A DNA stretch of 64,000 nt from an uncultured Gammaproteobacteria bacterium (GTDB lineage: Bacteria > Pseudomonadota > Gammaproteobacteria > Xanthomonadales > Rhodanobacteraceae). The translations under genes and the position numbers were made by a program. The notes beneath the pieces are model-generated. The model was not told the DNA's origin and did not search any database. It saw only the letters and a list, made by a program, of their open reading frames with translations. Positions within the stretch are counted from its first letter, which is position 1. Each line of letters starts with the position of its first letter. Shown one piece after another: positions 1-64,000 of the stretch. The stretch covers positions 6,314 to 70,313 of the forward strand of contig CAVPQF010000078.1 in NCBI GenBank assembly GCA_963707225.1, read 5' to 3'.

Positions 1-1174
1 CGCCGGTGTTGCCGCGCGGTGCGCCGGGACGACCGCCGCCGTCACGGCTTTCACCGGCGAACCAGGTGCGTACCGACGGCAGTTCCTGGCCCGGCGCCAC
101 GCGCCGGCCCTTGCCACCGTGGCGGCCAGCGGCTGCGCCACGTTCGGGGCGGGCCAGGTTGCCGTTGACTTCCTTGCCGTCGCGGCGCGGCGGCTTGCGG
201 CCGCGGGTGGGTTCTTCGCGGATGCGGTCATAGGCGCGCAGTTCGCGTGCCTCGTCCTGGCCGCCGGTCCAGGCGGTGCTGCTGCCGCGTTCGGGGCGGT
301 ATTCGGTGACGCTGCGATTGGCGCGGCGCTGGTGCAGCACCGGGCTCAGCGTCAACACCGGCTGCGGCGCGCCGAGGCCGGTGGTCTGGCGCAGCTGCTT
401 GACGCTTTCCGCGTCGAGCGCTTCGCACTCGCCGCGGCGCAGGTTGCGCGGCAGCTCGATCTTGCCGTAGCGGATGCGCTTGAGGCGGCTGACCAGGAAG
501 CCCTGGGAATCCCACAACCGGCGTACTTCGCGGTTGCGGCCTTCGCGGATCACCACGCGGAACCAGCTGTGGCTGCCGCCGCGGCTGATCACTGCGATCT
601 CGTCGAAGCGGGCGGGGCCGTCTTCCAGCTCCACGCCGGCCTTGAGCCGTTCGATGATCTCGTCGGGCACTTCGCCGTGCACGCGGCACAGGTATTCGCG
701 TTCGATGCCGCTCTTCGGGTGCATCAGGCTGTTGGCCAGTTCGCCGTCGGTGGTCAGCAGCAGCAGGCCGGTAGTGTTGATGTCGAGCCGGCCCACGGCG
801 ACCCAGCGCGCGCCTTTCAGGCGCGGCAGCTGTTCGAACACGGTGGGGCGGCCTTCCGGGTCGTCGCGGGTGGTCAGTACGCCTTCGGGCTTGTGGTAGA
901 CCAGCACTTCGGTGTCGTCGCGGCTGTCGGTGGCGACGACGAACTGCTTGCCGTCCATGACCACGCGGTCGCCGGCCTTCACGCTCATGCCGATTTCGGC
1001 AGGTGCGCCATTCAGTTCGACTTCGCCGGACTGGATGCGCTGTTCGAGCATGCGGCGCGAGCCGAGGCCGGCGTTGGCCAGCACCTTGTGCAGGCGCTCT
1101 TCCAGGGCGGGGGCGTCGCTGTCGGCGCGCGGTTCGCGCTTCAGGGATAAAACGGATTTTTGCGGCGCATTCAT
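1..1174 (-). CDS. rluB: 23S rRNA pseudouridine synthase RluB (3' end runs off the window)
   Basis: Absent from the ORF track because no stop lies in the window. My minus-strand translation from the ATG at 1174 gives MNAPQKSVLSLKREP...HKVLANAGLGSRRMLEQRIQSGEVELNG (S4 domain). It continues with VAVGRLDINTTGLLLLTTDGELANSLMHP and REYLCRVHG (RsuA/RluB core) and an Arg/Gly-rich tail. ATGA start/stop overlap with scpB; scpA-scpB-rluB is the usual order. Confidence 0.85.
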   Translation of the reverse strand, partial: MNAPQKSVLSLKREPRADSDAPALEERLHKVLANAGLGSRRMLEQRIQSGEVELNGAPAEIGMSVKAGDRVVMDGKQFVVATDSRDDTEVLVYHKPEGVLTTRDDPEGRPTVFEQLPRLKGARWVAVGRLDINTTGLLLLTTDGELANSLMHPKSGIEREYLCRVHGEVPDEIIERLKAGVELEDGPARFDEIAVISRGGSHSWFRVVIREGRNREVRRLWDSQGFLVSRLKRIRYGKIELPRNLRRGECEALDAESVKQLRQTTGLGAPQPVLTLSPVLHQRRANRSVTEYRPERGSSTAWTGGQDEARELRAYDRIREEPTRGRKPPRRDGKEVNGNLARPERGAAAGRHGGKGRRVAPGQELPSVRTWFAGESRDGGGRPGAPRGNTG

Positions 1175-2034
1175 GCGCGGTACTCCTCGGGATCTTGCTC
1201 GGCGGTGTCGGGTTCGACGTCCGCGGCGGGGTTCGCTGCCTCGTCGGCAGTGGTTGTCAGGGTCTCGGCGGGCAGGCTCGGATCGGAGCCTGCGTCGCCG
1301 GATTCGGATGTGATGACCGGCGCGTCGGCGGCGGTCGTGATGTCGCTGTCGTCGGCATCCGCGGATGCCAGGTATTCGATGTCGCTGCCATCGGTTTCCG
1401 CATCGACCGGGCCGTTCTCCTCCGGTACTTCCTCATCCGGATCGATCGGCAGGTCGCGCACGATGCGGGCGGGCAGGGGATCCGGCTCGAAGCGCAGTTG
1501 CGGGTCTTCCATGTCGCGGATTTCCGACAACGGCGGCAACTGGTCCAGCGATTTCAGGTTGAAGTAGTCGAGGAATGCGCGGGTGGTGCCGAACAGCGCC
1601 GGCTTGCCGGGCACGTCGCGGTAACCGACGACGCGGATCCACTCGCGCTCCTCCATCGTCTTGATGATGTTGGAGGACACCACCACGCCGCGGATCTGCT
1701 CGATCTCGGGACGGGTGATCGGCTGGCGGTAGGCGATCAGCGCCAGCGTTTCCAGCAGCGCGCGCGAATAGCGGCTGGGCCGCTCGGTCCACATCCGGGA
1801 GATCCACGGGTGCACGTCCTGGCGCACCTGGTAGCGGAAGCCGGAAGCCACTTCCTTCAGCTCGATGCCGCGGCCGCTGCAGTCCTCGGCCAGCGCCTCC
1901 AGCGCCTTGGCGATCTGCTCGCGGTTGACGTCGTCGGCCTCGCCGAACAGCTCGCCCAGCTGCTGCACGGTCATCGGCTGGGTGGAGGCCAGCAGGGCGG
2001 CCTCGATGATGGGTTTGAGTTGCTCGATCTGCAT
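1171..2034 (-). CDS. scpB: Segregation and condensation protein B
   Basis: 287-aa ORF MQIEQLKPIIEAALLAS...ITRPEIEQIRGV, a typical ScpB winged-helix repeat with an acidic C-terminal tail. Sits directly downstream of scpA. Confidence 0.9.
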   Translation of the reverse strand: MQIEQLKPIIEAALLASTQPMTVQQLGELFGEADDVNREQIAKALEALAEDCSGRGIELKEVASGFRYQVRQDVHPWISRMWTERPSRYSRALLETLALIAYRQPITRPEIEQIRGVVVSSNIIKTMEEREWIRVVGYRDVPGKPALFGTTRAFLDYFNLKSLDQLPPLSEIRDMEDPQLRFEPDPLPARIVRDLPIDPDEEVPEENGPVDAETDGSDIEYLASADADDSDITTAADAPVITSESGDAGSDPSLPAETLTTTADEAANPAADVEPDTAEQDPEEYRA

Positions 2035-2084
2035 AACCTTGGGTTCGGATGCCGGTTTGATCGGTACCGCTCAGTGGATGTCGT

Positions 2085-3020
2085 TCATTCGCCGGACGAT
2101 TCGGTCAGTGCCGATTCGCCCGCTTGTGCGTCGTCCGCCGGTGCGTCGACGGGTTCTTCGGCGTGGCTCACCTTCGCTTTCACGTATATCGGCGCCAGCG
2201 GCTCTTCCTGGACGATCTCGACCAGCATTTCCTTGGCCAGCTCCAGCATCGCCAGGAACGTCACCACGATGCCCAGGCGGCCTTCCGTGGGATCGAACAG
2301 GCTCTCGAAGCGGTGGAAGCTGCTGTCGTCGAGCCGGCTCAGCAGTTCGCCCATGCGCTGGCGCACGCTGAGCGCCTCGCGCTTGATCGCGTGATGCCCG
2401 AACAGTTCGGCCCGGTGCATCACGTCCTTCAGTGCCAGCAGCAGCTCGGTCAGCTCCAGCGGCGGCGGCAACCTGATCACGTTGCGTTCGCCCACGTCGG
2501 CATGCACCACCACGCTGTCGCGCTCCAGCCGGGGCATGGCCTCGATGTCCTCGGCGGCGCGCTTGAAACGCTCGTACTCCTGCAGACGCCGTACCAGTTC
2601 GGCACGGGGATCCTCTTCCAGCCCTTCCTCGGCCGGCGGCCGCGGCAGCAGCAGTCGCGACTTGATCTCGGCCAGGATCGCGGCCATCAGCAGGTATTCG
2701 GCGGCCAACTCCAGCCGCATCACGTCCCGCATCAACTCGATGTAGGTCATGTACTGCCGGGTGATCTCGGCGACCGGGATATCCAGGATGTCCAGGTTCT
2801 GCCGGCGGATCAGGTACAGCAGCAGGTCCAGCGGGCCTTCGAACGCCTCCAGGATCACCTCGAGTGCGTCCGGCGGGATGTACAGATCCTGCGGCATCTG
2901 CAGCATCGGCTGGCCGCGCACGATGGCCAGCGGCATTTCCTGCTGTTGAGGTACCGACGCAAACGCGTCCTGCGGTGCGGTAACCGGGCTCGGTGGCTCG
3001 ACGGGCTCAGTGCTCATCAA
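2085..3020 (-). CDS. scpA: Segregation and condensation protein A
   Basis: 311-aa ORF containing FEGPLDLLLYLIRRQNLDILDIPVAEITRQYMTYIE, the conserved ScpA N-terminal block. Confidence 0.9.
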   Translation of the reverse strand: MMSTEPVEPPSPVTAPQDAFASVPQQQEMPLAIVRGQPMLQMPQDLYIPPDALEVILEAFEGPLDLLLYLIRRQNLDILDIPVAEITRQYMTYIELMRDVMRLELAAEYLLMAAILAEIKSRLLLPRPPAEEGLEEDPRAELVRRLQEYERFKRAAEDIEAMPRLERDSVVVHADVGERNVIRLPPPLELTELLLALKDVMHRAELFGHHAIKREALSVRQRMGELLSRLDDSSFHRFESLFDPTEGRLGIVVTFLAMLELAKEMLVEIVQEEPLAPIYVKAKVSHAEEPVDAPADDAQAGESALTESSGE

Positions 3021-3912
3021 TGCATGTCATGGGGCCGTCTTCAGCGGCTGGCAGTGCGTTCAACATGATCGGAGTCATTCACAAGCCGACACGGCATTGG
3101 GATGTCCGTACTCGGAACACGGCGGTGAGGCGGCATTCCCGGGGTACTGCGTTCTTCACACTTGTTCGGTCGAGGCGCGGCGGACGCCATCGTCACGACG
3201 GCATGACGAAGCCACTCGATGGTGGTTCGGTCAGGCAGGTCGCCAGCGACCATCGCGCGCCCGCTGCGGGTTCTCAGCCACGGCTACGACGCCAAGCCAG
3301 GGAGGGCGGGAAACGACGCCACCGGCTGTTCACTGGTCGGTTCGAGAGCGATCGAATGGACGCCAAGGGTGCCGGAAGTGCTCGGCAAACATTTTCCATG
3401 GAGCCACGCGTGGGTCAAGAGTAGCGGTTAGCCGGCATCAAGTCCAGCGCGGGTCGACTGATGCCGCCGCGGTTGGCGGCCATGACGATCCGGTGCGCCT
3501 GCCTGTTTCGGGCAGGTATTCTCGTCGGGCACAATTACGTGGATTGTGCCGGGAAAAATCGATGCGTCCGGTACGTAAAGGGCGGCATGTGACCTAATGT
3601 GTCGAAATGGGTCGGGTCGGCGCCGACGTCGCACTCGTCGACCGTGAACGGCACCATGGACGATATGCTGACGGCGCGAGCGTGCTGCGGGGTTTGGCCC
3701 GAACGCGCATCGCCATGTGGCCGGGCTGCGCTGGCAACGCCGCCCGACGAGGCAGCCGGGCGGGGTGGCACGGCGATTGCTTGGCAACGGTTGACAATCC
3801 CGACCGACGTGGCGCAACGGCGTTGTCAGCGAAGGATGCGGCAGAAAGATTTCAGGATGATGTTGAACACGGCGCTCTTGCCGGGCGCAAGCGCAGACAG
3901 GTGGTGGAACCG

Positions 3913-4281
3913 ATGGCAATCGACAAAAACGGGCAGGATGGCGGTGGACCGGAGCAGTTGCGTCCGGCGCGCATGCAGATCGAGACGACGGTGCTGATGA
4001 GCAGCAACGGCGAGTCGCATCCGACCGAACTGGTGGATATCTCGGCTACCGGCGCCCTGCTGCGCCGCCCGTTGGGCTGGTCGGGCCAGGTCGGACAGAG
4101 CTGGGTGCTCGACATGATCTTCGGGAACAACCTGCATATCCACCTCGGGGCCGTGGTGGCGCGCATCTCCGATCATCACATCGGTTTTTCGTACAGCCGC
4201 ATTCCCGAGGACAAGGAGGTGCCGCTGTGGAACCTGCTGGGCGGTTACGCCGACATCCTGGAGTACTGGAAGGACGGCTGA
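3913..4281 (+). CDS. PilZ-domain protein (small, stand-alone)
   Basis: C-terminal part of ORF 3607..4281. DISATGALL matches the PilZ D/NxSxxG motif, but the upstream arginine motif is non-canonical (RPAR rather than RxxxR). Start chosen at the ATG at 3913 (MAIDKNG); an alternative is MQIETTV further in. Confidence 0.55.
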   Translation: MAIDKNGQDGGGPEQLRPARMQIETTVLMSSNGESHPTELVDISATGALLRRPLGWSGQVGQSWVLDMIFGNNLHIHLGAVVARISDHHIGFSYSRIPEDKEVPLWNLLGGYADILEYWKDG

Positions 4282-4303
4282 GCGGCTGACCATCGCCCAC
4301 AGG

Positions 4304-4329
4304 AAAACGCCCGCATGACGCGGGCGTTT
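4304..4329. terminator. Hairpin terminator between the PilZ gene and convergent fadD
   Basis: AAACGCCCGC-atga-GCGGGCGTTT followed by CTGTTT; A-rich on the left, so it is usable in both directions. Confidence 0.6.
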
Positions 4330-4347
4330 CTGTTTGCGGGGAAGCCC

Positions 4348-6033
4348 TCAGGCGGAGGTTTTTTTCTCGTCGCGCAGTTCGCGGCGCAGGATCTTGCCCA
4401 CGTTGCTCTTCGGCAGGCTGTCGCGGAACTCGATCAGCTTGGGCCGCTTGTAGCCGGTGAGGTTCTCGCGGCAGAACTGCCTGAGCGCTTCCTCGGTGAG
4501 GTTCGGGTCCTTGCGCACCACGAACAGCTTCACCACCTCGCCGGAATGCTCGTCGGGCACGCCGACCGCAGCCACCTCGAGCACGCCGGGGTGTGCCATC
4601 ACCACGTCCTCGACCTCGTTCGGGTACACGTTGAAGCCGGACACCAGGATCATGTCCTTCTTGCGGTCGACGATGTAGAAGTAGCCGTTCGCGTCCATCT
4701 TCGCGATGTCGCCGGTGTGCAGCCAGCCGTCGGCGCCGAGCACCTTGGCGGTCTCGTCCGGGCGGTTCCAGTAGCCCTTCATCACCTGCGGGCCATGCAC
4801 CATCAGTTCGCCGACCTCGCCGGTCGGCAGCGGCGTGCCGTCCTCCGACCAGATCGCCACGTCGGTGGACGGTACCGGCAGGCCGATCGAGCCGTTGTAT
4901 TCCTTGAGGTCGAGCGGGTTGATGCACACCGCCGGCGAGGTCTCGGTCAGCCCGTAGGCCTCGGCCAGGGTGCAGCCGGTGATCTTCTTCCAGCGTTCGG
5001 CCACGGCCCGTTGCACCGCCATGCCGCCGCCCAGGGTCAGGTGCAGCTTCGAGAAATCCAGTTCGGAAAAACCGGGCGTGTTGAGCAGGCCGTTGAACAG
5101 CGTGTTGACGCCGGTCATCGCGGTGAAGCCGGACTTGCGCAGTTCCTTGACGAAGCCGGGCATGTCGCGCGGGTTGGTGATCAGCCAGTTGAGGCCGCCC
5201 AGGCGTATGAACACCAGGCCGTTCGCGGTCAGCGAGAAGATGTGGTACAGCGGCAGCGCGGTGATGATCACCTCTTCGCCGGGCTTGACCAGGTCGGTGC
5301 CGATCCAGGCGGCGGCCTGCAGCATGTTCGCCACCATGTTGCCGTGGGTCAGCATCGCCCCCTTGGCCACGCCGGTGGTGCCGCCGGTGTATTGCAGGAA
5401 GGCGATGTCGTCGTGGGTCAGCGTCACCGGCTGCAGCGGATGCGCCGCGCCGCGCGCCAGCGCGTCGCGGAAGCGCACGGCCTGCGGCAGGTCGAACGCG
5501 GGCACCATCTTCTTCACGTGCTTCAGCACGAAGTTGATCAGCGGCCCCTTGGGGAAGCCGAGCAGGTCGCCGATGCCGGTGGTGATGACATGCTGTACCT
5601 GGGCCTCGGCCACCACGTGCTGCAAGGTGCCGGCGAAGTTGTCCAGCACCACGATCGCCTTGGCGCCGGCGTCTTCGAGCTGGTGCTTGAGTTCGCGCGC
5701 GGTGTACATCGGGTTGGTGTTGACCACCACCAGGCCGGCCCGCAGCGCGCCGAACAGGGCGATCGGGTACTGCAGTACGTTCGGCATCATGATCGCGATG
5801 CGATCGCCCTTGCCGAGCTTGAGCACGCCGGTCAGGTAGCCGGCGAACTGGCGGCTCATCTCGTCGATCTGGCCGTAGCTGAGCTGGCGACCGAAACTGG
5901 CAAACGCCGGGCGGTCACGGAAGCGGGTGAACACTTCCTCAAGTACTGCCGGCACCGAAGCATATTGGTTGACGTCGATCTGTTCGGGCACACCGGCTGG
6001 ATAGTGATCCAGCCAGGGACGTTCGTTGCTCAT
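4348..6033 (-). CDS. fadD: Long-chain-fatty-acid--CoA ligase
   Basis: 561 aa. N-terminus is [22 protein letters not shown]-binding motifs [18 protein letters not shown] and [21 protein letters not shown] are present. Confidence 0.9.
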
Positions 6034-6177
6034 GCTTGGGTTCCCTAGTTTTTGTCGATGACGATGGATCAGATGATGGAATCGCGATGGCGTCAGCGTC
6101 CATCATGGGCCATGTGCCAGTGGATTGGAGCATACGCCCGCGTATAGCGGCAAGCCGCACTGCAGCGAGTTCCGTCG

Positions 6178-6624
6178 ATGAATGCACCGAGAAAAACCGT
6201 CTGCCTGTGGATCGCTCTCGCGCTGTTGTCGCTGGCGCTGTCGGCGTGCCGGCGCACACCGGACGAGGAGCAGGTGCGCGCAGCCATCGCGTCGGTCGCG
6301 CAAGCGGCCGAAGCGGGTTCGGCCGGTGATGTGGGCGCCTCGCTGAGCGAGGATTTCGACGGCAATGCAGGGCAGCTGGACCGGCGCGGGCTGACCGGCA
6401 TGATCCGGCTGCTGTCGCTGCGCGGCGAGCACGTCGGCGTGACCATGGGGCCGGTATCGATCGAGCCGCGTGGCGAACGGATGGTGGCGACCTTCACGGT
6501 CACGCTGACCAGCGGCGGCCGCCTGCTGCCCGACCAGTTGGGCCTGTACCAGGTCGAGTCCGCGTGGCGCAAGGAAGATGGCGAATGGCGTTGCTATACG
6601 GCCAGCTGGAAACATTCGCTGTAA
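6178..6624 (+). CDS. Hypothetical lipoprotein (NTF2/SnoaL-like size and pattern)
   Basis: 148 aa with a signal peptide and LSAC lipobox (LALLSLALSAC). No family motif recognised with certainty. Confidence 0.55.
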   Translation: MNAPRKTVCLWIALALLSLALSACRRTPDEEQVRAAIASVAQAAEAGSAGDVGASLSEDFDGNAGQLDRRGLTGMIRLLSLRGEHVGVTMGPVSIEPRGERMVATFTVTLTSGGRLLPDQLGLYQVESAWRKEDGEWRCYTASWKHSL

Positions 6625-6644
6625 CGATTCGTGGAGGCTCTCAC

Positions 6645-6675
6645 GAAAACCGCCCCGGAATCCGGGGCGGTTTTC
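6645..6675. terminator. Bidirectional rho-independent terminator
   Basis: GAAAACCGCCCCGG-aa-TCCGGGGCGGTTTTC, a perfect stem flanked by A and T runs, between the lipoprotein gene (+) and acnA (-). Confidence 0.8.
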
Positions 6676-6697
6676 GTTGCAGGAGTCACGCCGAAAT

Positions 6698-9439
<2,742 letters not shown>

Positions 9440-9691
9440 GGTGCTGCTCCTGGCTGATCCTGCGGCTGGGATGGTTGAACGATGGCGATGGGGAGGTCGC
9501 CGGCCCGGCAAAAACGCGATTATCGCCCAAACCCCGCAAGGCCGCGAACCGATCCGCCGTCGGAAGGGCGGTGTGCATGGCTTGCGGGCGTCGTCGGGTC
9601 GCGCCGGCGGGTACACTGCGCCAACGCCTGTGGCCTGCAACACCGCACAGGATGGGCCCCATGACCACCGCACGCAAACGCCTTTGATGAC

Positions 9692-10642
9692 ATGCAGCAT
9701 TCGATGATTTCGATGGGCCTGGCCGCCGTCTCGCTGCGCGATCTCGCGCTGGTGCAGGCGGTGCATCGCCACGGCAGTTTCAACAGCGCAGCGCGGGCGA
9801 TGCACATCAGCCCGTCCGGGTTGTCGCACCAGGTGCAGAAGGTCGAGCAGGCCTTGGGCGCGCCGCTGTTCGAACGCGGCGGCCGGAAGATCGTGCCGAC
9901 CGCCGGCGGCCAGCGGTTGCTGCAGCAGATCGACGCGGTACTGGCTGCGGCCGAGCACCTGCAGCAGGTCGCCCGCGCCGGCGAAGTCGCCTTCGGCGGC
10001 GAGCTGCGGCTGGGGGTGCCGGCTTCGCTGGGGCCGTACCTGTTGCCGCACCTGATCGCGCCGTTCCCGCAGCATTTCCCGGGCGCGCGGCTGGGCATTT
10101 CCGAGGGCAAGCCGCGCGGCCTGTTGCGCCGCCTGAGCGAAGGCGAACTCGACGCGGTGCTGGCACCGCCGGCAGCGGCGGTGAGCGGGATCGCCTCGCG
10201 CCCGCTGTTCTTCGAGCCATGGGAACTCATGTTGCGCGCCGACCACCCGCTGGCCGGCCAGAGCAGCATCGCGCTGGACCAGCTCGATCCCGCCGAGGCC
10301 ACGCTCATGGCCGAAAGCCACGCCGACGGCCTCGAGGGCGACGGCGGCGAGCATGGCCACGTGCAGGACGTCAGCCTGGAAAGCCTGGCCGCTTTGGTCA
10401 GCCTGCGCGGTGGCTATGCGCTGGTGCCCGCGCTGGCGCACGAGCGGCTGGCCTCGATGCCGAACATCGTGCTGGCCAAGCTGAAAGGGCAGGCGTCCGG
10501 TCGCGAGCTTGCCTTGTACTGGCGCGACGCCTCGCCCTGGCACGACGACCTGCAGGCGTTCGCCGAGCTGCTGCGCAAGCTGGCGCGGCAGCGGCCGGGG
10601 TTGCGCGTGACGGGCGCGAAAGCGAAAACTGCGTCGGCCTGA
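9692..10642 (+). CDS. LysR-family transcriptional regulator, divergent from acnA
   Basis: N-terminal [51 protein letters not shown]. Length 316 aa is typical. The start may be one of the nearby downstream Met codons. Confidence 0.85.
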
Positions 10643-10647
10643 CAGCA

Positions 10648-10671
10648 GAAGGCCGCCCTGCGGCGGCCTTC
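10648..10671. terminator. Hairpin terminator between the LysR gene and typA
   Basis: GAAGGCCGCC-ctg-CGGCGGCCTTC followed by CGTTTC. Confidence 0.6.
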
Positions 10672-10696
10672 CGTTTCATCACCTGGGGGCGACGAC

Positions 10697-12523
10697 TCAA
10701 CCGCGCGAGGCGCGCTTGCGATCGTTCTCGGTGAGGTGCTTCTTGCGCAGGCGGATTTCCTTCGGGGTGACCTCGACCAGTTCGTCGTCGTCGATGAAGT
10801 CCAGCGCCTGTTCCAGCGTGAACTTGATCGCCGGGGTCAGCTGGATCGCATCGTCCTTGCCCGAGGCGCGCATGTTGGTCAGCGGCTTGGGCTTGATCAC
10901 GTTGACGGTGAGGTCGTTGTCCTTGGCGTGGATGCCGACCAGCTGGCCTTCATACACGTTGTCGCCCTCGGCCGCGAACAGCTTGCCGCGATCCTGCAGC
11001 GGCCCCAGCGAATACGCGGGGGTGGTGCCGCCGGCGTTGGCGATCATCACGCCATTGAGGCGCTTGGCGATCTGGCCTTCTTCCTTCGGACCGTAGTGGT
11101 CGAACACGTGGAACAGCAGGCCCGAACCCTGGGTCAGGGTCTTGAACTGGTTCTGGAAGCCGATCAGGCCACGCGCCGGGATCTCGTAATCCAGGCGCAC
11201 GCGGCCCTTGCCATCGGACTCCATGTTCTTCAGCTGGCCCTTGCGCACGCCGAGCCGTTCCATCACGGCGCCCTGGTGGACTTCCTCCACGTCGACCACC
11301 AACTGCTCGATCGGCTCCATCTTCTGGCCGTCGATCTCCTTGATGATCACTTCCGGGCGCGACACGGCCAGCTCGTAGCCTTCGCGGCGCATGTTCTCGA
11401 TCAGCACCGACAGATGCAGCTCGCCGCGGCCGGAGACCAGGAACTTGTCGGCGTCGGAGCCTTGCTCGACCTTCAGCGCCACGTTGTGCACCTGCTCGCG
11501 ATCCAGCCGCTCGCGCAGCTGGCGGCTGGTCAGGAACTTGCCGCCGGACAGGTCCTTGTTGCCGGCGAACGGCGAGTTGTTGACCTGGAAGGTCATCGAG
11601 ATCGTTGGCTCGTCCACGGTCAGCGCGGGCAGCGCTTCCGGGGTATCCAGCGCGCAGATGGTGTCCGAGATGGTGAGATCGGCGATGCCCGAGATCGCGA
11701 CGATGTCGCCGGCCTCGGCGCTGTCCTGCTCGATCCGCTCCAGGCCGAGGAAGCCCAGCACCTGCATCACCTTGCCCTGGCGCTTCTTGCCATGGCGATC
11801 GATCACGGCGACCGGCATGCCCTTCTTCAAGGTGCCGCGCTGGATGCGGCCGATGCCGATCACGCCGACGAAGCTGTTGTAGTCGAGCTGGCTGATGCGC
11901 ATCTGGAACGGACCATCCGGATCGACGTCCGGCTTGCTCACGTGCTGCATGATCGCTTCGTACAGCGGGGTCATGTCGCCTTCGCGCACGTCGTCGTTGA
12001 GGCCGGCGTAGCCGTTCAGCGCCGAGGCGTAGACGATCGGGAAGTCCATCTGCTCCGGCGTGGCGCCCAGGCGATCGAACAGGTCCCAGACCTGCTCGAC
12101 GACCCACTCCGGGCGGGCACCCGGACGGTCGACCTTGTTGATCACCACGATCGGCTTGAAGCCCATCGCGAACGCCTTCTGCGTCACGAAGCGGGTCTGC
12201 GGCATCGGGCCGTCCATCGCGTCGACCAGGATCAGCACCGAGTCGACCATCGACAGCACGCGCTCCACCTCGCCGCCGAAATCGGCGTGTCCCGGGGTGT
12301 CGACGATGTTGATGCGGTTGCCCTGCCAGGTGATGGCGGTGTTCTTCGCCAGGATGGTGATGCCGCGTTCCTTTTCCTGGTCGTTCGAGTCCATCACGCG
12401 CTCGGCCAGCACGGTGCGCTCGTTGAGCGTGCCGGACTGCTTGAGCAGACAATCGACCAGCGTGGTCTTGCCGTGATCGACGTGGGCGACGATGGCGATA
12501 TTGCGCAGTTTTTCAATGGACAT
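10697..12523 (-). CDS. typA: Translational GTPase TypA/BipA
   Basis: [24 protein letters not shown]..., [24 protein letters not shown]. Start moved to the ATG at 12523 (the track ORF starts 11 codons upstream). Confidence 0.95.
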
Positions 12524-12688
12524 GGAAAGCACTCGGGTGGCGCTTGTAGCCACCACGTGGGTTATCAGAAGGATTAACCCGTCGATTATACGGATTTATG
12601 GCGCAACTTGCTGCACTGCCGCGTCAGCCGCTCATGCGCGCTCGGCGGGGGCAGGCGGGCACACCGTGCCCTGCGTTGTCCTGGGTTG

Positions 12689-14086
12689 CTAGACCACGCC
12701 GATGAGGTAGTAGGCGGTGATCACCACCAGCACTGCCAGCGTCTTGATCACGGTGATGGCGAAGATGTCCTTGTAGGCCTGCCGGTGGGTCAACCCGGTC
12801 ACCGCCAGCAGGGTGATCACCGCGCCGTTGTGCGGCAGCGTGTCCATGCCGCCGGAGGCCATCGCGGCGACCCGGTGCAGCACTTCCATCGGGATGCCGG
12901 CGGCGTTCGCATTGGCGATGAAGGTCTCGGCCATCGCGCCCAGGGCGATGCTCATGCCGCCGGACGCCGAGCCGGTGATGCCGGCCAGCGCGGTGACGGT
13001 GACCGCCTCGTTGAGCAGCGGGTTCGGGATCGTGTGCAGCGCATCGGCGACCAGCTTGAAGCCGGGCAGGGCGGCGATCACCGCGCCGAAACCGTATTCC
13101 GAGGCGGTATTCATCGAGGCCAGCAGCGCACCGCCGACCGCAGCCTGGCTGCCGGCGGCCAGTTGCCGGGTCACCGCCCGCCAGGCGAACAGCAGCACGC
13201 ACAGGATGCCGACCAGCAGCGCGCCCTCGACCGCCCAGATCGCGGCCACCTTGGACACTTCCTGCACCACCGGCCTGGCGTTGCCGACCACGCTGGGCAG
13301 GAACGACTGGCTCTCGCCGTAGACGCGCGGGATCAGGTCGGTGAACAGCTTGTTGCACACGCCGACCAGCACCAGCGGCAGCAGCGCGACCAGCGGATGC
13401 GCCAGCCTGCCGCCTTCGAACGGGGCCGGCTCGTTGACCAGGTTGTCGCCATAGCCCTCGCCGGTCGCGGCGGCCTTGCGCCGGCGCCAGTCGAGGTAGG
13501 TCAGGCCGACGACCAGGATGAACACCGCGCCGATCGTGCCCAGCCACGGCGCCGCCCAGGTGTTGGTGCCGAAGAACGACGTGGGGATGATGTTCTGGAT
13601 CTGCGGCGTGCCCGGCAGCGAATCCATGGTGAAGGTGAACGCGCCCAGCGCGATGGTGCCGGGGATCAGCCGCTTCGGGATGTCGGACTGGCGAAAGAGT
13701 TCGGCGGCAAACGGGTACACCGCGAACACCACCACGAACAGCGACACGCCACCGTAGGTCAGCAGCGCGCACACCAGCACGATCGACAGGATCGCCCGGC
13801 TGCGCCCGACCAGGCCGATGGTGGCCGCCACGATCGCCTTGGAGAAACCCGACAGCTCGATCAGCTTGCCGAACACCGCGCCCAGCATGAACACCGGGAA
13901 GTACAGCTTGAGGAAGCCGACCATCTTGTCCATGAACAGGCCGGTGAACATCGGCGCCACCAGCGACGGCTCGGTCAGCAGCACTGCGCCCAGCGCGGCG
14001 ATCGGCGCGAACAGGATGACGCTGTAGCCGCGATAGGCCGCGAACATCAGGAAGCACAGCGCAGCCAGCACGATCAGAAATGCCAT
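12689..14086 (-). CDS. GntP-family permease (3-hydroxybutyrate-permease-like)
   Basis: Last 465 aa of track ORF 12689..14620. Start is the ATG at 14086 (MAFLIVLAALCFLMFAAYRG) behind GGGGAGA. The protein is polytopic and carries GntP-type blocks (LLTYGGVSLFVVVFAVYP, ALAGITGSASGGMSIALG, MDTLPHNGAVITLL). Confidence 0.8.
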   Translation of the reverse strand: MAFLIVLAALCFLMFAAYRGYSVILFAPIAALGAVLLTEPSLVAPMFTGLFMDKMVGFLKLYFPVFMLGAVFGKLIELSGFSKAIVAATIGLVGRSRAILSIVLVCALLTYGGVSLFVVVFAVYPFAAELFRQSDIPKRLIPGTIALGAFTFTMDSLPGTPQIQNIIPTSFFGTNTWAAPWLGTIGAVFILVVGLTYLDWRRRKAAATGEGYGDNLVNEPAPFEGGRLAHPLVALLPLVLVGVCNKLFTDLIPRVYGESQSFLPSVVGNARPVVQEVSKVAAIWAVEGALLVGILCVLLFAWRAVTRQLAAGSQAAVGGALLASMNTASEYGFGAVIAALPGFKLVADALHTIPNPLLNEAVTVTALAGITGSASGGMSIALGAMAETFIANANAAGIPMEVLHRVAAMASGGMDTLPHNGAVITLLAVTGLTHRQAYKDIFAITVIKTLAVLVVITAYYLIGVV

Positions 14087-14138
14087 CCGTGAATCTCCCC
14101 ACCACGACGGGTGCCGAGTATCCCGGACGTCCCGTCGC

Positions 14139-14169
14139 GGCGGCACTGTACGAAGGTACAAGTGCCGCC
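14139..14169. promoter_or_regulatory. Candidate operator: 9-bp inverted repeat in the gntP/TBDR divergent promoter region
   Basis: GGCGGCACT-gtacgaaggtaca-AGTGCCGCC; the spacer is itself palindromic (GTAC..GTAC). Lies 53 bp from the gntP ATG and 72 bp from the receptor ATG. Confidence 0.3.
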
Positions 14170-14240
14170 GGCGCATGACGCCACCTACTCTCCACTCATC
14201 AGCATTCGCGCGAGCGATGCATTCACTGCAAGGGGACGTC

Positions 14241-16526
14241 ATGAAACGCACGCATCTGAGTTCGGCGATCGGTCTGGTTCTGGGGCTGGCCTTCATCGTG
14301 CCGCTGCACGCACAGCAGGCGAGCGAAGATGCCGGCGCCAAGCCGACGACAGCGAAGCAGGCCGAGGCCAAGCAGCTGCAGGAAGTGACGGTCAGTGCGC
14401 GGCGTCGCGACGAATCGCTGGAGAAAGTGCCGGTGGCGATCACCGCATTCAGCGGCGAAGACATGAAGGACCTGCAGGCGAACAGCGTCGATGGCCTGCA
14501 GGGCGCGGTGCCGAACATGAACATCGTGCAGGGCCGCGGCTCGTCCTCGGCGGTGAACATCTTCATCCGCGGCATCGGCCAGCCGGATGCGCTGCAGACG
14601 TTCGACCCGGGCGTGGGCATGTACGTCGACGACGTCTACTACTCGCGCATCCAGGGCGGCTTGATCAGCCTGTTCGACGTCGAGCGCGTCGAGGTGCTGC
14701 GCGGCCCGCAGGGCACACTGTACGGCAAGAACTCCACTGGCGGCGCGGTCAAGGTGGTGACGAAGAACCCGGGCGACAGCACCGAGGGTTCGGTCGAGGC
14801 CGGCTTCGGCAACTACGGCCGGCGCGAGGGCAAGTTCTATCTCGGCGGCCCGCTGGGCGGCGCATGGTCGGCCTCGATCGCCGGCGGGGTGACCCAGACC
14901 GACGGCTATGTCACCGATCCCTCCACCGGCCACAAGTACAACGACGAGGACACCAAGTCCGTGCGCGGCAAGCTGCGCTACCACCCGTCGGAAAACTTCG
15001 ACGCGGTGCTCAGCCTCGATTACACCAGGCAGGACACCGGGTTGACCCTGGGCCAGCCGGTCTCCACGCTGACCCGTACCGATCTCGTGTTCGGTACGGT
15101 AGCGCTGTACACCCCCGATCTGGACCAGAAGTACGACTTCAAGACACGCACCTCGTTCGGTCCGGACAAGGGCCAGAAGCTCGAGCACAAGGGCGCCGCA
15201 CTGAACCTCGGCTGGAAGCTGTCCGAGCAGTGGACCTTCAAGAGCATCAGCGCGTTCCGCAAGCTCGACAGTCATTCCTACATCGACATCGACGCCTCGC
15301 AGTTCGAGCTGGGCGACGTGCTGGTCGATTTCCACCAGAAGCAGGCCAGCCAGGAACTGCAACTGCAGTACGACAACGGCAGCAACCTGCAGGCGGTGTA
15401 TGGCCTGTACTGGTTGCGCGAAACCGTGCCGTCGCACCAGGAGGCCTATGCCAGCGACCTGTTCGCCCTGGCGGGCACGCCGATCACCTTCCTGCGCACC
15501 ATCGACGACGATCTCACCACCACCACCTACGCCGGCTTCGCGCACATGAACTGGGAGTTCGTGCCGAGCTGGACGCTGGCCGCCGGCGTGCGCTACAGCA
15601 GCGACCACAAGGACTACGACCGCACCACCAGCACATTCTGGGGCGTGCCGTTCGGCGCACTCAACGAGACCGTGGCGTTCAGCGCGAACAAGCGCTGGAA
15701 CGCGTGGACGCCCACGCTCAGCCTGCAGAAGCAGCTCGATCCGCAGACCATGCTCTACGCCTCGGCCAGCCGCGGCTTCAAGTCCGGCGGCTTCAACGGC
15801 CGTGCCAACACCGCCGCCGAAACGAAGAGCGCCGAGTACAACCCCGAGTACGTGTGGACCTACGAGCTGGGCATGAAGTGGCGCTCGGCCGACAACAAGC
15901 TGCAGGCGAACCTGGCCGCGTTCCACAGCGACTACACCGACTTCCAGGCGCGCGTGTCGGAGGTGCAGAACCCCGGTGCGATCACCCCGACCTTCGCGTT
16001 TCCGGTGATCAACGCCGCCAAGCTGAAGATGGACGGCATCGAGTTCGAAGGTGCTGCCGTGCTGGGGCAGGGCACCCGCCTGTCGGCCCAGGTCGGCTAC
16101 ATGGACGCGCGCTACGCCAAGTTCGTCGACCACCGGCTCGATCCCAGCGATCCGCTGTACAACCCCGAGCTGCACAAGCACGTGCCGTTCTCGCCGACCT
16201 GGACGTCGCGCCTGGCCGCCACGCAGGCCTTCACCCTGGGCGATGGCAGCGCGATCACCATCGGCGCCGACTGGTCGTACCGCAGCGAGACCTGGCTGAG
16301 CGTGGACAACTACGACGCGCTGAGCCAGAAGGCCTACTCGGTCACCGGCCTGTTCGGCATCTACGATTCCGCTGATGGCCACTGGCAGTTCCGCACCGGC
16401 GTGCGCAACCTGGGCGACAAGGTCTACAAGACCGACGGCCAGGAGTTCTCCAGCGTAGGCAACATCCGCACGGCGTATTACGGCATGCCGCGCAACTGGT
16501 ACGCCAACGTGCGCTACAACTTCTGA
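14241..16526 (+). CDS. TonB-dependent outer-membrane receptor
   Basis: Start is the ATG at 14241 (MKRTHLSSAIGLVLGLAFIVPLHAQQ signal peptide). Plug-domain blocks are EVTVSARRRDESLEKVPVAITAF and VERVEVLRGPQGTLYGKNSTGG. C-terminus ...NVRYNF has the terminal aromatic residue. Confidence 0.9.
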   Translation: MKRTHLSSAIGLVLGLAFIVPLHAQQASEDAGAKPTTAKQAEAKQLQEVTVSARRRDESLEKVPVAITAFSGEDMKDLQANSVDGLQGAVPNMNIVQGRGSSSAVNIFIRGIGQPDALQTFDPGVGMYVDDVYYSRIQGGLISLFDVERVEVLRGPQGTLYGKNSTGGAVKVVTKNPGDSTEGSVEAGFGNYGRREGKFYLGGPLGGAWSASIAGGVTQTDGYVTDPSTGHKYNDEDTKSVRGKLRYHPSENFDAVLSLDYTRQDTGLTLGQPVSTLTRTDLVFGTVALYTPDLDQKYDFKTRTSFGPDKGQKLEHKGAALNLGWKLSEQWTFKSISAFRKLDSHSYIDIDASQFELGDVLVDFHQKQASQELQLQYDNGSNLQAVYGLYWLRETVPSHQEAYASDLFALAGTPITFLRTIDDDLTTTTYAGFAHMNWEFVPSWTLAAGVRYSSDHKDYDRTTSTFWGVPFGALNETVAFSANKRWNAWTPTLSLQKQLDPQTMLYASASRGFKSGGFNGRANTAAETKSAEYNPEYVWTYELGMKWRSADNKLQANLAAFHSDYTDFQARVSEVQNPGAITPTFAFPVINAAKLKMDGIEFEGAAVLGQGTRLSAQVGYMDARYAKFVDHRLDPSDPLYNPELHKHVPFSPTWTSRLAATQAFTLGDGSAITIGADWSYRSETWLSVDNYDALSQKAYSVTGLFGIYDSADGHWQFRTGVRNLGDKVYKTDGQEFSSVGNIRTAYYGMPRNWYANVRYNF

Positions 16527-16550
16527 TGCACGGCTTCTGCCGGATGGATA

Positions 16551-17639
16551 ATGCCCACCCGGCATGACGCCTGGACTCGAATGACCAAACGGAGCAGATC
16601 GATGACCGCTCGATGGGTAACCCGCCTGCTTTGGCTGGCCCTGCTGGCCAGCGCCGGAAGCACCTGTGCGAAGGACGCCGGTACGAATTTGCCCGGATTG
16701 AAAATCGATCCGGCGCGTACCGCCGTCGTCGGCCTCTCGTCCGGCGCATACATGGCTGCGCAGGTGCAGTTGACGTATCCGGAACTGTTCCCGAATGCGG
16801 CCCTGGTCGCCGGCGGTCCATACGGCTGCGCCGGCGGCAAGCTGGAGGTGGCGCTGGGCAGCTGCATGAAGGGCGTGCCGGCGCCCGATGTCGCTGCGCT
16901 GATAGCCAGTGCTGGCAAGCGTTCCGCCGCCGGCGAGATCGGCGCGCTGAAGAATCTGGCCCACGCCCGCGTCTACCTGTTGCATGGCAAGGACGATGCA
17001 TTGGTCGCACCAGCAGTGGCTGAGGCCGGCGCGCATTTTTACGAGCAGTTGCGCGATGGCACGCCTGGCCTGGAGAACATGCAGGTACATGACGATGGCC
17101 AGCGCGCGTTCGCGCACAACCTGCCGGTGGCCGGCAGCGGCGACGACTGCGGCAAATCGGTGGCGCCGTACCTCGGCCATTGCGGCTTCGACGCCGCCGG
17201 CGAGATCTTCGCGCAGATGTTCGGCAAGCCGGCGCATGCGGCGACCCGGGCGCGCGGCGAGCTGCGCGCGTTCGACCAGAACGCGCTGCGTCCCGAGGGT
17301 GCCGATGCCTTCCTGGCCGACACCGGCTACGTCTACCTGCCGCCCGCTTGCCTCGCAGGCAAGCCGTGCGGCGTGGTGGTTGCCTTCCACGGCTGCAAGC
17401 AGAACGCCGACACGGTGGGCAAGGCCTTCGTCGAGGACGCCGGCTTCAACCGCTGGGCCGACGTCTACGGCACGGCGGTGCTATATCCTCAGACCCGCGC
17501 AAGTTTCGCGCCCTTGAATCCGCAAGCATGCTGGGACTGGTGGGGATATTCCGGAGCCGACTACGACAGCCGCCAGGGCGTGCAGTTGCGCTGGGTGGTG
17601 AATGCGGTGCGCGCGCTGGGGTTGCCGACGGGACATTGA
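16551..17639 (+). CDS. PHB-depolymerase-family esterase with catalytic-domain type 2 motif order and no substrate-binding domain
   Basis: Lipase box GLSSGAYMAA comes first, and the oxyanion-type block VVAFHGCKQNADT plus NPQACWDWWGY comes near the C-terminus. A signal-like segment LLWLALLASAGSTCA is present. The start is uncertain (Met codons at 16551, 16581 and 16602). Confidence 0.7.
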   Translation: MPTRHDAWTRMTKRSRSMTARWVTRLLWLALLASAGSTCAKDAGTNLPGLKIDPARTAVVGLSSGAYMAAQVQLTYPELFPNAALVAGGPYGCAGGKLEVALGSCMKGVPAPDVAALIASAGKRSAAGEIGALKNLAHARVYLLHGKDDALVAPAVAEAGAHFYEQLRDGTPGLENMQVHDDGQRAFAHNLPVAGSGDDCGKSVAPYLGHCGFDAAGEIFAQMFGKPAHAATRARGELRAFDQNALRPEGADAFLADTGYVYLPPACLAGKPCGVVVAFHGCKQNADTVGKAFVEDAGFNRWADVYGTAVLYPQTRASFAPLNPQACWDWWGYSGADYDSRQGVQLRWVVNAVRALGLPTGH

Positions 17640-17716
17640 TGGCGGCGCGCCGCCACTCACGTCGCCGTCTGGCTGTGGGGGCGCATCTTGTGCGCGATGC
17701 TTTTGCCGCACTGAAA

Positions 17717-18390
17717 GCGAAGAGCTTTCGTCCTCCTTCGGAGGGCGAGTCACTTTTCTCTGGGTGGCCAGAGAAAAGTAACCAAAAGAGAGGCCACCCC
17801 GATGGCGCGCCCTGCGGGCATCGGGCAACCGCTCCTGCGTTGCCTCAACTCGGGCATCCATGCCCTCGCCATGCCCGCAAGGTGCGCGGGTGGACTGCGG
17901 GGTTTTTCGACAGCACATCCTGTGCTGGCGAAAAACTGGCCGGCATCCCTGCCGGCCACCCTGCGGGCTCTCCTTCGCCCACCCGCCGCGCCATAGGGGC
18001 CCGGGGTAGAGCAGCGCGCTCCCAGCGCGCACTCTTCAAAAGAGCCAGATCAAGAGCAGGAGCGAGACCACAGCAAAGCGATGCTTTGCTGTGGTCTCTG
18101 CTTTTCCGCTTCATCACCGAGTGCGGGCCAGGATGGCCCGCTGCTTTGCCCGGGGTCCCTTGCGCGGCGGTGAGCCGGGGTCGACAGGCCGCGCAGCGGG
18201 AACCGACAGGGATGTCGGTTCCTTTTCGCACGGGCAGGATGCCCGTTCGAAAAGCCCGGCCCCGGCTCACGGACTTGCCGGGCACGATGCCCGGCAAGCG
18301 CCAAGCGGGGTGCCCCTCTCTTTGGTTACTTTCTCTCGGGCAAGCGAGAGAAAGTGACTCGGCCTCCGAAGGAGGACGAAAGCTCTTCGC
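17717..18390. repeat. MITE-like element: about 85-bp imperfect terminal inverted repeats enclosing a mosaic of GC-rich hairpins
   Basis: Left arm 17717-17801 (GCGAAGAGCTTTCGTCCTCCTTCGGAGG...AGAGAGGCCACCCCG) is the near reverse complement of right arm 18307-18390. Interior hairpins include a perfect 16-bp stem at 18064-18098, GGAACCGACA/TGTCGGTTCC near 18199-18222, and CTTGCCGGGCA/TGCCCGGCAAG near 18274-18298. No credible ORF. Confidence 0.65.
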
Positions 18391-18453
18391 TTCAAAACAA
18401 CAACGGTATCCCGAGCTGTCGCGACTGAAGTCCCTCCCACCAGTGCGAATGCC

Positions 18454-21400
18454 ATGCTGAGCGCCGGCGTCATCGCGTTTGCCGCATTGTGCTGGCTGGG
18501 CCTGTTGTTCGGCGTGGCCCTGCTCGGCGAGCGCCGCCCGCAACTGTTCGAGAAACGCTGGGCGATCGTGTATGCGCTGTCGCTGGCGATCCACTGCACT
18601 TCGTGGACGTTCTACGGCACGGTGACGCAGGCCAGCCGTTCGGGCTGGTGGCTGCCGCCGACGTTTGTCGGGGCGATCCTGATGTACCTGTTCGCGCTGA
18701 AATTCCTCGGCCGGATGGTACAGCTGGTGCGCGAATACAACGCCGGTTCGCTGGCTGATCTGATCGCGGTGCGGCTGGGGCGCCATTCGGGACTGGCGGC
18801 GCTGGTCACCGCGGTGGTGGTGATCGGCATCGTGCCGTACATCGCGCTGCAGCTGAAGGCGGTGGCGATGAGCTACGGCATCCTCAGCCACGGCCAGCTG
18901 GCCGAATCCGATCCGTGGCAGGACAGCGCGCTGTACGTGGCGTTGTTGATGGCGCTGTTCGCGATGCTGTTCGGCACGCGGCGCGCGTCGACCATGGCGC
19001 ACAACCGCGGGCTGGTACTGGCGATGGCGTTCGAGTCGCTGTTCAAGCTCGGTGCGATGCTGGCGCTGGGCACGCTGCTGTTCACCGCCTTGCCGACGGG
19101 CTTGCCCAGTTACATTCCGCCGCCGCCGGACAGTGGCGGCTTCCCGGCGCTGATCCTGCTTGGCGCGCTGGCGATGTTCACCATGCCGCATCAGTTCTAT
19201 GCCGGCATCGTGGAGTGCCGCAGTGACGGGAACCTGCGCACCGCGCGCTGGCTGTTTCCGCTGTATCTGTTGCTGATCTCGCTGCCGATCCTGCCGCTGG
19301 CGCGGCTGGGCGATGCGTGGCTGGGGCCGAGCGGCGTGTCGTCGGACATGTACGTGCTGGCGTTGCCGCTGGCGCGTGGTGAACACGGCCTCGCGCTGAT
19401 CGCGTTTCTCGGTGGCCTCAGTGCTGCCACCAGCATGGTGGTGATTGCGACGCTGGCGTTGAGCCTGATGGTAGTCAACCACTTCATCGCGCCGTTGCGC
19501 GTGCGCGCTGGCTGGGGGCGTGCCGAGCAAGGCGACCTGCGCGGCGAACTGCTGAACCACCGGCGCGTGGCGATCCTGCTGGTGATCCTGCTGGCCTGGA
19601 CTTACAGCCGCGTACTGGCACGCAACGAGGCGCTGGCCGATATCGGCGCGATCTCGTTCTCCGCGCTGGCTGGACTCGCGCCGGCACTGCTGGCCGCGGT
19701 GTATCGCCCGCAACTGGGTTCACGCGCGGTGATGGCCGGGCTGGCCAGCGGCACGCTGGTGTGGATGTATGCGGTACTGCCCGCGTTGCTGCCGTCCGCG
19801 CCGGCATGGCTGCATGGCGGTCCGTTCGGGTGGCACTGGCTGGCACCTGATGATCTGCTCGGGCTGTCCAACTGGAATCAGCTGGGCCGCGCCGTCGTGG
19901 TGAGCCTGCTGGTGAATATCGCCGTGATGCTGGCAGTGGCCAGTTCGCGTTACGGCCGCATCGCGCGCGCGGTCAGCGTGGGCGATGTCGGCGTGGTCGA
20001 GCTGCGCGCACTGGCGGCGCGTTTCCTGCCATCCGAACGGGTCGAGCATCTGTTCGCCAGTGCGCCGGCCGTCGGCCTCGCCGGCAGCGCGCGGGTCGGT
20101 CAGGTCGAGCACGAACTGGCGGCGGTGATCGGCGCTGCCTCCGCGCGGCTGCTGCTGGAAGTGGTGCACCGGCAAGGCCGCGACGATCTGGACACGGTCG
20201 TCGCCATCGTCGGCGAGGCGGCGCAGGACCTGCGCTTCAACCAGCGCGTGCTGGAGGCGGCGCTGGAGAACATGAGCCAGGGCATCTGCGTGGTCGACGC
20301 CGAACTGCATCTTGTCGCCTGGAACACGCCGTATGCGCAGCTGTTCGACTACCCGCCCGAGCTGCTGCAGGTGGGCCGCCCGGTGGCCGAGCTGACCCGC
20401 CACAACATCGACGCCGGCATGCTCGGCCCCGGTGAAGTGGACGCGCGCGTGCAGCGCCGGCTGGCGCACATGCGTGCCGGCACGCCGCATCTGTCCGAGC
20501 GGCGTTTCCCCGGCGGCACGATCGTCGAGATCCGCGGCAATCCGATGCCCGGCGGCGGCTTCGTGGCCACCTTCACCGACGTCACCGCGTTCCGTCAGGC
20601 CGAGGTCGCGCTGAAGCGCGTCAACGAGACACTGGAACTTCGCGTGGAGGAACGCACGCGCGAACTCGCCGCGGCCTCGGCCGAGGCGCAGGCGGCGAAC
20701 GAGGCGAAGAGCCGCTTCCTTGCCGCGGTCACCCACGACCTGATGCAGCCGCTGCACGCGGCGCAGCTGTTCGCCCATGCATTGACCGAACACGGCGGCG
20801 ATGCTGTCACCACGCGGCACCTCAACGGCGCGTTGGCCGCCACCGAAGGCCTGCTCACCGGCCTGCTCGACGTGGCCCGGCTCGAAGGCGGCCGCCTGCA
20901 TCCGCAGCCGCGCGCGTTTGCACTGGCCGAGGTACTCGATCCGCTGGCTGCCGAATTCCGCGCGATCGCGCTGGACCGCGGCGTGCGGCTGGACGTGGCC
21001 GGCACGCGGGCATGGGTGCGTTCGGATCCGCAACTGCTGCGCCGCGTGCTGCAGAACTTCCTGTCCAACGCGTTGCGCTACGCCGAACATGGCCGCGTGC
21101 TGCTGGGCGTGCGCCGGCGTGGCGATCACCTGCGCGTGGAAGTGTGGGACAGCGGTCCCGGCATCGCGCCGGAAGAACAGCAACTGATCTTCCAGGAATT
21201 CCGCCGCGGCAGCGCCGCGGGCGGGCAGGGGCTGGGGCTGGGCCTGTCGATCGCGCAACGCATGGCCGACCTGCTGGGCCATCCGCTCGGGCTGCGCTCA
21301 TGGCCGGGGTGCGGCAGCGTATTCCACCTCGACGTGCCGATGGCACAGGTCGCAGTGCAGCTGCAGCCGGCCGCCAGCGCGCAGCAATCGCTGCCCGCCG

Positions 21401-21762
21401 GTCGGGCCTTGCTGCTCGACAACGAGCCAGCTGCTCTCGCAGCACTCAGCAACCTGCTGACCAGCTGGGGCTGGCTCGTGCATGCCGCACGCAATGCCGA
21501 GCAGGCACTGGCAGCGCCATGGCGACCGGACTTGCACATCCTTGATTTCCACCTGGACGGCGGCCACACCGGACTGGAGGTATGGCAGCAGTTGAACGCG
21601 CGGCACGCCGATGTGCCGACCGTCATGCTGACGGCTGACCGGGACGGCGAGTTGCGCCAGCGCCTCCTGGAAGCCGGCATGGGCGTGCTCTACAAGCCAC
21701 TGAAACCCCTGGCATTGCGGCAGGTGTTGCAGCGCGTAGTGGCCGGCGCGATGCGTGCGTGA
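18454..21762 (+). CDS. Hybrid sensor kinase with an N-terminal sodium:solute-symporter-like domain (CrbS/MxtR/CbrA-like architecture)
   Basis: 1102 aa. About 500 aa are polytopic and transporter-like. These are followed by a PAS domain (GICVVDAELHLVAWNTPYAQLF) and an H-box (SRFLAAVTHDLMQPL). An HATPase domain (VWDSGPGIAPEEQQLIFQEF...GLGLGLSI) and a C-terminal receiver complete it. Confidence 0.85.
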   Translation: MLSAGVIAFAALCWLGLLFGVALLGERRPQLFEKRWAIVYALSLAIHCTSWTFYGTVTQASRSGWWLPPTFVGAILMYLFALKFLGRMVQLVREYNAGSLADLIAVRLGRHSGLAALVTAVVVIGIVPYIALQLKAVAMSYGILSHGQLAESDPWQDSALYVALLMALFAMLFGTRRASTMAHNRGLVLAMAFESLFKLGAMLALGTLLFTALPTGLPSYIPPPPDSGGFPALILLGALAMFTMPHQFYAGIVECRSDGNLRTARWLFPLYLLLISLPILPLARLGDAWLGPSGVSSDMYVLALPLARGEHGLALIAFLGGLSAATSMVVIATLALSLMVVNHFIAPLRVRAGWGRAEQGDLRGELLNHRRVAILLVILLAWTYSRVLARNEALADIGAISFSALAGLAPALLAAVYRPQLGSRAVMAGLASGTLVWMYAVLPALLPSAPAWLHGGPFGWHWLAPDDLLGLSNWNQLGRAVVVSLLVNIAVMLAVASSRYGRIARAVSVGDVGVVELRALAARFLPSERVEHLFASAPAVGLAGSARVGQVEHELAAVIGAASARLLLEVVHRQGRDDLDTVVAIVGEAAQDLRFNQRVLEAALENMSQGICVVDAELHLVAWNTPYAQLFDYPPELLQVGRPVAELTRHNIDAGMLGPGEVDARVQRRLAHMRAGTPHLSERRFPGGTIVEIRGNPMPGGGFVATFTDVTAFRQAEVALKRVNETLELRVEERTRELAAASAEAQAANEAKSRFLAAVTHDLMQPLHAAQLFAHALTEHGGDAVTTRHLNGALAATEGLLTGLLDVARLEGGRLHPQPRAFALAEVLDPLAAEFRAIALDRGVRLDVAGTRAWVRSDPQLLRRVLQNFLSNALRYAEHGRVLLGVRRRGDHLRVEVWDSGPGIAPEEQQLIFQEFRRGSAAGGQGLGLGLSIAQRMADLLGHPLGLRSWPGCGSVFHLDVPMAQVAVQLQPAASAQQSLPAGRALLLDNEPAALAALSNLLTSWGWLVHAARNAEQALAAPWRPDLHILDFHLDGGHTGLEVWQQLNARHADVPTVMLTADRDGELRQRLLEAGMGVLYKPLKPLALRQVLQRVVAGAMRA

Positions 21763-21801
21763 TGCGGCGGGACGAAAGATGACGAACTGATGGAGTCGAA
21801 C

Positions 21802-22461
21802 CTAAAGTGCCCGCCCCGGCTCGCCCAACTCCAGCGACTTCAGCAATATCCCGGCCTGCGTGCGGTTCCTTACCCGCAGCTTCTCGAAAATCGCGGTGAC
21901 ATGCGCTTTCACCGTGCGCTCCTGGATGCCCAGGCGATCGGCGATCTGCTTGTTGAGCAGGCCTTCGGCAAGCAAGGCCAGTACGCGCGACTGCTGTTCG
22001 GTGAGGCGCGCCAGGCGGCTGGCGAGGTCGGTGTCGGCGGGATTGGCGGGCAGGGCGGCGACGGCTTCGGCGAGGCCGCGCGGAAGCCAGGTGCCGCAGT
22101 CGAGCACGCTGCGGATCGCGGCGCCGATCTCGGCGGGGCTGGCGCTTTTGGGAATGAAGCCGGCGGCGCCGTGATCCAGTACGCGACGCACGATGCGCGG
22201 TTCGTCGTGGGCCGACACTACCAGCACGGCCACGCCGGGATGCCGGCCGCGCAAGGCGGCGAGGCCCGACAGGCCCTGGCTGCCGGGCATGTGCAGGTCG
22301 AGCAGGACCAGGTCGGTATCCGGCTCGTCGGCCAGCGCATCAAGTACGCCGGGCAGGTCGGCCGCTTCGCGCACGCTGCAGTCGCCGAGCTTTTCGCTGG
22401 CCGCCAGTCGCAGCGCGGCGCGAAACAGCGGGTGGTCGTCGGCGATCAGCAGGTTGGTCAT
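21802..22461 (-). CDS. NarL/FixJ(LuxR)-family response regulator (CrbR/ErdR-like partner)
   Basis: 219 aa. Receiver domain (MTNLLIADDHPLFRAAL...DLVLLDLHMPG) plus LuxR HTH (LTEQQSRVLALLAEGLLNKQIADRLGIQERTVKAHVTAIFEKL). Confidence 0.85.
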   Translation of the reverse strand: MTNLLIADDHPLFRAALRLAASEKLGDCSVREAADLPGVLDALADEPDTDLVLLDLHMPGSQGLSGLAALRGRHPGVAVLVVSAHDEPRIVRRVLDHGAAGFIPKSASPAEIGAAIRSVLDCGTWLPRGLAEAVAALPANPADTDLASRLARLTEQQSRVLALLAEGLLNKQIADRLGIQERTVKAHVTAIFEKLRVRNRTQAGILLKSLELGEPGRAL

Positions 22462-22555
22462 ATGCTGACGTTAGCGGGCTGCCGCGGCCACGTCGAGGTC
22501 GACGCATGGACTTTCGTACGATGGCAGCGATCGGTGCGCTTGCTATGGTGGCTGG

Positions 22556-24406
22556 ATGAAGAAATCCGCCTGCCTGTCGATGCTGCTGTTCTTGTCCGCA
22601 CTGGTATCCGTCATGCTGTCGGCCTGTGCCGGTCAAGGAACGGGGGAGGACTCTGCCATGCGTGAGGTCGATTACGGCGACGTGCAGGTGACCGAGCATC
22701 GTGGTCACGATGATTTGCTGAGTGCAGGCCTGGGCCTGGTGGGCCTGGCCGGGCTGCCGTCGCCGTTCGCCCATCCACTGGATCCCGGCGCGCAGGAACT
22801 GCGCCGGCGCGCGATCCAGACCAGCTGGAAAGGCATCGCCGACCTCGGCCCGCTCGGCGGTTACGGCACGGTGTACGGCGGCGTGCCGAACGTGCCGGGA
22901 CGCGAATACCAGGCATTCGCGCGCATTCCCGGCGCGCGTTCGCCGCATCGCGTGCTGTTGCAACTGCCGGACAACTTCGACCGGAAGAAGCGCTGTCTGG
23001 TGGTGGCGGCTTCGTCCGGTTCGCGCGGCATCTATGGCGCGATCGCGCTGGCCGGTGCCTGGGGTTTGCCGCATGGCTGCGCGGTGGCATACACCGACAA
23101 GGGCACTGGCGCCGGCTATTTCGACTACGCCGACGACAGCGGCGTGGCGCTGGACGGCCGCCGCGCGAAACGCGGCGAGGCGGAGCTGGAGTTCCAGCCA
23201 CCGCCGGCAGCGGCGACGGCGGGTATCGCGATCAAGCACGTGCATTCGGGCGACAACCCGGAAGCCGACTGGGGCCGGGATGTGATCCAGGCGGCGCAGT
23301 TCGGGCTGGCCATGCTCGACCGCGCGTTTCCCGCCGAGGTGCCGTTCACGCCGCAGAACACGAAGATCATCGCCGCCGGCATCTCCAATGGCGGTGGCGC
23401 CGTGCTGCAGGCGGCGGGGCTGGATCAGGAACACTTCTTCGCCGGCGTGGTGGCGCTGGAACCGAACGTGCACGTGCAGGATCGCGGCCGCGCGCTGTAC
23501 GACTACGTCACCGAGGCGGCGATCTGGTTGCCATGTGCGCTGAGCGCCGACCATTTCGCCGTGGCTCCGCTGGCGCGCGGTCCGCGCGGTGTGCCGCTGC
23601 CGACGTGGCCGATCCGCTGCGCCAGCCTGCGCGCGCAGGGCAAGCTCGGCGGCGGCACCGTGGCGGTGCAGGCGGAACAGGCGCGGCAATACCTGCATGC
23701 GCGCGGCTGGACCGACGAGGCGATGCGCACGGCCGCCAGCACGACCGCGTTCGACCTGTGGCGGGCGATCGCCGCGGGCTATGCCTCGGCCTACCTGCGT
23801 CGCGGCGCCACCGACATGCCATGCGGCTTTCACTACGCGGCGATCGGCGTGGGCGGGTTGCCGGGTGTCGCCGATCCCGTCACACGGGCGACCTGGTGGG
23901 CGGATGGTTCGGGCATTCCGCCCGGCAACGGCATCGGCCTGTTCGGCGGCGTGAATGTCTCGCCCGCCCCCACCCTGATCGGCAGCGAATGCCTGCGCGC
24001 ACTGTGGACCGGCGGCGACCACGAAACGCAGGCCCTGCACGCCGCGGTGGCTGCCACCGCGGCGCGGCTGCCGCGCAAGGACCTGCCGCTGTGGGTGCTG
24101 CACGGCGCCGGCGACGGCCTGCTGCCCAGCGCGTTCAGCTCCGAGCCGTACGTGGCGTGGCTGCGCGACGAAGGGCGCCGGCCGATCTACTGGAAGGTGC
24201 CGCACGCGCAGCACTTCGACGCGTTCCTGGCGCTGCCGGGCTTTGGCGAACGTTACGTGCCGCTGCTGCCGTATGGCTATGCGGCGCTGGACCGGTTGTG
24301 GGCGCATCTGTATGAAGGTGCGGCATGGCCGGTCGATGCACTGACGCCTGCAGCCACGCCGCGTGGCGCAGGGCCGCTGGAACGCAGCATGCTGGGCCTG
24401 CCATAG
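22556..24406 (+). CDS. D-(-)-3-hydroxybutyrate oligomer hydrolase family lipoprotein
   Basis: 616 aa with an LSAC lipobox. Blocks remembered from the 3HB-oligomer hydrolase family are DDLLSAGLGLVGL, ASSGSRGIYGAIALAGAWGLPHGCAVAYTDKG, HSGDNPEADWGR, ISNGGGAVLQAA and QHFDAFLALPGF. Confidence 0.8.
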   Translation: MKKSACLSMLLFLSALVSVMLSACAGQGTGEDSAMREVDYGDVQVTEHRGHDDLLSAGLGLVGLAGLPSPFAHPLDPGAQELRRRAIQTSWKGIADLGPLGGYGTVYGGVPNVPGREYQAFARIPGARSPHRVLLQLPDNFDRKKRCLVVAASSGSRGIYGAIALAGAWGLPHGCAVAYTDKGTGAGYFDYADDSGVALDGRRAKRGEAELEFQPPPAAATAGIAIKHVHSGDNPEADWGRDVIQAAQFGLAMLDRAFPAEVPFTPQNTKIIAAGISNGGGAVLQAAGLDQEHFFAGVVALEPNVHVQDRGRALYDYVTEAAIWLPCALSADHFAVAPLARGPRGVPLPTWPIRCASLRAQGKLGGGTVAVQAEQARQYLHARGWTDEAMRTAASTTAFDLWRAIAAGYASAYLRRGATDMPCGFHYAAIGVGGLPGVADPVTRATWWADGSGIPPGNGIGLFGGVNVSPAPTLIGSECLRALWTGGDHETQALHAAVAATAARLPRKDLPLWVLHGAGDGLLPSAFSSEPYVAWLRDEGRRPIYWKVPHAQHFDAFLALPGFGERYVPLLPYGYAALDRLWAHLYEGAAWPVDALTPAATPRGAGPLERSMLGLP

Positions 24407-24417
24407 GATCTAGCCTG

Positions 24418-24547
24418 ACCGTTCGCCCTGAGCGTAGGCCCAACGGGCCGAAGTCGAAGGGCTGCTCTTCGACTTCCTCGCTCCTCAAGGCGGCGGCCGT
24501 CCATGGCCGCTCCCCACGTACGCTGCGCTACGCCCAGGGCGAACGGT
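24418..24547. repeat. Palindromic intergenic element (REP/MITE-like)
   Basis: 20-bp arms ACCGTTCGCCCTGAGCGTAG (24418-24437) and CTACGCCCAGGGCGAACGGT (24528-24547) match 19/20 as an inverted repeat. An inner 10-bp hairpin GAAGTCGAAG/CTTCGACTTC lies at 24450-24476. Confidence 0.6.
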
Positions 24548-24668
24548 GGTCGAGCCCCGGCTCGGCGCAAAACCACGGTCGCTGCTTCATCAGGCTCGCT
24601 GGGTTATTCTTGACGGCCCTCGTGCCCGTGTCGTGGCACGGCGCAGCTTTCAAACCCAAGGATTTGCG

Positions 24669-25178
24669 ATGACCATCAACGTCACCTTCACCACCAACCG
24701 CGGCCCGATCCACCTGCGCCTGCATGAAGACAAGGCGCCGGTCACGGTCGCCAGCTTCGTCAACCTGGCCCGCCGCGGCTACTACGACGGACTGTCGTTC
24801 CATCGCGTCATCGCCGACTTCATGGTCCAGGGCGGTTGCCCTGAGGGCAGCGGCCGCGGCGGTCCGGGCTACAAGTTCGAGGATGAGTTCAATGCCTCGC
24901 TGCGCCACGACAAGCCGGGTGTGCTGTCGATGGCGAATGCGGGTCCGCGCACGAACGGCAGCCAGTTCTTCATCACCCACGGCCCCACGCCATGGCTGGA
25001 CGGCAAGCACAGCGTGTTCGGCGAAGTGGTCGATGCGGCCGACATGGACGTGGTCAACGCGATCCACCAGGGCGACACGATCGAGAAGGTCAGCGTGGAC
25101 GGCGACGTCGATGCCTTGCTGGCGGCGCAATCCGACCGCGTGGCGGAATGGAATGCGGTGCTCGACCAGCGCGGCTGA
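24669..25178 (+). CDS. Peptidyl-prolyl cis-trans isomerase (cyclophilin type)
   Basis: Start is the ATG at 24669 ([41 protein letters not shown]). [15 protein letters not shown] and [17 protein letters not shown] are present. Confidence 0.9.
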
Positions 25179-25200
25179 GCCGGGCGCCATCGGATCACGG

Positions 25201-25231
25201 AAAACCGCCGGCCAGCAGCCGGCGGTTTTTT
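25201..25231 (+). terminator. Rho-independent terminator of the cyclophilin gene
   Basis: AAAACCGCCGGC-cagca-GCCGGCGGTTTTTT. Confidence 0.8.
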
Positions 25232-25340
25232 CTTGCGCCCTCCCTCCGTGGCTTTCGTGAAGTGTTGTCATGGCGGACTTCGTGGCGGCTTATGATCGGC
25301 CGGCGGCACACCCGATTCATCACCATGAGGGAGAACGACC

Positions 25341-25769
25341 ATGTCATTTCTCAACGATCTGCTTGGTGGCCAGGAGCAGGGACAGCAGGCGGGTACCGGT
25401 TCGCTGATTGCCATAGCGGGGCAACTGATCGAGAAGGCGGGTGGCGTGCAGGGCCTGGTCAGCATGCTGCAGCAGCATGGCCTTGCTGGCGCAGTGCAGT
25501 CGTGGGTCGGCACGGGTGCGAACCAGCCGGTGTCGGGCGACCAGTTGGGCCAGGCGCTGCAGAACGGCGGTATGGGGCCGCTTCTGCAGGAGGCTGCAGG
25601 CAAGCTGGGCGTGGATCCGAATGTCCTGCTGGGCGGGTTGTCGCAGGTGCTGCCGCAGGCGGTCGACCATATGACGCCGGATGGCCAGGTGCCGGGACAG
25701 GCGTCGGGGCAGGGCGGCGGTTTCGACCTGGGCATGCTCGAAGGGCTGGCCGTGAAGCTGCTTGGCTGA
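25341..25769 (+). CDS. YidB-family (DUF937) protein
   Basis: 142 aa, Gly/Gln-rich, with the characteristic core LQQHGLAGAVQSWVGTGANQPVSGDQLGQAL and LSQVLPQAVDHMTPDGQVP. Confidence 0.8.
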   Translation: MSFLNDLLGGQEQGQQAGTGSLIAIAGQLIEKAGGVQGLVSMLQQHGLAGAVQSWVGTGANQPVSGDQLGQALQNGGMGPLLQEAAGKLGVDPNVLLGGLSQVLPQAVDHMTPDGQVPGQASGQGGGFDLGMLEGLAVKLLG

Positions 25770-26063
25770 GGATCGTCCCGGTGGAGCTGGGCTCCATCGG
25801 GACCGCGGCCAGGCCGACCTGCGCTTGACCAGGTGATACAGAAACAGCAACACGATCGCGCCGATCACCGAGGCGATGAAACCGGCGGATTGTCCCTCCT
25901 GGTACCGGCCGGACACGTTCTGGCCGACCCAGGTCGCCAGCAGCGAACCGGCGATGCCGATGATGGCCGTGATGATGAAGCCGCCCGGGTCCTTGCCCGG
26001 CATCAGCAGCCTGGCCACCAGGCCGACGACCAGTCCAATCGCGAATACGCAAAGCCAGTACAT
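25344..26063 (-). CDS. GlsB/YeaQ/YmgE-family stress membrane protein with an anomalous 3' read-through
   Basis: ATG at 26063 behind GAAGGAGA. The first 80 or so aa (MYWLCVFAIGLVVGLVARLLMPGKDPGGFIITAIIGIAGSLLATWVG...VIGAIVLLFLYHLVKRR) are a complete YeaQ-type domain. The frame then has no stop until 25344 and runs antisense through all of the yidB-like gene. Confidence 0.6.
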   Translation of the reverse strand: MYWLCVFAIGLVVGLVARLLMPGKDPGGFIITAIIGIAGSLLATWVGQNVSGRYQEGQSAGFIASVIGAIVLLFLYHLVKRRSAWPRSRWSPAPPGRSSAKQLHGQPFEHAQVETAALPRRLSRHLAIRRHMVDRLRQHLRQPAQQDIRIHAQLACSLLQKRPHTAVLQRLAQLVARHRLVRTRADPRLHCASKAMLLQHADQALHATRLLDQLPRYGNQRTGTRLLSLLLATKQIVEK

Positions 26064-26223
26064 GCGGATCTCCTTCGCTGGTGAGGTAGCGGTACCCGTC
26101 GCGCGGGCGCGCCCGTCATGCCCGGATCGCATCGCTGCGGCGTGTAGGGCCGGCAACCAGCGCCAGGTTCGGGCAGCGTGATAAAATGCGGGCCTTTGCT
26201 TCCTCCCCCTGCGTGAGATACCC

Positions 26224-27423
26224 ATGCCCCAGCTCGCCCAGCGTGTCGGCCGCGCCAAACCCAGCGCGATCATGGTGATGGCCGAGAAGGCGAAGCAGCT
26301 CAAGGCTGCCGGCCGCGACATCATCAGCTTCTCCATCGGCGTACCGAACTTCCTGCCTGGCGAGCATGTGTATGCCGCCGCGCGCGAATCGCTGCTGCAC
26401 GACTCCGGCCAGTACGGCAGCAACCGCGGCGCCGATGTGTTGCTGGATGCGTTCCTCCGGCATATCGAGGCGCTGGGCTTCTCCGGCTATACGCGGATGA
26501 ACGTGTCGATCGGCATTGGCGCCAAGCACGTGCTGTACAACCTGGCTGAGGCGCTGCTGGACGAGGGCGACGAGATCTGCTTCGCCGCGCCGTACTGGAC
26601 CACTTATCGCGACATCGCCGACATCGCGGGCGCGAAGGTCAACGTGATGCATTGCGGGCCGGAGCAGAACTACAAGCTCACCCCGACCCAGCTCGACGCC
26701 GCGCTGGCGCGCAAGCCGAGGGTGTTCCTGTTCAACAACCCGTCCAATCCCACCGGCATGGTCTACACCGCCGGGGAGATCGCCGCGCTGGCCGACGTGC
26801 TGGTGAAGCATCCGGATACCTGGGTGATCACCGACGACATCTACAACTCGATGGTGTTCGACGGCATCGGCTACCACAACTTCGTGTTCGCCAGGCCCGA
26901 GTTGCGCGACCGGGTGATCTTCGTCGACTCGGTGTCCAAGACCTACGGCATGCCGGGCTGGCGCGTGGGCCTGATCGCAGGCCCCGAGCTGGTGGCCAAG
27001 GCGGTGACCACGCTCAACTCCAACCACATCACCAGCCTGCCGGAAGTGATCACCGCGGCGGCGGTGGCGGCGTTCAGCGGCCCGCAGGACGTTCCGCAGG
27101 CCAAATGTGCCGAGTTCGCCGGCAAGCGCGACATCGTGGTTGCCGCGCTCGCTGCGATTCCCGGCGTGGCCTGTCCGCGGCCGCAGGGTGCGTTCTATGC
27201 GTTCCCCGACATTTCCGTGGCGTTCGGCAAGAGCCACCACGGCGCGAAGATCAACAACGACGTGGAGTTCTGCGCCGCGCTGCTGGAAGCCAAGGGCGTG
27301 GCCTGCGTGCCCGGCTCCGCGTTCGGCGAGCCGCGCGCGATGCGCATTTCCTATACCTGCCCGACTTCGCAATTGCAGCCGGGCCTGCAACGTATCCAGC
27401 AGTTCTTCGCTGAACTGACTTGA
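26224..27423 (+). CDS. Class I/II pyridoxal-phosphate aminotransferase (aspartate-aminotransferase-like)
   Basis: 399 aa. Contains [12 protein letters not shown] and the [14 protein letters not shown] Lys-PLP motif. Confidence 0.9.
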
Positions 27424-27475
27424 AAAACGTGGATCGGAAGTCGGGCATGGGGAAGCGCCCCATGCGGCTCCTCCG

Positions 27476-27502
27476 ATTCCCCATTCCCCATTTCCCATTC
27501 CC
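27476..27502. repeat. Tandem heptamer tract (ATTCCCC x4, slightly degenerate)
   Basis: ATTCCCCATTCCCCATTTCCCATTCCC ends immediately 5' of the mdh RBS GGAGA. It is preceded by the hairpin CATGGGG-aagcg-CCCCATG. Confidence 0.7.
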
Positions 27503-27511
27503 GGAGATCAA

Positions 27512-28498
27512 ATGATGAAAGCCCCCGTTCGAGTTGCCGTCACCGGCGCCGCCGGCCAGATCGGTTATGCCTTGCTGTTCCGCATCGCCGCTGGCGACAT
27601 GCTGGGTCCGGACCAGCCGGTGATCCTGCACCTGCTGGAAATCACTCCGGCGCTGCCATCGCTGCAGGGCGTGGTGATGGAGTTGAACGACTGCGCATTC
27701 CCGACCCTGGCCGGCGTGGTCGCCACCGACGACGCGAACGTCGCGTTCAAGGACGTTGACTACGCGTTGCTGGTCGGCGCCCGCCCGCGCGGTCCCGGCA
27801 TGGAGCGCAAGGACCTGCTGGAGGCGAACGGCGCGATCTTCGGCCCGCAGGGCAAGGCGCTGAACGCGCATGCCAAGCGCGACGTGAAGGTGCTGGTGGT
27901 CGGCAACCCGGCCAACACCAATGCCCTGATCGCCCAGCAGAACGCGCCGGACCTGGATCCGAAGTGCTTCACTGCGATGGTCCGCCTCGACCACAACCGA
28001 GCGCTGTCGCAGCTGGCCGAGAAGACCGGTGCGCACACCACCGACATCAGGAAGATGACAATCTGGGGCAACCACAGCTCGACCCAGTACCCGGACATCC
28101 ACCACGCCACCGTCAACGGCAAGGCGGCGATGTCGCTGATCGACCAGGCCTGGTACGAGAACGACTTCATCCCGACCGTGCAGCAGCGCGGCGCGGCGAT
28201 CATCAAGGCGCGCGGCGCCTCGTCGGCGGCTTCGGCTGCCTCCGCCGCCATCGACCACATGCGCTACTGGGCGCAAGGCACGGCCGAGGGCGACTGGGTC
28301 TCGATGGGCATTCCGTCCGACGGTTCGTACGGCATCGAGCCGGGCGTGATCTACGGCTACCCGGTCACCGTGAAGAACGGCAAGTACGAGATCGTGCAGG
28401 GCCTGGCGATCAACGACTTCTCGCGTGCCCGCATGGACGCCACCGACAAGGAGCTGCGCGAAGAGCGCGCCGGCGTCGAGCACCTGTTCGTGAAGTAG
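27512..28498 (+). CDS. mdh: Malate dehydrogenase
   Basis: [32 protein letters not shown]... and [11 protein letters not shown]; 328 aa, LDH-like MDH type. Confidence 0.95.
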
Positions 28499-28520
28499 GC
28501 CAGCGGTTTGCGGTGAGCGG

Positions 28521-28547
28521 AAAGGCGGCTACGGCCGCCTTTCTCTT
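28521..28547. terminator. Hairpin terminator after mdh
   Basis: AAAGGCGGC-tacg-GCCGCCTTT followed by CTCTTT. Confidence 0.65.
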
Positions 28548-28585
28548 TGCTCCCCTCCTCAGCGAGTTGGGGAGAGGAAGCAGGG

Positions 28586-29593
28586 CTACTGCGCGGCCTG
28601 TTGCAGGTAGGCCAGCAACGCCGCGTCCACCGCGCTGCCGCTGCGAAGGTCCGGTTCGTTCGCATACGCCTCGCGGATGCGTGCGTGCGTGGCCGGATCG
28701 TCGCCGGCATAGGCGCGGAACAGTTCCGCCCACCGCCGCGCCAACTGCTGCACCCGGGGCTCGCCGGGTGGGACGCCGGCCTTCATGGCATCGCGCAGCT
28801 CGCCGATCAACGGTGGCCATTCATGCATCTGCCGGCCGTAGTTCTCGCGCATGTGTGCCATCTCCGACGGCAGCAGGTAGCGCTCGAAGATGATCAGTCT
28901 GGCCTGGATCAGCGATTGCTCGACGAAGCTCTCCACCGCCGGCGTGATGCCATTGCGCTGGCGCATGGCTGGCTCGTTGTCCAGCATGGATTTCAGCCGG
29001 GCGAGGAAGGTCGGGTTGTTGCCGGTTCCGCGCTGAACCATTTCCATCCATTGCAGGGCAAGCGCGTGGGCTTGCGGCGAATCGGGTGTGGCGCCGCGAT
29101 CCATCGCGGCCTGCACTTCGCCGACCAGCGCGTTCCACTGGGTCGGCACGTCGGGATCGCAGTGCAGTGGCAGGGCCTTCAGTTCCTCGTGGGAAAAATA
29201 TTTCTTGTACATCTTCATCAGCTCCAGCGTGTCCAGCCAGTCGGCCAGGTCAGGGGACTGTCCATTCGCCAGTTGCGTGCGCAGATGCACCAGTCGCTCA
29301 CGCAGGCTGGCAGCTTTGCTCAGTTCATGGTCGATCTGTGCGATCTGGCGGTCGACCACGTCGGCCAAAGGCTGTTGTGGCCCGGACAGGGCAGTGCCGA
29401 TGTCGGTCAGCGACAGGCCGAGCTGACGCAAGGCCTGGATGCGATGCAGGCGTTCAATGTCCGCTCGCGCATAAAGTCGGTAGCCGGCACCGGAACGCGA
29501 TGCGGGCTGGAGCAGGCCGATGGCGTCGTAGTGATGCAGGGTGCGCACGGTCATCCCGCAGCGCCTGGCCAGTTCGCCCACAGTCAACAACAT
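28586..29593 (-). CDS. MerR-family regulator with a long TipAS-like C-terminal domain
   Basis: MLLTVGELARRCGMTVRTLHHYDAIGLLQPASRSGAGYRLY HTH; 335 aa. Confidence 0.85.
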   Translation of the reverse strand: MLLTVGELARRCGMTVRTLHHYDAIGLLQPASRSGAGYRLYARADIERLHRIQALRQLGLSLTDIGTALSGPQQPLADVVDRQIAQIDHELSKAASLRERLVHLRTQLANGQSPDLADWLDTLELMKMYKKYFSHEELKALPLHCDPDVPTQWNALVGEVQAAMDRGATPDSPQAHALALQWMEMVQRGTGNNPTFLARLKSMLDNEPAMRQRNGITPAVESFVEQSLIQARLIIFERYLLPSEMAHMRENYGRQMHEWPPLIGELRDAMKAGVPPGEPRVQQLARRWAELFRAYAGDDPATHARIREAYANEPDLRSGSAVDAALLAYLQQAAQ

Positions 29594-29625
29594 CGTCCTC
29601 GCTCCTTTCGCATTGCGTGCCCGGT

Positions 29626-29656
29626 ACGCTAAGGGCTCACGTTACGTGAGGGTCAA
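29626..29656 (-). promoter_or_regulatory. MerR-type promoter/operator (19-bp spacer with central dyad) driving the MerR gene
   Basis: The minus strand reads TTGACC-ctcacgtaacgtgagccct-TAGCGT. The -35 and -10 hexamers are separated by exactly 19 bp containing the 7-1-7 palindrome CTCACGT-a-ACGTGAG. The -10 lies about 30 bp upstream of the ATG at 29593. Confidence 0.6.
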
Positions 29657-29967
29657 GTGTTTTCTTCATCGTCATTCCCCATCTGGTGGCCGCGAGCGTG
29701 CCGGGCCAGCTGCTGAAGCTGTTCTTCCACGGCCAGCCGATGTGGGCGCTTGCGCCGGGCGGGGCGAGCCTGCTGCTCGCCGGGCTGTGCACGCTGCGCG
29801 TGCGGATCGCACTCTGAAGCAAGGTCATGAATCCGATAGTCCGGGCGCCTCGTTCGACACATGCTGCCGATGTGCGGCGATGCGCCGGTTCCTACCATGG
29901 CAGTCGACATGAACCCGCCTGGCGTCGCGCCTGCCGCGGAGACGCTGGGAACCGTGGAGATGCCGGC

Positions 29968-30780
29968 ATGACGATCGACCTTGCTCGACCTTACCTTTTG
30001 TCGGAACGGCAGGCTGCCGATTTCCGCCGCGACGGTTTCATCAAGCTCAAGGACGTGTTCAACGCCGACGAGCTGCGCCACTACGGCGACGAGATCACGC
30101 AGCTGACCATCGCGCTGAATACCCAGACGCTGCCGCTGGAGCAGCGCAGCACCTACGACCGCGCCTTCCTGCAGGTGATGAACCTGTGGGAGGGGAGCGA
30201 ACGGGTGCGCGAGTTCGTGTTCGGCCGCCGCCTCGCCGGCCTCGCTGCGGCGCTGCTGCAGGTCGACGGCGTGCGCCTGTATCACGACCAGTCGCTGTAC
30301 AAGGAGCCGGGCGGCGGCATCACGCCGGCGCATGCCGACCAGTACTACTGGCCGGTCGACAGCGACCGCACGGTCACGGCATGGGTGCCGCTGCAGGCGG
30401 TGCCGCAGGAGATGGGGCCGCTGGCGTTCTTCGCCGGCAGCCAGGCGGTGGAGTTCGGCCGCGACCTGGGCATCTCCGACGAGAGCGAGCAGGCGATCAC
30501 GGCGAACATGGAGGCACAGGGTTTCCGCGTGGTGGACGAGCCTTTCGCGCTGGGCGAGGTGAGCTTCCACCTCGGCTGGACTTTCCATCGCGCCGGCCCG
30601 AACCGCTCGGCGCGGCCGCGCTCGGTGATGACCGTGATCTACATGGATCGCGACATGAAGCTTAAGGCGGCAGGCAACGCCATGCAGCAGGCGGACTGGG
30701 AGCGCTGGTGTCCCGGCGCCAAGGTCGGCGCGGTCATCGACACGCCGAAGAACCCGCTGTTGTTCGAACGCGCGACATGA
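29968..30780 (+). CDS. Phytanoyl-CoA dioxygenase (PhyH) family Fe(II)/2-oxoglutarate oxygenase
   Basis: Start is the ATG at 29968 (MTIDLARPYLLSERQAADFRRDGFIKLKDVF). A HADQYYWP-type His-x-Asp region and a later FHLGWTFHRAGPN motif are present. Confidence 0.75.
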   Translation: MTIDLARPYLLSERQAADFRRDGFIKLKDVFNADELRHYGDEITQLTIALNTQTLPLEQRSTYDRAFLQVMNLWEGSERVREFVFGRRLAGLAAALLQVDGVRLYHDQSLYKEPGGGITPAHADQYYWPVDSDRTVTAWVPLQAVPQEMGPLAFFAGSQAVEFGRDLGISDESEQAITANMEAQGFRVVDEPFALGEVSFHLGWTFHRAGPNRSARPRSVMTVIYMDRDMKLKAAGNAMQQADWERWCPGAKVGAVIDTPKNPLLFERAT

Positions 30781-31895
30781 GCGCCGGCATCGCCAGCGGG
30801 CCGGCGATCATCGCCGACGGCAGGGGCGGATTCGCGATCGGGACGATCGAGGTCGAGCCGCCCGGCCCGGGCGAAGTGCGCGTCGCCATCGCCGCGGCCG
30901 GCGTCTGCCATACCGACCATGCCTCGCTGCACTGGCCCGGCCCGCTGGTGATGGGCCACGAAGGCGCCGGGCATGTCGAACAGATCGGCGAGGACGTGCG
31001 CGGACTCGAGATCGGGCAGCCGGTCTTGCTGAACTGGGCGATCCCCTGCGGCAGCTGTTTCCAGTGTGCCCGCGGCGCGGCGACGCTGTGCGAGCGGACC
31101 CATGAACTCGACGTGCCGCGGCTCGGCAACAGCCGTGCCCACGCCGGCGCGACACGCTGGCGTGGGCGTCCGATCGAGCGCTCGTTCCACCTCGGGACTT
31201 TCGCGCGGCATACGCTGGTGCGCGCCGAGGCGGTGACGCCGTTGCCGGCGGAGCTGCCGCTGGACGCGGCCTGCATCCTCGGCTGCGCCGTGATGACCGG
31301 CGTCGGCTCGGCGGTGAACGTGGCCGCCGTCGCGCCGGGTGCCTCGGTGGCGGTGCTGGGTTGCGGCGGGGTAGGGCTCAACGTGATCCAGGGCGCGCGG
31401 ATCAGCGGCGCCCGCACCATCATCGCCATCGATCGCGTACAGGCCCGGCTCGAGCGCGCCCGCGAGCTGGGCGCCACCCACCTGCTGCTGGCCGCCGACG
31501 ACGATCCGCAGCATGCGCAGCTGGTCGCCGCGGTACGCGCGCTGACTGAGGGCCGCGGCGTGGATCATGCCTTCGAAGCCACCGGCGCGGCCACGCTTGC
31601 CCTGCTGCCGCTGCAGTTCGCGCGCAACGGTGGCGACGCGCTGCAGGTCAGCGGCGCGCACGGAACGGCCGCGTTCGAACTGCCGCAGCTGTTCTGGAAC
31701 AAGCGCTACATGGCGCCGTTGTATGGCGACTGCGTGCCCGACCGCGATTTCCCGCGCCTGTTCGACTGGGTTGCCCGTGGCCAGCTCGAACTCGCCTCGC
31801 TGATCAGCCATCGCTATCCGATGGAAGCGTTGGATCGCGCCTTCGACGACATGCTGGCCGGGCGCAGCATGAAGGGAGTGTTGCGCATCGCATGA
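30777..31895 (+). CDS. Zinc-dependent alcohol dehydrogenase family protein
   Basis: ATGA overlap with the PhyH stop. Contains AAAGVCHTDHASL, GHEGAGHVEQIG and CGSCFQCARGAATLC (structural zinc), plus GCGGVGLNVIQGA (Rossmann). Confidence 0.85.
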   Translation: MSAGIASGPAIIADGRGGFAIGTIEVEPPGPGEVRVAIAAAGVCHTDHASLHWPGPLVMGHEGAGHVEQIGEDVRGLEIGQPVLLNWAIPCGSCFQCARGAATLCERTHELDVPRLGNSRAHAGATRWRGRPIERSFHLGTFARHTLVRAEAVTPLPAELPLDAACILGCAVMTGVGSAVNVAAVAPGASVAVLGCGGVGLNVIQGARISGARTIIAIDRVQARLERARELGATHLLLAADDDPQHAQLVAAVRALTEGRGVDHAFEATGAATLALLPLQFARNGGDALQVSGAHGTAAFELPQLFWNKRYMAPLYGDCVPDRDFPRLFDWVARGQLELASLISHRYPMEALDRAFDDMLAGRSMKGVLRIA

Positions 31896-32731
31896 ATACC
31901 GCCCAGCCGACCTTTCGTACCATCGAGCAGTCCGATCCCGCCATCGCGGCGACCGGGCTGGAGTTCGTCACCGCCAAGAGCCGCGCGCTCGGCCGACGCG
32001 TCGACGTCACCCTGTTCGTGCCGCCCGCGGCGCGCGGCGTGGCGGACCTGCCGATGGTGATGCTGCTGCATGGCGTGTTCGGCTCGCACTGGGCGTGGGC
32101 GCTGAAAGGCGCGGCTCACCTCACCGCCGCACGGCTGATCGCCGAAGGCGCGTTGCCGCCGGTCGCGCTGCTGATGCCCTCGGATGGCCTGTGGGGCGAC
32201 GGATCGGGCTACGTGGCGCACGCAGGTGAGGATGCCGAACGCTGGATCATGGACGAGGTGCCTGCACTGGCGTGCGAGGTGATCGAAGGCTGCACGGCGC
32301 GCTCGCCCCTGCTGCTGGCGGGCCTGAGCATGGGCGGTTTCGGCGCCATGCGGCTGGCGGGAAAATACCCGCGGCGCATCACCGCCGCCGCTGCGCTGTC
32401 GACGGTGACCGAGGTTGCACAGCTCGACGGGCTCATCGAAGAAAGCCGGGCCGGCTGGAGCGAGGCCCAGGCCGATCGCAGCATCCTGGCCGCGCTGGTC
32501 GGCGCCACCGACGTGCTGCCGCCGCTCCGCCTGGCCTGCGGCCGCGACGATCCGTACCTGGACGCCAACCGCGCCTTGCACCGCGCGCTGCAGCAGGCCG
32601 GCATCGCCCATCAGTACGCCGAAGGCGAGGGTGGGCACGACTGGCCGTACTGGACGACCGCACTGGACCACACGCTGCGCTTCTTCGGCCAGCTGCTGCA
32701 TGCCATGACTGAAAAAGGGGACGACGCATGA
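31892..32731 (+). CDS. Esterase-D/putative-esterase family alpha/beta hydrolase
   Basis: ATGA overlap with the ADH stop. Contains LPMVMLLHGVFGSHWAW and the nucleophile elbow AGLSMGGFGAM. Confidence 0.7.
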   Translation: MNTAQPTFRTIEQSDPAIAATGLEFVTAKSRALGRRVDVTLFVPPAARGVADLPMVMLLHGVFGSHWAWALKGAAHLTAARLIAEGALPPVALLMPSDGLWGDGSGYVAHAGEDAERWIMDEVPALACEVIEGCTARSPLLLAGLSMGGFGAMRLAGKYPRRITAAAALSTVTEVAQLDGLIEESRAGWSEAQADRSILAALVGATDVLPPLRLACGRDDPYLDANRALHRALQQAGIAHQYAEGEGGHDWPYWTTALDHTLRFFGQLLHAMTEKGDDA

Positions 32732-34302
32732 ACCTGATGAAGCTCACGCTCGCCTGGGCCGCCACGATCGTGCTCGCGATGGCGGCGTGCTCCGCCCGGG
32801 CCTCGACCGCAGCGCCGCGAGCGCAGCCGGCCGACGAAATTTTCTATCAGATCTTCGAGCGCAGCTTCCGCGACAGCAACGGCGACCGCATCGGCGACCT
32901 CCAGGGGCTGACGTCCCGGCTCGACTACCTCAAGCAACTGGGCATCACCTCGATCCTGCTCACGCCGCTGCAGCCTTCGCCGTACTACCACAATTATTTC
33001 GCCACCGACTTCAAGGCGATCGAGCCGGCCTACGGCTCGATGGACGATTACTTCGCGTTCGTCCGCGCCGCGCATGCGCGCGGGTTGAAGGTGTACCTGG
33101 ACGAGGAATTCCAGTACGTCGCCGAGGGCCATCCGTGGTGGCGCGATTCGATCGGCAAACCCCATGCGAAACATGCCGGCTACCTGCTGTGGCGCGATCC
33201 GCAGCACCGCGTGGCGGAGCCCTTTCTCGACCGCGCGACGTGGGATGGCTACGACGGCCGCCACATCGGCATCGCCATGGTCGATATGAACCAGCCGGCG
33301 GTGAAACGCTATTTCCTGGACCTGCTGCTGTTCTGGGCCGACCCCCATGGCGACGGCAGCGGCCGCGACGGCGTGGACGGGTTCCGCATCGACCACATGA
33401 TGGACGACCTCGACCACAAGAGCCTGGACAAGAACCTGTTCGCGGATTTCTGGACACCGCTGTTCCGCGCGCTGAAGGCGCGGCGGCCGGAGCTGCGCAT
33501 CCTCGCCGAACAGGCCGGCTGGGGCTATGGCCAGGAATTCCTGACGCGCGGCCACGCCGACCTGGTGTTCGCGTTTCCGCTGCGCGGTGCGCTGGTGCAG
33601 CTCGACAAGCAGGCCATCGTCAAGGCGCTGCGGGCCACGGCCGCCGCCACGCCGGCGGGCAAGGACCAGGTGATCATGCTGGAGAACCACGACATCGACC
33701 GCTTCATGTCGCTGGTCGACGGCGACCCGGCACGCGCCCGCGCCGGCGCCGCCATCGCGCTGATGCTGAAGGGCGAGCCGCTGATCTACTACGGGCAGGA
33801 ACTGGGCATGCGCGGACGCCCGCTGCAGAACGCCCCGGTATCCGACGGCATCCAGATCCCCATGCGCGAAGCGTTCCGCTGGAAAGCCGACCTCGCCGCG
33901 CCGGGCTCGGCCACCTGGTATCAGGGTGCGCAGCGCTGGTGGACCGAACGCTACAACCGTTCGAACGACGGCGTGTCGCTGGAAGAGGAACAGGCGCGGC
34001 CGGATTCGCTGTACCACTGGTACCGCAAACTGCTGGCGCTGCGCCGCGCACGGCCGGAGTTGCGCGAAGGCAGCCAGCGCATCCTGTGCGACGATGCTTC
34101 CGCGGTGCTGTGCATCCTGCGCGAGCAGGGGACGCGGCGTACGCTGCTGCTGGTCAACCTCGGCCATACTGACGCGCGGCCGGCGCTCGACCCGACATTG
34201 ACCGGCGATATCCCCTGGGTCGACCTGCTGGATGGCGGCGCGGGCGCAGCGGCCGACACGGTCCTGCACCCGATGCAGGTGCGCGTGCTGGGCACGCGCT
34301 GA
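32728..34302 (+). CDS. Secreted GH13 alpha-amylase-family glycosidase
   Basis: ATGA overlap with the esterase stop and a signal peptide MNLMKLTLAWAATIVLAMAAC. GH13 regions are NGDRIGDLQGLTSRLDYLKQLGITSILLTP, GVDGFRIDHM and MLENHDIDRF. Confidence 0.85.
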   Translation: MNLMKLTLAWAATIVLAMAACSARASTAAPRAQPADEIFYQIFERSFRDSNGDRIGDLQGLTSRLDYLKQLGITSILLTPLQPSPYYHNYFATDFKAIEPAYGSMDDYFAFVRAAHARGLKVYLDEEFQYVAEGHPWWRDSIGKPHAKHAGYLLWRDPQHRVAEPFLDRATWDGYDGRHIGIAMVDMNQPAVKRYFLDLLLFWADPHGDGSGRDGVDGFRIDHMMDDLDHKSLDKNLFADFWTPLFRALKARRPELRILAEQAGWGYGQEFLTRGHADLVFAFPLRGALVQLDKQAIVKALRATAAATPAGKDQVIMLENHDIDRFMSLVDGDPARARAGAAIALMLKGEPLIYYGQELGMRGRPLQNAPVSDGIQIPMREAFRWKADLAAPGSATWYQGAQRWWTERYNRSNDGVSLEEEQARPDSLYHWYRKLLALRRARPELREGSQRILCDDASAVLCILREQGTRRTLLLVNLGHTDARPALDPTLTGDIPWVDLLDGGAGAAADTVLHPMQVRVLGTR

Positions 34303-34342
34303 GGCGACGCACGACCGGTGGAACGCCGGGGAGGAACTCGAC

Positions 34343-35200
34343 ATGGCGCTGCCGCATCTCGATCGCCCGATCTGCGAACCGGTCGAACTGCGCCCGGGCG
34401 CCACGGTGCGCGCCGAGCGCATCCGGCAGGGGCGCGAGGCCGGCGCGTCCGAGCCGTTCGTGCATTTCCACGACGTGCACGAACTGGTGCTGTTCGGCAA
34501 GGTGTCCGGGCACTTCGTGGCCGACGACCGGCGCTACACCCTGGCTCCCCGCTGCGTCGCCTTCGTGCCCTCGATGGTCCATCACGACTTTGCGCTGGGC
34601 CCCGGGCCACGCGACTGGGTGCTGGTGCAGGTCGAGGCGGGCGCCGGCGAATCGCTGGCGCGCACCGCCGGCCTGGAGCGCCTGCAGCACCCGTTCTGTG
34701 CCCGGCCCGACCGCGCGACGTATCACCGCCTGCTGCTGCTCGCCGACTGGCTCAGCGGACTGGATGCGGCCGACCCGCTGGCGTTGCCGCTGATCGAACT
34801 GCTGCTGCGTGCGGCCGTTCGCGCCCCCGCCATCGAGGGCCGGAAACTGGCCGCGGATGCCGGCGGACTGCAGCGCCTGCGCCCGGCGATCGATCGCCTG
34901 CGCAGCCACCCGGCCGACGCGCCCGGTGCGGAACAGGCCGCGGCACTGTGCGCGCTGTCGCCGGCCTATTTCAGCCGCCGCTTCAAGCAGCAGGTCGGCA
35001 TGAGCTGGAGCGACTACGTCCGCACGCACCGCCTGCACCTGGCCAGCCGGCGCCTGCTGGAGTCCGGGCAAAGCGTCGCCGCCATCGCCGACAGCCTGGG
35101 CTTCTCGACCCCGTCACACTTCGGCGAACTGTTCCATCGCCGCTTCGGCATGACGCCAGGGGACTACCGCCGCGCCGGGCGCGGCGGTTCCACGCTGTAG
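34343..35200 (+). CDS. AraC-family transcriptional regulator
   Basis: Start is the ATG at 34343 behind GGGGAGGA. C-terminal HTH pair is CALSPAYFSRRFKQQVGMSWSDYVRTHRLHLASRRL...IADSLGFSTPSHFGELFHRRFGMTPGDYRR. Confidence 0.85.
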   Translation: MALPHLDRPICEPVELRPGATVRAERIRQGREAGASEPFVHFHDVHELVLFGKVSGHFVADDRRYTLAPRCVAFVPSMVHHDFALGPGPRDWVLVQVEAGAGESLARTAGLERLQHPFCARPDRATYHRLLLLADWLSGLDAADPLALPLIELLLRAAVRAPAIEGRKLAADAGGLQRLRPAIDRLRSHPADAPGAEQAAALCALSPAYFSRRFKQQVGMSWSDYVRTHRLHLASRRLLESGQSVAAIADSLGFSTPSHFGELFHRRFGMTPGDYRRAGRGGSTL

Positions 35201-35260
35201 CGGATGCCACGTGCCGGTGACCACGAACATAACCGGGTCAGGGGTTCTTGTTCCCGAGCT

Positions 35261-35947
35261 TCACCCGTCAATCCCCCGCAATCCCCTGTGTCCGCTCCAG
35301 CTCTGCACACCGCTGCGCCAGCTCCGCGAGACCGCGTCTGTCAGGCGCGGCTCGTCGGCCGGATCGAGCGACAGTAAACGGTCCCTGCCACGGCGCCCGA
35401 ACAGCATCGGACGGGCCAGGAACAGCAGCAGGATGCCGCCACTCAAACCCGGTATGCCATAGACCAGGATCAATGGCCAGACGCCGTGCACCCGGCCGCC
35501 AACGAGCAGGTGGGCATGGCCGAGATACCAGTACAAGGCATAGCCCAGCGTGGCCACCAGACCCAGATAAAGCAGCGGTATGAGTACGCAGCACAGCGTC
35601 ACCAGAGCCAGGTGGCTGCCGTAGAGCGGGCTCGGTCGGCGCCTGGGAAATCCCTGGGCGAGGCGTGCGCGCAGGTTGTCCAGCGGATCGCCGGGTGCGG
35701 CAGGCTTGCCGGCCGGGTCCGGCTGCGTTTCCCTGCGCGCGTCCAGGCCGGCCCGGGTCAACGCCTGGTGCCAGCGCTCCGCGTTCTGTGCATCCAGTCC
35801 GGACTTGACCACGCGCTGCGCCGGCGGCAGCAACGCCTGAACCTGGGTCGGGCCAGGCCCCATCTGCTGCTTGAGCGCATCGGCGATGCTTTCAACGGTA
35901 TGACCGGGCAGGGCGCGGCCGGTAAGCCTCACGAGGTATGCGTTCAT
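35261..35947 (-). CDS. Hypothetical membrane protein (possibly a 5' fragment of a larger gene)
   Basis: 228 aa: a soluble N-terminal part, then two clear TM helices (LALVTLCCVLIPLLYLGLVATLGYALYWYL and VWPLILVYGIPGLSGGILLLFLA). The segment after the helices (ARPMLFGRRGRDRLLSLDPADEPRL) resembles the region preceding the catalytic domain of some membrane M48-type peptidases, but no HExxH follows. That resemblance is from memory only. Confidence 0.45.
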   Translation of the reverse strand: MNAYLVRLTGRALPGHTVESIADALKQQMGPGPTQVQALLPPAQRVVKSGLDAQNAERWHQALTRAGLDARRETQPDPAGKPAAPGDPLDNLRARLAQGFPRRRPSPLYGSHLALVTLCCVLIPLLYLGLVATLGYALYWYLGHAHLLVGGRVHGVWPLILVYGIPGLSGGILLLFLARPMLFGRRGRDRLLSLDPADEPRLTDAVSRSWRSGVQSWSGHRGLRGIDG

Positions 35948-36081
35948 GGCAGTCCATTGCGGGATTTCTTTCGGTGATGGAGATATTCACAAAACCGTTT
36001 CAAATGGGCAATGCGCCCGACGCAGCCGGACAACAGCCGCTCGGTTTCCCTTTCACCGTTGGAAGCCCCTTCAGTTTTGAA

Positions 36082-37545
36082 TCACTCGACCCACTGGACC
36101 CGGTTTCTCCCGTTGCGCTTCGCCACATACAACGCCCCGTCCGCCGCATTCAGGAACTTGTCGCTGTCCGGGTAGCGGACTATCGCCGTCGACGCGAGCC
36201 CGGCGCTGATCGTCACCACCTGCTGGGTGCTGCGCGCATGCTGGATCTGCATGGCTTCTACCCGCCGCCGCAGCCTTTGCAGGATGTCTTCCGACGTGGC
36301 GACGTCGTAGCCGCTCATCAGGGCGACGAATTCCTCGCCGCCGTACCTGGCCACGATCACGTCGGGTTGCAGGCTCGCCTCGCGTTGCAGCGCATGCGCG
36401 ACCGCAGCCAGGCAGTCGTCGCCGGCGAGGTGGCCGTAGGTATCGTTGAACGCCTTGAAGCTGTCGATGTCGATCATGGCGACGCTGAGCGAACGGCCTG
36501 TTTTCAGGGCACCCTCCCATTCGCGCCTGAGCAGCCGGTAGAAGCCGCGGCGGTTGAGCAGAGCCGACAGGTCGTCGCGCACGATGGCCTGCTGCAGGCC
36601 GCGCTTGAGCTTCCGCAGGTCGTCCTCGAAGGCCAGGTGCTGTCCCAGCACGATGGCGTTGCGTACCGCGTAGGACATGATTGCGAGTATCAACGTGGCG
36701 GTGGCGAGGAAGGCATTTTTTCCCAGTTGCGCGAACGCGAGGCCGCACAAGGCCAGGCTCATCACGAACGGGCTGATGCTTTCGGCGAAGTGGCGGATCC
36801 TGCGGCTCGGGCGGTAGCTGCGGAGCCAGACTTTCCTCCGCCGGCCCAGCAGGAAACCCAGTACCACGAAGGGCAGACCGAGCAGCAATTCGGGCAGATA
36901 CGACTCGCTGCTGAGGATGAACCGGTTATGGATGCCGGGTAGTAGCGCATCGGTCCAGGCGAAGACGGTCAGCACGAAGAAGAACCGCCGTTCATCCGAG
37001 CGTTTCGTGGAGACCAGGCGCAGCATGGTGAACACCGCCACGAACAGCCCCATCGCGTCGAACATCCACATCACGAACGTCGCCGGTGCCGGCGAGGCCG
37101 CATTCAGCACCTCGCGCAAGGTGTAATAGAAGAGCGTCGCGATGGCGCACGCGAGCAGGCCGTCGACGATGCCGGCCCAGCGATAGAGCGTGGCGACCGG
37201 GTTGTAGGCCGCGGCAATGGTGAGCAGAAGGCTGCTCAGGCAGAAGTAGAAGGTCGGGTCGAAGGCGACCAGGGTGCCGAGCGGGTTGGACAGCGAGTCG
37301 GTGAACAGCAGGCCGAAGGCGCCGCCCTGGGCGATCAGCGCGAGCAGCAGCAAGCTCCAGAGCGGGCGATTGTGGCGGACGCTGAGGCGAAGCCGCCGCC
37401 AGCACAGCAGTACCGTCAGCGTGAGTATCGCCAGCACGACGGCGTAGCTCCATGAGAGCAGGTGCGGCGGTGCCCATGCGATCACGCCAAGTTGGGCGAG
37501 CAGTAGCGACACATAGGCTCGGGACATCCCGGCACGCATTTTCAT
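36082..37545 (-). CDS. Membrane-anchored diguanylate cyclase (GGDEF)
   Basis: About 8 predicted TM helices, then RGFYRLLRREWE...SVAMIDIDSFKAFNDTYGHLAGDDCL...RYGGEEFVALM...DGALYVAKRNGRNRV. Start set at MKMRAGMSRAYV (37545); the track ORF starts at 37641. Confidence 0.85.
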   Translation of the reverse strand: MKMRAGMSRAYVSLLLAQLGVIAWAPPHLLSWSYAVVLAILTLTVLLCWRRLRLSVRHNRPLWSLLLLALIAQGGAFGLLFTDSLSNPLGTLVAFDPTFYFCLSSLLLTIAAAYNPVATLYRWAGIVDGLLACAIATLFYYTLREVLNAASPAPATFVMWMFDAMGLFVAVFTMLRLVSTKRSDERRFFFVLTVFAWTDALLPGIHNRFILSSESYLPELLLGLPFVVLGFLLGRRRKVWLRSYRPSRRIRHFAESISPFVMSLALCGLAFAQLGKNAFLATATLILAIMSYAVRNAIVLGQHLAFEDDLRKLKRGLQQAIVRDDLSALLNRRGFYRLLRREWEGALKTGRSLSVAMIDIDSFKAFNDTYGHLAGDDCLAAVAHALQREASLQPDVIVARYGGEEFVALMSGYDVATSEDILQRLRRRVEAMQIQHARSTQQVVTISAGLASTAIVRYPDSDKFLNAADGALYVAKRNGRNRVQWVE

Positions 37546-37715
37546 CTCTCGATGTTCCGCCGCTGTGGGTACTGTACGTGGACGCTGGCCTGCGCTTCCG
37601 GTGCCTATGCCTGAAGCCTGCCACAAAGCGTAGTCCTGCACAGGTCGTGCGGTCAGTGCGGTGCTGGATGGACTGCCGCGCGGGGATGCCGGTCACGATC
37701 CATGGCCCGCTCCGG

Positions 37716-37880
37716 TCACACGCGCCACGGCATGCCGTAGCCGAACGCCGCGCCCACCTGCGAGCAGGTGGCGATGCCGCTGGGATCATCGTCGGCCGCG
37801 CCGGTGATCAGGCCGGCGCCGAGGTTGGTCCAGGGCGGGGTCTCCAGGCCGCCGTCTTCAGTGTTTTCGTGTACGGCCAT
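37716..37880 (-). pseudogene. N-terminal remnant (54 codons) of an Nramp/MntH-family metal transporter
   Basis: MAVHENTEDGGLETPPWTNLGAGLITGAADDDPSGIATCSQVGAAFGYGMPWRV-stop. GLITGAADDDPSGIAT.SQ.GA.FGY is the conserved Nramp N-terminal block; the other 400 or so aa are absent. Confidence 0.7.
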
Positions 37881-38130
37881 GCGGCGGTTTCCGCTGCGCG
37901 ATCCCGCCCGGGCGCCACGCCGGCCTGATGCAGCAGGCAAAAGTGTCCGGATGATGGCGCTGTCGAACCCTGCGTGTGGCGAGGTGCCGCAGCGGAATTC
38001 ACAGCCCGTGGGTTGCATGGTGCACCGAGTCGGATTTTCGCGTTCACCGGGTTGCCGGATCGCGACTACCGACCCCTTGGGCCAGACTATCGGTCTGGGC
38101 CACGTACCCGCCCGCAGCAATCTGGCGCCG

Positions 38131-38184
38131 CTCACCAGCGGTGACGAATTCCTCGCCGTCGTACCTGGTCGCCATCACGCCGGG
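38131..38184 (-). pseudogene. Short GGDEF-domain remnant
   Basis: About 55 nt align at roughly 85 percent identity (my hand count) with 36313-36367 inside the intact GGDEF gene. The minus-strand translation PGVMATRYDGEEFV parallels PDVIVARYGGEEFV, then diverges and stops. Confidence 0.45.
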
Positions 38185-38625
38185 TTACCGACAGACGAGC
38201 ACGGGAACCCTGCTTTGCAGCAGAACCTTTTGTGTTTCGCTGCCCAGCATCAGCTGGTTCAAGCCATGCCTACCATGGGTGGCCATGACGATGAGGTCGC
38301 AGTGGTGTTCGTTGACGGCCTCCAGAATGGCCTGGTGGGGGCGTTCGCCGAAGGCATAGTGGCATTCGCAGGGTACCAGTGCGGCCCTGGCCAGTTCTTT
38401 CGCCTCGTCCAGATAGCGCGTAGCGATTTGCACCGCTTGTTTGCTGTAACTCAGCTCGGCTGCGACAAGAATTTCAGCCATGTAGGTGATGGAATTGAAC
38501 GGCGGCACTACGTGCAGTGCCAGCGCCCTGGCGTCAAATGCCTTGGCCAGCTCCAGACCCATGCTGAAAGCCCGCAGCGACAGGTCCGATCCATCGATTG
38601 GCAGGAGCACGTGCTGGAACAGCAT
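38185..38625 (-). CDS. Universal stress protein (single UspA domain)
   Basis: MLFQHVLLPIDGSDLSLRAF...CDLIVMATHGRHGLNQLMLGSETQKVLLQSRVPVLVCR. Start is ambiguous (ATG at 38625 or 38676); the track ORF extends to 39033, which is not credible. Confidence 0.8.
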   Translation of the reverse strand: MLFQHVLLPIDGSDLSLRAFSMGLELAKAFDARALALHVVPPFNSITYMAEILVAAELSYSKQAVQIATRYLDEAKELARAALVPCECHYAFGERPHQAILEAVNEHHCDLIVMATHGRHGLNQLMLGSETQKVLLQSRVPVLVCR

Positions 38626-38755
38626 CTTTCGTTGCGCACAGGTGGGTTCCGGACTCACAGCAGTTTCGGCGAACATCGGCAGGGTCTCCCAAAACGTCTC
38701 GCGCCTGCACTCAGGCGTGTCAAGCGTCATGGTGACTTGCGCGGTTGCCGTGATA

Positions 38756-38769
38756 TTGATCATCGTCAA
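38756..38769. promoter_or_regulatory. FNR/FixK/Dnr-type box TTGATCATCGTCAA
   Basis: 9/10 match to TTGAT-N4-ATCAA. The centre is 86 or 137 bp upstream of the two candidate starts of the minus-strand usp gene. Confidence 0.55.
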
Positions 38770-38914
38770 CTCGTTGTGAAATAGCGTGTTGGGCCGGATG
38801 TCGTCGTGCGGCTCCATGCTGCGTCGTGGAGGGGAAGGCTTGTTCTGGCGGCAATCATCAGGCAAGGCAGAGATCGCGCTTTCAGTCCATGGTCCCGAAC
38901 TGCGTCGATGGCGG

Positions 38915-38928
38915 TTGACCTGGATCAA
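38915..38928. promoter_or_regulatory. FNR/FixK/Dnr-type box TTGACCTGGATCAA
   Basis: 9/10 match. The centre is 68 bp upstream of the ATG at 38990, so a -41.5 geometry would leave a leader of about 27 nt. Confidence 0.6.
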
Positions 38929-38989
38929 GCCGAATGACCTGCGCATGGATGAGTGTGGGCGCATCGAATCCAGCCAACGGGGCGCCGCC

Positions 38990-39793
38990 ATGTTCGAGGT
39001 TCTCGTCAACACTGAAGAAATGCGCGATGACAACCCCGTGGTACGGACTGGCCTGGCGCTGGCGAGCCGCCTCGGCGCCTACGCGACGGGGCTGAATATC
39101 GTCGAGGTATTCCCGGCGACCATGGCCATACCCGATGTCATGACCGTGCTGGCGACGCAGGAGCAGATGGCAAGGCAATGCGATGCCTGGTGGATGAAGC
39201 AATGTCACGAACACGGCATCAAAGGCGCCTGGGAAGTCATCCGCGGTCTATACGTGCCGGTACTGGCGCGACGTTCATGCATGGCGGATATCACGGTAAG
39301 CCGCATGCCGAGTCGCGAGGCCGGCTACTCCACCGGCATGGACCATGTGACACGCGTATTGCTTGCAGCAGCATCCCCCATGCTGCTGGTTCCATCGGCC
39401 CGGGATGGAACCTTCCGGCCGGAGAGGGTGCTGGTGGCGTGGAACAGCACGCAGGAATCCATGCGCGCGCTGCGCGCCGCCGTGCCCTTCTTGCGCGAGG
39501 CCGGGACGGTGTGCCTTGTGGACGGTGCCAGCGACGAACTGCCGGGCATCGCGCCGCCACCTTTGCCGGTGCGCGACTGGCTCGCGCGGCAAGGCGTCGC
39601 TCTGCAAACGGTGCAGCAGTTTCCGGCGCAAACCAACATCGGCGAAGCGCTGCTCGATCAGGCCCATGCCATGAAGGCAGATCTCCTGGTGATGGGGGCA
39701 TGGGGTCACTCGCGAGTGAGTGAACTCATGCTGGGCGGCACGACGCGCCACGTGCTCAAGCACGCCCAATTGTCGGTATTGCTGGCGCACTGA
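38990..39793 (+). CDS. Tandem-domain universal stress protein (UspE-like)
   Basis: Start is the ATG at 38990 (MFEVLVNTEE). The second domain ends ADLLVMGAWGHSRVSELMLGGTTRHVLKHAQLSVLLAH; 267 aa. Confidence 0.85.
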   Translation: MFEVLVNTEEMRDDNPVVRTGLALASRLGAYATGLNIVEVFPATMAIPDVMTVLATQEQMARQCDAWWMKQCHEHGIKGAWEVIRGLYVPVLARRSCMADITVSRMPSREAGYSTGMDHVTRVLLAAASPMLLVPSARDGTFRPERVLVAWNSTQESMRALRAAVPFLREAGTVCLVDGASDELPGIAPPPLPVRDWLARQGVALQTVQQFPAQTNIGEALLDQAHAMKADLLVMGAWGHSRVSELMLGGTTRHVLKHAQLSVLLAH

Positions 39794-39840
39794 GCCTGGC
39801 GAGAAAACGGGCGGACGGGTCGCGTCCGTCGGGGCGGACG

Positions 39841-39868
39841 CCGTTACAAACCGTTACAAACCGTTGCC
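39841..39868. repeat. Tandem decamer CCGTTACAAA x2 plus a partial third copy
   Basis: CCGTTACAAACCGTTACAAACCGTTGCC, 81 bp upstream of the Crp/Fnr-family gene. Confidence 0.7.
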
Positions 39869-39948
39869 GAGTCGAACTATTGCAGTTACCGACCGGGTCT
39901 AGAGTCGTCGCTACGGCAAACCGGAACTGCATCTCGAGGATACGTGTC

Positions 39949-40686
39949 ATGACAGCGTTGGCAACCGACATTCGTACCACCCAGACAGGCAACCACTACG
40001 CGCGCATGATCCTGGCGACCACGGGCAACGACCTGGGCATTGATATCGAAGCGATTCGCGAACATGCCCCGGTGCGACGCTGCAAGCACGCCGCCGGACA
40101 GAGCGTCTATCGTGCCGGACAGCCGTTCCATGCGATCCACCTGGTGCATGCGGGTTCCTACAAGACGTGCGAACTGGCCGACGATGGCCGCGAACAGGTC
40201 ACCGGTTTTCGCATGCGTGGCGACCTGGTCGGTATGGAGTCCATTGGCCTGAAAACCTATGCGAGCGACGTGATCGCCCTGGAGTCCAGCGAAACCCTGG
40301 AACTGCCATACCCGGCGGTACTACGCGCCTGCAGGCATGTGCCGGAACTCCAATCGCGCCTGACCGCGGCACTGGCCGCGGAAATCCGCTGCGATCGTTC
40401 GTGGATGCTGATGCTTGGCTCGCTGGCTGCGGAGCGTCGCGTGGCCGCCTTCCTGCTCGACGTTGCCGCACGCTATGCGCGTCTGGGCTACAGCGCGAAA
40501 CATTTCATATTGCGCATGAGCCGCCTCGACATGGCCAGCTTCCTTGCCCTCAAGCACGAAACCGTGAGCCGTGCGCTGTCGCATCTGCATGGCATGAGCT
40601 ACATCGACGTGCAGCGCCGCGAAGTACGCGTGCTGGATGTCAATGGACTGCGCTCGATGGCAAGGATAAACGCTGCGTTGAACTGA
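39949..40686 (+). CDS. Crp/Fnr-family transcription factor without the FNR cysteine cluster (FixK/Dnr-like)
   Basis: A cNMP-binding-like barrel (VYRAGQPFHAIHLVHAGSYKTCELADDGREQVTGFRMRGDLVGME) and a C-terminal HTH with an E--SR recognition helix (MSRLDMASFLALKHETVSRALSHL). There is no N-terminal CX2CX5C motif. Confidence 0.85.
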   Translation: MTALATDIRTTQTGNHYARMILATTGNDLGIDIEAIREHAPVRRCKHAAGQSVYRAGQPFHAIHLVHAGSYKTCELADDGREQVTGFRMRGDLVGMESIGLKTYASDVIALESSETLELPYPAVLRACRHVPELQSRLTAALAAEIRCDRSWMLMLGSLAAERRVAAFLLDVAARYARLGYSAKHFILRMSRLDMASFLALKHETVSRALSHLHGMSYIDVQRREVRVLDVNGLRSMARINAALN

Positions 40687-40692
40687 GCGGCA

Positions 40693-42726
40693 TCACTGGC
40701 CGTCGTCACGATCGAGTACCCGGCGGATGGCTGCGCCGAGTTGCCCGCGGCGATAAGGTTTGCGCAGCAATTCGAAGGCACCGAAAGCGCTGGTGTCGAT
40801 ATCCACCGATGCGTACTCGTAGCCGGAGGTGAATAGCACGGGAAGCCTGGGGTGCTGCTCGTGTGCTTTCGCGGCCAGTTCAAACCCCGTCATCTTGCCG
40901 CCAAGCACGATATCCGTAAAGAGCAGGTCGATGCCCGGGTGCTTCGACAGAAGCTCCAGCGCCGTGTCGGCATCACCTGCTTCGCAAGGTACATAGCCCA
41001 GCGTGCGCAGAAAGGCGACGCCGACACGTCTTACTTCCGGTTCGTCTTCCACGACCAGAACGGTTTCGTGGCCACGGGGCGATGGCGCTGCCGTCGCTTC
41101 CTCGGCAGTCGCTGAAGCGGCGGCCGGCAAAAAAAGCTCGACGCGCGTGCCGCAGCCCACCTGGCTCTCGATATGAAAATGGCCGCCGGACTGTTTCACG
41201 AAGCCATAAACCATGCTGAGGCCGAGACCGCTGCCTTTGCCGGCTTCCTTGGTGGTGAAAAAAGGCTCCAGCACGTGTTCAAGGATTTCCGACGGGATGC
41301 CTTCGCCGTTGTCCGATACGGAAAAGACCACATACGAGCCAGGTGCCAGCCTCGGATCTTCTTCGATGCCGGCAACGCTATAAGAGCGCGCGGCGATCGC
41401 AAGACGGCCGCCGTGCGGCATCGCGTCCCGCGCATTGAGCGCCAGGTTGATCAGGGCCGCTTCCAGTTCCCCCACGTCGGCATATACCGCGGGCACTTCG
41501 TTGTTGCACTCGGCGGTCACGGTGATGCGTTCGTCCAGAGTGCGCCTCAGCATCTCGTTCAGATCGGCCAGCAATTGCACGGTGCGCACGGCACGCGGCA
41601 ACAGATGCTGGCGGCATGAGAAAGCGAGCAGCTTGCGGGTAAGCGTCGCGCCGCGCTCAACCGCACGCGACGCGCTTGCGAGGGTTTTCCGGGTTGCCGG
41701 ATCATCCGGTACGTCGGTTTCCAGCAACTGCAGGTTGCCGGAAATCACCGTCAGCAGGTTGTTGAAATCGTGCGCAATGCCGCCGGTGAGTTGACCGAGC
41801 GCGTCCAGTCGCTGCGAATGTGCCAGTTGTTCTTCGCTGCGTCCGCGCTGGATGGACGCGGCCAGGATGTTGGCCACCGATTGCAGGAAATTCAGTCGGT
41901 CCCGGTCAAAACAGTCCTTCTGATGCGCAAGTACCAGCAATACCCCCATGGGCCCCTGCCGGTCGGGCAACGACGCGATGGCGGCGTCCTGGTAATCCCG
42001 ACTCAGGGACGGGCATATGCCGCGAAGGATATCGATGACGCTGCCTCGCATGGGTGGCTGCTCATCGACCTCCAGCATCCAGCTGCACATCACGTCCAGC
42101 AAGGCGGGGTTGCCCGACAGGCTTTCCAGTGCCGCTTGCGGCAAACCCTTCGATGCGATGGCGCGCAAGCCCGCATGGTATGGATGGTCGATGATGATCG
42201 CTGCGGCAGGAATGTCCAGGGTAGTTGCCACCAGCCCGGGAATTTCGTCGATGGCCTTTTCGTGGTACGTGGCCTCGAGCAGGCGTCGGCCCATCTGGGC
42301 CAAGGCAACGTCGAAGCGAGTGCGTTCCTGGGCCTGGCGTGCACGCTGCGTTTCGGAGATATCGCGGATCGATGCCGCGTACAGCATTTCCCGCGAAGCG
42401 GCGACCGGGCCCAGGCCGATTTCCACGGGAAACGATCGGCCATCGGCACGTATCCCGGTCAATTCGTAGCCAGCGCCCATGGCGCGCTCACGCGGACGGG
42501 CGGCGTAATGGGCACGGTGTGCGACATGCGCCTGGCGCAGGGCCAGCGGCAGCAGCGCTTCCACCTGCAAACCGACAAGCGCCCCTTCTTCATAGCCGAA
42601 CAGGCGCTCTGCATGCGCATTGGTCAGCACGATGACGCCTTGCCGATCGACCACGATCATCGCATCCGGTGCTGCATCGAACAACGAACGAAACAGGTTG
42701 GCATCGGGGGCCTGCTTGCTGAACAT
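40693..42726 (-). CDS. Hybrid sensor histidine kinase: PAS, GAF-like region, HisKA, HATPase and receiver
   Basis: Start is the ATG at 42726 ([27 protein letters not shown]); the 843-aa track ORF is a read-through into the upstream gene. H-box is [15 protein letters not shown], HATPase is DNGEGIP...[12 protein letters not shown], and the receiver is [13 protein letters not shown]...DLLFTDIVL. Confidence 0.85.
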
Positions 42727-42734
42727 GTCTCCCC

Positions 42735-43472
42735 CTATATCCGGCGAACCGTGGACGAGAACAGATAGCCGGTGCCACGAATCGATTTGATCCGTTGCGG
42801 ATGGGCGGGATCGGGCTCGATCTTGCGGCGAAGGCGCCCGATCTGCACGTCGATCGAACGATCGAACGGCCCTGCATCGTGGCCATGGATATGCGTCATC
42901 AACTGGTCGCGCGTAAGCACCTGATTGGCGTGCTCGACGAAAGCCCGGAGCAGGGCGAATTCGCCGCTGGTCAGCCGGATGGGCTCGTCTTGCGGTCCGC
43001 ACAGGGTGTACGACTGCGGATCCAGCACACAGCCATCGAACGACCAGCGCCCGGTGTCGTCGCTTGGGGCAGGGGATGCCCGGCGCAGGACACTGCGCAC
43101 GCGAGCCAGCAGTTCGCGCAGATCGAACGGCTTGGTGACATAGTCGTCCGCGCCGAGCTCCAGGCCCACCACGCGATCCACGGATTCGCCACGCCCGCTC
43201 ACGATGATCACCGGGCCATGCCAATGCTTGCGCAGATTCCGGGTCAGGCTGAAACCGTCTTCGCCGGGCAGGCCGATGTCCAGCATCACGATATCTACCG
43301 TTTCGCTGTCTATGACGTGGCGCATGTGAACGCCGTCGCCGGCAGTGCTGACGCGAAAGCCTTGGCTGCCGAAGTAGCGCCTCAGAATCTGAACGATCTC
43401 GATATCGTCATCGACCACCAGCAAGTGCGCCGGCGCTATCGTGGATGACGCAGGACTGGGCGAGACGGCCAT
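42735..43472 (-). CDS. OmpR/PhoB-family response regulator
   Basis: Start is the ATG at 43472. Receiver is HLLVVDDDIEIVQIL...DIVMLDIGLPGEDG; winged helix is LTSGEFALLRAFVEH...IKSIRGTGYLF. Its stop lies 8 bp before the kinase ATG. Confidence 0.9.
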   Translation of the reverse strand: MAVSPSPASSTIAPAHLLVVDDDIEIVQILRRYFGSQGFRVSTAGDGVHMRHVIDSETVDIVMLDIGLPGEDGFSLTRNLRKHWHGPVIIVSGRGESVDRVVGLELGADDYVTKPFDLRELLARVRSVLRRASPAPSDDTGRWSFDGCVLDPQSYTLCGPQDEPIRLTSGEFALLRAFVEHANQVLTRDQLMTHIHGHDAGPFDRSIDVQIGRLRRKIEPDPAHPQRIKSIRGTGYLFSSTVRRI

Positions 43473-43610
43473 CTGGACTCTCGATTCGCGGTGGTACCCT
43501 GTCGAGTGAGCACTCGGGCGGAGCATACGCCTGCGCCGGTCGGCTTGCAGTAGCAGCCAGCGCGGCGAGGGCGAATGCGGCGGCCCGCGATGGTGGCCGG
43601 AATCGGGCTC

Positions 43611-43624
43611 GCTGAGCCGGATCA
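43611..43624. promoter_or_regulatory. Weak half-conserved FNR-type box CTGAGCCGGATCAA
   Basis: The right half is perfect and the left half matches 3/5. The centre is 68 bp upstream of the adh ATG, the same spacing as the box in front of the tandem usp gene. Confidence 0.25.
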
Positions 43625-43684
43625 ACCCGGTCGGGTACCGGTATGCGCGATGATGATGCGCCTATCCACAGCGAGGACGGAATC

Positions 43685-44668
43685 ATGCGCGCCATGGTGC
43701 TTGGCAAGGTCGGCGAACCACTGGCACTCCGGACACTGCCCGATCCGCTGCCGGGCGACCATGAGGTTCGGCTGCGAGTGGAGGCCTGCGGCGTATGCCG
43801 CACGGACCTTCACATTGTCGACGGCGAGCTACCGAATGTCGCGACGCCGCTGATTCCGGGACACGAATGTGTCGGTCTGGTCGAGGCGCTTGGCTCCGGC
43901 GTTTCCGGACTCAAGCCGGGCCAGCGGGTAGGCGTTCCCTGGTTGGGCGGCACCTGCCACCGTTGCGAATACTGCCGTAATGGCCGCGAAAACCTGTGCG
44001 ACATGCCGGAGTTCACCGGCTATACGCGGCCGGGCGGTTACGCAAGCCATATCGTCGCACGCGCGGATTACTGCGTGCCGCTGCACCATGACGCCGATCC
44101 CGTCGCCATCGCTCCGCTGCTGTGCGCGGGCCTGATCGGCTGGCGCTGCCTGGTGAAGGCGGGGCAGGCGAAGCGCATCGGCCTCTACGGTTTCGGTGCG
44201 GCGGCACACATCATCACCCAGATCGCCTGCCGGCAGCAGCGCGGGGTCTACGCCTTTACACGGGCCGGCGATATCGCCGCCCAGACTTTTGCGCGTTCGC
44301 TCGGTGCCGTGTGGGCCGGTTCATCCGGGGAGCCGCCACCCGAGCCGCTGGATGCGGCGATCCTGTTCGCGCCGGTAGGCGACCTGGTTCCGCAGGCGTT
44401 GCGTGCCGTGAAGAAGGGCGGAAGGGTCGTGTGCGGCGGCATCCACATGTCCGATATCCCGTCATTCCCGTATCGCTGGCTGTGGGAGGAGCGCGAGGTG
44501 GTTTCCGTTGCCAATCTGACGCGCGCCGATGCGCATGATTTCTTAGCGGCCAGGGAATGCAAAGACCTAAGAACCGTCACACATGTCTATCCGCTCGAAC
44601 AGGCCAACCGGGCCCTGGATGATCTGCGCGCGGGAAGCTTCAGCGGTGCCGCGGTGCTCAAGCCGTAA
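43685..44668 (+). CDS. Zinc-dependent alcohol dehydrogenase (AdhP-like)
   Basis: Start is the ATG at 43685 behind GAGGA. Contains MRAMVLGKVGEPLALRTLPDP, ACGVCRTDLHIVDGE, GHECVGLVEALG and CHRCEYCRNGRENLC. Confidence 0.9.
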   Translation: MRAMVLGKVGEPLALRTLPDPLPGDHEVRLRVEACGVCRTDLHIVDGELPNVATPLIPGHECVGLVEALGSGVSGLKPGQRVGVPWLGGTCHRCEYCRNGRENLCDMPEFTGYTRPGGYASHIVARADYCVPLHHDADPVAIAPLLCAGLIGWRCLVKAGQAKRIGLYGFGAAAHIITQIACRQQRGVYAFTRAGDIAAQTFARSLGAVWAGSSGEPPPEPLDAAILFAPVGDLVPQALRAVKKGGRVVCGGIHMSDIPSFPYRWLWEEREVVSVANLTRADAHDFLAARECKDLRTVTHVYPLEQANRALDDLRAGSFSGAAVLKP

Positions 44669-44701
44669 TGCGATATGCCGGCATGGCTGGAGCAGGACTT
44701 G

Positions 44702-44735
44702 AACCGGAACAAGGCCGCAACCGGAACAAGGCCGC
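44702..44735. repeat. Perfect tandem duplication of a 17-mer (AACCGGAACAAGGCCGC x2)
   Basis: Read directly from the sequence. Lies between the convergent adh and polX stops, where no obvious hairpin terminator is present. Confidence 0.8.
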
Positions 44736-44751
44736 GCAACGATGCAGGCCG

Positions 44752-46488
44752 TCAACTCGCGCCGGCCATGGTCGCCTTGAGCCGCGTACGGAGTTTCTTC
44801 AAGGGCAGCGTGTTGATCACATCCTTGCATTCCAGCCATCCGCGCCGTGCCTGGCCAACGCCGAAGCGCAGGGCTGCATAGCTGTTCTCGTCGTGTGAAT
44901 CGCTGGAAATCGCCACCTGCACGCCTCCGTCCCGGGCCATGCGACAGCCGATGTCATTCAGGTCGAGGCGGTCGGGGTGCGCGTTCAATTCCAGGAAGCA
45001 CCCGCGCTCGCGGGCGTGGCCGATGAGTCGCTCCAGGTCGACCTCGTACGCCTCGCGTTCACCGATCAGGCGCCCGGTGGGATGCGCCAGGATGCTGAAG
45101 CATGGCTGGTCCATCGCGCGCATGATCCGTTCGGTCTGGCGAGTGCGCGACAGCTTGAAGTGGCTGTGGACGGCGCCGACGACCAGGTCAAGCCGGCGAA
45201 GCACGCACGCAGGGAGATCGAGCGACCCGTCTTCCAGGATCTCGATCTCGATGCCTTTCAGCACGACGATATCCCTGGATGTTTCATTGAAGCGATCGAT
45301 CAGGTCGATCTGCCGTGCCAGCCGGTCCGCGTCGAGTCCATGGGCGATGCCGAGCCCCCGGGAATGATCCGTGATGGCGACATAGGAGAGGCCGGCCTTG
45401 CGGGCTGCGTCCACCATGTCGGCAAAGCTGGCGTGTCCGTCGGAGGCATCGGTGTGTACATGCAGGTCGCCGCGCAGGTCGGTGCGCTCGATCAACGCCG
45501 GGAGCCGGTGTTGCCGGGCGGATTCGATCTCGCCGCGGTTCTCGCGCAGCTCCGGGGGAATCAGCGGCAATCCGAGCGTTGCATAGACCGACTGCTCGGT
45601 GTTCCCCGCGATGCGGCGCGCACCACGGTAAACGCCGTACTCGTTGATCTTCAGGCCATCCGCCTTGGCGATGCGCCGTAACGCCACGTTGTGCGCCTTG
45701 GAGCCGGTGAAATACACCATCGCCGCGCCGAAGGATTCCGGCTTGACCACGCGCAAATCGATCTGGAGCCCGCTTTTCAGCACGACGCTCGAGCGGGTCG
45801 GCCCTTGCGACAGCACGCGCGCCACCTCCGGGTAAGCCAGGAAACGGCGACTGACCGCCGTGCTCTGGTCGGCGGAAACCAGTACGTCCAGATCGCCAAC
45901 CGTGTCCTGCTGGCGGCGGTAGCTGCCGGCGACATCCAGCGAGGCGATGTCCTTCGATGCGTGCAGATACCGCGATATCGCTTCGGCTTGCTGGGCGGCG
46001 AACGAAAGTTTCCAACGATGCCCGCTGGCCAGGTAGGCCGACGCCGCTTGCAGCAGGCCGGTTTCCATGCGCGGCCCGAAGCCCTTCATCGCGCTCAGGC
46101 GGCCGGCGCGCGCCGCGCCCACCAGCCGGCGTGGCGTGGTGACGCCCGCCTCGTGGAACAGCCGGCTCGCCCGCTTCGGGCCGATGCCGGGGATGTGCAG
46201 CAATTCGCGCAGTCCCCGCGGGTGAGCCTGACGCAAGGCCTTGAGCTGGGCGCAGGAGCCGGTATGCACGATCTCGCCGATTTTTTCCGCGAGATCCTCG
46301 CCAATGCCGGGAAGTTCGGCATACGCGGCTTCCCCGCCGGCGGCGTCGGCCAGCGGCTTTGGCCACGAGCCGACCGTGCGTGCCGCATTCCGATAGGCCC
46401 GAATGCGGAACGGATTGGCCTGGTCGAGTTCCAGCCAGTCGGCGATTTCATCGAAGATCGCGCCGATGCTGGCGTTGGTCGCGCTCAT
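44752..46488 (-). CDS. polX: DNA polymerase/3'-5' exonuclease PolX (Pol-beta-like core plus PHP domain)
   Basis: 578 aa. N-terminus is IFDEIADWLELDQANPFRIRAYRNAARTV, with helix-hairpin-helix ELPGIGEDLAEKI and GIGPKRASRL. The nucleotidyltransferase segment is GSYRRQQDTVGDLDVLV and the PHP domain is DLHVHTDASDGHASFADM...VAITDHS. Confidence 0.9.
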   Translation of the reverse strand: MSATNASIGAIFDEIADWLELDQANPFRIRAYRNAARTVGSWPKPLADAAGGEAAYAELPGIGEDLAEKIGEIVHTGSCAQLKALRQAHPRGLRELLHIPGIGPKRASRLFHEAGVTTPRRLVGAARAGRLSAMKGFGPRMETGLLQAASAYLASGHRWKLSFAAQQAEAISRYLHASKDIASLDVAGSYRRQQDTVGDLDVLVSADQSTAVSRRFLAYPEVARVLSQGPTRSSVVLKSGLQIDLRVVKPESFGAAMVYFTGSKAHNVALRRIAKADGLKINEYGVYRGARRIAGNTEQSVYATLGLPLIPPELRENRGEIESARQHRLPALIERTDLRGDLHVHTDASDGHASFADMVDAARKAGLSYVAITDHSRGLGIAHGLDADRLARQIDLIDRFNETSRDIVVLKGIEIEILEDGSLDLPACVLRRLDLVVGAVHSHFKLSRTRQTERIMRAMDQPCFSILAHPTGRLIGEREAYEVDLERLIGHARERGCFLELNAHPDRLDLNDIGCRMARDGGVQVAISSDSHDENSYAALRFGVGQARRGWLECKDVINTLPLKKLRTRLKATMAGAS

Positions 46489-46497
46489 TCGCCAGCC

Positions 46498-46929
46498 TCA
46501 GGTCGGCAGATACGCGCGAAGTTCGTTGGGGGAGAGCGCAAGCAGGTCGCTGCCGACCTCGGCCGTGACGCACTTCAGCGTCTGATCATCGAGGCGGTCG
46601 CGCAGCACGCCGAGGAATCGCGGCGGTGCCATCAGCACGAGTTGGTCGTACTGGTTGTCCAAACGCCCCTGCCGAATGGCGTCGCGCAACAGATCGGCGA
46701 ATTGCAGCGCATGTTTTTCCCGCAGCGGGGTATGCGGTTCGATGGCATGGCGTGCCGAGTTGGCGCTTTCCTGGGTACGCCCCTGCCGGCCATGCTCGGG
46801 ATGCTGCCCCGGGGAGCGGCCATTGGGGTTGGTGTAGCACGCGATCTCCGTCAGGCTTCCGCCTTTCCTGGGCATCTCGAACAGGCGTGCCTTGGCGGCA
46901 TCGGCGACCAGTAACCAGATTTTCGACAT
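46498..46929 (-). CDS. Host_attach-family ('host attachment protein') protein
   Basis: Start is the ATG at 46929 (MSKIWLLVADAAKARLFE...). LVLMAPPRFLGVLRDRL and AEVGSDLLALSPNELRAYL match my memory of the family pattern. Its stop lies 9 bp before the polX ATG, so an operon is likely. Confidence 0.75.
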   Translation of the reverse strand: MSKIWLLVADAAKARLFEMPRKGGSLTEIACYTNPNGRSPGQHPEHGRQGRTQESANSARHAIEPHTPLREKHALQFADLLRDAIRQGRLDNQYDQLVLMAPPRFLGVLRDRLDDQTLKCVTAEVGSDLLALSPNELRAYLPT

Positions 46930-47071
46930 GTTGGCATTCTCCAGTTGACCATGACGACCGCTGTTGCCGGAAGCAGTTGGCAGCACCGGCGCCCGAAAGC
47001 CTCGTCTGTCGATCCCGTTTTTCTTCTGGGCAACGACATGCTGGAAGGCTAAGCCCCGGCCGGAAAGCACC

Positions 47072-47085
47072 TTGACGCCGGTCAA
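47072..47085. promoter_or_regulatory. FNR/FixK/Dnr-type box TTGACGCCGGTCAA
   Basis: Perfectly symmetric, 8/10 to TTGAT-N4-ATCAA. The centre is about 150 bp upstream of the Host_attach ATG on the minus strand. Confidence 0.45.
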
Positions 47086-47254
47086 CAAACGACTGCGGGT
47101 TCATCCGTTCGAAATGCCGGTCCAGTTCGGCGCGGGAAGCGCGCATGAAGTCTCCGGTCACGCCGCACTCGGACCAGCCCTGAAACGACCCCGTTTGGCC
47201 CGGCCCATCGCCGCGACCGCAGGCAGACGATGGCGCAGCTCCGTCGGCGGCGAA

Positions 47255-47268
47255 TTGATCTGAATCAA
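47255..47268. promoter_or_regulatory. Perfect FNR/FixK box TTGATCTGAATCAA
   Basis: 10/10 match; the centre is 52 bp upstream of the next box. Confidence 0.6.
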
Positions 47269-47306
47269 CCCGGCTCGCGGGCCGCTCGCCGGAATGTGTT
47301 GCAAGG

Positions 47307-47320
47307 TTGATCTGTATCAA
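47307..47320. promoter_or_regulatory. Perfect FNR/FixK box TTGATCTGTATCAA
   Basis: 10/10 match; the centre is about 125 bp upstream of the BON gene ATG (47439). Confidence 0.6.
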
Positions 47321-47438
47321 CACGCGGAGACGGCTCGTTTCTACAGTGGCCAGGCATCGATGGCGACTTTCCGCTTCGCATCGACGTGTCATGCGTGCTT
47401 TCGCGCAACGTGTGTGGAAAATATCCGAGGAAAAGCCC

Positions 47439-48089
47439 ATGAAAACTGATCGTCAACTTCAAGAAGACATCCTGAACGAGCTCGATTGGGAGCCGTCGGT
47501 GGACGCCAGCCGCATCGGCGTCGAGGTATCGCAAGGGGTGGCCACCTTGTCCGGCCACGTCGAGAGCTACACGCAGAAGTGGGCGGCCGAACGCGCAGCG
47601 CAGCGCGTCGCAGGCATCAAGAGCGTTGCGATGGACATTGACGTGGTTTTGCCCGGGCCGCATCAACGCGATGACACGGAGATCGCCAAGGCGGCCACGG
47701 ATGCCATCGGCTGGAACGTTTCGATTCCGAAGGATACGGTCAAGCTCGTGGTCGAAGATGGTTGGGTCACGCTTTCCGGCGACGTCGAGTGGGCGTTCAT
47801 CCGAAACGCTGCGGAAGCCAGTGTCCGCCACCTGTACGGTGTCAAGGGCGTGGTCAACAAGATCAGCATTCGCCCGCATATCGAGCCGCGCGGCGTCAAG
47901 ACCAAGATCGAGGCGGCGCTCTATCGTCGCGCGCACCTCGATGCCGCCGCCATCACGGTTGGCGTGGATAAGGGTACGGTGACCCTGACGGGCGAGGTCG
48001 ATTCGCTGGCCGAGCGCAACACGGTTGAATGGGCGGCATGGAGCGCGCCCGGCGTACAGAAGGTTGTCGACAACCTCGTTGTCGCCTGA
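47439..48089 (+). CDS. BON-domain protein (OsmY-like, multiple BON repeats)
   Basis: Start is the ATG at 47439 behind GAGGA. Repeated BON pattern: RIGVEVSQGVATLSGHVESY...VAGIKSV, VKLVVEDGWVTLSGDVEW...VKGVVNKI, and ITVGVDKGTVTLTGEVDS...GVQKVVDNL. Confidence 0.85.
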   Translation: MKTDRQLQEDILNELDWEPSVDASRIGVEVSQGVATLSGHVESYTQKWAAERAAQRVAGIKSVAMDIDVVLPGPHQRDDTEIAKAATDAIGWNVSIPKDTVKLVVEDGWVTLSGDVEWAFIRNAAEASVRHLYGVKGVVNKISIRPHIEPRGVKTKIEAALYRRAHLDAAAITVGVDKGTVTLTGEVDSLAERNTVEWAAWSAPGVQKVVDNLVVA

Positions 48090-48108
48090 GCAGTCGCCTG
48101 CAAGAGTG

Positions 48109-48136
48109 AAGAGGCCGCATCGATGCGGCCTCTTTT
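48109..48136 (+). terminator. Rho-independent terminator of the BON gene
   Basis: AAGAGGCCGCA-tcga-TGCGGCCTCTT followed by TT. Confidence 0.8.
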
Positions 48137-48140
48137 CGTG

Positions 48141-48930
48141 GTGCGCCCGGCAGGGCGCACCTGCTTGGAGGTGAAAGTCCTCTATCCACCCGGCAAGGGG
48201 AAGGATTAGCCAGAGGCAGGGGCGATCGGGTGACTGGTCGTCTGAAGGAAGCCCGAGGCAAAACGCTGGCCTGATGACAAGACCGCCGGGAGCGGTCTTG
48301 AACAGCCGCAGGCTGGCCCCGAAGGGGTGAGCCGCAGGGATGCGGCGAATAACAAGAAGCGGATACGAGGCGACGTGTCGGGGTGAGGCAGCCATGAAGG
48401 CCAAAGCCCAGTACTTGCACGGAACGACACGGCGTATATCCGACAGGCATCCCGCAAGGGGACTTCCTTCGGTCGTAAGCGGGAAGGCAGGTGCGTCATA
48501 CCCGGGGAGATCTCGCCTCGTGCCTGACCAGCCCGAAGGGCGCAGGACAGCCGTAGGCTGGTCCTGAGCGTAGCGAAGGATGCGCGCAGCGCACAAAGGG
48601 CGACGCCGCAGGGCGGAGCGAGAAGTCAGCAGAGGCCATAGTAGGTGCGGTATGACCGAAGGGCCGAACCTGTCACGAGTGGCAAGTCACGCGTGCTCTC
48701 TGCGCGTCTTGGGCAGAAGTTCCGGTGCAAGCCGGGAGCCTTGGTCAGAGCTGGACGGGCCGGAAGTCCGGAAGGTGATTGGGGTGTCCATAGGACGACA
48801 GGCGACACGACGAACGAAACAAGCTCAAGGCCTCGAAGTTCGCATGAACTACATGGCAGACGGGAACCGCCGTATGCGGAACCGCACGTACGGTGGTGTG
48901 GGAGGGGGCCGGAGTATTCCGGCTACCTAC
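48141..48930 (+). mobile_element. Group II intron RNA, apparently ORF-less (no reverse transcriptase/maturase)
   Basis: The 5' end GTGCGCCCGGCAGGGCGCAC fits the GUGYG consensus. Domain V, ACCGCCGTATGCGGAACCGCACGTACGGTGGT (48866-48897), has a 10-bp lower helix, an AC bulge and a CGC triad. A domain VI hairpin GCCGGA-gtat-TCCGGC carries a bulged A at 48925, and the 3' end reads ...CCTAC. No ORF in any frame across the 790 nt resembles an RT. Boundaries are good to a few nt. Confidence 0.8.
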
Positions 48931-48952
48931 CCGATGTTCGACCGCGGCGGAT

Positions 48953-49444
48953 TCAGGTGGCGCGATTGTGCGAACGCATGGCGCGCTGCTTCTCGATCTG
49001 CCAGTCACGCTGTTTTTCGGTGTCGCGCTTGTCGTGCTCCTGCTTGCCGCGGGCAAGGCCGATCTCGACTTTCACCTTGTTGCCTTTCCAGTACATCGCG
49101 GTGGGCACCAGGGTGTAGCCCTTGCGCTCGACGGCGCCGACCAGCTGGTCGATCTCCTTGCGGTGCAGGAGCAGCTTGCGGGTGCGCCGGTCCTCGGCGA
49201 TGACGTGGGTGGAGGCGCTGATCAATGGCGGAATCGATGCGCCCACCAGGAAGATCTCGTTCTTCAGGACGACGGCATAACTGTCGCCGAAGTTGATCCG
49301 GCCCGCGCGCAATGCTTTCAGCTCCCAGCCCTGCAGCGCGACGCCGGCCTCGAAGCGCTGGTCGATGTGATACTCGAAGCGCGCACGCTTGTTGAGCGCA
49401 ATGGTGCCGCCGCCCTTGTTGTCCTTGTCCTTTGCCTTGGCCAT
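48953..49444 (-). CDS. smpB: SsrA-binding protein
   Basis: 163 aa. Contains IALNKRARFEYHIDQRFEAGVALQGWELKALRAGR and the tail KQEHDKRDTEKQRDW. Confidence 0.95.
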   Translation of the reverse strand: MAKAKDKDNKGGGTIALNKRARFEYHIDQRFEAGVALQGWELKALRAGRINFGDSYAVVLKNEIFLVGASIPPLISASTHVIAEDRRTRKLLLHRKEIDQLVGAVERKGYTLVPTAMYWKGNKVKVEIGLARGKQEHDKRDTEKQRDWQIEKQRAMRSHNRAT

Positions 49445-49559
49445 GTCCGTTAAACTCGGGCGCGTCGCCCTGTGGTCTGTCCTGTCCCGTCGGGAACGGA
49501 CTCATTGAAAAAGTGCAGCCATGGAATGGCTGCTTCTTGATCCTCGCATTCAGGGATGA

Positions 49560-50015
49560 ATGCAAAAACCATCGAGGGTTGCCGTGATCGAAATTCGTCG
49601 CAGCGCGTTGGTGAAGTATTCGCCAGCGCAGATGTTCGACCTGGTCAATGACGTTGAAGCATACCCAAAGCGCTTCTCCTGGTGCGCCGCCGCCGAGGTC
49701 GTCGAGCGCAAGGAGGATGTGCTGGTGGCGCGGCTGGATCTCAAGTTTGCCGGATTCCACCAGAGCTTCACCACGCGCAACACCATCGATCCGCCGCGGC
49801 GCCTGCGGATGGACCTGGTTGACGGCCCGTTCCGCAGCCTCGATGGCGTATGGGACTTCATCGCTCTTGGTGATGCTGGTTGCAAGGTCGCGTTTGCGCT
49901 GGATTTCGATTACGCCGGCCGGCTCGGTGGAGCTGCGCTGAAGCTGGGTTTCCAGGGCTTGGCCGGGCGCATGGTGGACGACTTCTGCCGCGAGGCCGAG
50001 CGCGTCTATGGCTGA
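49560..50015 (+). CDS. ratA: RatA/YfjG-family SRPBCC protein (ribosome-association toxin / CoQ-binding type)
   Basis: IEIRRSALVKYSPAQMFDLVNDVEAYPKRFSWC. The true start may be the GTG a few codons in. Shows the conserved smpB-divergent arrangement with rnfH. Confidence 0.8.
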   Translation: MQKPSRVAVIEIRRSALVKYSPAQMFDLVNDVEAYPKRFSWCAAAEVVERKEDVLVARLDLKFAGFHQSFTTRNTIDPPRRLRMDLVDGPFRSLDGVWDFIALGDAGCKVAFALDFDYAGRLGGAALKLGFQGLAGRMVDDFCREAERVYG

Positions 50016-50286
50016 GCGCACGATCCGCGCGGAAGTGGTTTATGCAGGGACGGAACAGCCGATCCGGCGCCGGGTCGAGCTCGCCGATGGCAGCACGGTG
50101 ATGCAGGTCATCGACGCCTCGGGGATTGCCGCCGTGCTTCCGGACGGTGCGATCAATCCGGCTCGTCTCGGCATCTTCGCTCGAAAGGTGGCGCCGGATC
50201 GACTCGTGCGGGAAGGCGACCGGATCGAGATCTACCGGCCGCTGCTGCTTGATCCGATGGAAGCGCGTCGTCGGCGTGCACGCTGA
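50008..50286 (+). CDS. rnfH: RnfH-family ubiquitin-like protein
   Basis: 92 aa. Contains IRAEVVYAGTEQ... and LVREGDRIEIYRPLLLDP. Overlaps the ratA stop. Confidence 0.85.
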   Translation: MAERTIRAEVVYAGTEQPIRRRVELADGSTVMQVIDASGIAAVLPDGAINPARLGIFARKVAPDRLVREGDRIEIYRPLLLDPMEARRRRAR

Positions 50287-50315
50287 CGATCGACGGGCGG
50301 AGCGAGCCGCCCCGG

Positions 50316-50786
50316 TCAATGCCCGTCGTTGCTGTCCGGATTGCCGCCCTGGCCGAAGCCGCCGTCATTCTTCTTGTCGTCCGGGGACGTGCTCTTGTCG
50401 CCCTGGGTCTCATCGACCGGATAGCCGGCGTTGTACTTCTTGCTGTCCTTGACCAGTTGCTGGGCATCCTGCGCAAAGAAATCGCCCTCGGTGCGCACCA
50501 GCGTGTCATTGTTGAAGGTCAGGGTGAACGTGCGCACTTTCATGGCGCTGCCACGGTGCGACAGGGTCGATACGTAGTCCCAACGGCTCTGGTCGAACGG
50601 CGTGCTCACCGATGGTGTGCCCATCAGCACCAGCACCTGGCGCTTGGTCATGCCGGGCTTGAGCTGATCCACCGTTTTCTTGTCGAGCAGGTTGCCTTGC
50701 TGCACGTCGGGTTTGTAGACGATATGGCAGCCGGCAATGGAAAGCGCCAGCATGGCGAAAACCAGCAGGGTGATCAGCTTTTGCAT
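50316..50786 (-). CDS. bamE: Outer membrane protein assembly factor BamE
   Basis: Lipobox LSIAGC, then YKPDVQQGNLLDKKTVDQLKPGMTKRQVLVLMGTP. Confidence 0.9.
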   Translation of the reverse strand: MQKLITLLVFAMLALSIAGCHIVYKPDVQQGNLLDKKTVDQLKPGMTKRQVLVLMGTPSVSTPFDQSRWDYVSTLSHRGSAMKVRTFTLTFNNDTLVRTEGDFFAQDAQQLVKDSKKYNAGYPVDETQGDKSTSPDDKKNDGGFGQGGNPDSNDGH

Positions 50787-50861
50787 GCGTGTTGCGTCCG
50801 GATCATGAAGGTGTCGGATGATACACTACCGGCTTGGAAACGCCGTGTGCTGGGGTGGGTC

Positions 50862-51287
50862 ATGGAACAGGAAACCAAAGAGCTGCGCAGGGTTGGCCTC
50901 AAGGTGACCCATCCGCGCATGCGCATCCTGCAAATCTTCGACGAGGAGGGCGTCCAGCACCTCACCGCTGAAGACGTCTACAAGAAACTGCTTGCCCACC
51001 AGGAAGACATCGGCCTGGCCACGGTGTACCGCGTGCTGACCCAGTTCGAGGCGGCGGGCATCATCGTCAAGCACAATTTCGAAGGTGGCCAGGCTGTCTA
51101 CGAACTCGACCGCGGCAAACATCACGACCACATGATCGATGTGGACAGCGGGAAAGTGATTGAGTTCGTCAGTGAGGAGATCGAGCGCCTGCAGCACGAG
51201 ATCGCGGCGAGGCACGGCTATGTGATCGAGGATCACAGTCTGGTGCTGTACGTGCGGCCGAAGCAGCGCGCTCCTCGCAAAGGCTGA
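50862..51287 (+). CDS. fur: Ferric uptake regulator
   Basis: Start is the ATG at 50862. Contains LRRVGLKVTHPRMRILQIF, GLATVYRVLTQFEAAGI and HHDHMIDVDSGKVIEF. Confidence 0.95.
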   Translation: MEQETKELRRVGLKVTHPRMRILQIFDEEGVQHLTAEDVYKKLLAHQEDIGLATVYRVLTQFEAAGIIVKHNFEGGQAVYELDRGKHHDHMIDVDSGKVIEFVSEEIERLQHEIAARHGYVIEDHSLVLYVRPKQRAPRKG

Positions 51288-51349
51288 AAGGCTGAAGAAT
51301 CGCGATCGTCCGAGTGCTGTCAGGCATGCCGGCTGCGAAAGGCGGGCAT

Positions 51350-51387
51350 AAAAAAGCCGCGAGAAGGACTCCTGTCCGCCCGCGGCT
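51350..51387 (-). terminator. Rho-independent terminator on the minus strand
   Basis: The minus strand reads AGCCGCGGGCGGACAGGAGTCCTTCTCGCGGCT followed by TTTTTT. Confidence 0.65.
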
Positions 51388-51590
51388 GCTCCCCTACCTG
51401 TCGACCGGCAACGCGAATGGCTCGCTGTTGCCTTTGACTCTCGCCAGGTAGTGGCGAAACGGCATCCTGCCGTTGTTTCAGAGCCCCCGTCCCCACGGTG
51501 ACCCTGATCCACCATCTTGCGATGGTGGCTCCCCCACATCGATGGACAGATCCTAACGAGGGCTTCACGTTTCCGGTATCGGAAAAATTC
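51388..51590 (-). other. Structured transcript tail or candidate small RNA between the kinase stop and the terminator
   Basis: Minus-strand hairpins: CCACCATC-gcaa-GATGGTGG, AACGGCA-gga-TGCCGTT and GGCAAC...GTTGCC, the last enclosed by CCACTACCTG...CAGGTAGGGG. No credible ORF. Confidence 0.3.
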
Positions 51591-53189
51591 CTAGTTCTGC
51601 CGGCCGCTTTCGGGCGGATGGTTGTTGCCCCGCAGCAAAATTCGCAGGTGTACACCTGCCGGAGCGGGACGCAATCGGAACTGTCCGCCCAGCGAGGTGA
51701 CCCGGTCGCGCATGCCCTGCAGGCCGCGGCCACCGCGGGGCAGGCGGCTGGGCAGGCCAGTGCCGTCATCGCGCAGGTCGAGCAGGGCCACCGCGATGCC
51801 CTGGCGCTCGCCGATACGCAGGCGCAACCTGAACTCGCTGGCCTTGGCGTGCTTGACGGCGTTGGTCGCACTTTCCTGCACCAGCCGGTAGATCGCGGTG
51901 CGGGTGTCGTCGTCCAGCAGGCGGGGATCGCCGTGCAGTTCGGTGTGGTAGGTCATCCCGGCGGTATTCAGCAGGTCGCGGATGGGGCCTTCATCGAGGG
52001 CGCGCAGCAATCCGAACTCATCCAGCACGGCGGGGCGCAGGTCGTCCAGCAGGCGGTGCAGGGCGCGCCGCATATGCGCCAGGATGGTATTGATCGAGGT
52101 GCTGATGTCTTCCATGCCGGCCTGATGCAGGCGCGTCTGGGCCAGTTTCACGTGGGTCTGGATCGCGGTGATGTTCTGGCCCAGCTCGTCGTGCAGCTCG
52201 GCAGCCAGGTGGCGGCGCTGGTTTTCGTCCGCCTGCAGGTTGCCGCGGGCGGCGTCGCGCAGTTGATGGGCCAGTTGGTCCAGTCGACGGTTGACTGCGC
52301 CCAGGTAGACGTTCTGCTCGGCCACTCGTTCGCTGCTTCGACGCAACGCATCGGTGGCCGACCCCAGCATCAGCGCGCCCGTGCCGGCCACCGCCAGGAA
52401 CAGGTAGGCCGCGGCGTTCGACGGGGCATGACCCAGGTGCTGGTCGACCAGGGTCATGCCGAGACTGGTGATGAGCATGGCCAGGCTGGCGCCGCGCCAG
52501 CCGTGGCGGAATGCGAAGAACAGCACCGGCGCCAGCGACAGCACGCGGGCAAATTGCGGTTGCGGCGCGGCCTGCTCGGACAGCACCAGCAGGATCGTCA
52601 TGGAAGGCAGCATCACCAGCAGCCCATCCATGAACAGGCTGGCCAGGGCGCGTTGCTCGATCCGGGTACGCAACAGCATGATCATCAATGGAACGATCAG
52701 CAGGATGCCCAGGTAATGGCTGAGCAGTTCCTCGCCGAGCACGCGGATCATCAGTTCGGGCGAGCTCGGCGTGCTGACCAGCGCCAGCAATGCGGCATCG
52801 ACGGCGGTGGTGGCAGTCACCACCAGCACGACCGAAAGCAGCAGGCGGGTCACCTCCTGCGGGCTGTGCAGGCTCGCGTGCAGGTTGAAGCGCCGCAGCA
52901 GCCACAGGCCGGCGGCCATCACCAGCGGTTCGGGCAACTCGTCGACGGCGAAACCGAACCAGCCCAGTGGCTGGCCATGGGCCAGGCTGATGCCGGCGGT
53001 GGCGACCAGTTCGGCCCCCAGCAGCCAGCCCCAGTAGCGAACCGGGGTGAGCAGCAGGGCGCCGAAGCGCAGCCCATACGGCAGCATCCAGTAGGGCTGC
53101 ACGGTCAGCCACAGCAGCAGCCACAACAGCAGGTAACTGGCAGCGAGCACGGGGCCGGAATCGGGCAGGCGTAGGGGCTTCTGGCGCAT
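51591..53189 (-). CDS. MASE1-type membrane sensor histidine kinase (NarX/UhpB-like HisKA_3)
   Basis: The N-terminal half is polytopic. H-box is RRHLAAELHDELGQNITAI; the HATPase domain ends LQGMRDRVTSLGGQFRL. Confidence 0.85.
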   Translation of the reverse strand: MRQKPLRLPDSGPVLAASYLLLWLLLWLTVQPYWMLPYGLRFGALLLTPVRYWGWLLGAELVATAGISLAHGQPLGWFGFAVDELPEPLVMAAGLWLLRRFNLHASLHSPQEVTRLLLSVVLVVTATTAVDAALLALVSTPSSPELMIRVLGEELLSHYLGILLIVPLMIMLLRTRIEQRALASLFMDGLLVMLPSMTILLVLSEQAAPQPQFARVLSLAPVLFFAFRHGWRGASLAMLITSLGMTLVDQHLGHAPSNAAAYLFLAVAGTGALMLGSATDALRRSSERVAEQNVYLGAVNRRLDQLAHQLRDAARGNLQADENQRRHLAAELHDELGQNITAIQTHVKLAQTRLHQAGMEDISTSINTILAHMRRALHRLLDDLRPAVLDEFGLLRALDEGPIRDLLNTAGMTYHTELHGDPRLLDDDTRTAIYRLVQESATNAVKHAKASEFRLRLRIGERQGIAVALLDLRDDGTGLPSRLPRGGRGLQGMRDRVTSLGGQFRLRPAPAGVHLRILLRGNNHPPESGRQN

Positions 53190-53285
53190 GCGCGGATGTT
53201 ACATGCGCACTGCAGCATGGTGGTCGGCCTTGTCGCCGGCAAGCCGGATGTGCATAACGGTGAGGTCCCTGTGTAAAGTAGCGGG

Positions 53286-53921
53286 ATGTACAGCATTGTT
53301 CTGGTCGATGATCACGCCATCGTTCGCGAGGGCTTCAAGCGGCTGATCGAGATGGAATCGGATCTCGACGTGGTAGCCGAGTGCCGCAGCGCCGACGATG
53401 CGGTCGAGGCGGTCAGCCATTGGCGCCCCGACCTGGTCGCGCTGGATCTGTCCCTGCCCGATGGCAGCGGATTGCCGCTGATCGAGCACCTGCTCAGCGT
53501 CCACGCGCAAACTCACATCGTGGTGTTGAGCATGCACGATGGCGAGCCGTACGTGTCCGAGGCGCTGCGCCGCGGCGCCAGCGGTTACGTCACCAAGGGT
53601 GTGGCGCCGGAGGAACTGGTGGCGGGCCTGCGCGCGGTGATGCAGGGCGAGTGCTTCCTCAGTTCGGATCTGCGCCAGCGCCGGGTTGACCGGCCGAATG
53701 CGGCACTGGACCCTCTCGACCGACTCACCACGCGTGAACGCGAGGTATTCCTGTTGCTGGCCGGGGGGCGTGCGCCGAAGCAGGTGGCGGCGGAGCTGGG
53801 CATCGGGCAGAAGACGGTCTACATCCATCGCGCCAGCCTGATGGGCAAGCTGGGTGCCGGTTCGGAACTGGACCTGTACCGGATGGCGAGCGAGCGCGGC
53901 ATGCTGTCGCCGGCCGGGTGA
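53286..53921 (+). CDS. NarL/LuxR-family response regulator
   Basis: MYSIVLVDDHAIVREGFKRLI...DLVALDLSLPDGSG and LTTREREVFLLLAGGRAPKQVAAELGIGQKTVYIHRASLMGKL. Confidence 0.9.
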   Translation: MYSIVLVDDHAIVREGFKRLIEMESDLDVVAECRSADDAVEAVSHWRPDLVALDLSLPDGSGLPLIEHLLSVHAQTHIVVLSMHDGEPYVSEALRRGASGYVTKGVAPEELVAGLRAVMQGECFLSSDLRQRRVDRPNAALDPLDRLTTREREVFLLLAGGRAPKQVAAELGIGQKTVYIHRASLMGKLGAGSELDLYRMASERGMLSPAG

Positions 53922-53928
53922 CCTTGCA

Positions 53929-55602
53929 TCAGGCGGTCTGTGCCCGCTCCAGCATCTGCTTCGCGTGGGCCCGCGTCTCGCGGGTGATCTCGACGCCACC
54001 CAGCATGCGCGCCAGTTCGTCGCGGCGACCGGCGGCGTCGAGTCTTTCGATCTGCGTGCGGGTGGAATCGCCGTCGCTGTGCTTGCTGACCCGCAGATGC
54101 GCGTGGCCCTGGGCGGCCACCTGTGGCAGGTGGGTGACGCACAGCACCTGGCGCTGTGCGCCCAGCGCGCGCAGTTTCTGTCCGACCACTTCGGCGACGG
54201 CGCCGCCGATGCCGGTGTCGACCTCGTCGAAGATCATGCTGCCGACCGTGTCCTTGCCCAGGGTGGCGACTTCGATCGCCAGGCTGATGCGGGCCAGTTC
54301 GCCGCCGGAGGCAACCTTGCGCAGCGGTCGCGGCGGCTGGCCGGGATTGGCGCTTACCAGCAGTTCGCAGCGCTCGAGCCCTTGCGGATCCGGTTCGCTG
54401 CCGGCAACCGGCTCCAGTTCGACGCGCAAGAGGCCGCCGGCCATTCCCAGTTCGGCCATCAGCACGCTGACCTCGTCGCCCAGCCTGGTGGCAGCCGTCG
54501 CGCGCGCGCCGCTGAGCCTGGCCGCCGTGCTGGCGTAATCGTCCTGCAGGCGCTGGCGTTGTTCCGCCAGTTGTTCCAGCGCGTCGCCGGCACCTTCGAG
54601 TTCGACCAGCTCGGCGTGCAAGGCGGCCAGCCGGTCGTGCAGTTCGGCCACCGGCAGCCGATGCCGGCGCGACAGGTCGTGGAGGCGGGCCAGGTGATTG
54701 TTGACCTCGGTGTAGCGCTCCGGGTCGAGGTCGACGTCCTGCGCATAGCGCGCCAGGCCATCAGCAGCTTCGCCAAGTTCGATGCCGGCGTTGTCCAGCA
54801 GTTCCAGCAGCGGGGTCAGCTTGTCGTCGAGCGCGGCCAGCTTGCCGAGTTCGGCGTGCGCCCGGCCGAGTGCGCGGCGCAGGGCGAATTCGCTGTCGCC
54901 ATCGAGCAGTTCGACCACGCCGGCCGTGCCTTCGGCCAAACGGCCGGCGTTGGCGAGGCGCTTGTGGTTCGCCTCGAGTTCGTCCAGTTCGGCGGGCGGC
55001 AGCGCCCATTTTTCCAGTTCGTCGATTTCATGCCGCAGCAGTTCGATGCGCTGATCGCGATCATCGCCACCGCTGAGCTTGCGCATGCGCGCGCCCAGTT
55101 CGCGCCATTGCACGGCACTGTCACGCACCTGCGCCAGCAAGTCGTCATGGCCGGCGTAGGCATCCAGCAGGGCCAGCTGGTGCGACCTCGACAGCAGGGC
55201 CTGATGTTCGTGCTGGCCGTGGATCTCGACCAGCAGCGCGGCCAGTTCGCCAAGCTGGCGGGCGTTCGCGGGGCGGCCATTGATCCAGGCCTTGGAGCTG
55301 CCCTCGACGCGGATCACCCTGCGCAACTGGCAGCCGCCGTCCTCGTCCAGTTCCTCGCGTTGCAGCCAGTCGCGGGCTTCGGGCAGGTCGGCCAGGTCGA
55401 ACTCGGCAGCCAGTTCCGCGCGATCGCTGCCGGCACGCACCATGCCGCTGTCGGCGCGGGCGCCGGCCAGCAGCATCAGCGCGTCGACCAGCAGCGACTT
55501 GCCGGCGCCGGTTTCGCCACTGACCACGGTCAGGCCCGGGCCGAACGCGACCTCGGCGGCTTCGACGACGGCAAAATGACGGACGTAGAGCGAAGTGAGC
55601 AT
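53929..55602 (-). CDS. recN: DNA repair protein RecN
   Basis: Start is the ATG at 55602 (MLTSLYVRHFAVVEAAEVAFGPGLTVVSGETGAGKSLLVDAL). C-terminal region is SGGELARISLA...MIFDEVDTGIGG. Confidence 0.9.
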   Translation of the reverse strand: MLTSLYVRHFAVVEAAEVAFGPGLTVVSGETGAGKSLLVDALMLLAGARADSGMVRAGSDRAELAAEFDLADLPEARDWLQREELDEDGGCQLRRVIRVEGSSKAWINGRPANARQLGELAALLVEIHGQHEHQALLSRSHQLALLDAYAGHDDLLAQVRDSAVQWRELGARMRKLSGGDDRDQRIELLRHEIDELEKWALPPAELDELEANHKRLANAGRLAEGTAGVVELLDGDSEFALRRALGRAHAELGKLAALDDKLTPLLELLDNAGIELGEAADGLARYAQDVDLDPERYTEVNNHLARLHDLSRRHRLPVAELHDRLAALHAELVELEGAGDALEQLAEQRQRLQDDYASTAARLSGARATAATRLGDEVSVLMAELGMAGGLLRVELEPVAGSEPDPQGLERCELLVSANPGQPPRPLRKVASGGELARISLAIEVATLGKDTVGSMIFDEVDTGIGGAVAEVVGQKLRALGAQRQVLCVTHLPQVAAQGHAHLRVSKHSDGDSTRTQIERLDAAGRRDELARMLGGVEITRETRAHAKQMLERAQTA

Positions 55603-55666
55603 GGGCAGGCTGATGATGGGGTGGTGGGATTGTAGCGGCAGCCCGGTGGCGCAAAACATCATTCCA

Positions 55667-55695
55667 CTTGCAAGCTGCGCGCGCAGACCTTATTT
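55667..55695 (+). promoter_or_regulatory. Possible sigma-32-type promoter upstream of hrcA
   Basis: CTTGCAA-N14-CCTTATTT, a partial match to CTTGAAA-N13-15-CCCCATnT. Confidence 0.3.
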
Positions 55696-55725
55696 CTGTC
55701 GGGTCTCAAGGATTGCTACGACAGC

Positions 55726-56796
55726 ATGATCAACCCGCATGGCCACGACCTCGACTCACGCGCGCGCCGCCTGCTGCGCACGCTGATCGCCCAGTATCTG
55801 GTCGACGGCGAACCGGTTGGCTCGCGCACGCTGTCGCGTTCGTCCGGCCTGGACGTGAGCCCGGCGACGATCCGCAACATCATGGCCGATCTCGAGGATG
55901 CCGGCCTGGTCGCCTCGCCGCACACCTCGGCCGGGCGTGTCCCGACGCCGCGCGGCCTGCGCCTGTTCGTAGACAGCCTGATCGAGCTGCAGCCGCTGCC
56001 GCGCGCGGAAATGGCCCGCCTGCAGCGCGAACTGCCGCCGGGGCCGACCACCACGCGCGACCTGCTCGGCAATGTCTCCACCCTGCTGTCAGCGATGACC
56101 CGCTTCGCCGGGGTGGTCACGGTGCCGCGTCAGGCCGACTTTCCACTGCGGCATATCGATTTCGTGGCATTGCCGGATGCACGGGTGCTGGTGATCCTGG
56201 TGTTCAGCGACAACCAGGTGCAGAACCGCATCGTGCAACTGGCGCGGCCGCTCGACGGCCGCGAGCTGGAGCAGGCGGCGAACTATCTGAACAGCCACTT
56301 CACCGGTCTGCGCGTGGACGACATCCGCGCCCACCTGCTGGCCGAAGTGCGCAAGGCCGGCAGCGAGTTGAACCAGTTGCTGGCCAGCACGGTGGAGCTG
56401 GCCACCGCCTCGTTCGCGCCGCCCGCAAGCGGCCCCAGTGGTCCGGACGTGCTGGTCAGCGGCCAGACCAACCTGATGGGCTATTCCGAGCTGGCCGACA
56501 TGCAGCGCCTGCGCGAGCTGTTCGAGGCGTTCCAGCAGAAGAATGAATTGCTGCAGCTGATGGAAGTCTGCGCCCGGGCGCCGGGCGTGCGCCTGTTCAT
56601 CGGCGAGGAATCCGGCTTCACCGCCCTCGACGGCTGCAGCGTGGTCACCGCCAGCTACGGCGCGCAGGGACGCGTGCTTGGCGCGGTCGGCGTGATCGGT
56701 CCGACCCGGATGGCCTACGAGCGGGTGATTCCAGTGGTGCAGGCTACCGCCGGATTGCTCAGCGACGCCTTGAATCGCGCCGCCACGACCCTATAA
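55726..56796 (+). CDS. hrcA: Heat-inducible transcription repressor HrcA
   Basis: SRARRLLRTLIAQYLVDGEPVGSRTLSR...SPATIRNIMADLEDAGLVASPHTSAGRVPT. Confidence 0.9.
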   Translation: MINPHGHDLDSRARRLLRTLIAQYLVDGEPVGSRTLSRSSGLDVSPATIRNIMADLEDAGLVASPHTSAGRVPTPRGLRLFVDSLIELQPLPRAEMARLQRELPPGPTTTRDLLGNVSTLLSAMTRFAGVVTVPRQADFPLRHIDFVALPDARVLVILVFSDNQVQNRIVQLARPLDGRELEQAANYLNSHFTGLRVDDIRAHLLAEVRKAGSELNQLLASTVELATASFAPPASGPSGPDVLVSGQTNLMGYSELADMQRLRELFEAFQQKNELLQLMEVCARAPGVRLFIGEESGFTALDGCSVVTASYGAQGRVLGAVGVIGPTRMAYERVIPVVQATAGLLSDALNRAATTL

Positions 56797-56875
56797 CCGC
56801 AGCGGGAGGCGGGGTTTCTCGCAAATCTGGACGGTCGGCATGCGTGCCGGCCATGACAATCGTTTGGAGTGAGGC

Positions 56876-57409
56876 ATGCAGAACAACGATCCGCAGTCGC
56901 CGGGCGAGGCGCCGATTCAGGGCCAGGCCGCCGAATCGACGACCACCGAACTGGCAGACCTGCAGGCGCGCGTGGCCGAGCTGGAAGCCAGCAATGCCGA
57001 GTTGCGCGAGACGGTATTGCGCGAACACGCGGAACTGGAGAACCAGCGCCGCCGCCTGCACCGCGACCTGGAACAGGCCCGCCGTTTCGCCAACGAGAAA
57101 CTGCTGGGCGAACTGCTGCCGGTCTACGACGGCCTGGAGAGCGGCCTGGCGATCGAGGGCGGTGACCTCGCCTCGATGCGCGAAGGCCTCGGCCTGACCC
57201 TGAAGGCGCTGCTGAAGGTGGCCGAGAATCATGGCATGGCACAGGTCGACCCGCTGGGCCAGCCACTCGATCCGGAACGTCACCACGCGGTGAGCATCGT
57301 CGAGGCGCCGGGCCAGGCGCCGGGTACCGTGGTCAGCGTGCTGCAGAAGGGTTATGTGCTGAACGATCGCCTGCTGCGCCCGGCGCTGGTCGCGGTGGCG
57401 AAGGACTGA
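56876..57409 (+). CDS. grpE: Nucleotide exchange factor GrpE
   Basis: 177 aa. Contains [40 protein letters not shown] and [18 protein letters not shown]. Confidence 0.9.
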
Positions 57410-57486
57410 ATGGCGCACGGTCTGGCGCCTGCCTGAATGGCGCGCCGGGCCGCACGCAAGAAATCGCATCCGGGGCCTTGCCGGCA

Positions 57487-57513
57487 TTGAATCGCCGGAG
57501 CAGGTCCCCATCT
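57487..57513 (+). promoter_or_regulatory. Sigma-32-type heat-shock promoter upstream of dnaK
   Basis: TTGAAT-N13-CCCCATCT, about 50 bp upstream of the dnaK ATG. Confidence 0.5.
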
Positions 57514-57563
57514 GGAAATCATCGCGGCCGCGGGGGCCGCAAGAAAATTTGGAGAGCTTACAC

Positions 57564-59489
<1,926 letters not shown>

Positions 59490-59621
59490 TTGGCCACCGT
59501 TGTCGGCACGGCCGATGAACCAGCCCGTGCCGGGAACCCCCGGTACGGGCTGTCTGTTGAGCGGAATACGGAACCGTCGACTTCTCTGGCCAGGGCAGCG
59601 ACAAGCAGTGTGGATGGGTGA

Positions 59622-60749
59622 ATGAGCAAGCGTGACTACTACGAGGTGCTGGGCGTCGAGCGCAGCGTCGGCGAAGCCGAACTGAAGAAGTCCTTCCGCC
59701 GGCTGGCGATGAAATACCATCCGGACCGCTGCCCGGACGATCCCACCGCACAGGACAAGTTCAAGGAGGCCAAGGAGGCCTACGAGGTATTGTCCGATGC
59801 CTCGAAGCGCGCGATGTATGACCAGCATGGCCATGCCGCCTTCGAGAACGGCATGGGTGGCCGCAGTGGCGCCGGTTTCGGCGATGTCGGCGACATTTTC
59901 GGCGACATTTTCGGCGACATTTTCGGCCGCAACGGTGGCGGACGCGGCCGGCCGCGGCGTGGCGCTGACCTGCGCTACATCATGGAACTGGATCTGGAGG
60001 AGGCCGTGTTCGGCGTCAGCCGGCAGATCGAGGTGCCGACCCAGGTCAACTGCCACCACTGCAAAGGCAGCGGTTCGGAGGACGGCAAGGTCAGCAAGTG
60101 CAAGACCTGCAACGGCCACGGCCAGGTGCGCATGCAGAACGGCATCTTCTCCATCCAGCAGGCCTGCCCGCATTGCGGCGGCAGCGGCCAGGCGATCGAG
60201 AAGCCGTGCAGGAAATGCCACGGTGAAGGCCGCATCGAGGAAACCCGCACGCTGTCCGTGCAAATTCCCGAAGGCGTCGACAACGGCGATCGCATCCGTC
60301 TGACCGGGCAGGGCGAGGCCGGCCCATCCGGTGCGCCGGCCGGCGACCTGTACGTGGAAGTGCACGTGCGCGAACACGCGATCTTCCAGCGCGACGGCAA
60401 CGACCTGTATTGCGAACTGCCGATCCGCTTCTCGCAGGCGGCGCTGGGCGCCGAACTGCCGGTGCCGACGCTGGAAGGCGAAGTGCCGGTCAGCATTCCG
60501 CCGGAAACACAGACCGGCACCCAGTTCCGCCTGCGTGGCCGCGGGGTCAAGTCCGTGCGCAGCAGTCGCCACGGCGACCTGATCTGTCGCGTGGTGGTGG
60601 AGACGCCGGTTCGCCTGACCAAGCAGCAACGCGAATTGCTGGAGTCGCTGGAGGCCACGTTCGACGGCAGCGATGCCGGCAAGCACACCCCGCGCGCCAA
60701 GGGCTGGGTCGACGGCGTGAAGAAATTCTGGTCGCGGGTCACCGCGTAA
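59622..60749 (+). CDS. dnaJ: Molecular chaperone DnaJ
   Basis: J domain [34 protein letters not shown], a G/F region, and a four-CxxCxGxG zinc finger. Confidence 0.95.
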
Positions 60750-60801
60750 AAGCCATCGTCCCCGCTAGCATGTGCGGATCGACCACTGGAGAGCGCTGCC
60801 G

Positions 60802-61602
60802 ATGACCCGCCCCCTTCGCCTCGCCCTCAGTGGCGCTTCCGGCCGCATGGGCCACGCGCTGCTGGATCTGCTCGGCGATGACGCCCGCTTCGAACCGGTG
60901 CATGCGGTGGTGGCGCCGGGTTCGCCCCACGACGGCCAGCCGGTGTCAGCCTGCACCACGGGTTCATTGCGGTACGCACACGACTGGACACAAGCGCCGC
61001 CGCTCGACGTCGTCATCGACTTCAGCAGCCCGGCTGCACTGGCGCTTGCGCTCGATCATTGCCTGGCGCATGGCACGGCCCTGGTCAGCGGCACCACCGG
61101 TGTGGACGCCGCGCTGGAAGCGCGTCTGGCCGATGCGGGTCAGCGCATCGCGATCCTGCGCGCCGCCAACTTCAGCCTGGGCGTGGCAATGCTGGCGCGC
61201 CTGCTGCGCGAGGCGGCGGCGGCGCTGCCGGACTGGGACCTGGAAATCGTCGAGGCCCATCACGGCCGCAAGCAGGACGCGCCGTCCGGCACCGCGCTGG
61301 CGCTTGGCCAGGTGGCAGCGGCGGCACGCAACACCACGCTGGAAGCCGCAGCGGTCTACAGCCGGGAAGGCCGCACCGGCGAACGGACCGAAGGCAGCAT
61401 CGGCTTCGCCGTGGTGCGCGGCGGCGACATCGTGGGCGAACACAGCGCCATGCTGATCGGGCAGGGCGAGCGGCTGGAACTCGCGCATCGCGCCACCGAC
61501 CGCTCGATCTTCGCGCGCGGCGCCTTGCACGCGGCGCATTGGCTGGCAGGTCGTGCGCCGGGACAGTGGCAACTGGACGACGTGATCGCCACGTTGCGCT
61601 GA
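60802..61602 (+). CDS. dapB: 4-hydroxy-tetrahydrodipicolinate reductase
   Basis: Start is the ATG at 60802 (MTRPLRLALSGASGRMG). Contains EIVEAHHGRKQDAPSGTA and ELAHRATDRSIFARGAL. Confidence 0.9.
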   Translation: MTRPLRLALSGASGRMGHALLDLLGDDARFEPVHAVVAPGSPHDGQPVSACTTGSLRYAHDWTQAPPLDVVIDFSSPAALALALDHCLAHGTALVSGTTGVDAALEARLADAGQRIAILRAANFSLGVAMLARLLREAAAALPDWDLEIVEAHHGRKQDAPSGTALALGQVAAAARNTTLEAAAVYSREGRTGERTEGSIGFAVVRGGDIVGEHSAMLIGQGERLELAHRATDRSIFARGALHAAHWLAGRAPGQWQLDDVIATLR

Positions 61603-61659
61603 TCCGCCCTGCGCCAGGGTGGCGCAATCATCGCGAACCCGATGCGCGAACGGTCGGAT

Positions 61660-62355
61660 TCAGTCGCGGTGCGAGGCGCTGCGATCGCGGCCTGCACCCA
61701 GTCGGGTATCGAGGCGGCCGAACAACTTCTTGAACGTGCGCGAGAAGTTTCCACGTTTCGTCTTGCGCAGTTTCTCTTCCTCACTGATCAGCCAGGCGAC
61801 CTGGATCACCCGCCGCTCGCCTTCGTAGGGCAGATGGCCGTGGAAGGAGTTCTCGCAGCGCTTGAACACGGCGAACTCGCCATAGAGCGGCGCCAGCTCC
61901 GGGGCCGCGATGCTGTCGATGTCGTCGATCTTGTGCAGGAAACGCAGGCAGCCGTCGCTGGTGTCCGGCCACTGCTCATTCAGGTAGATCAGTGCGGTGG
62001 CCACCTTGGACTTGCTGTCGGTATGGATGGTGCCATGGCGCTTGTTGAGCAGGCGGCACAGGGTCACCAGGGTCGGGTACTGGCCGAGATTGTCGATGCC
62101 CAGTCGCTGGCCGATCGCGCTGGCAAACGCCGGCGAAGTCATGTTCTCGATCAGGGCATTGACGCTCGGGCCGCAGTCCGCCGGGTCGTAGGGAAAGAAG
62201 CCGGCGCTGGCGTAGCGCGGGAAGTCACGATCGAGGTCGCCACGCACTTCATCCGGCAGCTGGCCATGCGCGACCATGAAGGGAAAGGGCTGCTGCTGCA
62301 CCGTGGTATCCGGGCGATCGAGACGGGCGGGATCGAGCAGGACAGCAGCACTCAT
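61660..62355 (-). CDS. 2OG-Fe(II) oxygenase superfamily protein (function unknown)
   Basis: Start is the ATG at 62355. Contains HGTIHTDSKSKVATALIYLNE (His-x-Asp) and CENSFHGHLPYEGERRVIQVAW. The family assignment is from memory. Confidence 0.6.
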   Translation of the reverse strand: MSAAVLLDPARLDRPDTTVQQQPFPFMVAHGQLPDEVRGDLDRDFPRYASAGFFPYDPADCGPSVNALIENMTSPAFASAIGQRLGIDNLGQYPTLVTLCRLLNKRHGTIHTDSKSKVATALIYLNEQWPDTSDGCLRFLHKIDDIDSIAAPELAPLYGEFAVFKRCENSFHGHLPYEGERRVIQVAWLISEEEKLRKTKRGNFSRTFKKLFGRLDTRLGAGRDRSASHRD

Positions 62356-62568
62356 GGGGCATCGGACTCCGATAAAATGTGTCCTAGTGTAGCGCTGACC
62401 GATCGGCGGAGATGGACGAAGAATCGCAAGATTCATGCGCCGTAAGGTGGACAGAAACGGCGTCGCCGCTTATCATTTCCACCCGCCCAGATTCTTTCCT
62501 TTCCAAGCTCCACAAGCCAGCAATCGTGCGGCTTGCGGACTTTGCTGCATCCAAAAGGCGGTTACCGT

Positions 62569-63697
<1,129 letters not shown>

Positions 63698-63705
<8 letters not shown>

Positions 63706-64000
63706 GCGTACCGATATCAAGAGCATCCTCATCATCGGCGCCGGCCCGATCGTGATCGGCCAGGCCTGCGAGTTCGACTACTCCGGCGCGCAGGCGTGCA
63801 AGGCGTTGAAGGAGGAGGGCTACCGGGTGATCCTGGTGAACTCCAACCCGGCCACGATCATGACCGACCCGGAGACCGCCGACGCGGTGTACATCGAGCC
63901 AATCAACTGGCAGACGGTGGAACGCATCATCGCCAAGGAGCGTCCGGATGCGGTGCTGCCCACGATGGGCGGCCAGACCGGCCTGAATTGCGCGCTCGAC
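63698..64000 (+). CDS. carB: Carbamoyl-phosphate synthase large subunit (5' end only)
   Basis: My translation from the ATG at 63698 gives [42 protein letters not shown]... 8-bp overlap with carA; runs off the window. Confidence 0.9.

Follow-up and report, generated by a model that had tools for sequence, protein, structure and literature searches.

A gene block of ~10 kb (38185-48140) in a soil Rhodanobacter probably belongs to an accessory low-oxygen/stasis island of the Rhodanobacteraceae, and its probable switch is a three-step cascade that is homologous to Rhizobium hFixL-FxkR-FixK. On its sequence, the island adds a new member to a known class of regulons, combining a gene set like that of the lxa locus of Burkholderia cenocepacia with the rhizobial hFixL-FxkR-FixK wiring. 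The PolX and baeRF12 proteins encoded by the block are cargo undescribed for such islands.

Gene content of the block

Positions refer to the window, which is the whole 64 kb stretch of DNA that was analysed. The genes of the block were as follows.

38185..38625, minus strand: usp1, single-domain universal stress protein (Pfam Usp, 4.8e-29)
38990..39793, plus strand: usp2, tandem-type universal stress protein (Pfam Usp, 6.1e-14)
39949..40686, plus strand: crp, FixK-like Crp/Fnr-family regulator (Pfam cNMP_binding, HTH_Crp_2)
40693..42726, minus strand: hFixL-like hybrid histidine kinase, HK (Pfam HisKA, HATPase; FixL-type PAS at residues 12-130; C-terminal receiver)
42735..43472, minus strand: FxkR-like OmpR-family response regulator, RR, first gene of the RR-HK operon (Pfam Response_reg, Trans_reg_C)
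43685..44668, plus strand: adh, Zn-dependent alcohol dehydrogenase (Pfam ADH_N, 1.5e-31; start at 43685 probable)
44752..46488, minus strand: polX, encoding a pol beta-like core and a PHP domain (Pfam), second gene of the Host_attach-polX operon
46498..46929, minus strand: Host_attach / baeRF family 12 protein (Pfam PF10116, 1.7e-33; PF18856, 1e-27)
47439..48089, plus strand: BON protein, OsmY-like, three BON domains (Pfam BON, 6.5e-48, three stretches)

Pfam analysis bore out the gene identities given in an earlier note on this DNA (Usp, tandem Usp, Zn-ADH, PolX, Host_attach/baeRF12 and BON) and also its Crp/Fnr factor, PAS-HisKA-HATPase-REC kinase and OmpR-type regulator. Analysis of composition revealed that the block (38185-48140) had a lower GC3 and an atypical codon usage. 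A GGDEF cyclase gene (36082-37527) that had been counted as a member was found to lie outside this compositionally atypical block and had no box. The start of usp1 is probably the ATG at 38625 and not 38730; the Usp domain begins at MLFQHVLLPIDGSD, and the open reading frame extended up to 38730/38817. The start of the kinase gene was corrected to 42726 and the span of the regulator gene to 42735-43472, and the start and ribosome-binding site of the Host_attach gene were inspected. The Host_attach protein contained the core aeRF1-like domain only, and its gene was 9 nt 5′ of polX. PolX showed a full-length match (2.4e-141) to Thermus thermophilus PolX (3AU2) and contained the GDLD and DLRVV motifs.

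Another contig of the genome carried a second such island-type cluster, and the Hsp20 gene of the lxa-like set was located on contig C106. The distribution of PolX was patchy across the family. The association of polX with this kind of block, which the note had drawn from one locus, recurred in eight of ten other genomes, where polX was found in box-bearing usp/adh/Host_attach/Hsp20 clusters; the kinase was present in 8/11 PolX-positive vs 10/50 PolX-negative family genomes (P 0.0014). Soil metatranscriptome contigs of relatives, which are not condition-resolved and may contain DNA, covered the genes.

Anaeroboxes in the block, the genome and related loci

Sites were scored against a strict consensus, TTGAT-N4-ATCAA, and a relaxed consensus, TTGAY-N4-RTCAA. 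The sites of the block, none of which is assigned to a strand, were as follows.

38756..38769: anaerobox TTGATCATCGTCAA, usp1 side of the divergent usp promoters (consensus scan)
38915..38928: anaerobox TTGACCTGGATCAA, centre 68.5 nt 5′ of the usp2 ATG (consensus scan)
43612..43625: degenerate anaerobox CTGAGCCGGATCAA, common to the divergent adh and RR-HK promoters (two mismatches)
47072..47085: anaerobox TTGACGCCGGTCAA, centre ~150 nt 5′ of the Host_attach ATG (exact TTGAY-N4-RTCAA)
47255..47268: distal perfect anaerobox TTGATCTGAATCAA, 52 bp from the proximal box
47307..47320: proximal perfect anaerobox TTGATCTGTATCAA, BON promoter (consensus scan)

The window contained five exact matches to the relaxed consensus against 0.10 expected, and these were the same five boxes that had been picked out by eye, all inside the two intergenic regions then named. 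The boxes at 47255 and 47307, described earlier as perfect, had zero mismatches to the strict consensus; those at 38756 and 38915 had one each and that at 47072 had two. When one mismatch to the strict consensus was allowed, the window contained five sites (0.38 expected), a number reached in 0/100 shuffles. Enrichment, which the note had asked to be checked over the whole genome, was confirmed: 87 such sites were found in 3.54 Mb (0.025/kb) vs four in the 9.9-kb block (Poisson P ~1e-4), making the block the joint densest 10-kb stretch of the genome. Exact relaxed matches numbered 33 genome-wide and were on the promoter side of a gene in 29/33 cases, in a genome with a non-coding share of only ~15%.

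The half-degenerate sixth site reported before adh corresponded to CTGAGCCGGATCAA, with its centre 66.5 nt 5′ of the likely ATG at 43685; its counterpart 5′ of adh in the related loci L005, L012 and L014 was TTGAGCCATATCAA. In the BON promoter, box TTGATCTGTATCAA was followed after 21 nt by TACAGT (47342-47347), which is class II geometry. The same perfect box pair was found with equal spacing in L006, and the layout of the Host_attach box was as in the window in L121.

Box density round 80 orthologous loci was 0.22/kb vs 0.025/kb in the source genome. A box with at most one mismatch was found 60-70 nt 5′ of the start in 18/18 usp2 loci. For usp1 an upstream box was found in 27/62 loci (38/62 when two mismatches were allowed), with corresponding counts of 14/21 (19/21) for BON, 25/74 (47/74) for the RR gene and 5/7 (7/7) for Host_attach. 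The crp orthologues had a box with at most one mismatch in 30/76 loci, and those of adh had one with at most two in 11/17. The operon-internal kinase gene, used as a negative control, had a box in 0/74 loci. Judged by sequence, the boxes are operator-type sites 5′ of the two usp genes, adh, Host_attach-polX and BON.

Local regulators, the K-box and the Rhizobium cascade

The closest known regulatory system is the hFixL-FxkR-FixKf cascade of Rhizobium etli and R. leguminosarum 3841 (Zamorano-Sanchez et al. 2012, as cited in PMC7888657 and PMC4999443). It has so far been described in rhizobia and its origin was put in the Rhizobiaceae (PMC4999443). The earlier claim that the block is clustered with its own regulators held and could be sharpened to a correspondence with hFixL-FxkR-FixK, of which the K-box had gone unrecognised. 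Two features of the crp promoter are relevant here.

39843..39868, plus strand: K-box GTTACAAACC GTTACAAACC GTTGCC, predicted site of the FxkR-like regulator (exact GTTACA-N4-GTTACA)
39900..39905, plus strand: TAGAGT, conserved -10-like hexamer, assigned from conservation

As in Rhizobium, the block encodes an OmpR-family regulator, and this showed 49% identity (E 5e-73) to FxkR9 (pRL90026) of strain 3841; its best plasmid matches were Ensifer/Sinorhizobium FxkR homologues. Both systems also have a hybrid FixL-type PAS kinase with a C-terminal receiver. The kinase showed 46% (kinase and REC) and 35% (PAS) identity to hFixL9 of pRL9, and its PAS domain matched FixL heme-PAS structures at ~1e-19. 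The proximal histidine (His67, equivalent to BjFixL His200) was kept in 76/77 orthologues. Unlike in FixL, the distal arginine (BjFixL R220), which hydrogen-bonds O2, was replaced by Tyr, Phe or Gln in 77/77 orthologues, so that heme binding and O2 specificity of the kinase are putative only. In both systems adh adjoins fxkR, the block's adh product being 35% identical to adhP, the neighbour of fxkR9 on pRL9. The third regulator is, again as in Rhizobium, a Crp/Fnr-family protein without an N-terminal Cys cluster in its sequence. Its recognition helix was ETVSR, in agreement with the E--SR helix noted earlier, and its PDB matches included FNR (1.4e-29) and FixK2 (1.7e-18).

The published FxkR binding site is GTTACA-N4-GTTACA (PMC7888657, PMC4999443). 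The core of the window K-box, GTTACAAACCGTTACA (39843-39858), was unique in the genome, and the window K-box agreed at 15/16 positions with that of pRL9 fixK9a, GTTACAAACTGTTACA. As in Rhizobium, it was ~100 nt 5′ of a Cys-less Crp/Fnr gene (106 nt before crp vs 101 nt before fixK9a), and a further GTTAC repeat was present beyond it at 39885-39889. GTTRC-N5-GTTRC was found 5′ of crp, at a constant distance, in 76/77 Rhodanobacteraceae loci, 38 of which had the exact GTTACA-N4-GTTACA. CTAGAGT-type heptamers were present in 26/77 loci and lay ~47-52 nt 5′ of the crp ATG in 21 Rhodanobacter/Dyella loci. The Crp-HK-RR triad with USP/BON/ADH cargo was also found on an Ensifer plasmid, where a K-box was present, and on a Variovorax replicon.

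The sequences and their homologies, together with the site statistics and the conservation, lead us to infer phosphorylation, binding and induction in the following order. When O2 falls, the cytoplasmic kinase (40693-42726) would phosphorylate the OmpR-type regulator (42735-43472). This would bind the K-box (39843-39868) and activate the adjacent Cys-less FixK-like gene (39949-40686), as is suggested by a K-box that is exact, conserved and genome-unique. The FixK-like factor would then act as a class II activator at TTGAY-N4-RTCAA boxes, to which box conservation and geometry point. Its targets are predicted to be usp1, usp2, adh, Host_attach-polX and BON, with the RR-HK operon possibly included via the shared box. 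The boxes are probably common to the FixK-like factor and the genome's Fe-S FNR paralogues; such paralogues coexist with the cascade and read the same TTGAT-N4-ATCAA anaeroboxes on its targets in Rhizobium too.

The block differs from the Rhizobium system in that its host is a non-symbiotic gammaproteobacterium, crp is convergent with the RR-HK operon whereas Rhizobium has a fixK-hfixL operon divergent from fxkR, and the local targets are stasis genes instead of fixNOQP/fixGHIS, with ccoN boxes elsewhere in the genome. Some observations count against the cascade. The FixK-like protein was only 30% identical to FixK9b (28-30% to rhizobial FixKs) and nearer to true FNR, the crp promoter in the window had no anaerobox though many relatives have one, the usp and adh boxes were followed by weak -10 elements, and the Variovorax version and two others from outside the family had no recognisable K-box.

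Nor is the block self-contained, as had been claimed: the rest of the genome had another 28 TTGAY-N4-RTCAA boxes, which precede classic targets of FNR/Anr/Dnr (two ccoN genes, hemN-fnr, norB and Hsp20 among them). The genome encodes two Cys-cluster (Fe-S) FNRs, each with an ETVSR helix and a gene adjoining hemN, and a Dnr-like paralogue; all three have an E--SR helix and so could serve the block's boxes, which also counts against the cascade. We nevertheless regard it as rather improbable that the boxes are run mainly by the global FNR/Anr paralogues while the triad fine-tunes or does otherwise. Identical boxes do precede ccoN, hemN and norB, Rhizobium FnrN and FixK have their anaeroboxes in common (PMC7888657) and usp genes of Pseudomonas aeruginosa are under Anr control (PMC3721108), but the ~9-fold higher box density was specific to the surroundings of the triad at 80 loci in many genera, and the triad's own genes have boxes in relatives. 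Additionally, polX had no preceding box in two kinase-less PolX genomes of genus g4, a third kinase-less genome had boxes nearby with none positioned for polX, and a K-box cascade making a sensor-less E--SR factor would otherwise have no obvious purpose.

The same wiring might instead answer to another stasis signal, the kinase sensing NO, CO, redox or another ligand, and this we consider unlikely. The R220 equivalent was never Arg in the 77 orthologues, the best PDB match was the PAS of an uncharacterised multi-sensor kinase (10jx) and not FixL itself, and ~160 extra residues without assigned function lie between PAS and HisKA. Against this, the orthologues keep the proximal His and the FixL-like motif around it, the output boxes are common to O2-responsive ccoN and hemN, the homologous rhizobial system responds to O2 (PMC7888657) and low O2 induces the lxa locus, whose gene content is similar (PMC3721108). 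A clustering of the boxes by chance or composition, with no regulatory role, is hardly credible. The block does have its lower GC3 and atypical codon usage, and another low-GC island (C115) likewise had four sites with at most one mismatch in 10 kb; yet the mononucleotide composition of the block predicts only 0.05 sites, all five sites are intergenic, and their positions relative to orthologous genes are conserved between genera, while the negative control was clean. The site counts in window and genome, the density at the loci and the footprint thus contradict chance.

Relation to other known systems and biological role

The likeness to the lxa locus of B. cenocepacia J2315 (Sass et al. 2013, PMC3721108), already remarked on in the note, is borne out for gene content (adh, Crp, RR, HK, USPs, BON-type, Zn-ADH, Hsp20), a comparison made by description and not by BCAM gene orthology. 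In both, genes for USPs, Zn-ADH, Hsp20 (on C106 in the present genome) and BON-type "phospholipid-binding" proteins form a cluster, and a response regulator and a sensor kinase are encoded next to an Anr-related Crp factor (BCAM0286-0292 in lxa). Both also have FNR-like inverted repeats (in lxa, in most intergenic regions) and are accessory and patchy in their distribution. Unlike the block, lxa comprises 50 genes, some of which were not seen here (those for RNR, PHB and acetate kinase), and its gene list has no PolX or Host_attach. Its regulation is now attributed to FixLJ-FixK (PMC12071387) and not to an FxkR-type regulator. With the Anr/FNR/Dnr regulons (P. aeruginosa Anr; rhizobial FnrN) the block shares the operator consensus, class II geometry and usp, ccoN, hemN and nor genes among the targets. 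In contrast to the direct O2 sensing of those regulons, the local factor has no Fe-S cysteines and its gene is predicted to be under a two-component system.

The baeRF-1 clade proteins have been linked to ribosome hibernation, and core-domain-only aeRF1-like families are predicted to silence translation under stress in a non-catalytic way (Burroughs and Aravind 2019, PMC6514570). Host_attach/baeRF family 12 is such a core-domain-only family; unlike in the published association with HPF, the gene here is translationally adjacent to polX, behind an anaerobox. The cargo as a whole points to survival without growth, with nucleotide-binding USPs, recycling of NAD(H) by ADH, a BON protein of the envelope or periplasm, a release-factor-like protein as a possible ribosome silencer, and PolX for gap-filling DNA repair.

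Gene content and setting of the block

The source genome (3.54 Mb, 67% GC, 160 contigs; the window is C78:6314–70313) was judged by its closest relatives to be a Rhodanobacter: the nearest Crp orthologues, from Rhodanobacter, were 84–86% identical, and those of Dyella, Luteibacter, Dokdonella and Rudaea were farther away. Genes were called by codon usage, the training set being ORFs of high GC3 and low GC2; this replaced a caller trained on all long ORFs, which chose antisense shadow ORFs. Each gene named in the earlier note was confirmed by Pfam.

Compared with the genes on either side, those between approximately 38,185 and 48,140 scored clearly lower in GC3 and in codon usage. In public DNA runs the block was present at ~95% identity in other organisms with a different left flank, diverging at 38,181, and it therefore behaves as accessory DNA. 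A tRNA scan revealed no tRNA marking the island borders. The GGDEF gene (36,082–37,527), which the earlier note had counted among the cargo, is excluded from the block as it lies outside it, has host-like codon usage and is not preceded by a box.

Differences from relatives were seen within the block. At 44,702, in the spacer between the convergent adh and polX genes, 17 nt are absent in related organisms and are therefore a strain-specific duplication or insertion between the two stops. In one relative (run X9, ~95% identity) the interval between Host_attach and BON is longer by ~1 kb (at 47,165–47,201).

The regulatory trio and its K-box

The block encodes three regulators, with a repeat upstream of crp:

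39,949–40,686, plus strand: crp, FixK-like Crp/Fnr-family factor
40,693–42,726, minus strand: hybrid histidine kinase
42,735–43,472, minus strand: OmpR-type response regulator
39,843–39,858: K-box core, GTTACAAACCGTTACA, exact to GTTACA-N4-GTTACA and followed by a third repeat
39,843–39,868: the whole K-box repeat, GTTACAAACC GTTACAAACC GTTGCC

Pfam analysis of the kinase gave the order PAS-HisKA-HATPase-REC, in which the C-terminal receiver makes a "hybrid FixL" architecture; ~160 residues between PAS and HisKA had no domain assignment. The PAS domain (residues 12–130) matched the heme-PAS of the Bradyrhizobium japonicum and Sinorhizobium meliloti FixL structures at ~1e-19. Aligned with hFixL9 of pRL9, a plasmid of Rhizobium strain 3841, the protein showed 46% identity over kinase and receiver and 35% over PAS. 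The equivalent of the proximal histidine, His67, was kept in 76 of 77 kinase orthologues. The distal arginine (FixL R220) is retained in rhizobial hFixL, whereas its equivalent in the Rhodanobacteraceae kinases was Tyr, Phe or Gln in 77/77 and never Arg; heme binding is a prediction.

The regulator contains Response_reg and Trans_reg_C domains; it is an OmpR-family member homologous to FxkR rather than to FixJ. It shared 49% identity over 234 aa with FxkR9 (E 5e-73), and the recognition helices of the two are nearly identical. A search of 72,556 plasmids gave FxkR homologues of Ensifer/Sinorhizobium as the best hits; in Ensifer adhaerens the matching regulator is divergent from a fixK-hfixL operon and lies beside USP and BON genes.

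FNR and Anr proper ligate a [4Fe-4S] cluster through an N-terminal C-X2-C-X5-C motif and a central cysteine. The local Crp protein has Crp/Fnr domains and an ETVSR recognition helix and none of these cysteines, which the paralogues encoded at C146:3586 and C135:30494 do have. It matched Aliivibrio fischeri FNR (1.4e-29) better than FixK2 (1.7e-18) and Dnr (1e-6). Identity to rhizobial FixK proteins was only 28–30% (30% to FixK9b), so that orthology to FixK is uncertain; the protein is a putative FixK-type factor, predicted to read TTGAT-N4-ATCAA.

GTTACA-N4-GTTACA is given as the FxkR-binding K-box in two papers (PMC7888657, PMC4999443) citing Zamorano-Sanchez 2012. The copy upstream of crp was the only one in the genome. 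It differs at one spacer base from the K-box of fixK9a on pRL9, GTTACAAACTGTTACA, and lies 106 nt from the ATG compared to 101 nt on pRL9. A recent tandem duplication is excluded because GTTRC-N5-GTTRC was conserved at the same place in 76/77 family loci across genera, 38 of them exact to the consensus and 61 with the third repeat. A conserved TAGAGT, 56 nt downstream of the K-box, is a plausible −10 element. Many relatives carried an extra anaerobox (a site of the FNR/FixK type) upstream of the K-box; none was found in the crp promoter of the window or of comparison loci L005, L010 and L022, in which usp2 abuts crp. The run X9 relative has an insertion of ~142 nt close upstream of the K-box, at 39,822/39,823, which is probably the stretch that carries the anaerobox in other Rhodanobacter.

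By homology, the regulators of the block correspond to the known hFixL-FxkR-FixK cascade, K-box included. The claim that the island has regulators of its own was thus borne out, and this is apparently the first description of a cascade of this type in Rhodanobacteraceae.

Anaeroboxes within and beyond the block

Scored against the strict consensus TTGAT-N4-ATCAA, the sites in the block were:

38,756: one mismatch
38,915: one mismatch
47,072: two mismatches
47,255: perfect
47,307: perfect
43,612: degenerate sixth site, CTGAGCCGGATCAA, orthologous to TTGAGCCATATCAA before adh in relatives

All five boxes matched the relaxed form TTGAY-N4-RTCAA exactly, and there was no other exact match in the 64 kb, where 0.10 would be expected. 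A scan of the whole genome found 87 sites with at most one mismatch to the strict form (0.025 per kb), including eight perfect ones, seven of them intergenic. The relaxed form occurred 33 times. As 29 of these 33 sites were promoter-side, in a genome with only ~15% non-coding DNA, and five lay in the block, which is 0.28% of the genome and ties for the densest 10-kb stretch, the boxes are not spread at similar density through the genome and its coding DNA. The box observation is confirmed and statistically solid.

Elsewhere in the genome, a low-GC island (C115:22000–38000, 51–59% GC, few genes called) held four boxes with at most one mismatch, two of them perfect with AT-rich spacers; these may be chance matches in AT-richer DNA. 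Two anaeroboxes, one perfect, lie at C114:34014 and C114:34230 before a 122-aa ORF (C114:34333–34701) that had no Pfam match.

The comparison set comprised 80 loci around Crp orthologues (1.41 Mb). The arrangement crp (+), kinase (−), regulator (−) was invariant in the fetched loci. The neighbours varied: Usp genes were common, adh and BON frequent and Host_attach occasional, and polX was adjacent only in Rhodanobacter sp. KK11, a cultured strain whose locus (L006) is fully syntenic, polX included; R. terrae and R. soli (L011, L012) are further cultured examples of the layout. Box density was 0.22 per kb, ~9 times that of this genome, with 77 perfect boxes. Position-specific conservation was strong.

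Anaeroboxes before genes in the comparison loci (gene; box with at most one mismatch; box with at most two mismatches; position)
usp2; 18/18; 18/18; 60–70 nt before start
BON; 14/21; 19/21; mostly 50–70 nt
crp; 30/76; 53/76; about 100–150 nt
regulator; 25/74; 47/74; variable
Host_attach; 5/7; 7/7; variable
kinase (operon-internal control); 0/74; 3/74

At class II FNR-type promoters the box is centred near −41.5, with ~21–22 nt between box and −10 hexamer. The boxes of the block had been proposed to have this spacing. The fit is good at BON, where 21 nt separate the proximal perfect box from TACAGT (47,342–47,347); with that hexamer as −10 element the proximal box would be centred near −41.5, the distal one near −93.5, and the leader would measure ~85 nt. 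The BON box pair of KK11 has the identical 52-bp spacing. At usp1, usp2 and adh the −10 candidates are only weak. The usp2 ATG (38,990) lies 68.5 nt from its box centre, in agreement with the leader of ~27 nt proposed earlier, and the adh ATG (43,685) lies 66.5 nt from that of its own box. The USP domain of usp1 starts at M(38625)LFQHVLLPIDGSD, and its box therefore lies ~137 nt upstream of the probable start. At Host_attach, 20 nt separate the box from TAGCCT, and the leader would be ~110 nt. A generic consensus scan for promoters and terminators was uninformative in this high-GC DNA.

The earlier note had also described the regulon as self-contained, which does not hold. Boxes of the same type also lie before classic FNR/Anr/Dnr targets: hemN, which an fnr gene follows; two ccoN genes of the cbb3 type; a qNor-type norB beside a Dnr-like gene; and Hsp20, OmpA-like and nucleoside-phosphorylase-like genes, among others. 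Five Crp/Fnr-family proteins are encoded in the genome, two with the FNR cysteine cluster and one a truncated Dnr-like call. The ETVSR helix was common to the local factor, both cysteine-cluster FNRs and the Dnr-like call; this comparison covered four of the five matches, the other being on C97. The island forms one cluster, divided in this assembly, within an anaerobox regulon that extends across the genome and is probably shared with the Fe-S FNRs. Two hemN-fnr pairs were present, at C146:2185–4395 and C135:28664–31255, one of them on a 5.8-kb contig; their FNRs, both with the cysteine cluster, are roughly 80% identical by eye, and the pairs may be true paralogues or bin contamination (estimated at 3.9%).

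A second cluster (C106:77489–85682, locus L158) carries three boxes, and its codon usage is atypical in the same way as that of the block. It encodes:

OmpA-like protein
phosphoribosyltransferase-alpha/beta-hydrolase fusion
Hsp20
erythromycin-esterase family protein
197-aa protein
PyNP-like (thymidine/pyrimidine-nucleoside-phosphorylase-like) protein
Prs-like (PRPP-synthetase-like) protein
CarS-like protein

In KK11 and R. terrae a cluster of this type directly follows BON. In the window, BON and its terminator are followed by an ORF-less group IIC intron (48,141–48,930), of which the genome has at least nine further copies at ≥99% identity (on C24, C50, C140, C91, C49, C135, C61 and C28). A 92% copy (C106:76614–77435) lies directly upstream of the second cluster, and depth of the source metagenome over the intron was ~20 times that of its flanks. 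Given these copies and the order in relatives, where the OmpA-like gene directly follows BON, the BON-intron-smpB junction may have arisen by recombination of two intron copies or may be an artificial join made during assembly.

Cargo, distribution and implications

PolX showed HHH_8, palm, thumb and PHP domains in Pfam, so that a Pol beta-like core and a C-terminal PHP are present. It aligned full-length to Thermus thermophilus PolX (3AU2), with the catalytic aspartates in GDLD and DLRVV. The gene lies 9 nt downstream of Host_attach, which encodes a 143-aa member of baeRF family 12, a core-domain-only aeRF1-like family; sequence searches found no relative of solved structure. The core-only baeRF families are predicted to silence ribosomes.

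In a sample of 61 genomes of the family, PolX was found in 11 and the kinase in 18. The kinase was present in 8/11 PolX-positive genomes compared to 10/50 others (Fisher P 0.0014, phylogenetic non-independence ignored). In eight of ten other PolX loci, polX lay in a cluster that has boxes and contains usp, adh, Host_attach, Hsp20 or BON; two of these clusters are right beside the trio. In six of the ten a box was positioned for the polX operon, for example as box-usp-adh-polX, as box-Host_attach-polX, or as boxes directly upstream of polX. Two of three kinase-less PolX genomes had no box before polX. Boxes of this type before usp-type stress genes are a common and known theme; the recurrence of PolX and the baeRF12 protein as cargo is the least expected element. 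Our literature search found no paper linking PolX to FNR, Anr or hypoxia regulons. That PolX and a release-factor-like protein recur behind anaeroboxes leads to the hypothesis that DNA gap repair and translation silencing belong to a bacterial programme of hypoxic stasis.

The lxa (low-oxygen-activated) locus of Burkholderia cenocepacia includes BCAM0286, which is adh, BCAM0287, which encodes an Anr-related CRP, the response-regulator gene BCAM0288, the sensor-kinase gene BCAM0289 and three USP genes, BCAM0290–0292 (PMC3721108), and a 2025 review assigns its control to FixLJ-FixK (PMC12071387). The likeness lies in a cluster that groups genes for USPs, BON-type proteins, Zn-ADH and Hsp20 with a Crp gene and a two-component pair, and in an FNR-like motif in most intergenic regions (PMC3721108). 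It was seen at the level of gene content (Table 4 and text of PMC3721108), and orthology to BCAM0275a–0323 is a lead only. Neither PolX nor an attachment-type protein is among the genes listed in that paper. The block can be described as an island of the lxa kind with regulators of its own and a predicted role in low oxygen or stasis, and this part of the earlier interpretation stands, while self-containment and GGDEF membership do not.

A locus on a 2.5-Mb replicon of Variovorax paradoxus (Burkholderiales) has the same trio, a regulator-kinase operon and a convergent Crp gene. Around it are five anaeroboxes and USP, BON, phbB, Zn-ADH and MBL-fold genes; no clear K-box was found. An alcohol dehydrogenase gene adjoins fxkR on pRL9 (locus L157, 13,192–15,264), and BON and USP genes flank the trio on the Ensifer plasmid and the Variovorax replicon (L102, L103); the regulators are thus accompanied by such cargo in more than one class of proteobacteria. 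When 401 Pseudomonadota genomes were searched with the regulator, only two outside the family had it beside an hFixL-like kinase, as two further trios; the search was unspecific (OmpR paralogues score 1e-50 to 1e-70) and gives no estimate of breadth.

Soil metatranscriptomes contained contigs 93–97% identical to parts of all block genes, some bridging divergent genes and none tied to an oxygen condition; at most, they indicate transcription of the genes by relatives in soil. No isolate transcriptome was found, and the literature search returned nothing on Rhodanobacter with FNR and USP.

The hFixL-FxkR-FixK cascade has so far been treated as a Rhizobiaceae invention for symbiosis. An exact K-box with FxkR and hFixL homologues in a gammaproteobacterium indicates that it is not confined to rhizobia, and links it to the lxa-type islands of Burkholderia. 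Tentatively, the cascade could be a portable master switch that moves among Alpha-, Beta- and Gammaproteobacteria in company with an "anoxic persistence" island of the lxa type, to which PolX and a core-only aeRF1-like protein would have been repeatedly recruited in Rhodanobacteraceae. If so, DNA gap repair and ribosome silencing would be oxygen-regulated dormancy functions, and the BCAM0287–0289 Crp-regulator-kinase trio would be predicted to form an FxkR-type cascade, with lxa not driven only by FixLJ. At acidic subsurface sites that are contaminated with nitrate and metals and where oxygen fluctuates, Rhodanobacter species are dominant, and a dedicated, transferable low-oxygen survival module would help to explain their persistence there.

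Follow-up and report, generated by a model that had tools for sequence, protein, structure and literature searches.

The window (the whole 64-kb stretch of DNA that was analyzed) carries a group II intron between a gene for a BON-domain protein and smpB. The stop codon of the BON-domain gene ends at 48089, upstream of a terminator hairpin. TTTT at 48133–48136 follows the terminator stem and the intron begins 4 nt past this T-run, in line with the initial annotation of this DNA, which had placed the start 4–5 nt after the U-tract. A 46-nt segment that includes the hairpin (48100–48145) folds at −26.1 kcal/mol (z = −5). On the other side, the stop codon of smpB, encoded on the minus strand, begins at 48953. 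The intron, its domains, and its exons are arranged as follows:

48109–48134, plus strand: terminator hairpin of the BON-domain gene, a perfect 13-bp inverted repeat (AAGAGGCCGCATC/GATGCGGCCTCTT)
48135–48140, plus strand: IBS1, UUCGUG, the final 6 nt of the 5' exon
48141–48935, plus strand: the group II intron, 795 nt
48146–48505, plus strand: domain I, closed by an inverted repeat (48146–48164 with 48487–48505), its core conserved in relatives
48302–48466, plus strand: match to RF02001 (D1-D4-3), 78 bits, above gathering
48393–48398, plus strand: EBS1, CAUGAA, in an 8-nt loop on a 4-bp stem (hairpin GGCA-GCCAUGAA-GGCC, from the Rfam consensus structure)
48606–48664, plus strand: match to RF01998 (D1-D4-1), 41 bits, above gathering
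48618–48665, plus strand: J2/3 and domain III, AGAAGUCAGCAGAGGCCAUAGUAGG...GAAGGGCC, almost invariant in the family and matched by RF01998
48669–48864, plus strand: domain IV without an ORF, 196 nt, basal stem CCUGUC/GACGGG
48865–48935, plus strand: match to RF00029 (D5-D6), 50.1 bits (gathering score 40)
48866–48897, plus strand: domain V, with the CGC triad at 48868–48870 and the AC bulge at 48886–48887, matched by RF00029
48899–48933, plus strand: domain VI, with the bulged branch-point A at 48929 and a conserved UA bulge
48936–48952, plus strand: 3' exon, homologous to the sequence after the T-run of the tmRNA (ssrA) terminator in Rhodanobacter relatives

Covariance-model searches placed three Rfam families (RF02001, RF01998, and RF00029) above their gathering scores across 48141–48935. 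The 5' end, GUGCGCCCGG from 48141, carries GUGCG and fits the GUGYG consensus, as originally described. In an alignment of eight family members the D5–D6 structure is 99% paired and nine pairs change on both sides; when the partners were slid as a control, about 40–50% remained paired. Within it, the 13 pairs of domain V are 100% paired in the eight sequences, one of them compensatory, and seven pairs of the domain VI helix change on both sides. Domain V extends over 48867–48896, or 48866–48897 counting an extra A–U pair, has a 3-bp upper helix and a GAAC loop, and is identical to the consensus of the relatives. The 32-nt domain V core with its AC bulge, short upper helix, and CGC triad had been read correctly in the initial annotation, and its claim of a group II intron stands on the Rfam matches and this covariation.

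The intron boundaries rest on the family alignments and on the positions, 48135 and 48936, at which flank homology ends. Homology among the eight members runs through CCUACCCGAU, with its final GAU, and stops there, and the 3' terminus is therefore placed at 48935, 5 nt beyond the 48930 first proposed; the smpB-locus homology of relatives begins directly 3' of it, at 48936. Because the intron ends at 48935, the branch-point A is 48929, which lies in CCUACCC, 7 nt before the 3' end. Domain VI does carry a bulged A, as first described, but a different one had been chosen; the A at 48925 is not the branch point. Of the 280 positions invariant in six intact relatives, 257 (92%) agree in the window intron, and the mismatches cluster in domain II, which is remodeled, and in distal domain VI. 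The element is collinear with relatives that score 130–142 bits with RF02001 and 57–74 bits with RF01998; its own scores are roughly 30–45% lower. Collectively, these comparisons identify 48141–48935 as a group II intron whose predicted ribozyme is complete, comprising domains I–VI, among them domain III and an intact domain V, together with J2/3 and a bulged branch A.

Pairing with the 5' exon is specific to the individual copy. All six positions of the candidate EBS1 pair with the intron's own IBS1, one of them as G–U, and the two partners covary in relatives (CACAAA/UUUGUG in L009, GAAAAA/UUUUUC in L005, and CAAAAA/UUUUUG in L001). For EBS3, no domain I column complementary to the first base of the 3' exon was found across the eight members.

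Class IIC introns use DNA or RNA stem-loops as their target motif. PMC1702495 and PMC4424553 define this class by insertion at intrinsic terminators. Ten members of the present family, eight full elements and the 5'-end copies L057 and L058, directly follow a hairpin and T-run (the window, L001–L005, L008, L009, L057, and L058), and the T-run 5' of these introns ends in ...TG or ...TC. In relatives whose BON protein is 98% identical, the terminator hairpin of the BON gene is the same but no intron follows it. The window element itself has no protein, and a protein-based class test was run on ORF-bearing relatives: the intron protein of L004 gave 480 bits (E = 8e-143) to the GsI-IIC RT (6AR1), well above its scores with a IIB maturase RT (6ME0; 138 bits) and LtrA (127 bits), and its only domains are RVT_1 and GIIM, without an endonuclease domain. 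Domain V measures 30–32 nt with a CGC triad, and in the ORF-bearing relatives D1–D3 span 370–377 nt. The target site, the protein of the relatives, and the short domain V with its CGC triad assign the window intron to class IIC by comparison, as had been suspected. The likeness of its 5' end to Ll.LtrB, a IIA intron, is uninformative for class.

The nearest points of comparison are the canonical class C introns B.h.I1, O.i.I1, and GsI-IIC and the ORF-bearing relatives, which include those of Azoarcus sp. KH32C pAZKH, Paraburkholderia PPGU16_p2, and P. putida pKF715B. The window intron shares D1–D3 and D5–D6 with these relatives (domain I at about 80% identity, domain V identical), as well as the 5' GUGCGCCCGG, the 3' CCUACYCGAU, the EBS1 hairpin, and the terminator hairpin and T-run as target. 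The ORF-bearing relatives encode an RT/maturase of 463–465 aa in a 1.43-kb domain IV, whereas domain IV of the window intron is a structured 196 nt with no coding remnant. Searches by tblastn with two related intron proteins gave a best E of about 1 over the element and the whole 64-kb window; no RT remnant was detected by tblastn or blastn of related intron proteins against domain IV, the element, or the window; and the ORFs listed on the intron strand across the element all fell short of RT/maturase length (about 465 aa). ORFs inside the intron had no exact match in the protein collection. By these searches the window element carries neither an RT nor a remnant of one. The ORF list and tblastn thus bear out the earlier observation that no frame encodes an RT or maturase, and a cognate intron-encoded protein, for which a search had been suggested, had no match in the 64-kb window. 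Domain IV does lack an ORF, but is not tiny as had been stated.

A domain IV of 185–194 nt is homologous in the window intron, L002, L008, and L009, with conserved stems; of 47 predicted pairs in this alignment, 13 change on both sides. This structured domain is common to the plasmid-borne ORF-less relatives. Alignment revealed no convincing conservation of its 5' part between ORF-less and ORF-bearing relatives, and a retained protein-binding site in D4a is therefore not supported by it. Sites of the ORF-less lineage include a Rhodanobacter-like chromosome, IncP-1, IncC, and Pseudomonas plasmids, and many terminator-proximal positions. L058, which shares domain IV at 96% identity, sits behind a secretin-gene terminator, and its domain VI, over the part that the contig covers, forms a perfect hairpin lacking the bulged A. 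A second copy with identical amino-acid translation, P0140, lies on another NCBI/ENA contig; it is known only as an antisense translation, and may or may not share a genome with the window copy. The 5' flank of P0140 has no match to the tmRNA of relatives and so represents a further site, not a tmRNA copy. The copies thus have distinct 5' flanks: the BON terminator, the secretin-gene terminator, and the P0140 site. L001 (Caballeronia), at first sight an ORF-less intron, was set aside because its intron is broken by what, by eye, resembles an IS110-type transposase fragment. As judged from these alignments, there is an ORF-less IIC lineage with a conserved structured domain IV, proteobacterial and partly plasmid-borne.

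D1–D3 of the window intron measure 529 nt, against 370–377 nt in the ORF-bearing relatives, because of three insertions that total 168 nt:

48277–48350, plus strand: Ins1, a 74-nt four-hairpin module in a conserved 11-nt domain I bulge (GAYGAACARGAA)
48450–48475, plus strand: Ins2, a 26-nt hairpin module in an AUA bulge of the same domain I helix as Ins1
48527–48594, plus strand: Ins3, a 68-nt hairpin module in the loop of a domain II hairpin

Domain IV contributes roughly 195 nt more, and a module-free form would be about 627 nt, against 795 nt in the window. The modules and domain IV account for an RNA that had been judged larger than expected for class C, and the RF02001 score reaches only 78 bits because Ins1 interrupts the match. 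All three modules lie in loops or bulges, have clean boundaries, and are present or absent between otherwise near-identical copies. No target duplication or transposase link was seen at them.

Ins1 is absent from every close relative and from the copies P0140 and L058; a version with about 92% identity occupies the corresponding site of the diverged intron fragment L057. Ins1 folds at −42.6 kcal/mol (z = −5) and belongs to a motif of ~80 nt with four hairpins, strong covariation, and invariant single-stranded stretches that also occurs outside introns, inside T-arm-like hairpins that adjoin tRNA genes (L048, Klebsiella) and within a hairpin of a Pantoea plasmid. The Klebsiella form was not found in E. 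coli genomes. Ins1 scored 25 bits with RF02902 (AaHKsRNA22), below the cut-off of 39.8. A hammerhead-like reading of CUGAUGA...GAAC around Ins1 was rejected because CUGAUGA is intron core and is missing from other copies of the motif, and a contig scan for insertions at the Ins1 site (GGCCTGAYG N{60,90} AACARGAAGCGGATA) returned one chance match, L007, dissimilar to the intron. Ins2 is likewise missing from the relatives, P0140, and L058. Its 25-mer occurs exactly in 27 metagenome loci otherwise dissimilar to the intron, in most of them within a hairpin loop of REP-like or terminator-like type and in one group abutting a long terminator hairpin; viral contigs lacked it, and neither the window nor the fetched loci contained near-copies. 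Pairing of Ins2 with the domain I strand UCUGAAGGAAG was treated as chance level. Ins3 is absent from P0140 and L058 and weakly resembles Ins1, with direct repeats and 13 bits (E = 0.7) to the model of the Ins1 motif (R1). No Rfam family matched the 25-mer loci or the Pantoea motif.

ORF-less IIC and HYER-type introns are already known, and the modules are the new part of the finding. Their distribution suggests loop-targeted insertion or precise loss, for example at the RNA or cDNA level during retromobility. As small GC-rich hairpins recurring in intergenic DNA they resemble REP/BIME-type palindromic repeats, MITE-like elements, and RF02902; unlike these, they sit inside hairpin loops and a ribozyme. 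It is conceivable, though doubtful, that they represent unrecognized families of tiny structured modules that settle specifically in single-stranded hairpin loops; they would then parasitize, or supplement, a ribozyme that is a parasite in its own right. Ins1 and Ins2, in highly conserved domain I bulges, together with the remodeled domain II, may impair folding.

The flanks of the intron derive from two places. In relatives, tmRNA adjoins smpB and the site after its terminator reads hairpin-TTTTTTATG|GTTCGAAGG...; the 3' exon in the window begins GTTCGACC. Homology to L025 covers 51964–48936 and ends exactly there, and the BON-locus homology of relatives stops at 48135. Neither tmRNA nor the genes that follow BON in relatives, OmpA among them, were found in the window, and a Logan contig with an identical BON gene ends 16 nt into the intron. 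By these homologies, the intron lies exactly on a synteny break, with the BON locus on the left and the post-tmRNA-terminator site on the right. Flanks from two insertion sites would mean that two copies recombined or that an assembler joined two copies. The 4–5 nt immediately 5' of the intron (CGTG) are missing from the BON site of the closest relatives (TTTTTTTTG|CGAAC), which complicates the history of the 5' junction.

An assembly artefact, in which a genuine intron, being repeated, has led the contig to connect two separate genomic places, has an appreciable likelihood, though somewhat short of even. Each of these observations (the homologies that end at 48135 and start at 48936, the missing OmpA and other genes, the missing tmRNA, and the Logan contig that stops inside the intron) is what such a join would produce, and the source is a 72-kb metagenome-type contig; an actual recombination of two intron copies would look no different. 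The 5' two-thirds of the intron, which carries the modules, is contiguous with the BON flank, and P0140 lacks the modules, which would confine any join to the last about 340 nt.

The published HYERs reportedly include HYER1–6, with RNA in PDB 8K0P and 8K0S. [quoted passage not shown] The window intron resembles them as a class IIC ribozyme without an intron-encoded protein, in its size of several hundred nucleotides (about 627 in the module-free form), in a 6-nt guide loop (EBS1 here, candidate guide CAUGAA at 48393–48398), and in having more than one copy or site in its lineage, the copy number in the resident genome being not established. It differs in its three extra hairpin modules, which bring it to 795 nt. 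The likeness is to HYERs as published, and the window element is known from sequence alone.

PMC4424553 reviews bacterial group II introns that lack an ORF and are helped in trans by a related intron's protein, as shown experimentally in a cyanobacterium. Like these, the window element derives from a retroelement lineage, has lost its ORF, and belongs to a form that occurs at several sites. The reviewed examples have their helper intron in the same genome; the search here covered 64 kb. Unlike recent deletion derivatives, the ORF-less form here is an old lineage.

Very probably, then, the element is a non-autonomous, ORF-less bacterial IIC intron of the HYER kind that is or was mobile and carries flanks from two sites. 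Mobility is proposed because EBS1 covaries with IBS1, the 5' flanks of the copies differ, and the 3' flank is the exact post-tmRNA-terminator site. The intron would be transcribed by read-through of the BON terminator, and its RNA would fold and excise itself by hydrolysis or through branch A 48929. The free RNA would recognize a new site by a stem-loop and about 6 nt of pairing to EBS1 and reverse-splice into single-stranded DNA there. A DNA copy would then be made by an RT that a related IIC intron in the cell provides in trans; another RT is a less likely source. The three hairpin modules may have been acquired, or uniquely kept, by the window copy in loops and bulges that spare the core. 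Points that sit less easily with this explanation include the absence of a helper RT from the 64-kb window and the insertions in domain I bulges.

The element could instead be an RNA-only HYER-type endonuclease or domesticated ribozyme that, without any protein, cuts or invades single-stranded DNA or RNA matched over 6 nt, kept for example against plasmids and phages or for transcript processing near smpB and tmRNA. An ORF-less lineage that persists over distant hosts and plasmids with a conserved structured domain IV, the want of a helper in the 64-kb window, and the 6-nt recognition and DNA hydrolysis of ORF-less IIC HYERs described in PMC12990946 and PMC11754743 all fit such a role, and a domain VI without a bulged A, as in L058, would suit purely hydrolytic chemistry. 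The window copy keeps the canonical branch-site bulge, however, and spreading to new DNA sites would still require a DNA copy and hence some RT; this reading is rather unlikely. The poorest fit, and the least probable, is an inert fossil that lost its protein gene, neither splices nor moves, and decays while gathering junk insertions: 168 nt of insertions, two of them in conserved domain I bulges, a remodeled domain II with depressed RF02001 and RF01998 scores (roughly 30–45%), the lack of an RT in the window, and an intergenic position where nothing selects for splicing are set against 92% retention of family-invariant positions, a consensus domain V, an EBS1 that departs from relatives exactly so as to match its own exon, insertions confined to loops or bulges, each folding into closed hairpins, and near-identical copies at other sites, which argue for recent activity of the lineage. 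Among the fates first suggested, a trans-mobilized or otherwise mobile derivative appears to fit best and a pure fossil worst.

By itself a further ORF-less IIC intron, the window element would extend the HYER-type ribozymes by a lineage that is proteobacterial and in part carried on plasmids. Such ribozymes attract interest as small DNA cutters made of RNA alone. The module-bearing and module-free forms, otherwise near-identical, constitute a natural experiment on the peripheral additions that a IIC ribozyme tolerates. Insertion after the tmRNA terminator, with a junction exactly at the intron, illustrates how such repeats reshape or confuse genomes. The modules recur in unrelated hairpin loops and, if mobile, would be a new kind of miniature element.

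An Rfam scan of the whole window gave exactly three matches above the gathering scores, all to group II intron families, on the + strand and within 48141–48935; no second match of group II intron type was found at these scores in the 64 kb:

48302–48466, +, RF02001 (D1-D4-3), 78 bits
48606–48664, +, RF01998 (D1-D4-1), 41 bits
48865–48935, +, RF00029 (domains V–VI), 50 bits

The D5–D6 structure was 99% paired in eight members, with changes on both sides at nine pairs, and sliding the partners as a control reduced pairing to 40–50%. Scan and covariation thus bear out the group II intron proposed in the initial annotation. The intron begins with GUGCGCCCGG at 48141. All relatives share the start GTGCGCC, directly after a hairpin and a T-run ending in ...TG or ...TC, and the end ...CCTAC(C/T)C(G/A)AT, beyond which their sequences are unrelated. 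Because of this common start and end, the intron was placed at 48141–48935 (795 nt), which retains the 5′ start assigned earlier and moves the 3′ end from 48930, 5 nt short, to 48935. The branch point is the A at 48929, 7 nt from the intron end. Outside three insertions and a remodelled domain II, the core is well preserved: of the 280 positions that do not vary among six relatives, the window matches 257, and its D5 is identical to the relatives' consensus.

The reported lack of a reverse transcriptase (RT)/maturase also held: on the intron strand, no frame listed across the element reaches the length of such a protein (about 465 aa), and tblastn with the intron-encoded proteins of two relatives gave a best E of about 1 for the element and the whole window, leaving no cognate RT within the 64 kb. 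Two further copies were found on other contigs. P0140 was predicted as a "protein" but in fact translates the antisense strand of a second intron copy, and L058, from a JGI metagenome, is a third copy, 90–96% identical, located behind the terminator of a gene that resembles a secretin type by eye from its C-terminal translation. At about 2100–2143 of L058 (reverse complement), domain VI reads as a perfect hairpin (GGGAACGAGCCGGA/UCCGGCUCGUUCCC) that lacks a bulged adenosine; as it lies at the contig end, it may be a real branch-less variant or a contig-end artefact.

As first described, the intron lies directly behind the terminator of the BON-domain gene (stop codon ending at 48089):

48109–48134, +, terminator hairpin, perfect 13-bp stem, followed directly by TTTT

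The 46-nt stretch 48100–48145, which includes the hairpin, folds at −26 kcal/mol; a simple terminator scan missed it solely because the T-run is short. Insertion behind an intrinsic terminator is a published hallmark of IIC introns (PMC1702495, PMC4424553). The protein of the nearest ORF-bearing relative, with RVT_1 and GIIM domains and no endonuclease, scored 480 bits against the GsI-IIC RT (6AR1), 375 bits against another group II intron RT/maturase (7UIM), and only 138 and 127 bits against a IIB maturase RT and LtrA. The window domain V is short (30–32 nt), with a 3-bp upper helix and a CGC triad, and such a triad is typical of IIC. Target, relatives' protein and domain V are three independent lines that give IIC as the predicted class, in agreement with the earlier assignment.

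The loop (8 nt) of the hairpin carrying EBS1, which pairs with the last 5′ exon bases, contains CAUGAA (48393–48398), with 6/6 pairing to UUCGUG. Across relatives, in which pairing was judged by inspection, this loop varies jointly with the 5′ exon, a change that may be counted as a sign of mobility:

Window: loop CAUGAA, 5′ exon end UUCGUG
L009: loop CACAAA, 5′ exon end UUUGUG
L005: loop GAAAAA, 5′ exon end UUUUUC
L001: loop CAAAAA, 5′ exon end UUUUUG
L058: loop CAGAAU, 5′ exon end UUUUUG

The relatives, gathered by blastn against plasmids, comprise introns with and without an RT gene:

L003, Pseudomonas putida pKF715B, with RT/maturase gene, inferred from a 1,427-nt domain IV and absent from the PLSDB gene table
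L004, Azoarcus sp. KH32C pAZKH, with RT/maturase gene
L005, Paraburkholderia, with RT/maturase gene
L002 3932–4613, IncP-1 plasmids of Aeromonas and Pseudomonas, between a korB-type ParB gene and the gene in the kfrA position, without RT gene
L008 2434–3117, IncC plasmid of Citrobacter freundii, upstream of traL, without RT gene
L009 2436–3114, P. putida megaplasmid, without RT gene

The last three are ORF-less IIC introns of 679–684 nt, unannotated on their plasmids, with a 46-nt insertion of their own close to the 5′ end; the L002 form is nearly full-length in eleven PLSDB plasmid records. Domain IV is homologous in these three and the window (185–194 nt). Its basal stem is conserved, a long stem pairs GUGCUCUCUG with CRGGCGACAC, 13 pairs of the domain change on both sides, and no similarity to the relatives' protein genes was found in it. 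The window intron accordingly belongs to an ORF-less lineage and is not the product of a recent deletion. A related intron on Caballeronia zhejiangensis plasmid p3 (L001 4277–4778) is interrupted after domain I by about 500 nt, which by eye resemble the N-terminus of an IS110-type transposase, and has lost domain III.

ORF-less bacterial group II introns were long regarded as rare and dependent on helper introns (PMC4424553). HYERs, described in 2024, are ORF-less IIC introns that increase in copy number within their genomes and act as RNA-only hydrolytic endonucleases with a 6-nt guide (HYER1, 637 nt; PMC11754743, PMC12990946). At the sequence level, the window intron fits this description in its class, its lack of a protein, its candidate guide loop and its several sites, so its type would be one already known.

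The left flank has 96% DNA identity to the BON locus of close relatives (98% for the BON protein) up to 48135. The window has none of the genes located downstream of BON at that locus (OmpA family, phosphoribosyltransferase/hydrolase, HSP20). From 48936, the right flank matches the Rhodanobacter smpB-ratA-rnfH-bamE-fur block at 88%. Synteny thus breaks at 48135/48136 and 48935/48936, with a PolX/host-attachment/BON block on the left and the smpB-fur block on the right. Relatives carry a convergent tmRNA gene after smpB, with a hairpin common to both; on the intron strand the order is tmRNA-hairpin-TTTTTTATG|GTTCGAAGG, and the window 3′ exon begins with GTTCGACC exactly there. No tmRNA gene was found in the window. 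This position places the origin of the 3′ junction in an insertion behind the tmRNA terminator, and that of the 5′ junction behind the BON terminator. The two flanks thus derive from different sites, and either recombination of two intron copies or an assembly join between copies would account for them. One Logan contig carrying this BON gene ends after the first 16 nt of the intron, which weakly supports the intron being a repeat. Relatives lack the 4–5 bases before the intron (CGTG) at their BON site. The P0140 copy, identical to the window through 48133 in antisense translation, is preceded by bases consistent with CGTG. The bidirectional smpB/tmRNA hairpin of relatives is also gone (48936–49444, minus strand), and smpB transcripts would run antisense into the intron 3′ end as far as the BON hairpin, about 800 nt on. 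Further left, in a variable region (47165–47201) between the host-attachment gene and BON, the window lacks about 900 nt relative to L010 1748–2762. In the closest relatives these nucleotides carry a short-chain dehydrogenase gene, to which a more distant relative adds one for a nitroreductase. Rhodanobacter proteins share 85% identity with the BON protein, and SmpB belongs to a 90% cluster that includes Rhodanobacter species, which points to a Rhodanobacter-like host (Gammaproteobacteria).

The RNA had seemed larger than expected for class C, and D1–D3 indeed span 529 nt, against 370–377 nt in ORF-bearing and 421–424 nt in plasmid-borne ORF-less relatives. Alignment with relatives revealed three discrete extra segments, whose exact limits were taken from P0140 (amino-acid identical to window 48639–48595, 48526–48476, 48449–48351 and 48276–48133, antisense):

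48277–48350, Ins1, 74 nt, absent from P0140
48450–48475, Ins2, 26 nt, absent from P0140
48527–48594, Ins3, 68 nt, absent from P0140

All three are also missing from L058. Mapped onto the Rfam structure of a relative, they occupy a conserved 11-nt bulge (GACGAACAGGAA; Ins1), the AUA bulge of the adjoining helix (Ins2) and the loop of a domain II hairpin (Ins3); no target duplication was seen at the modules. Ins1 alone folds at −42.6 kcal/mol (z = −5). The Ins2 25-mer CCCGCAAGGGGACTTCCTTCGGTCG has 28 exact matches, spread over 27 metagenome loci (L030–L056), which have no further similarity to the intron and no Rfam family at these sites. In most, the loop in which it sits belongs to a REP-like or terminator-like hairpin, and in L030, L033 and L053 it abuts a long terminator hairpin; similar REP-like hairpins also exist without it. 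One assembly (CAJDTN01) has it on several contigs. In L037, two inverted REP-like units with the 25-mer, at 6589–6613(+) and 7502–7526(−), are separated by about 900 nt, an arrangement that resembles the two ends of a small composite element.

Ins1 recurs at the same D1 bulge of L057, the 5′ fragment of a clearly diverged intron, with about 92% identity and compensatory changes; against RF02902 it gave a match below threshold only. With a covariance model built from three copies, its four-hairpin motif was also detected outside introns:

Pantoea plasmids, within the loop of a CCCGCGC/GCGCGGG hairpin
Klebsiella, within a T-arm fragment of tRNA-Phe
L048, within a hairpin resembling a T-arm, directly after tRNA-Ser
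L039 and L054, about 190 nt from a 25-mer copy

The motif is ~80 nt long, with the invariant single-stranded stretches GACAA, UUGAACAGCC, CAGGGAUG and CGAAUAA. Copies lie at window 48277–48350, L057 4282–4361(−), L059 2499–2580, L060 2468–2545, L048 3189–3281 and L039 372–450(−). On six copies, pairing reaches 98% of cells, and 11 of the 19 pairs show changes on both sides, figures that lean high because the alignment was fitted to the model. These inserted modules are the least ordinary part of the element and go beyond the original finding on the intron itself.
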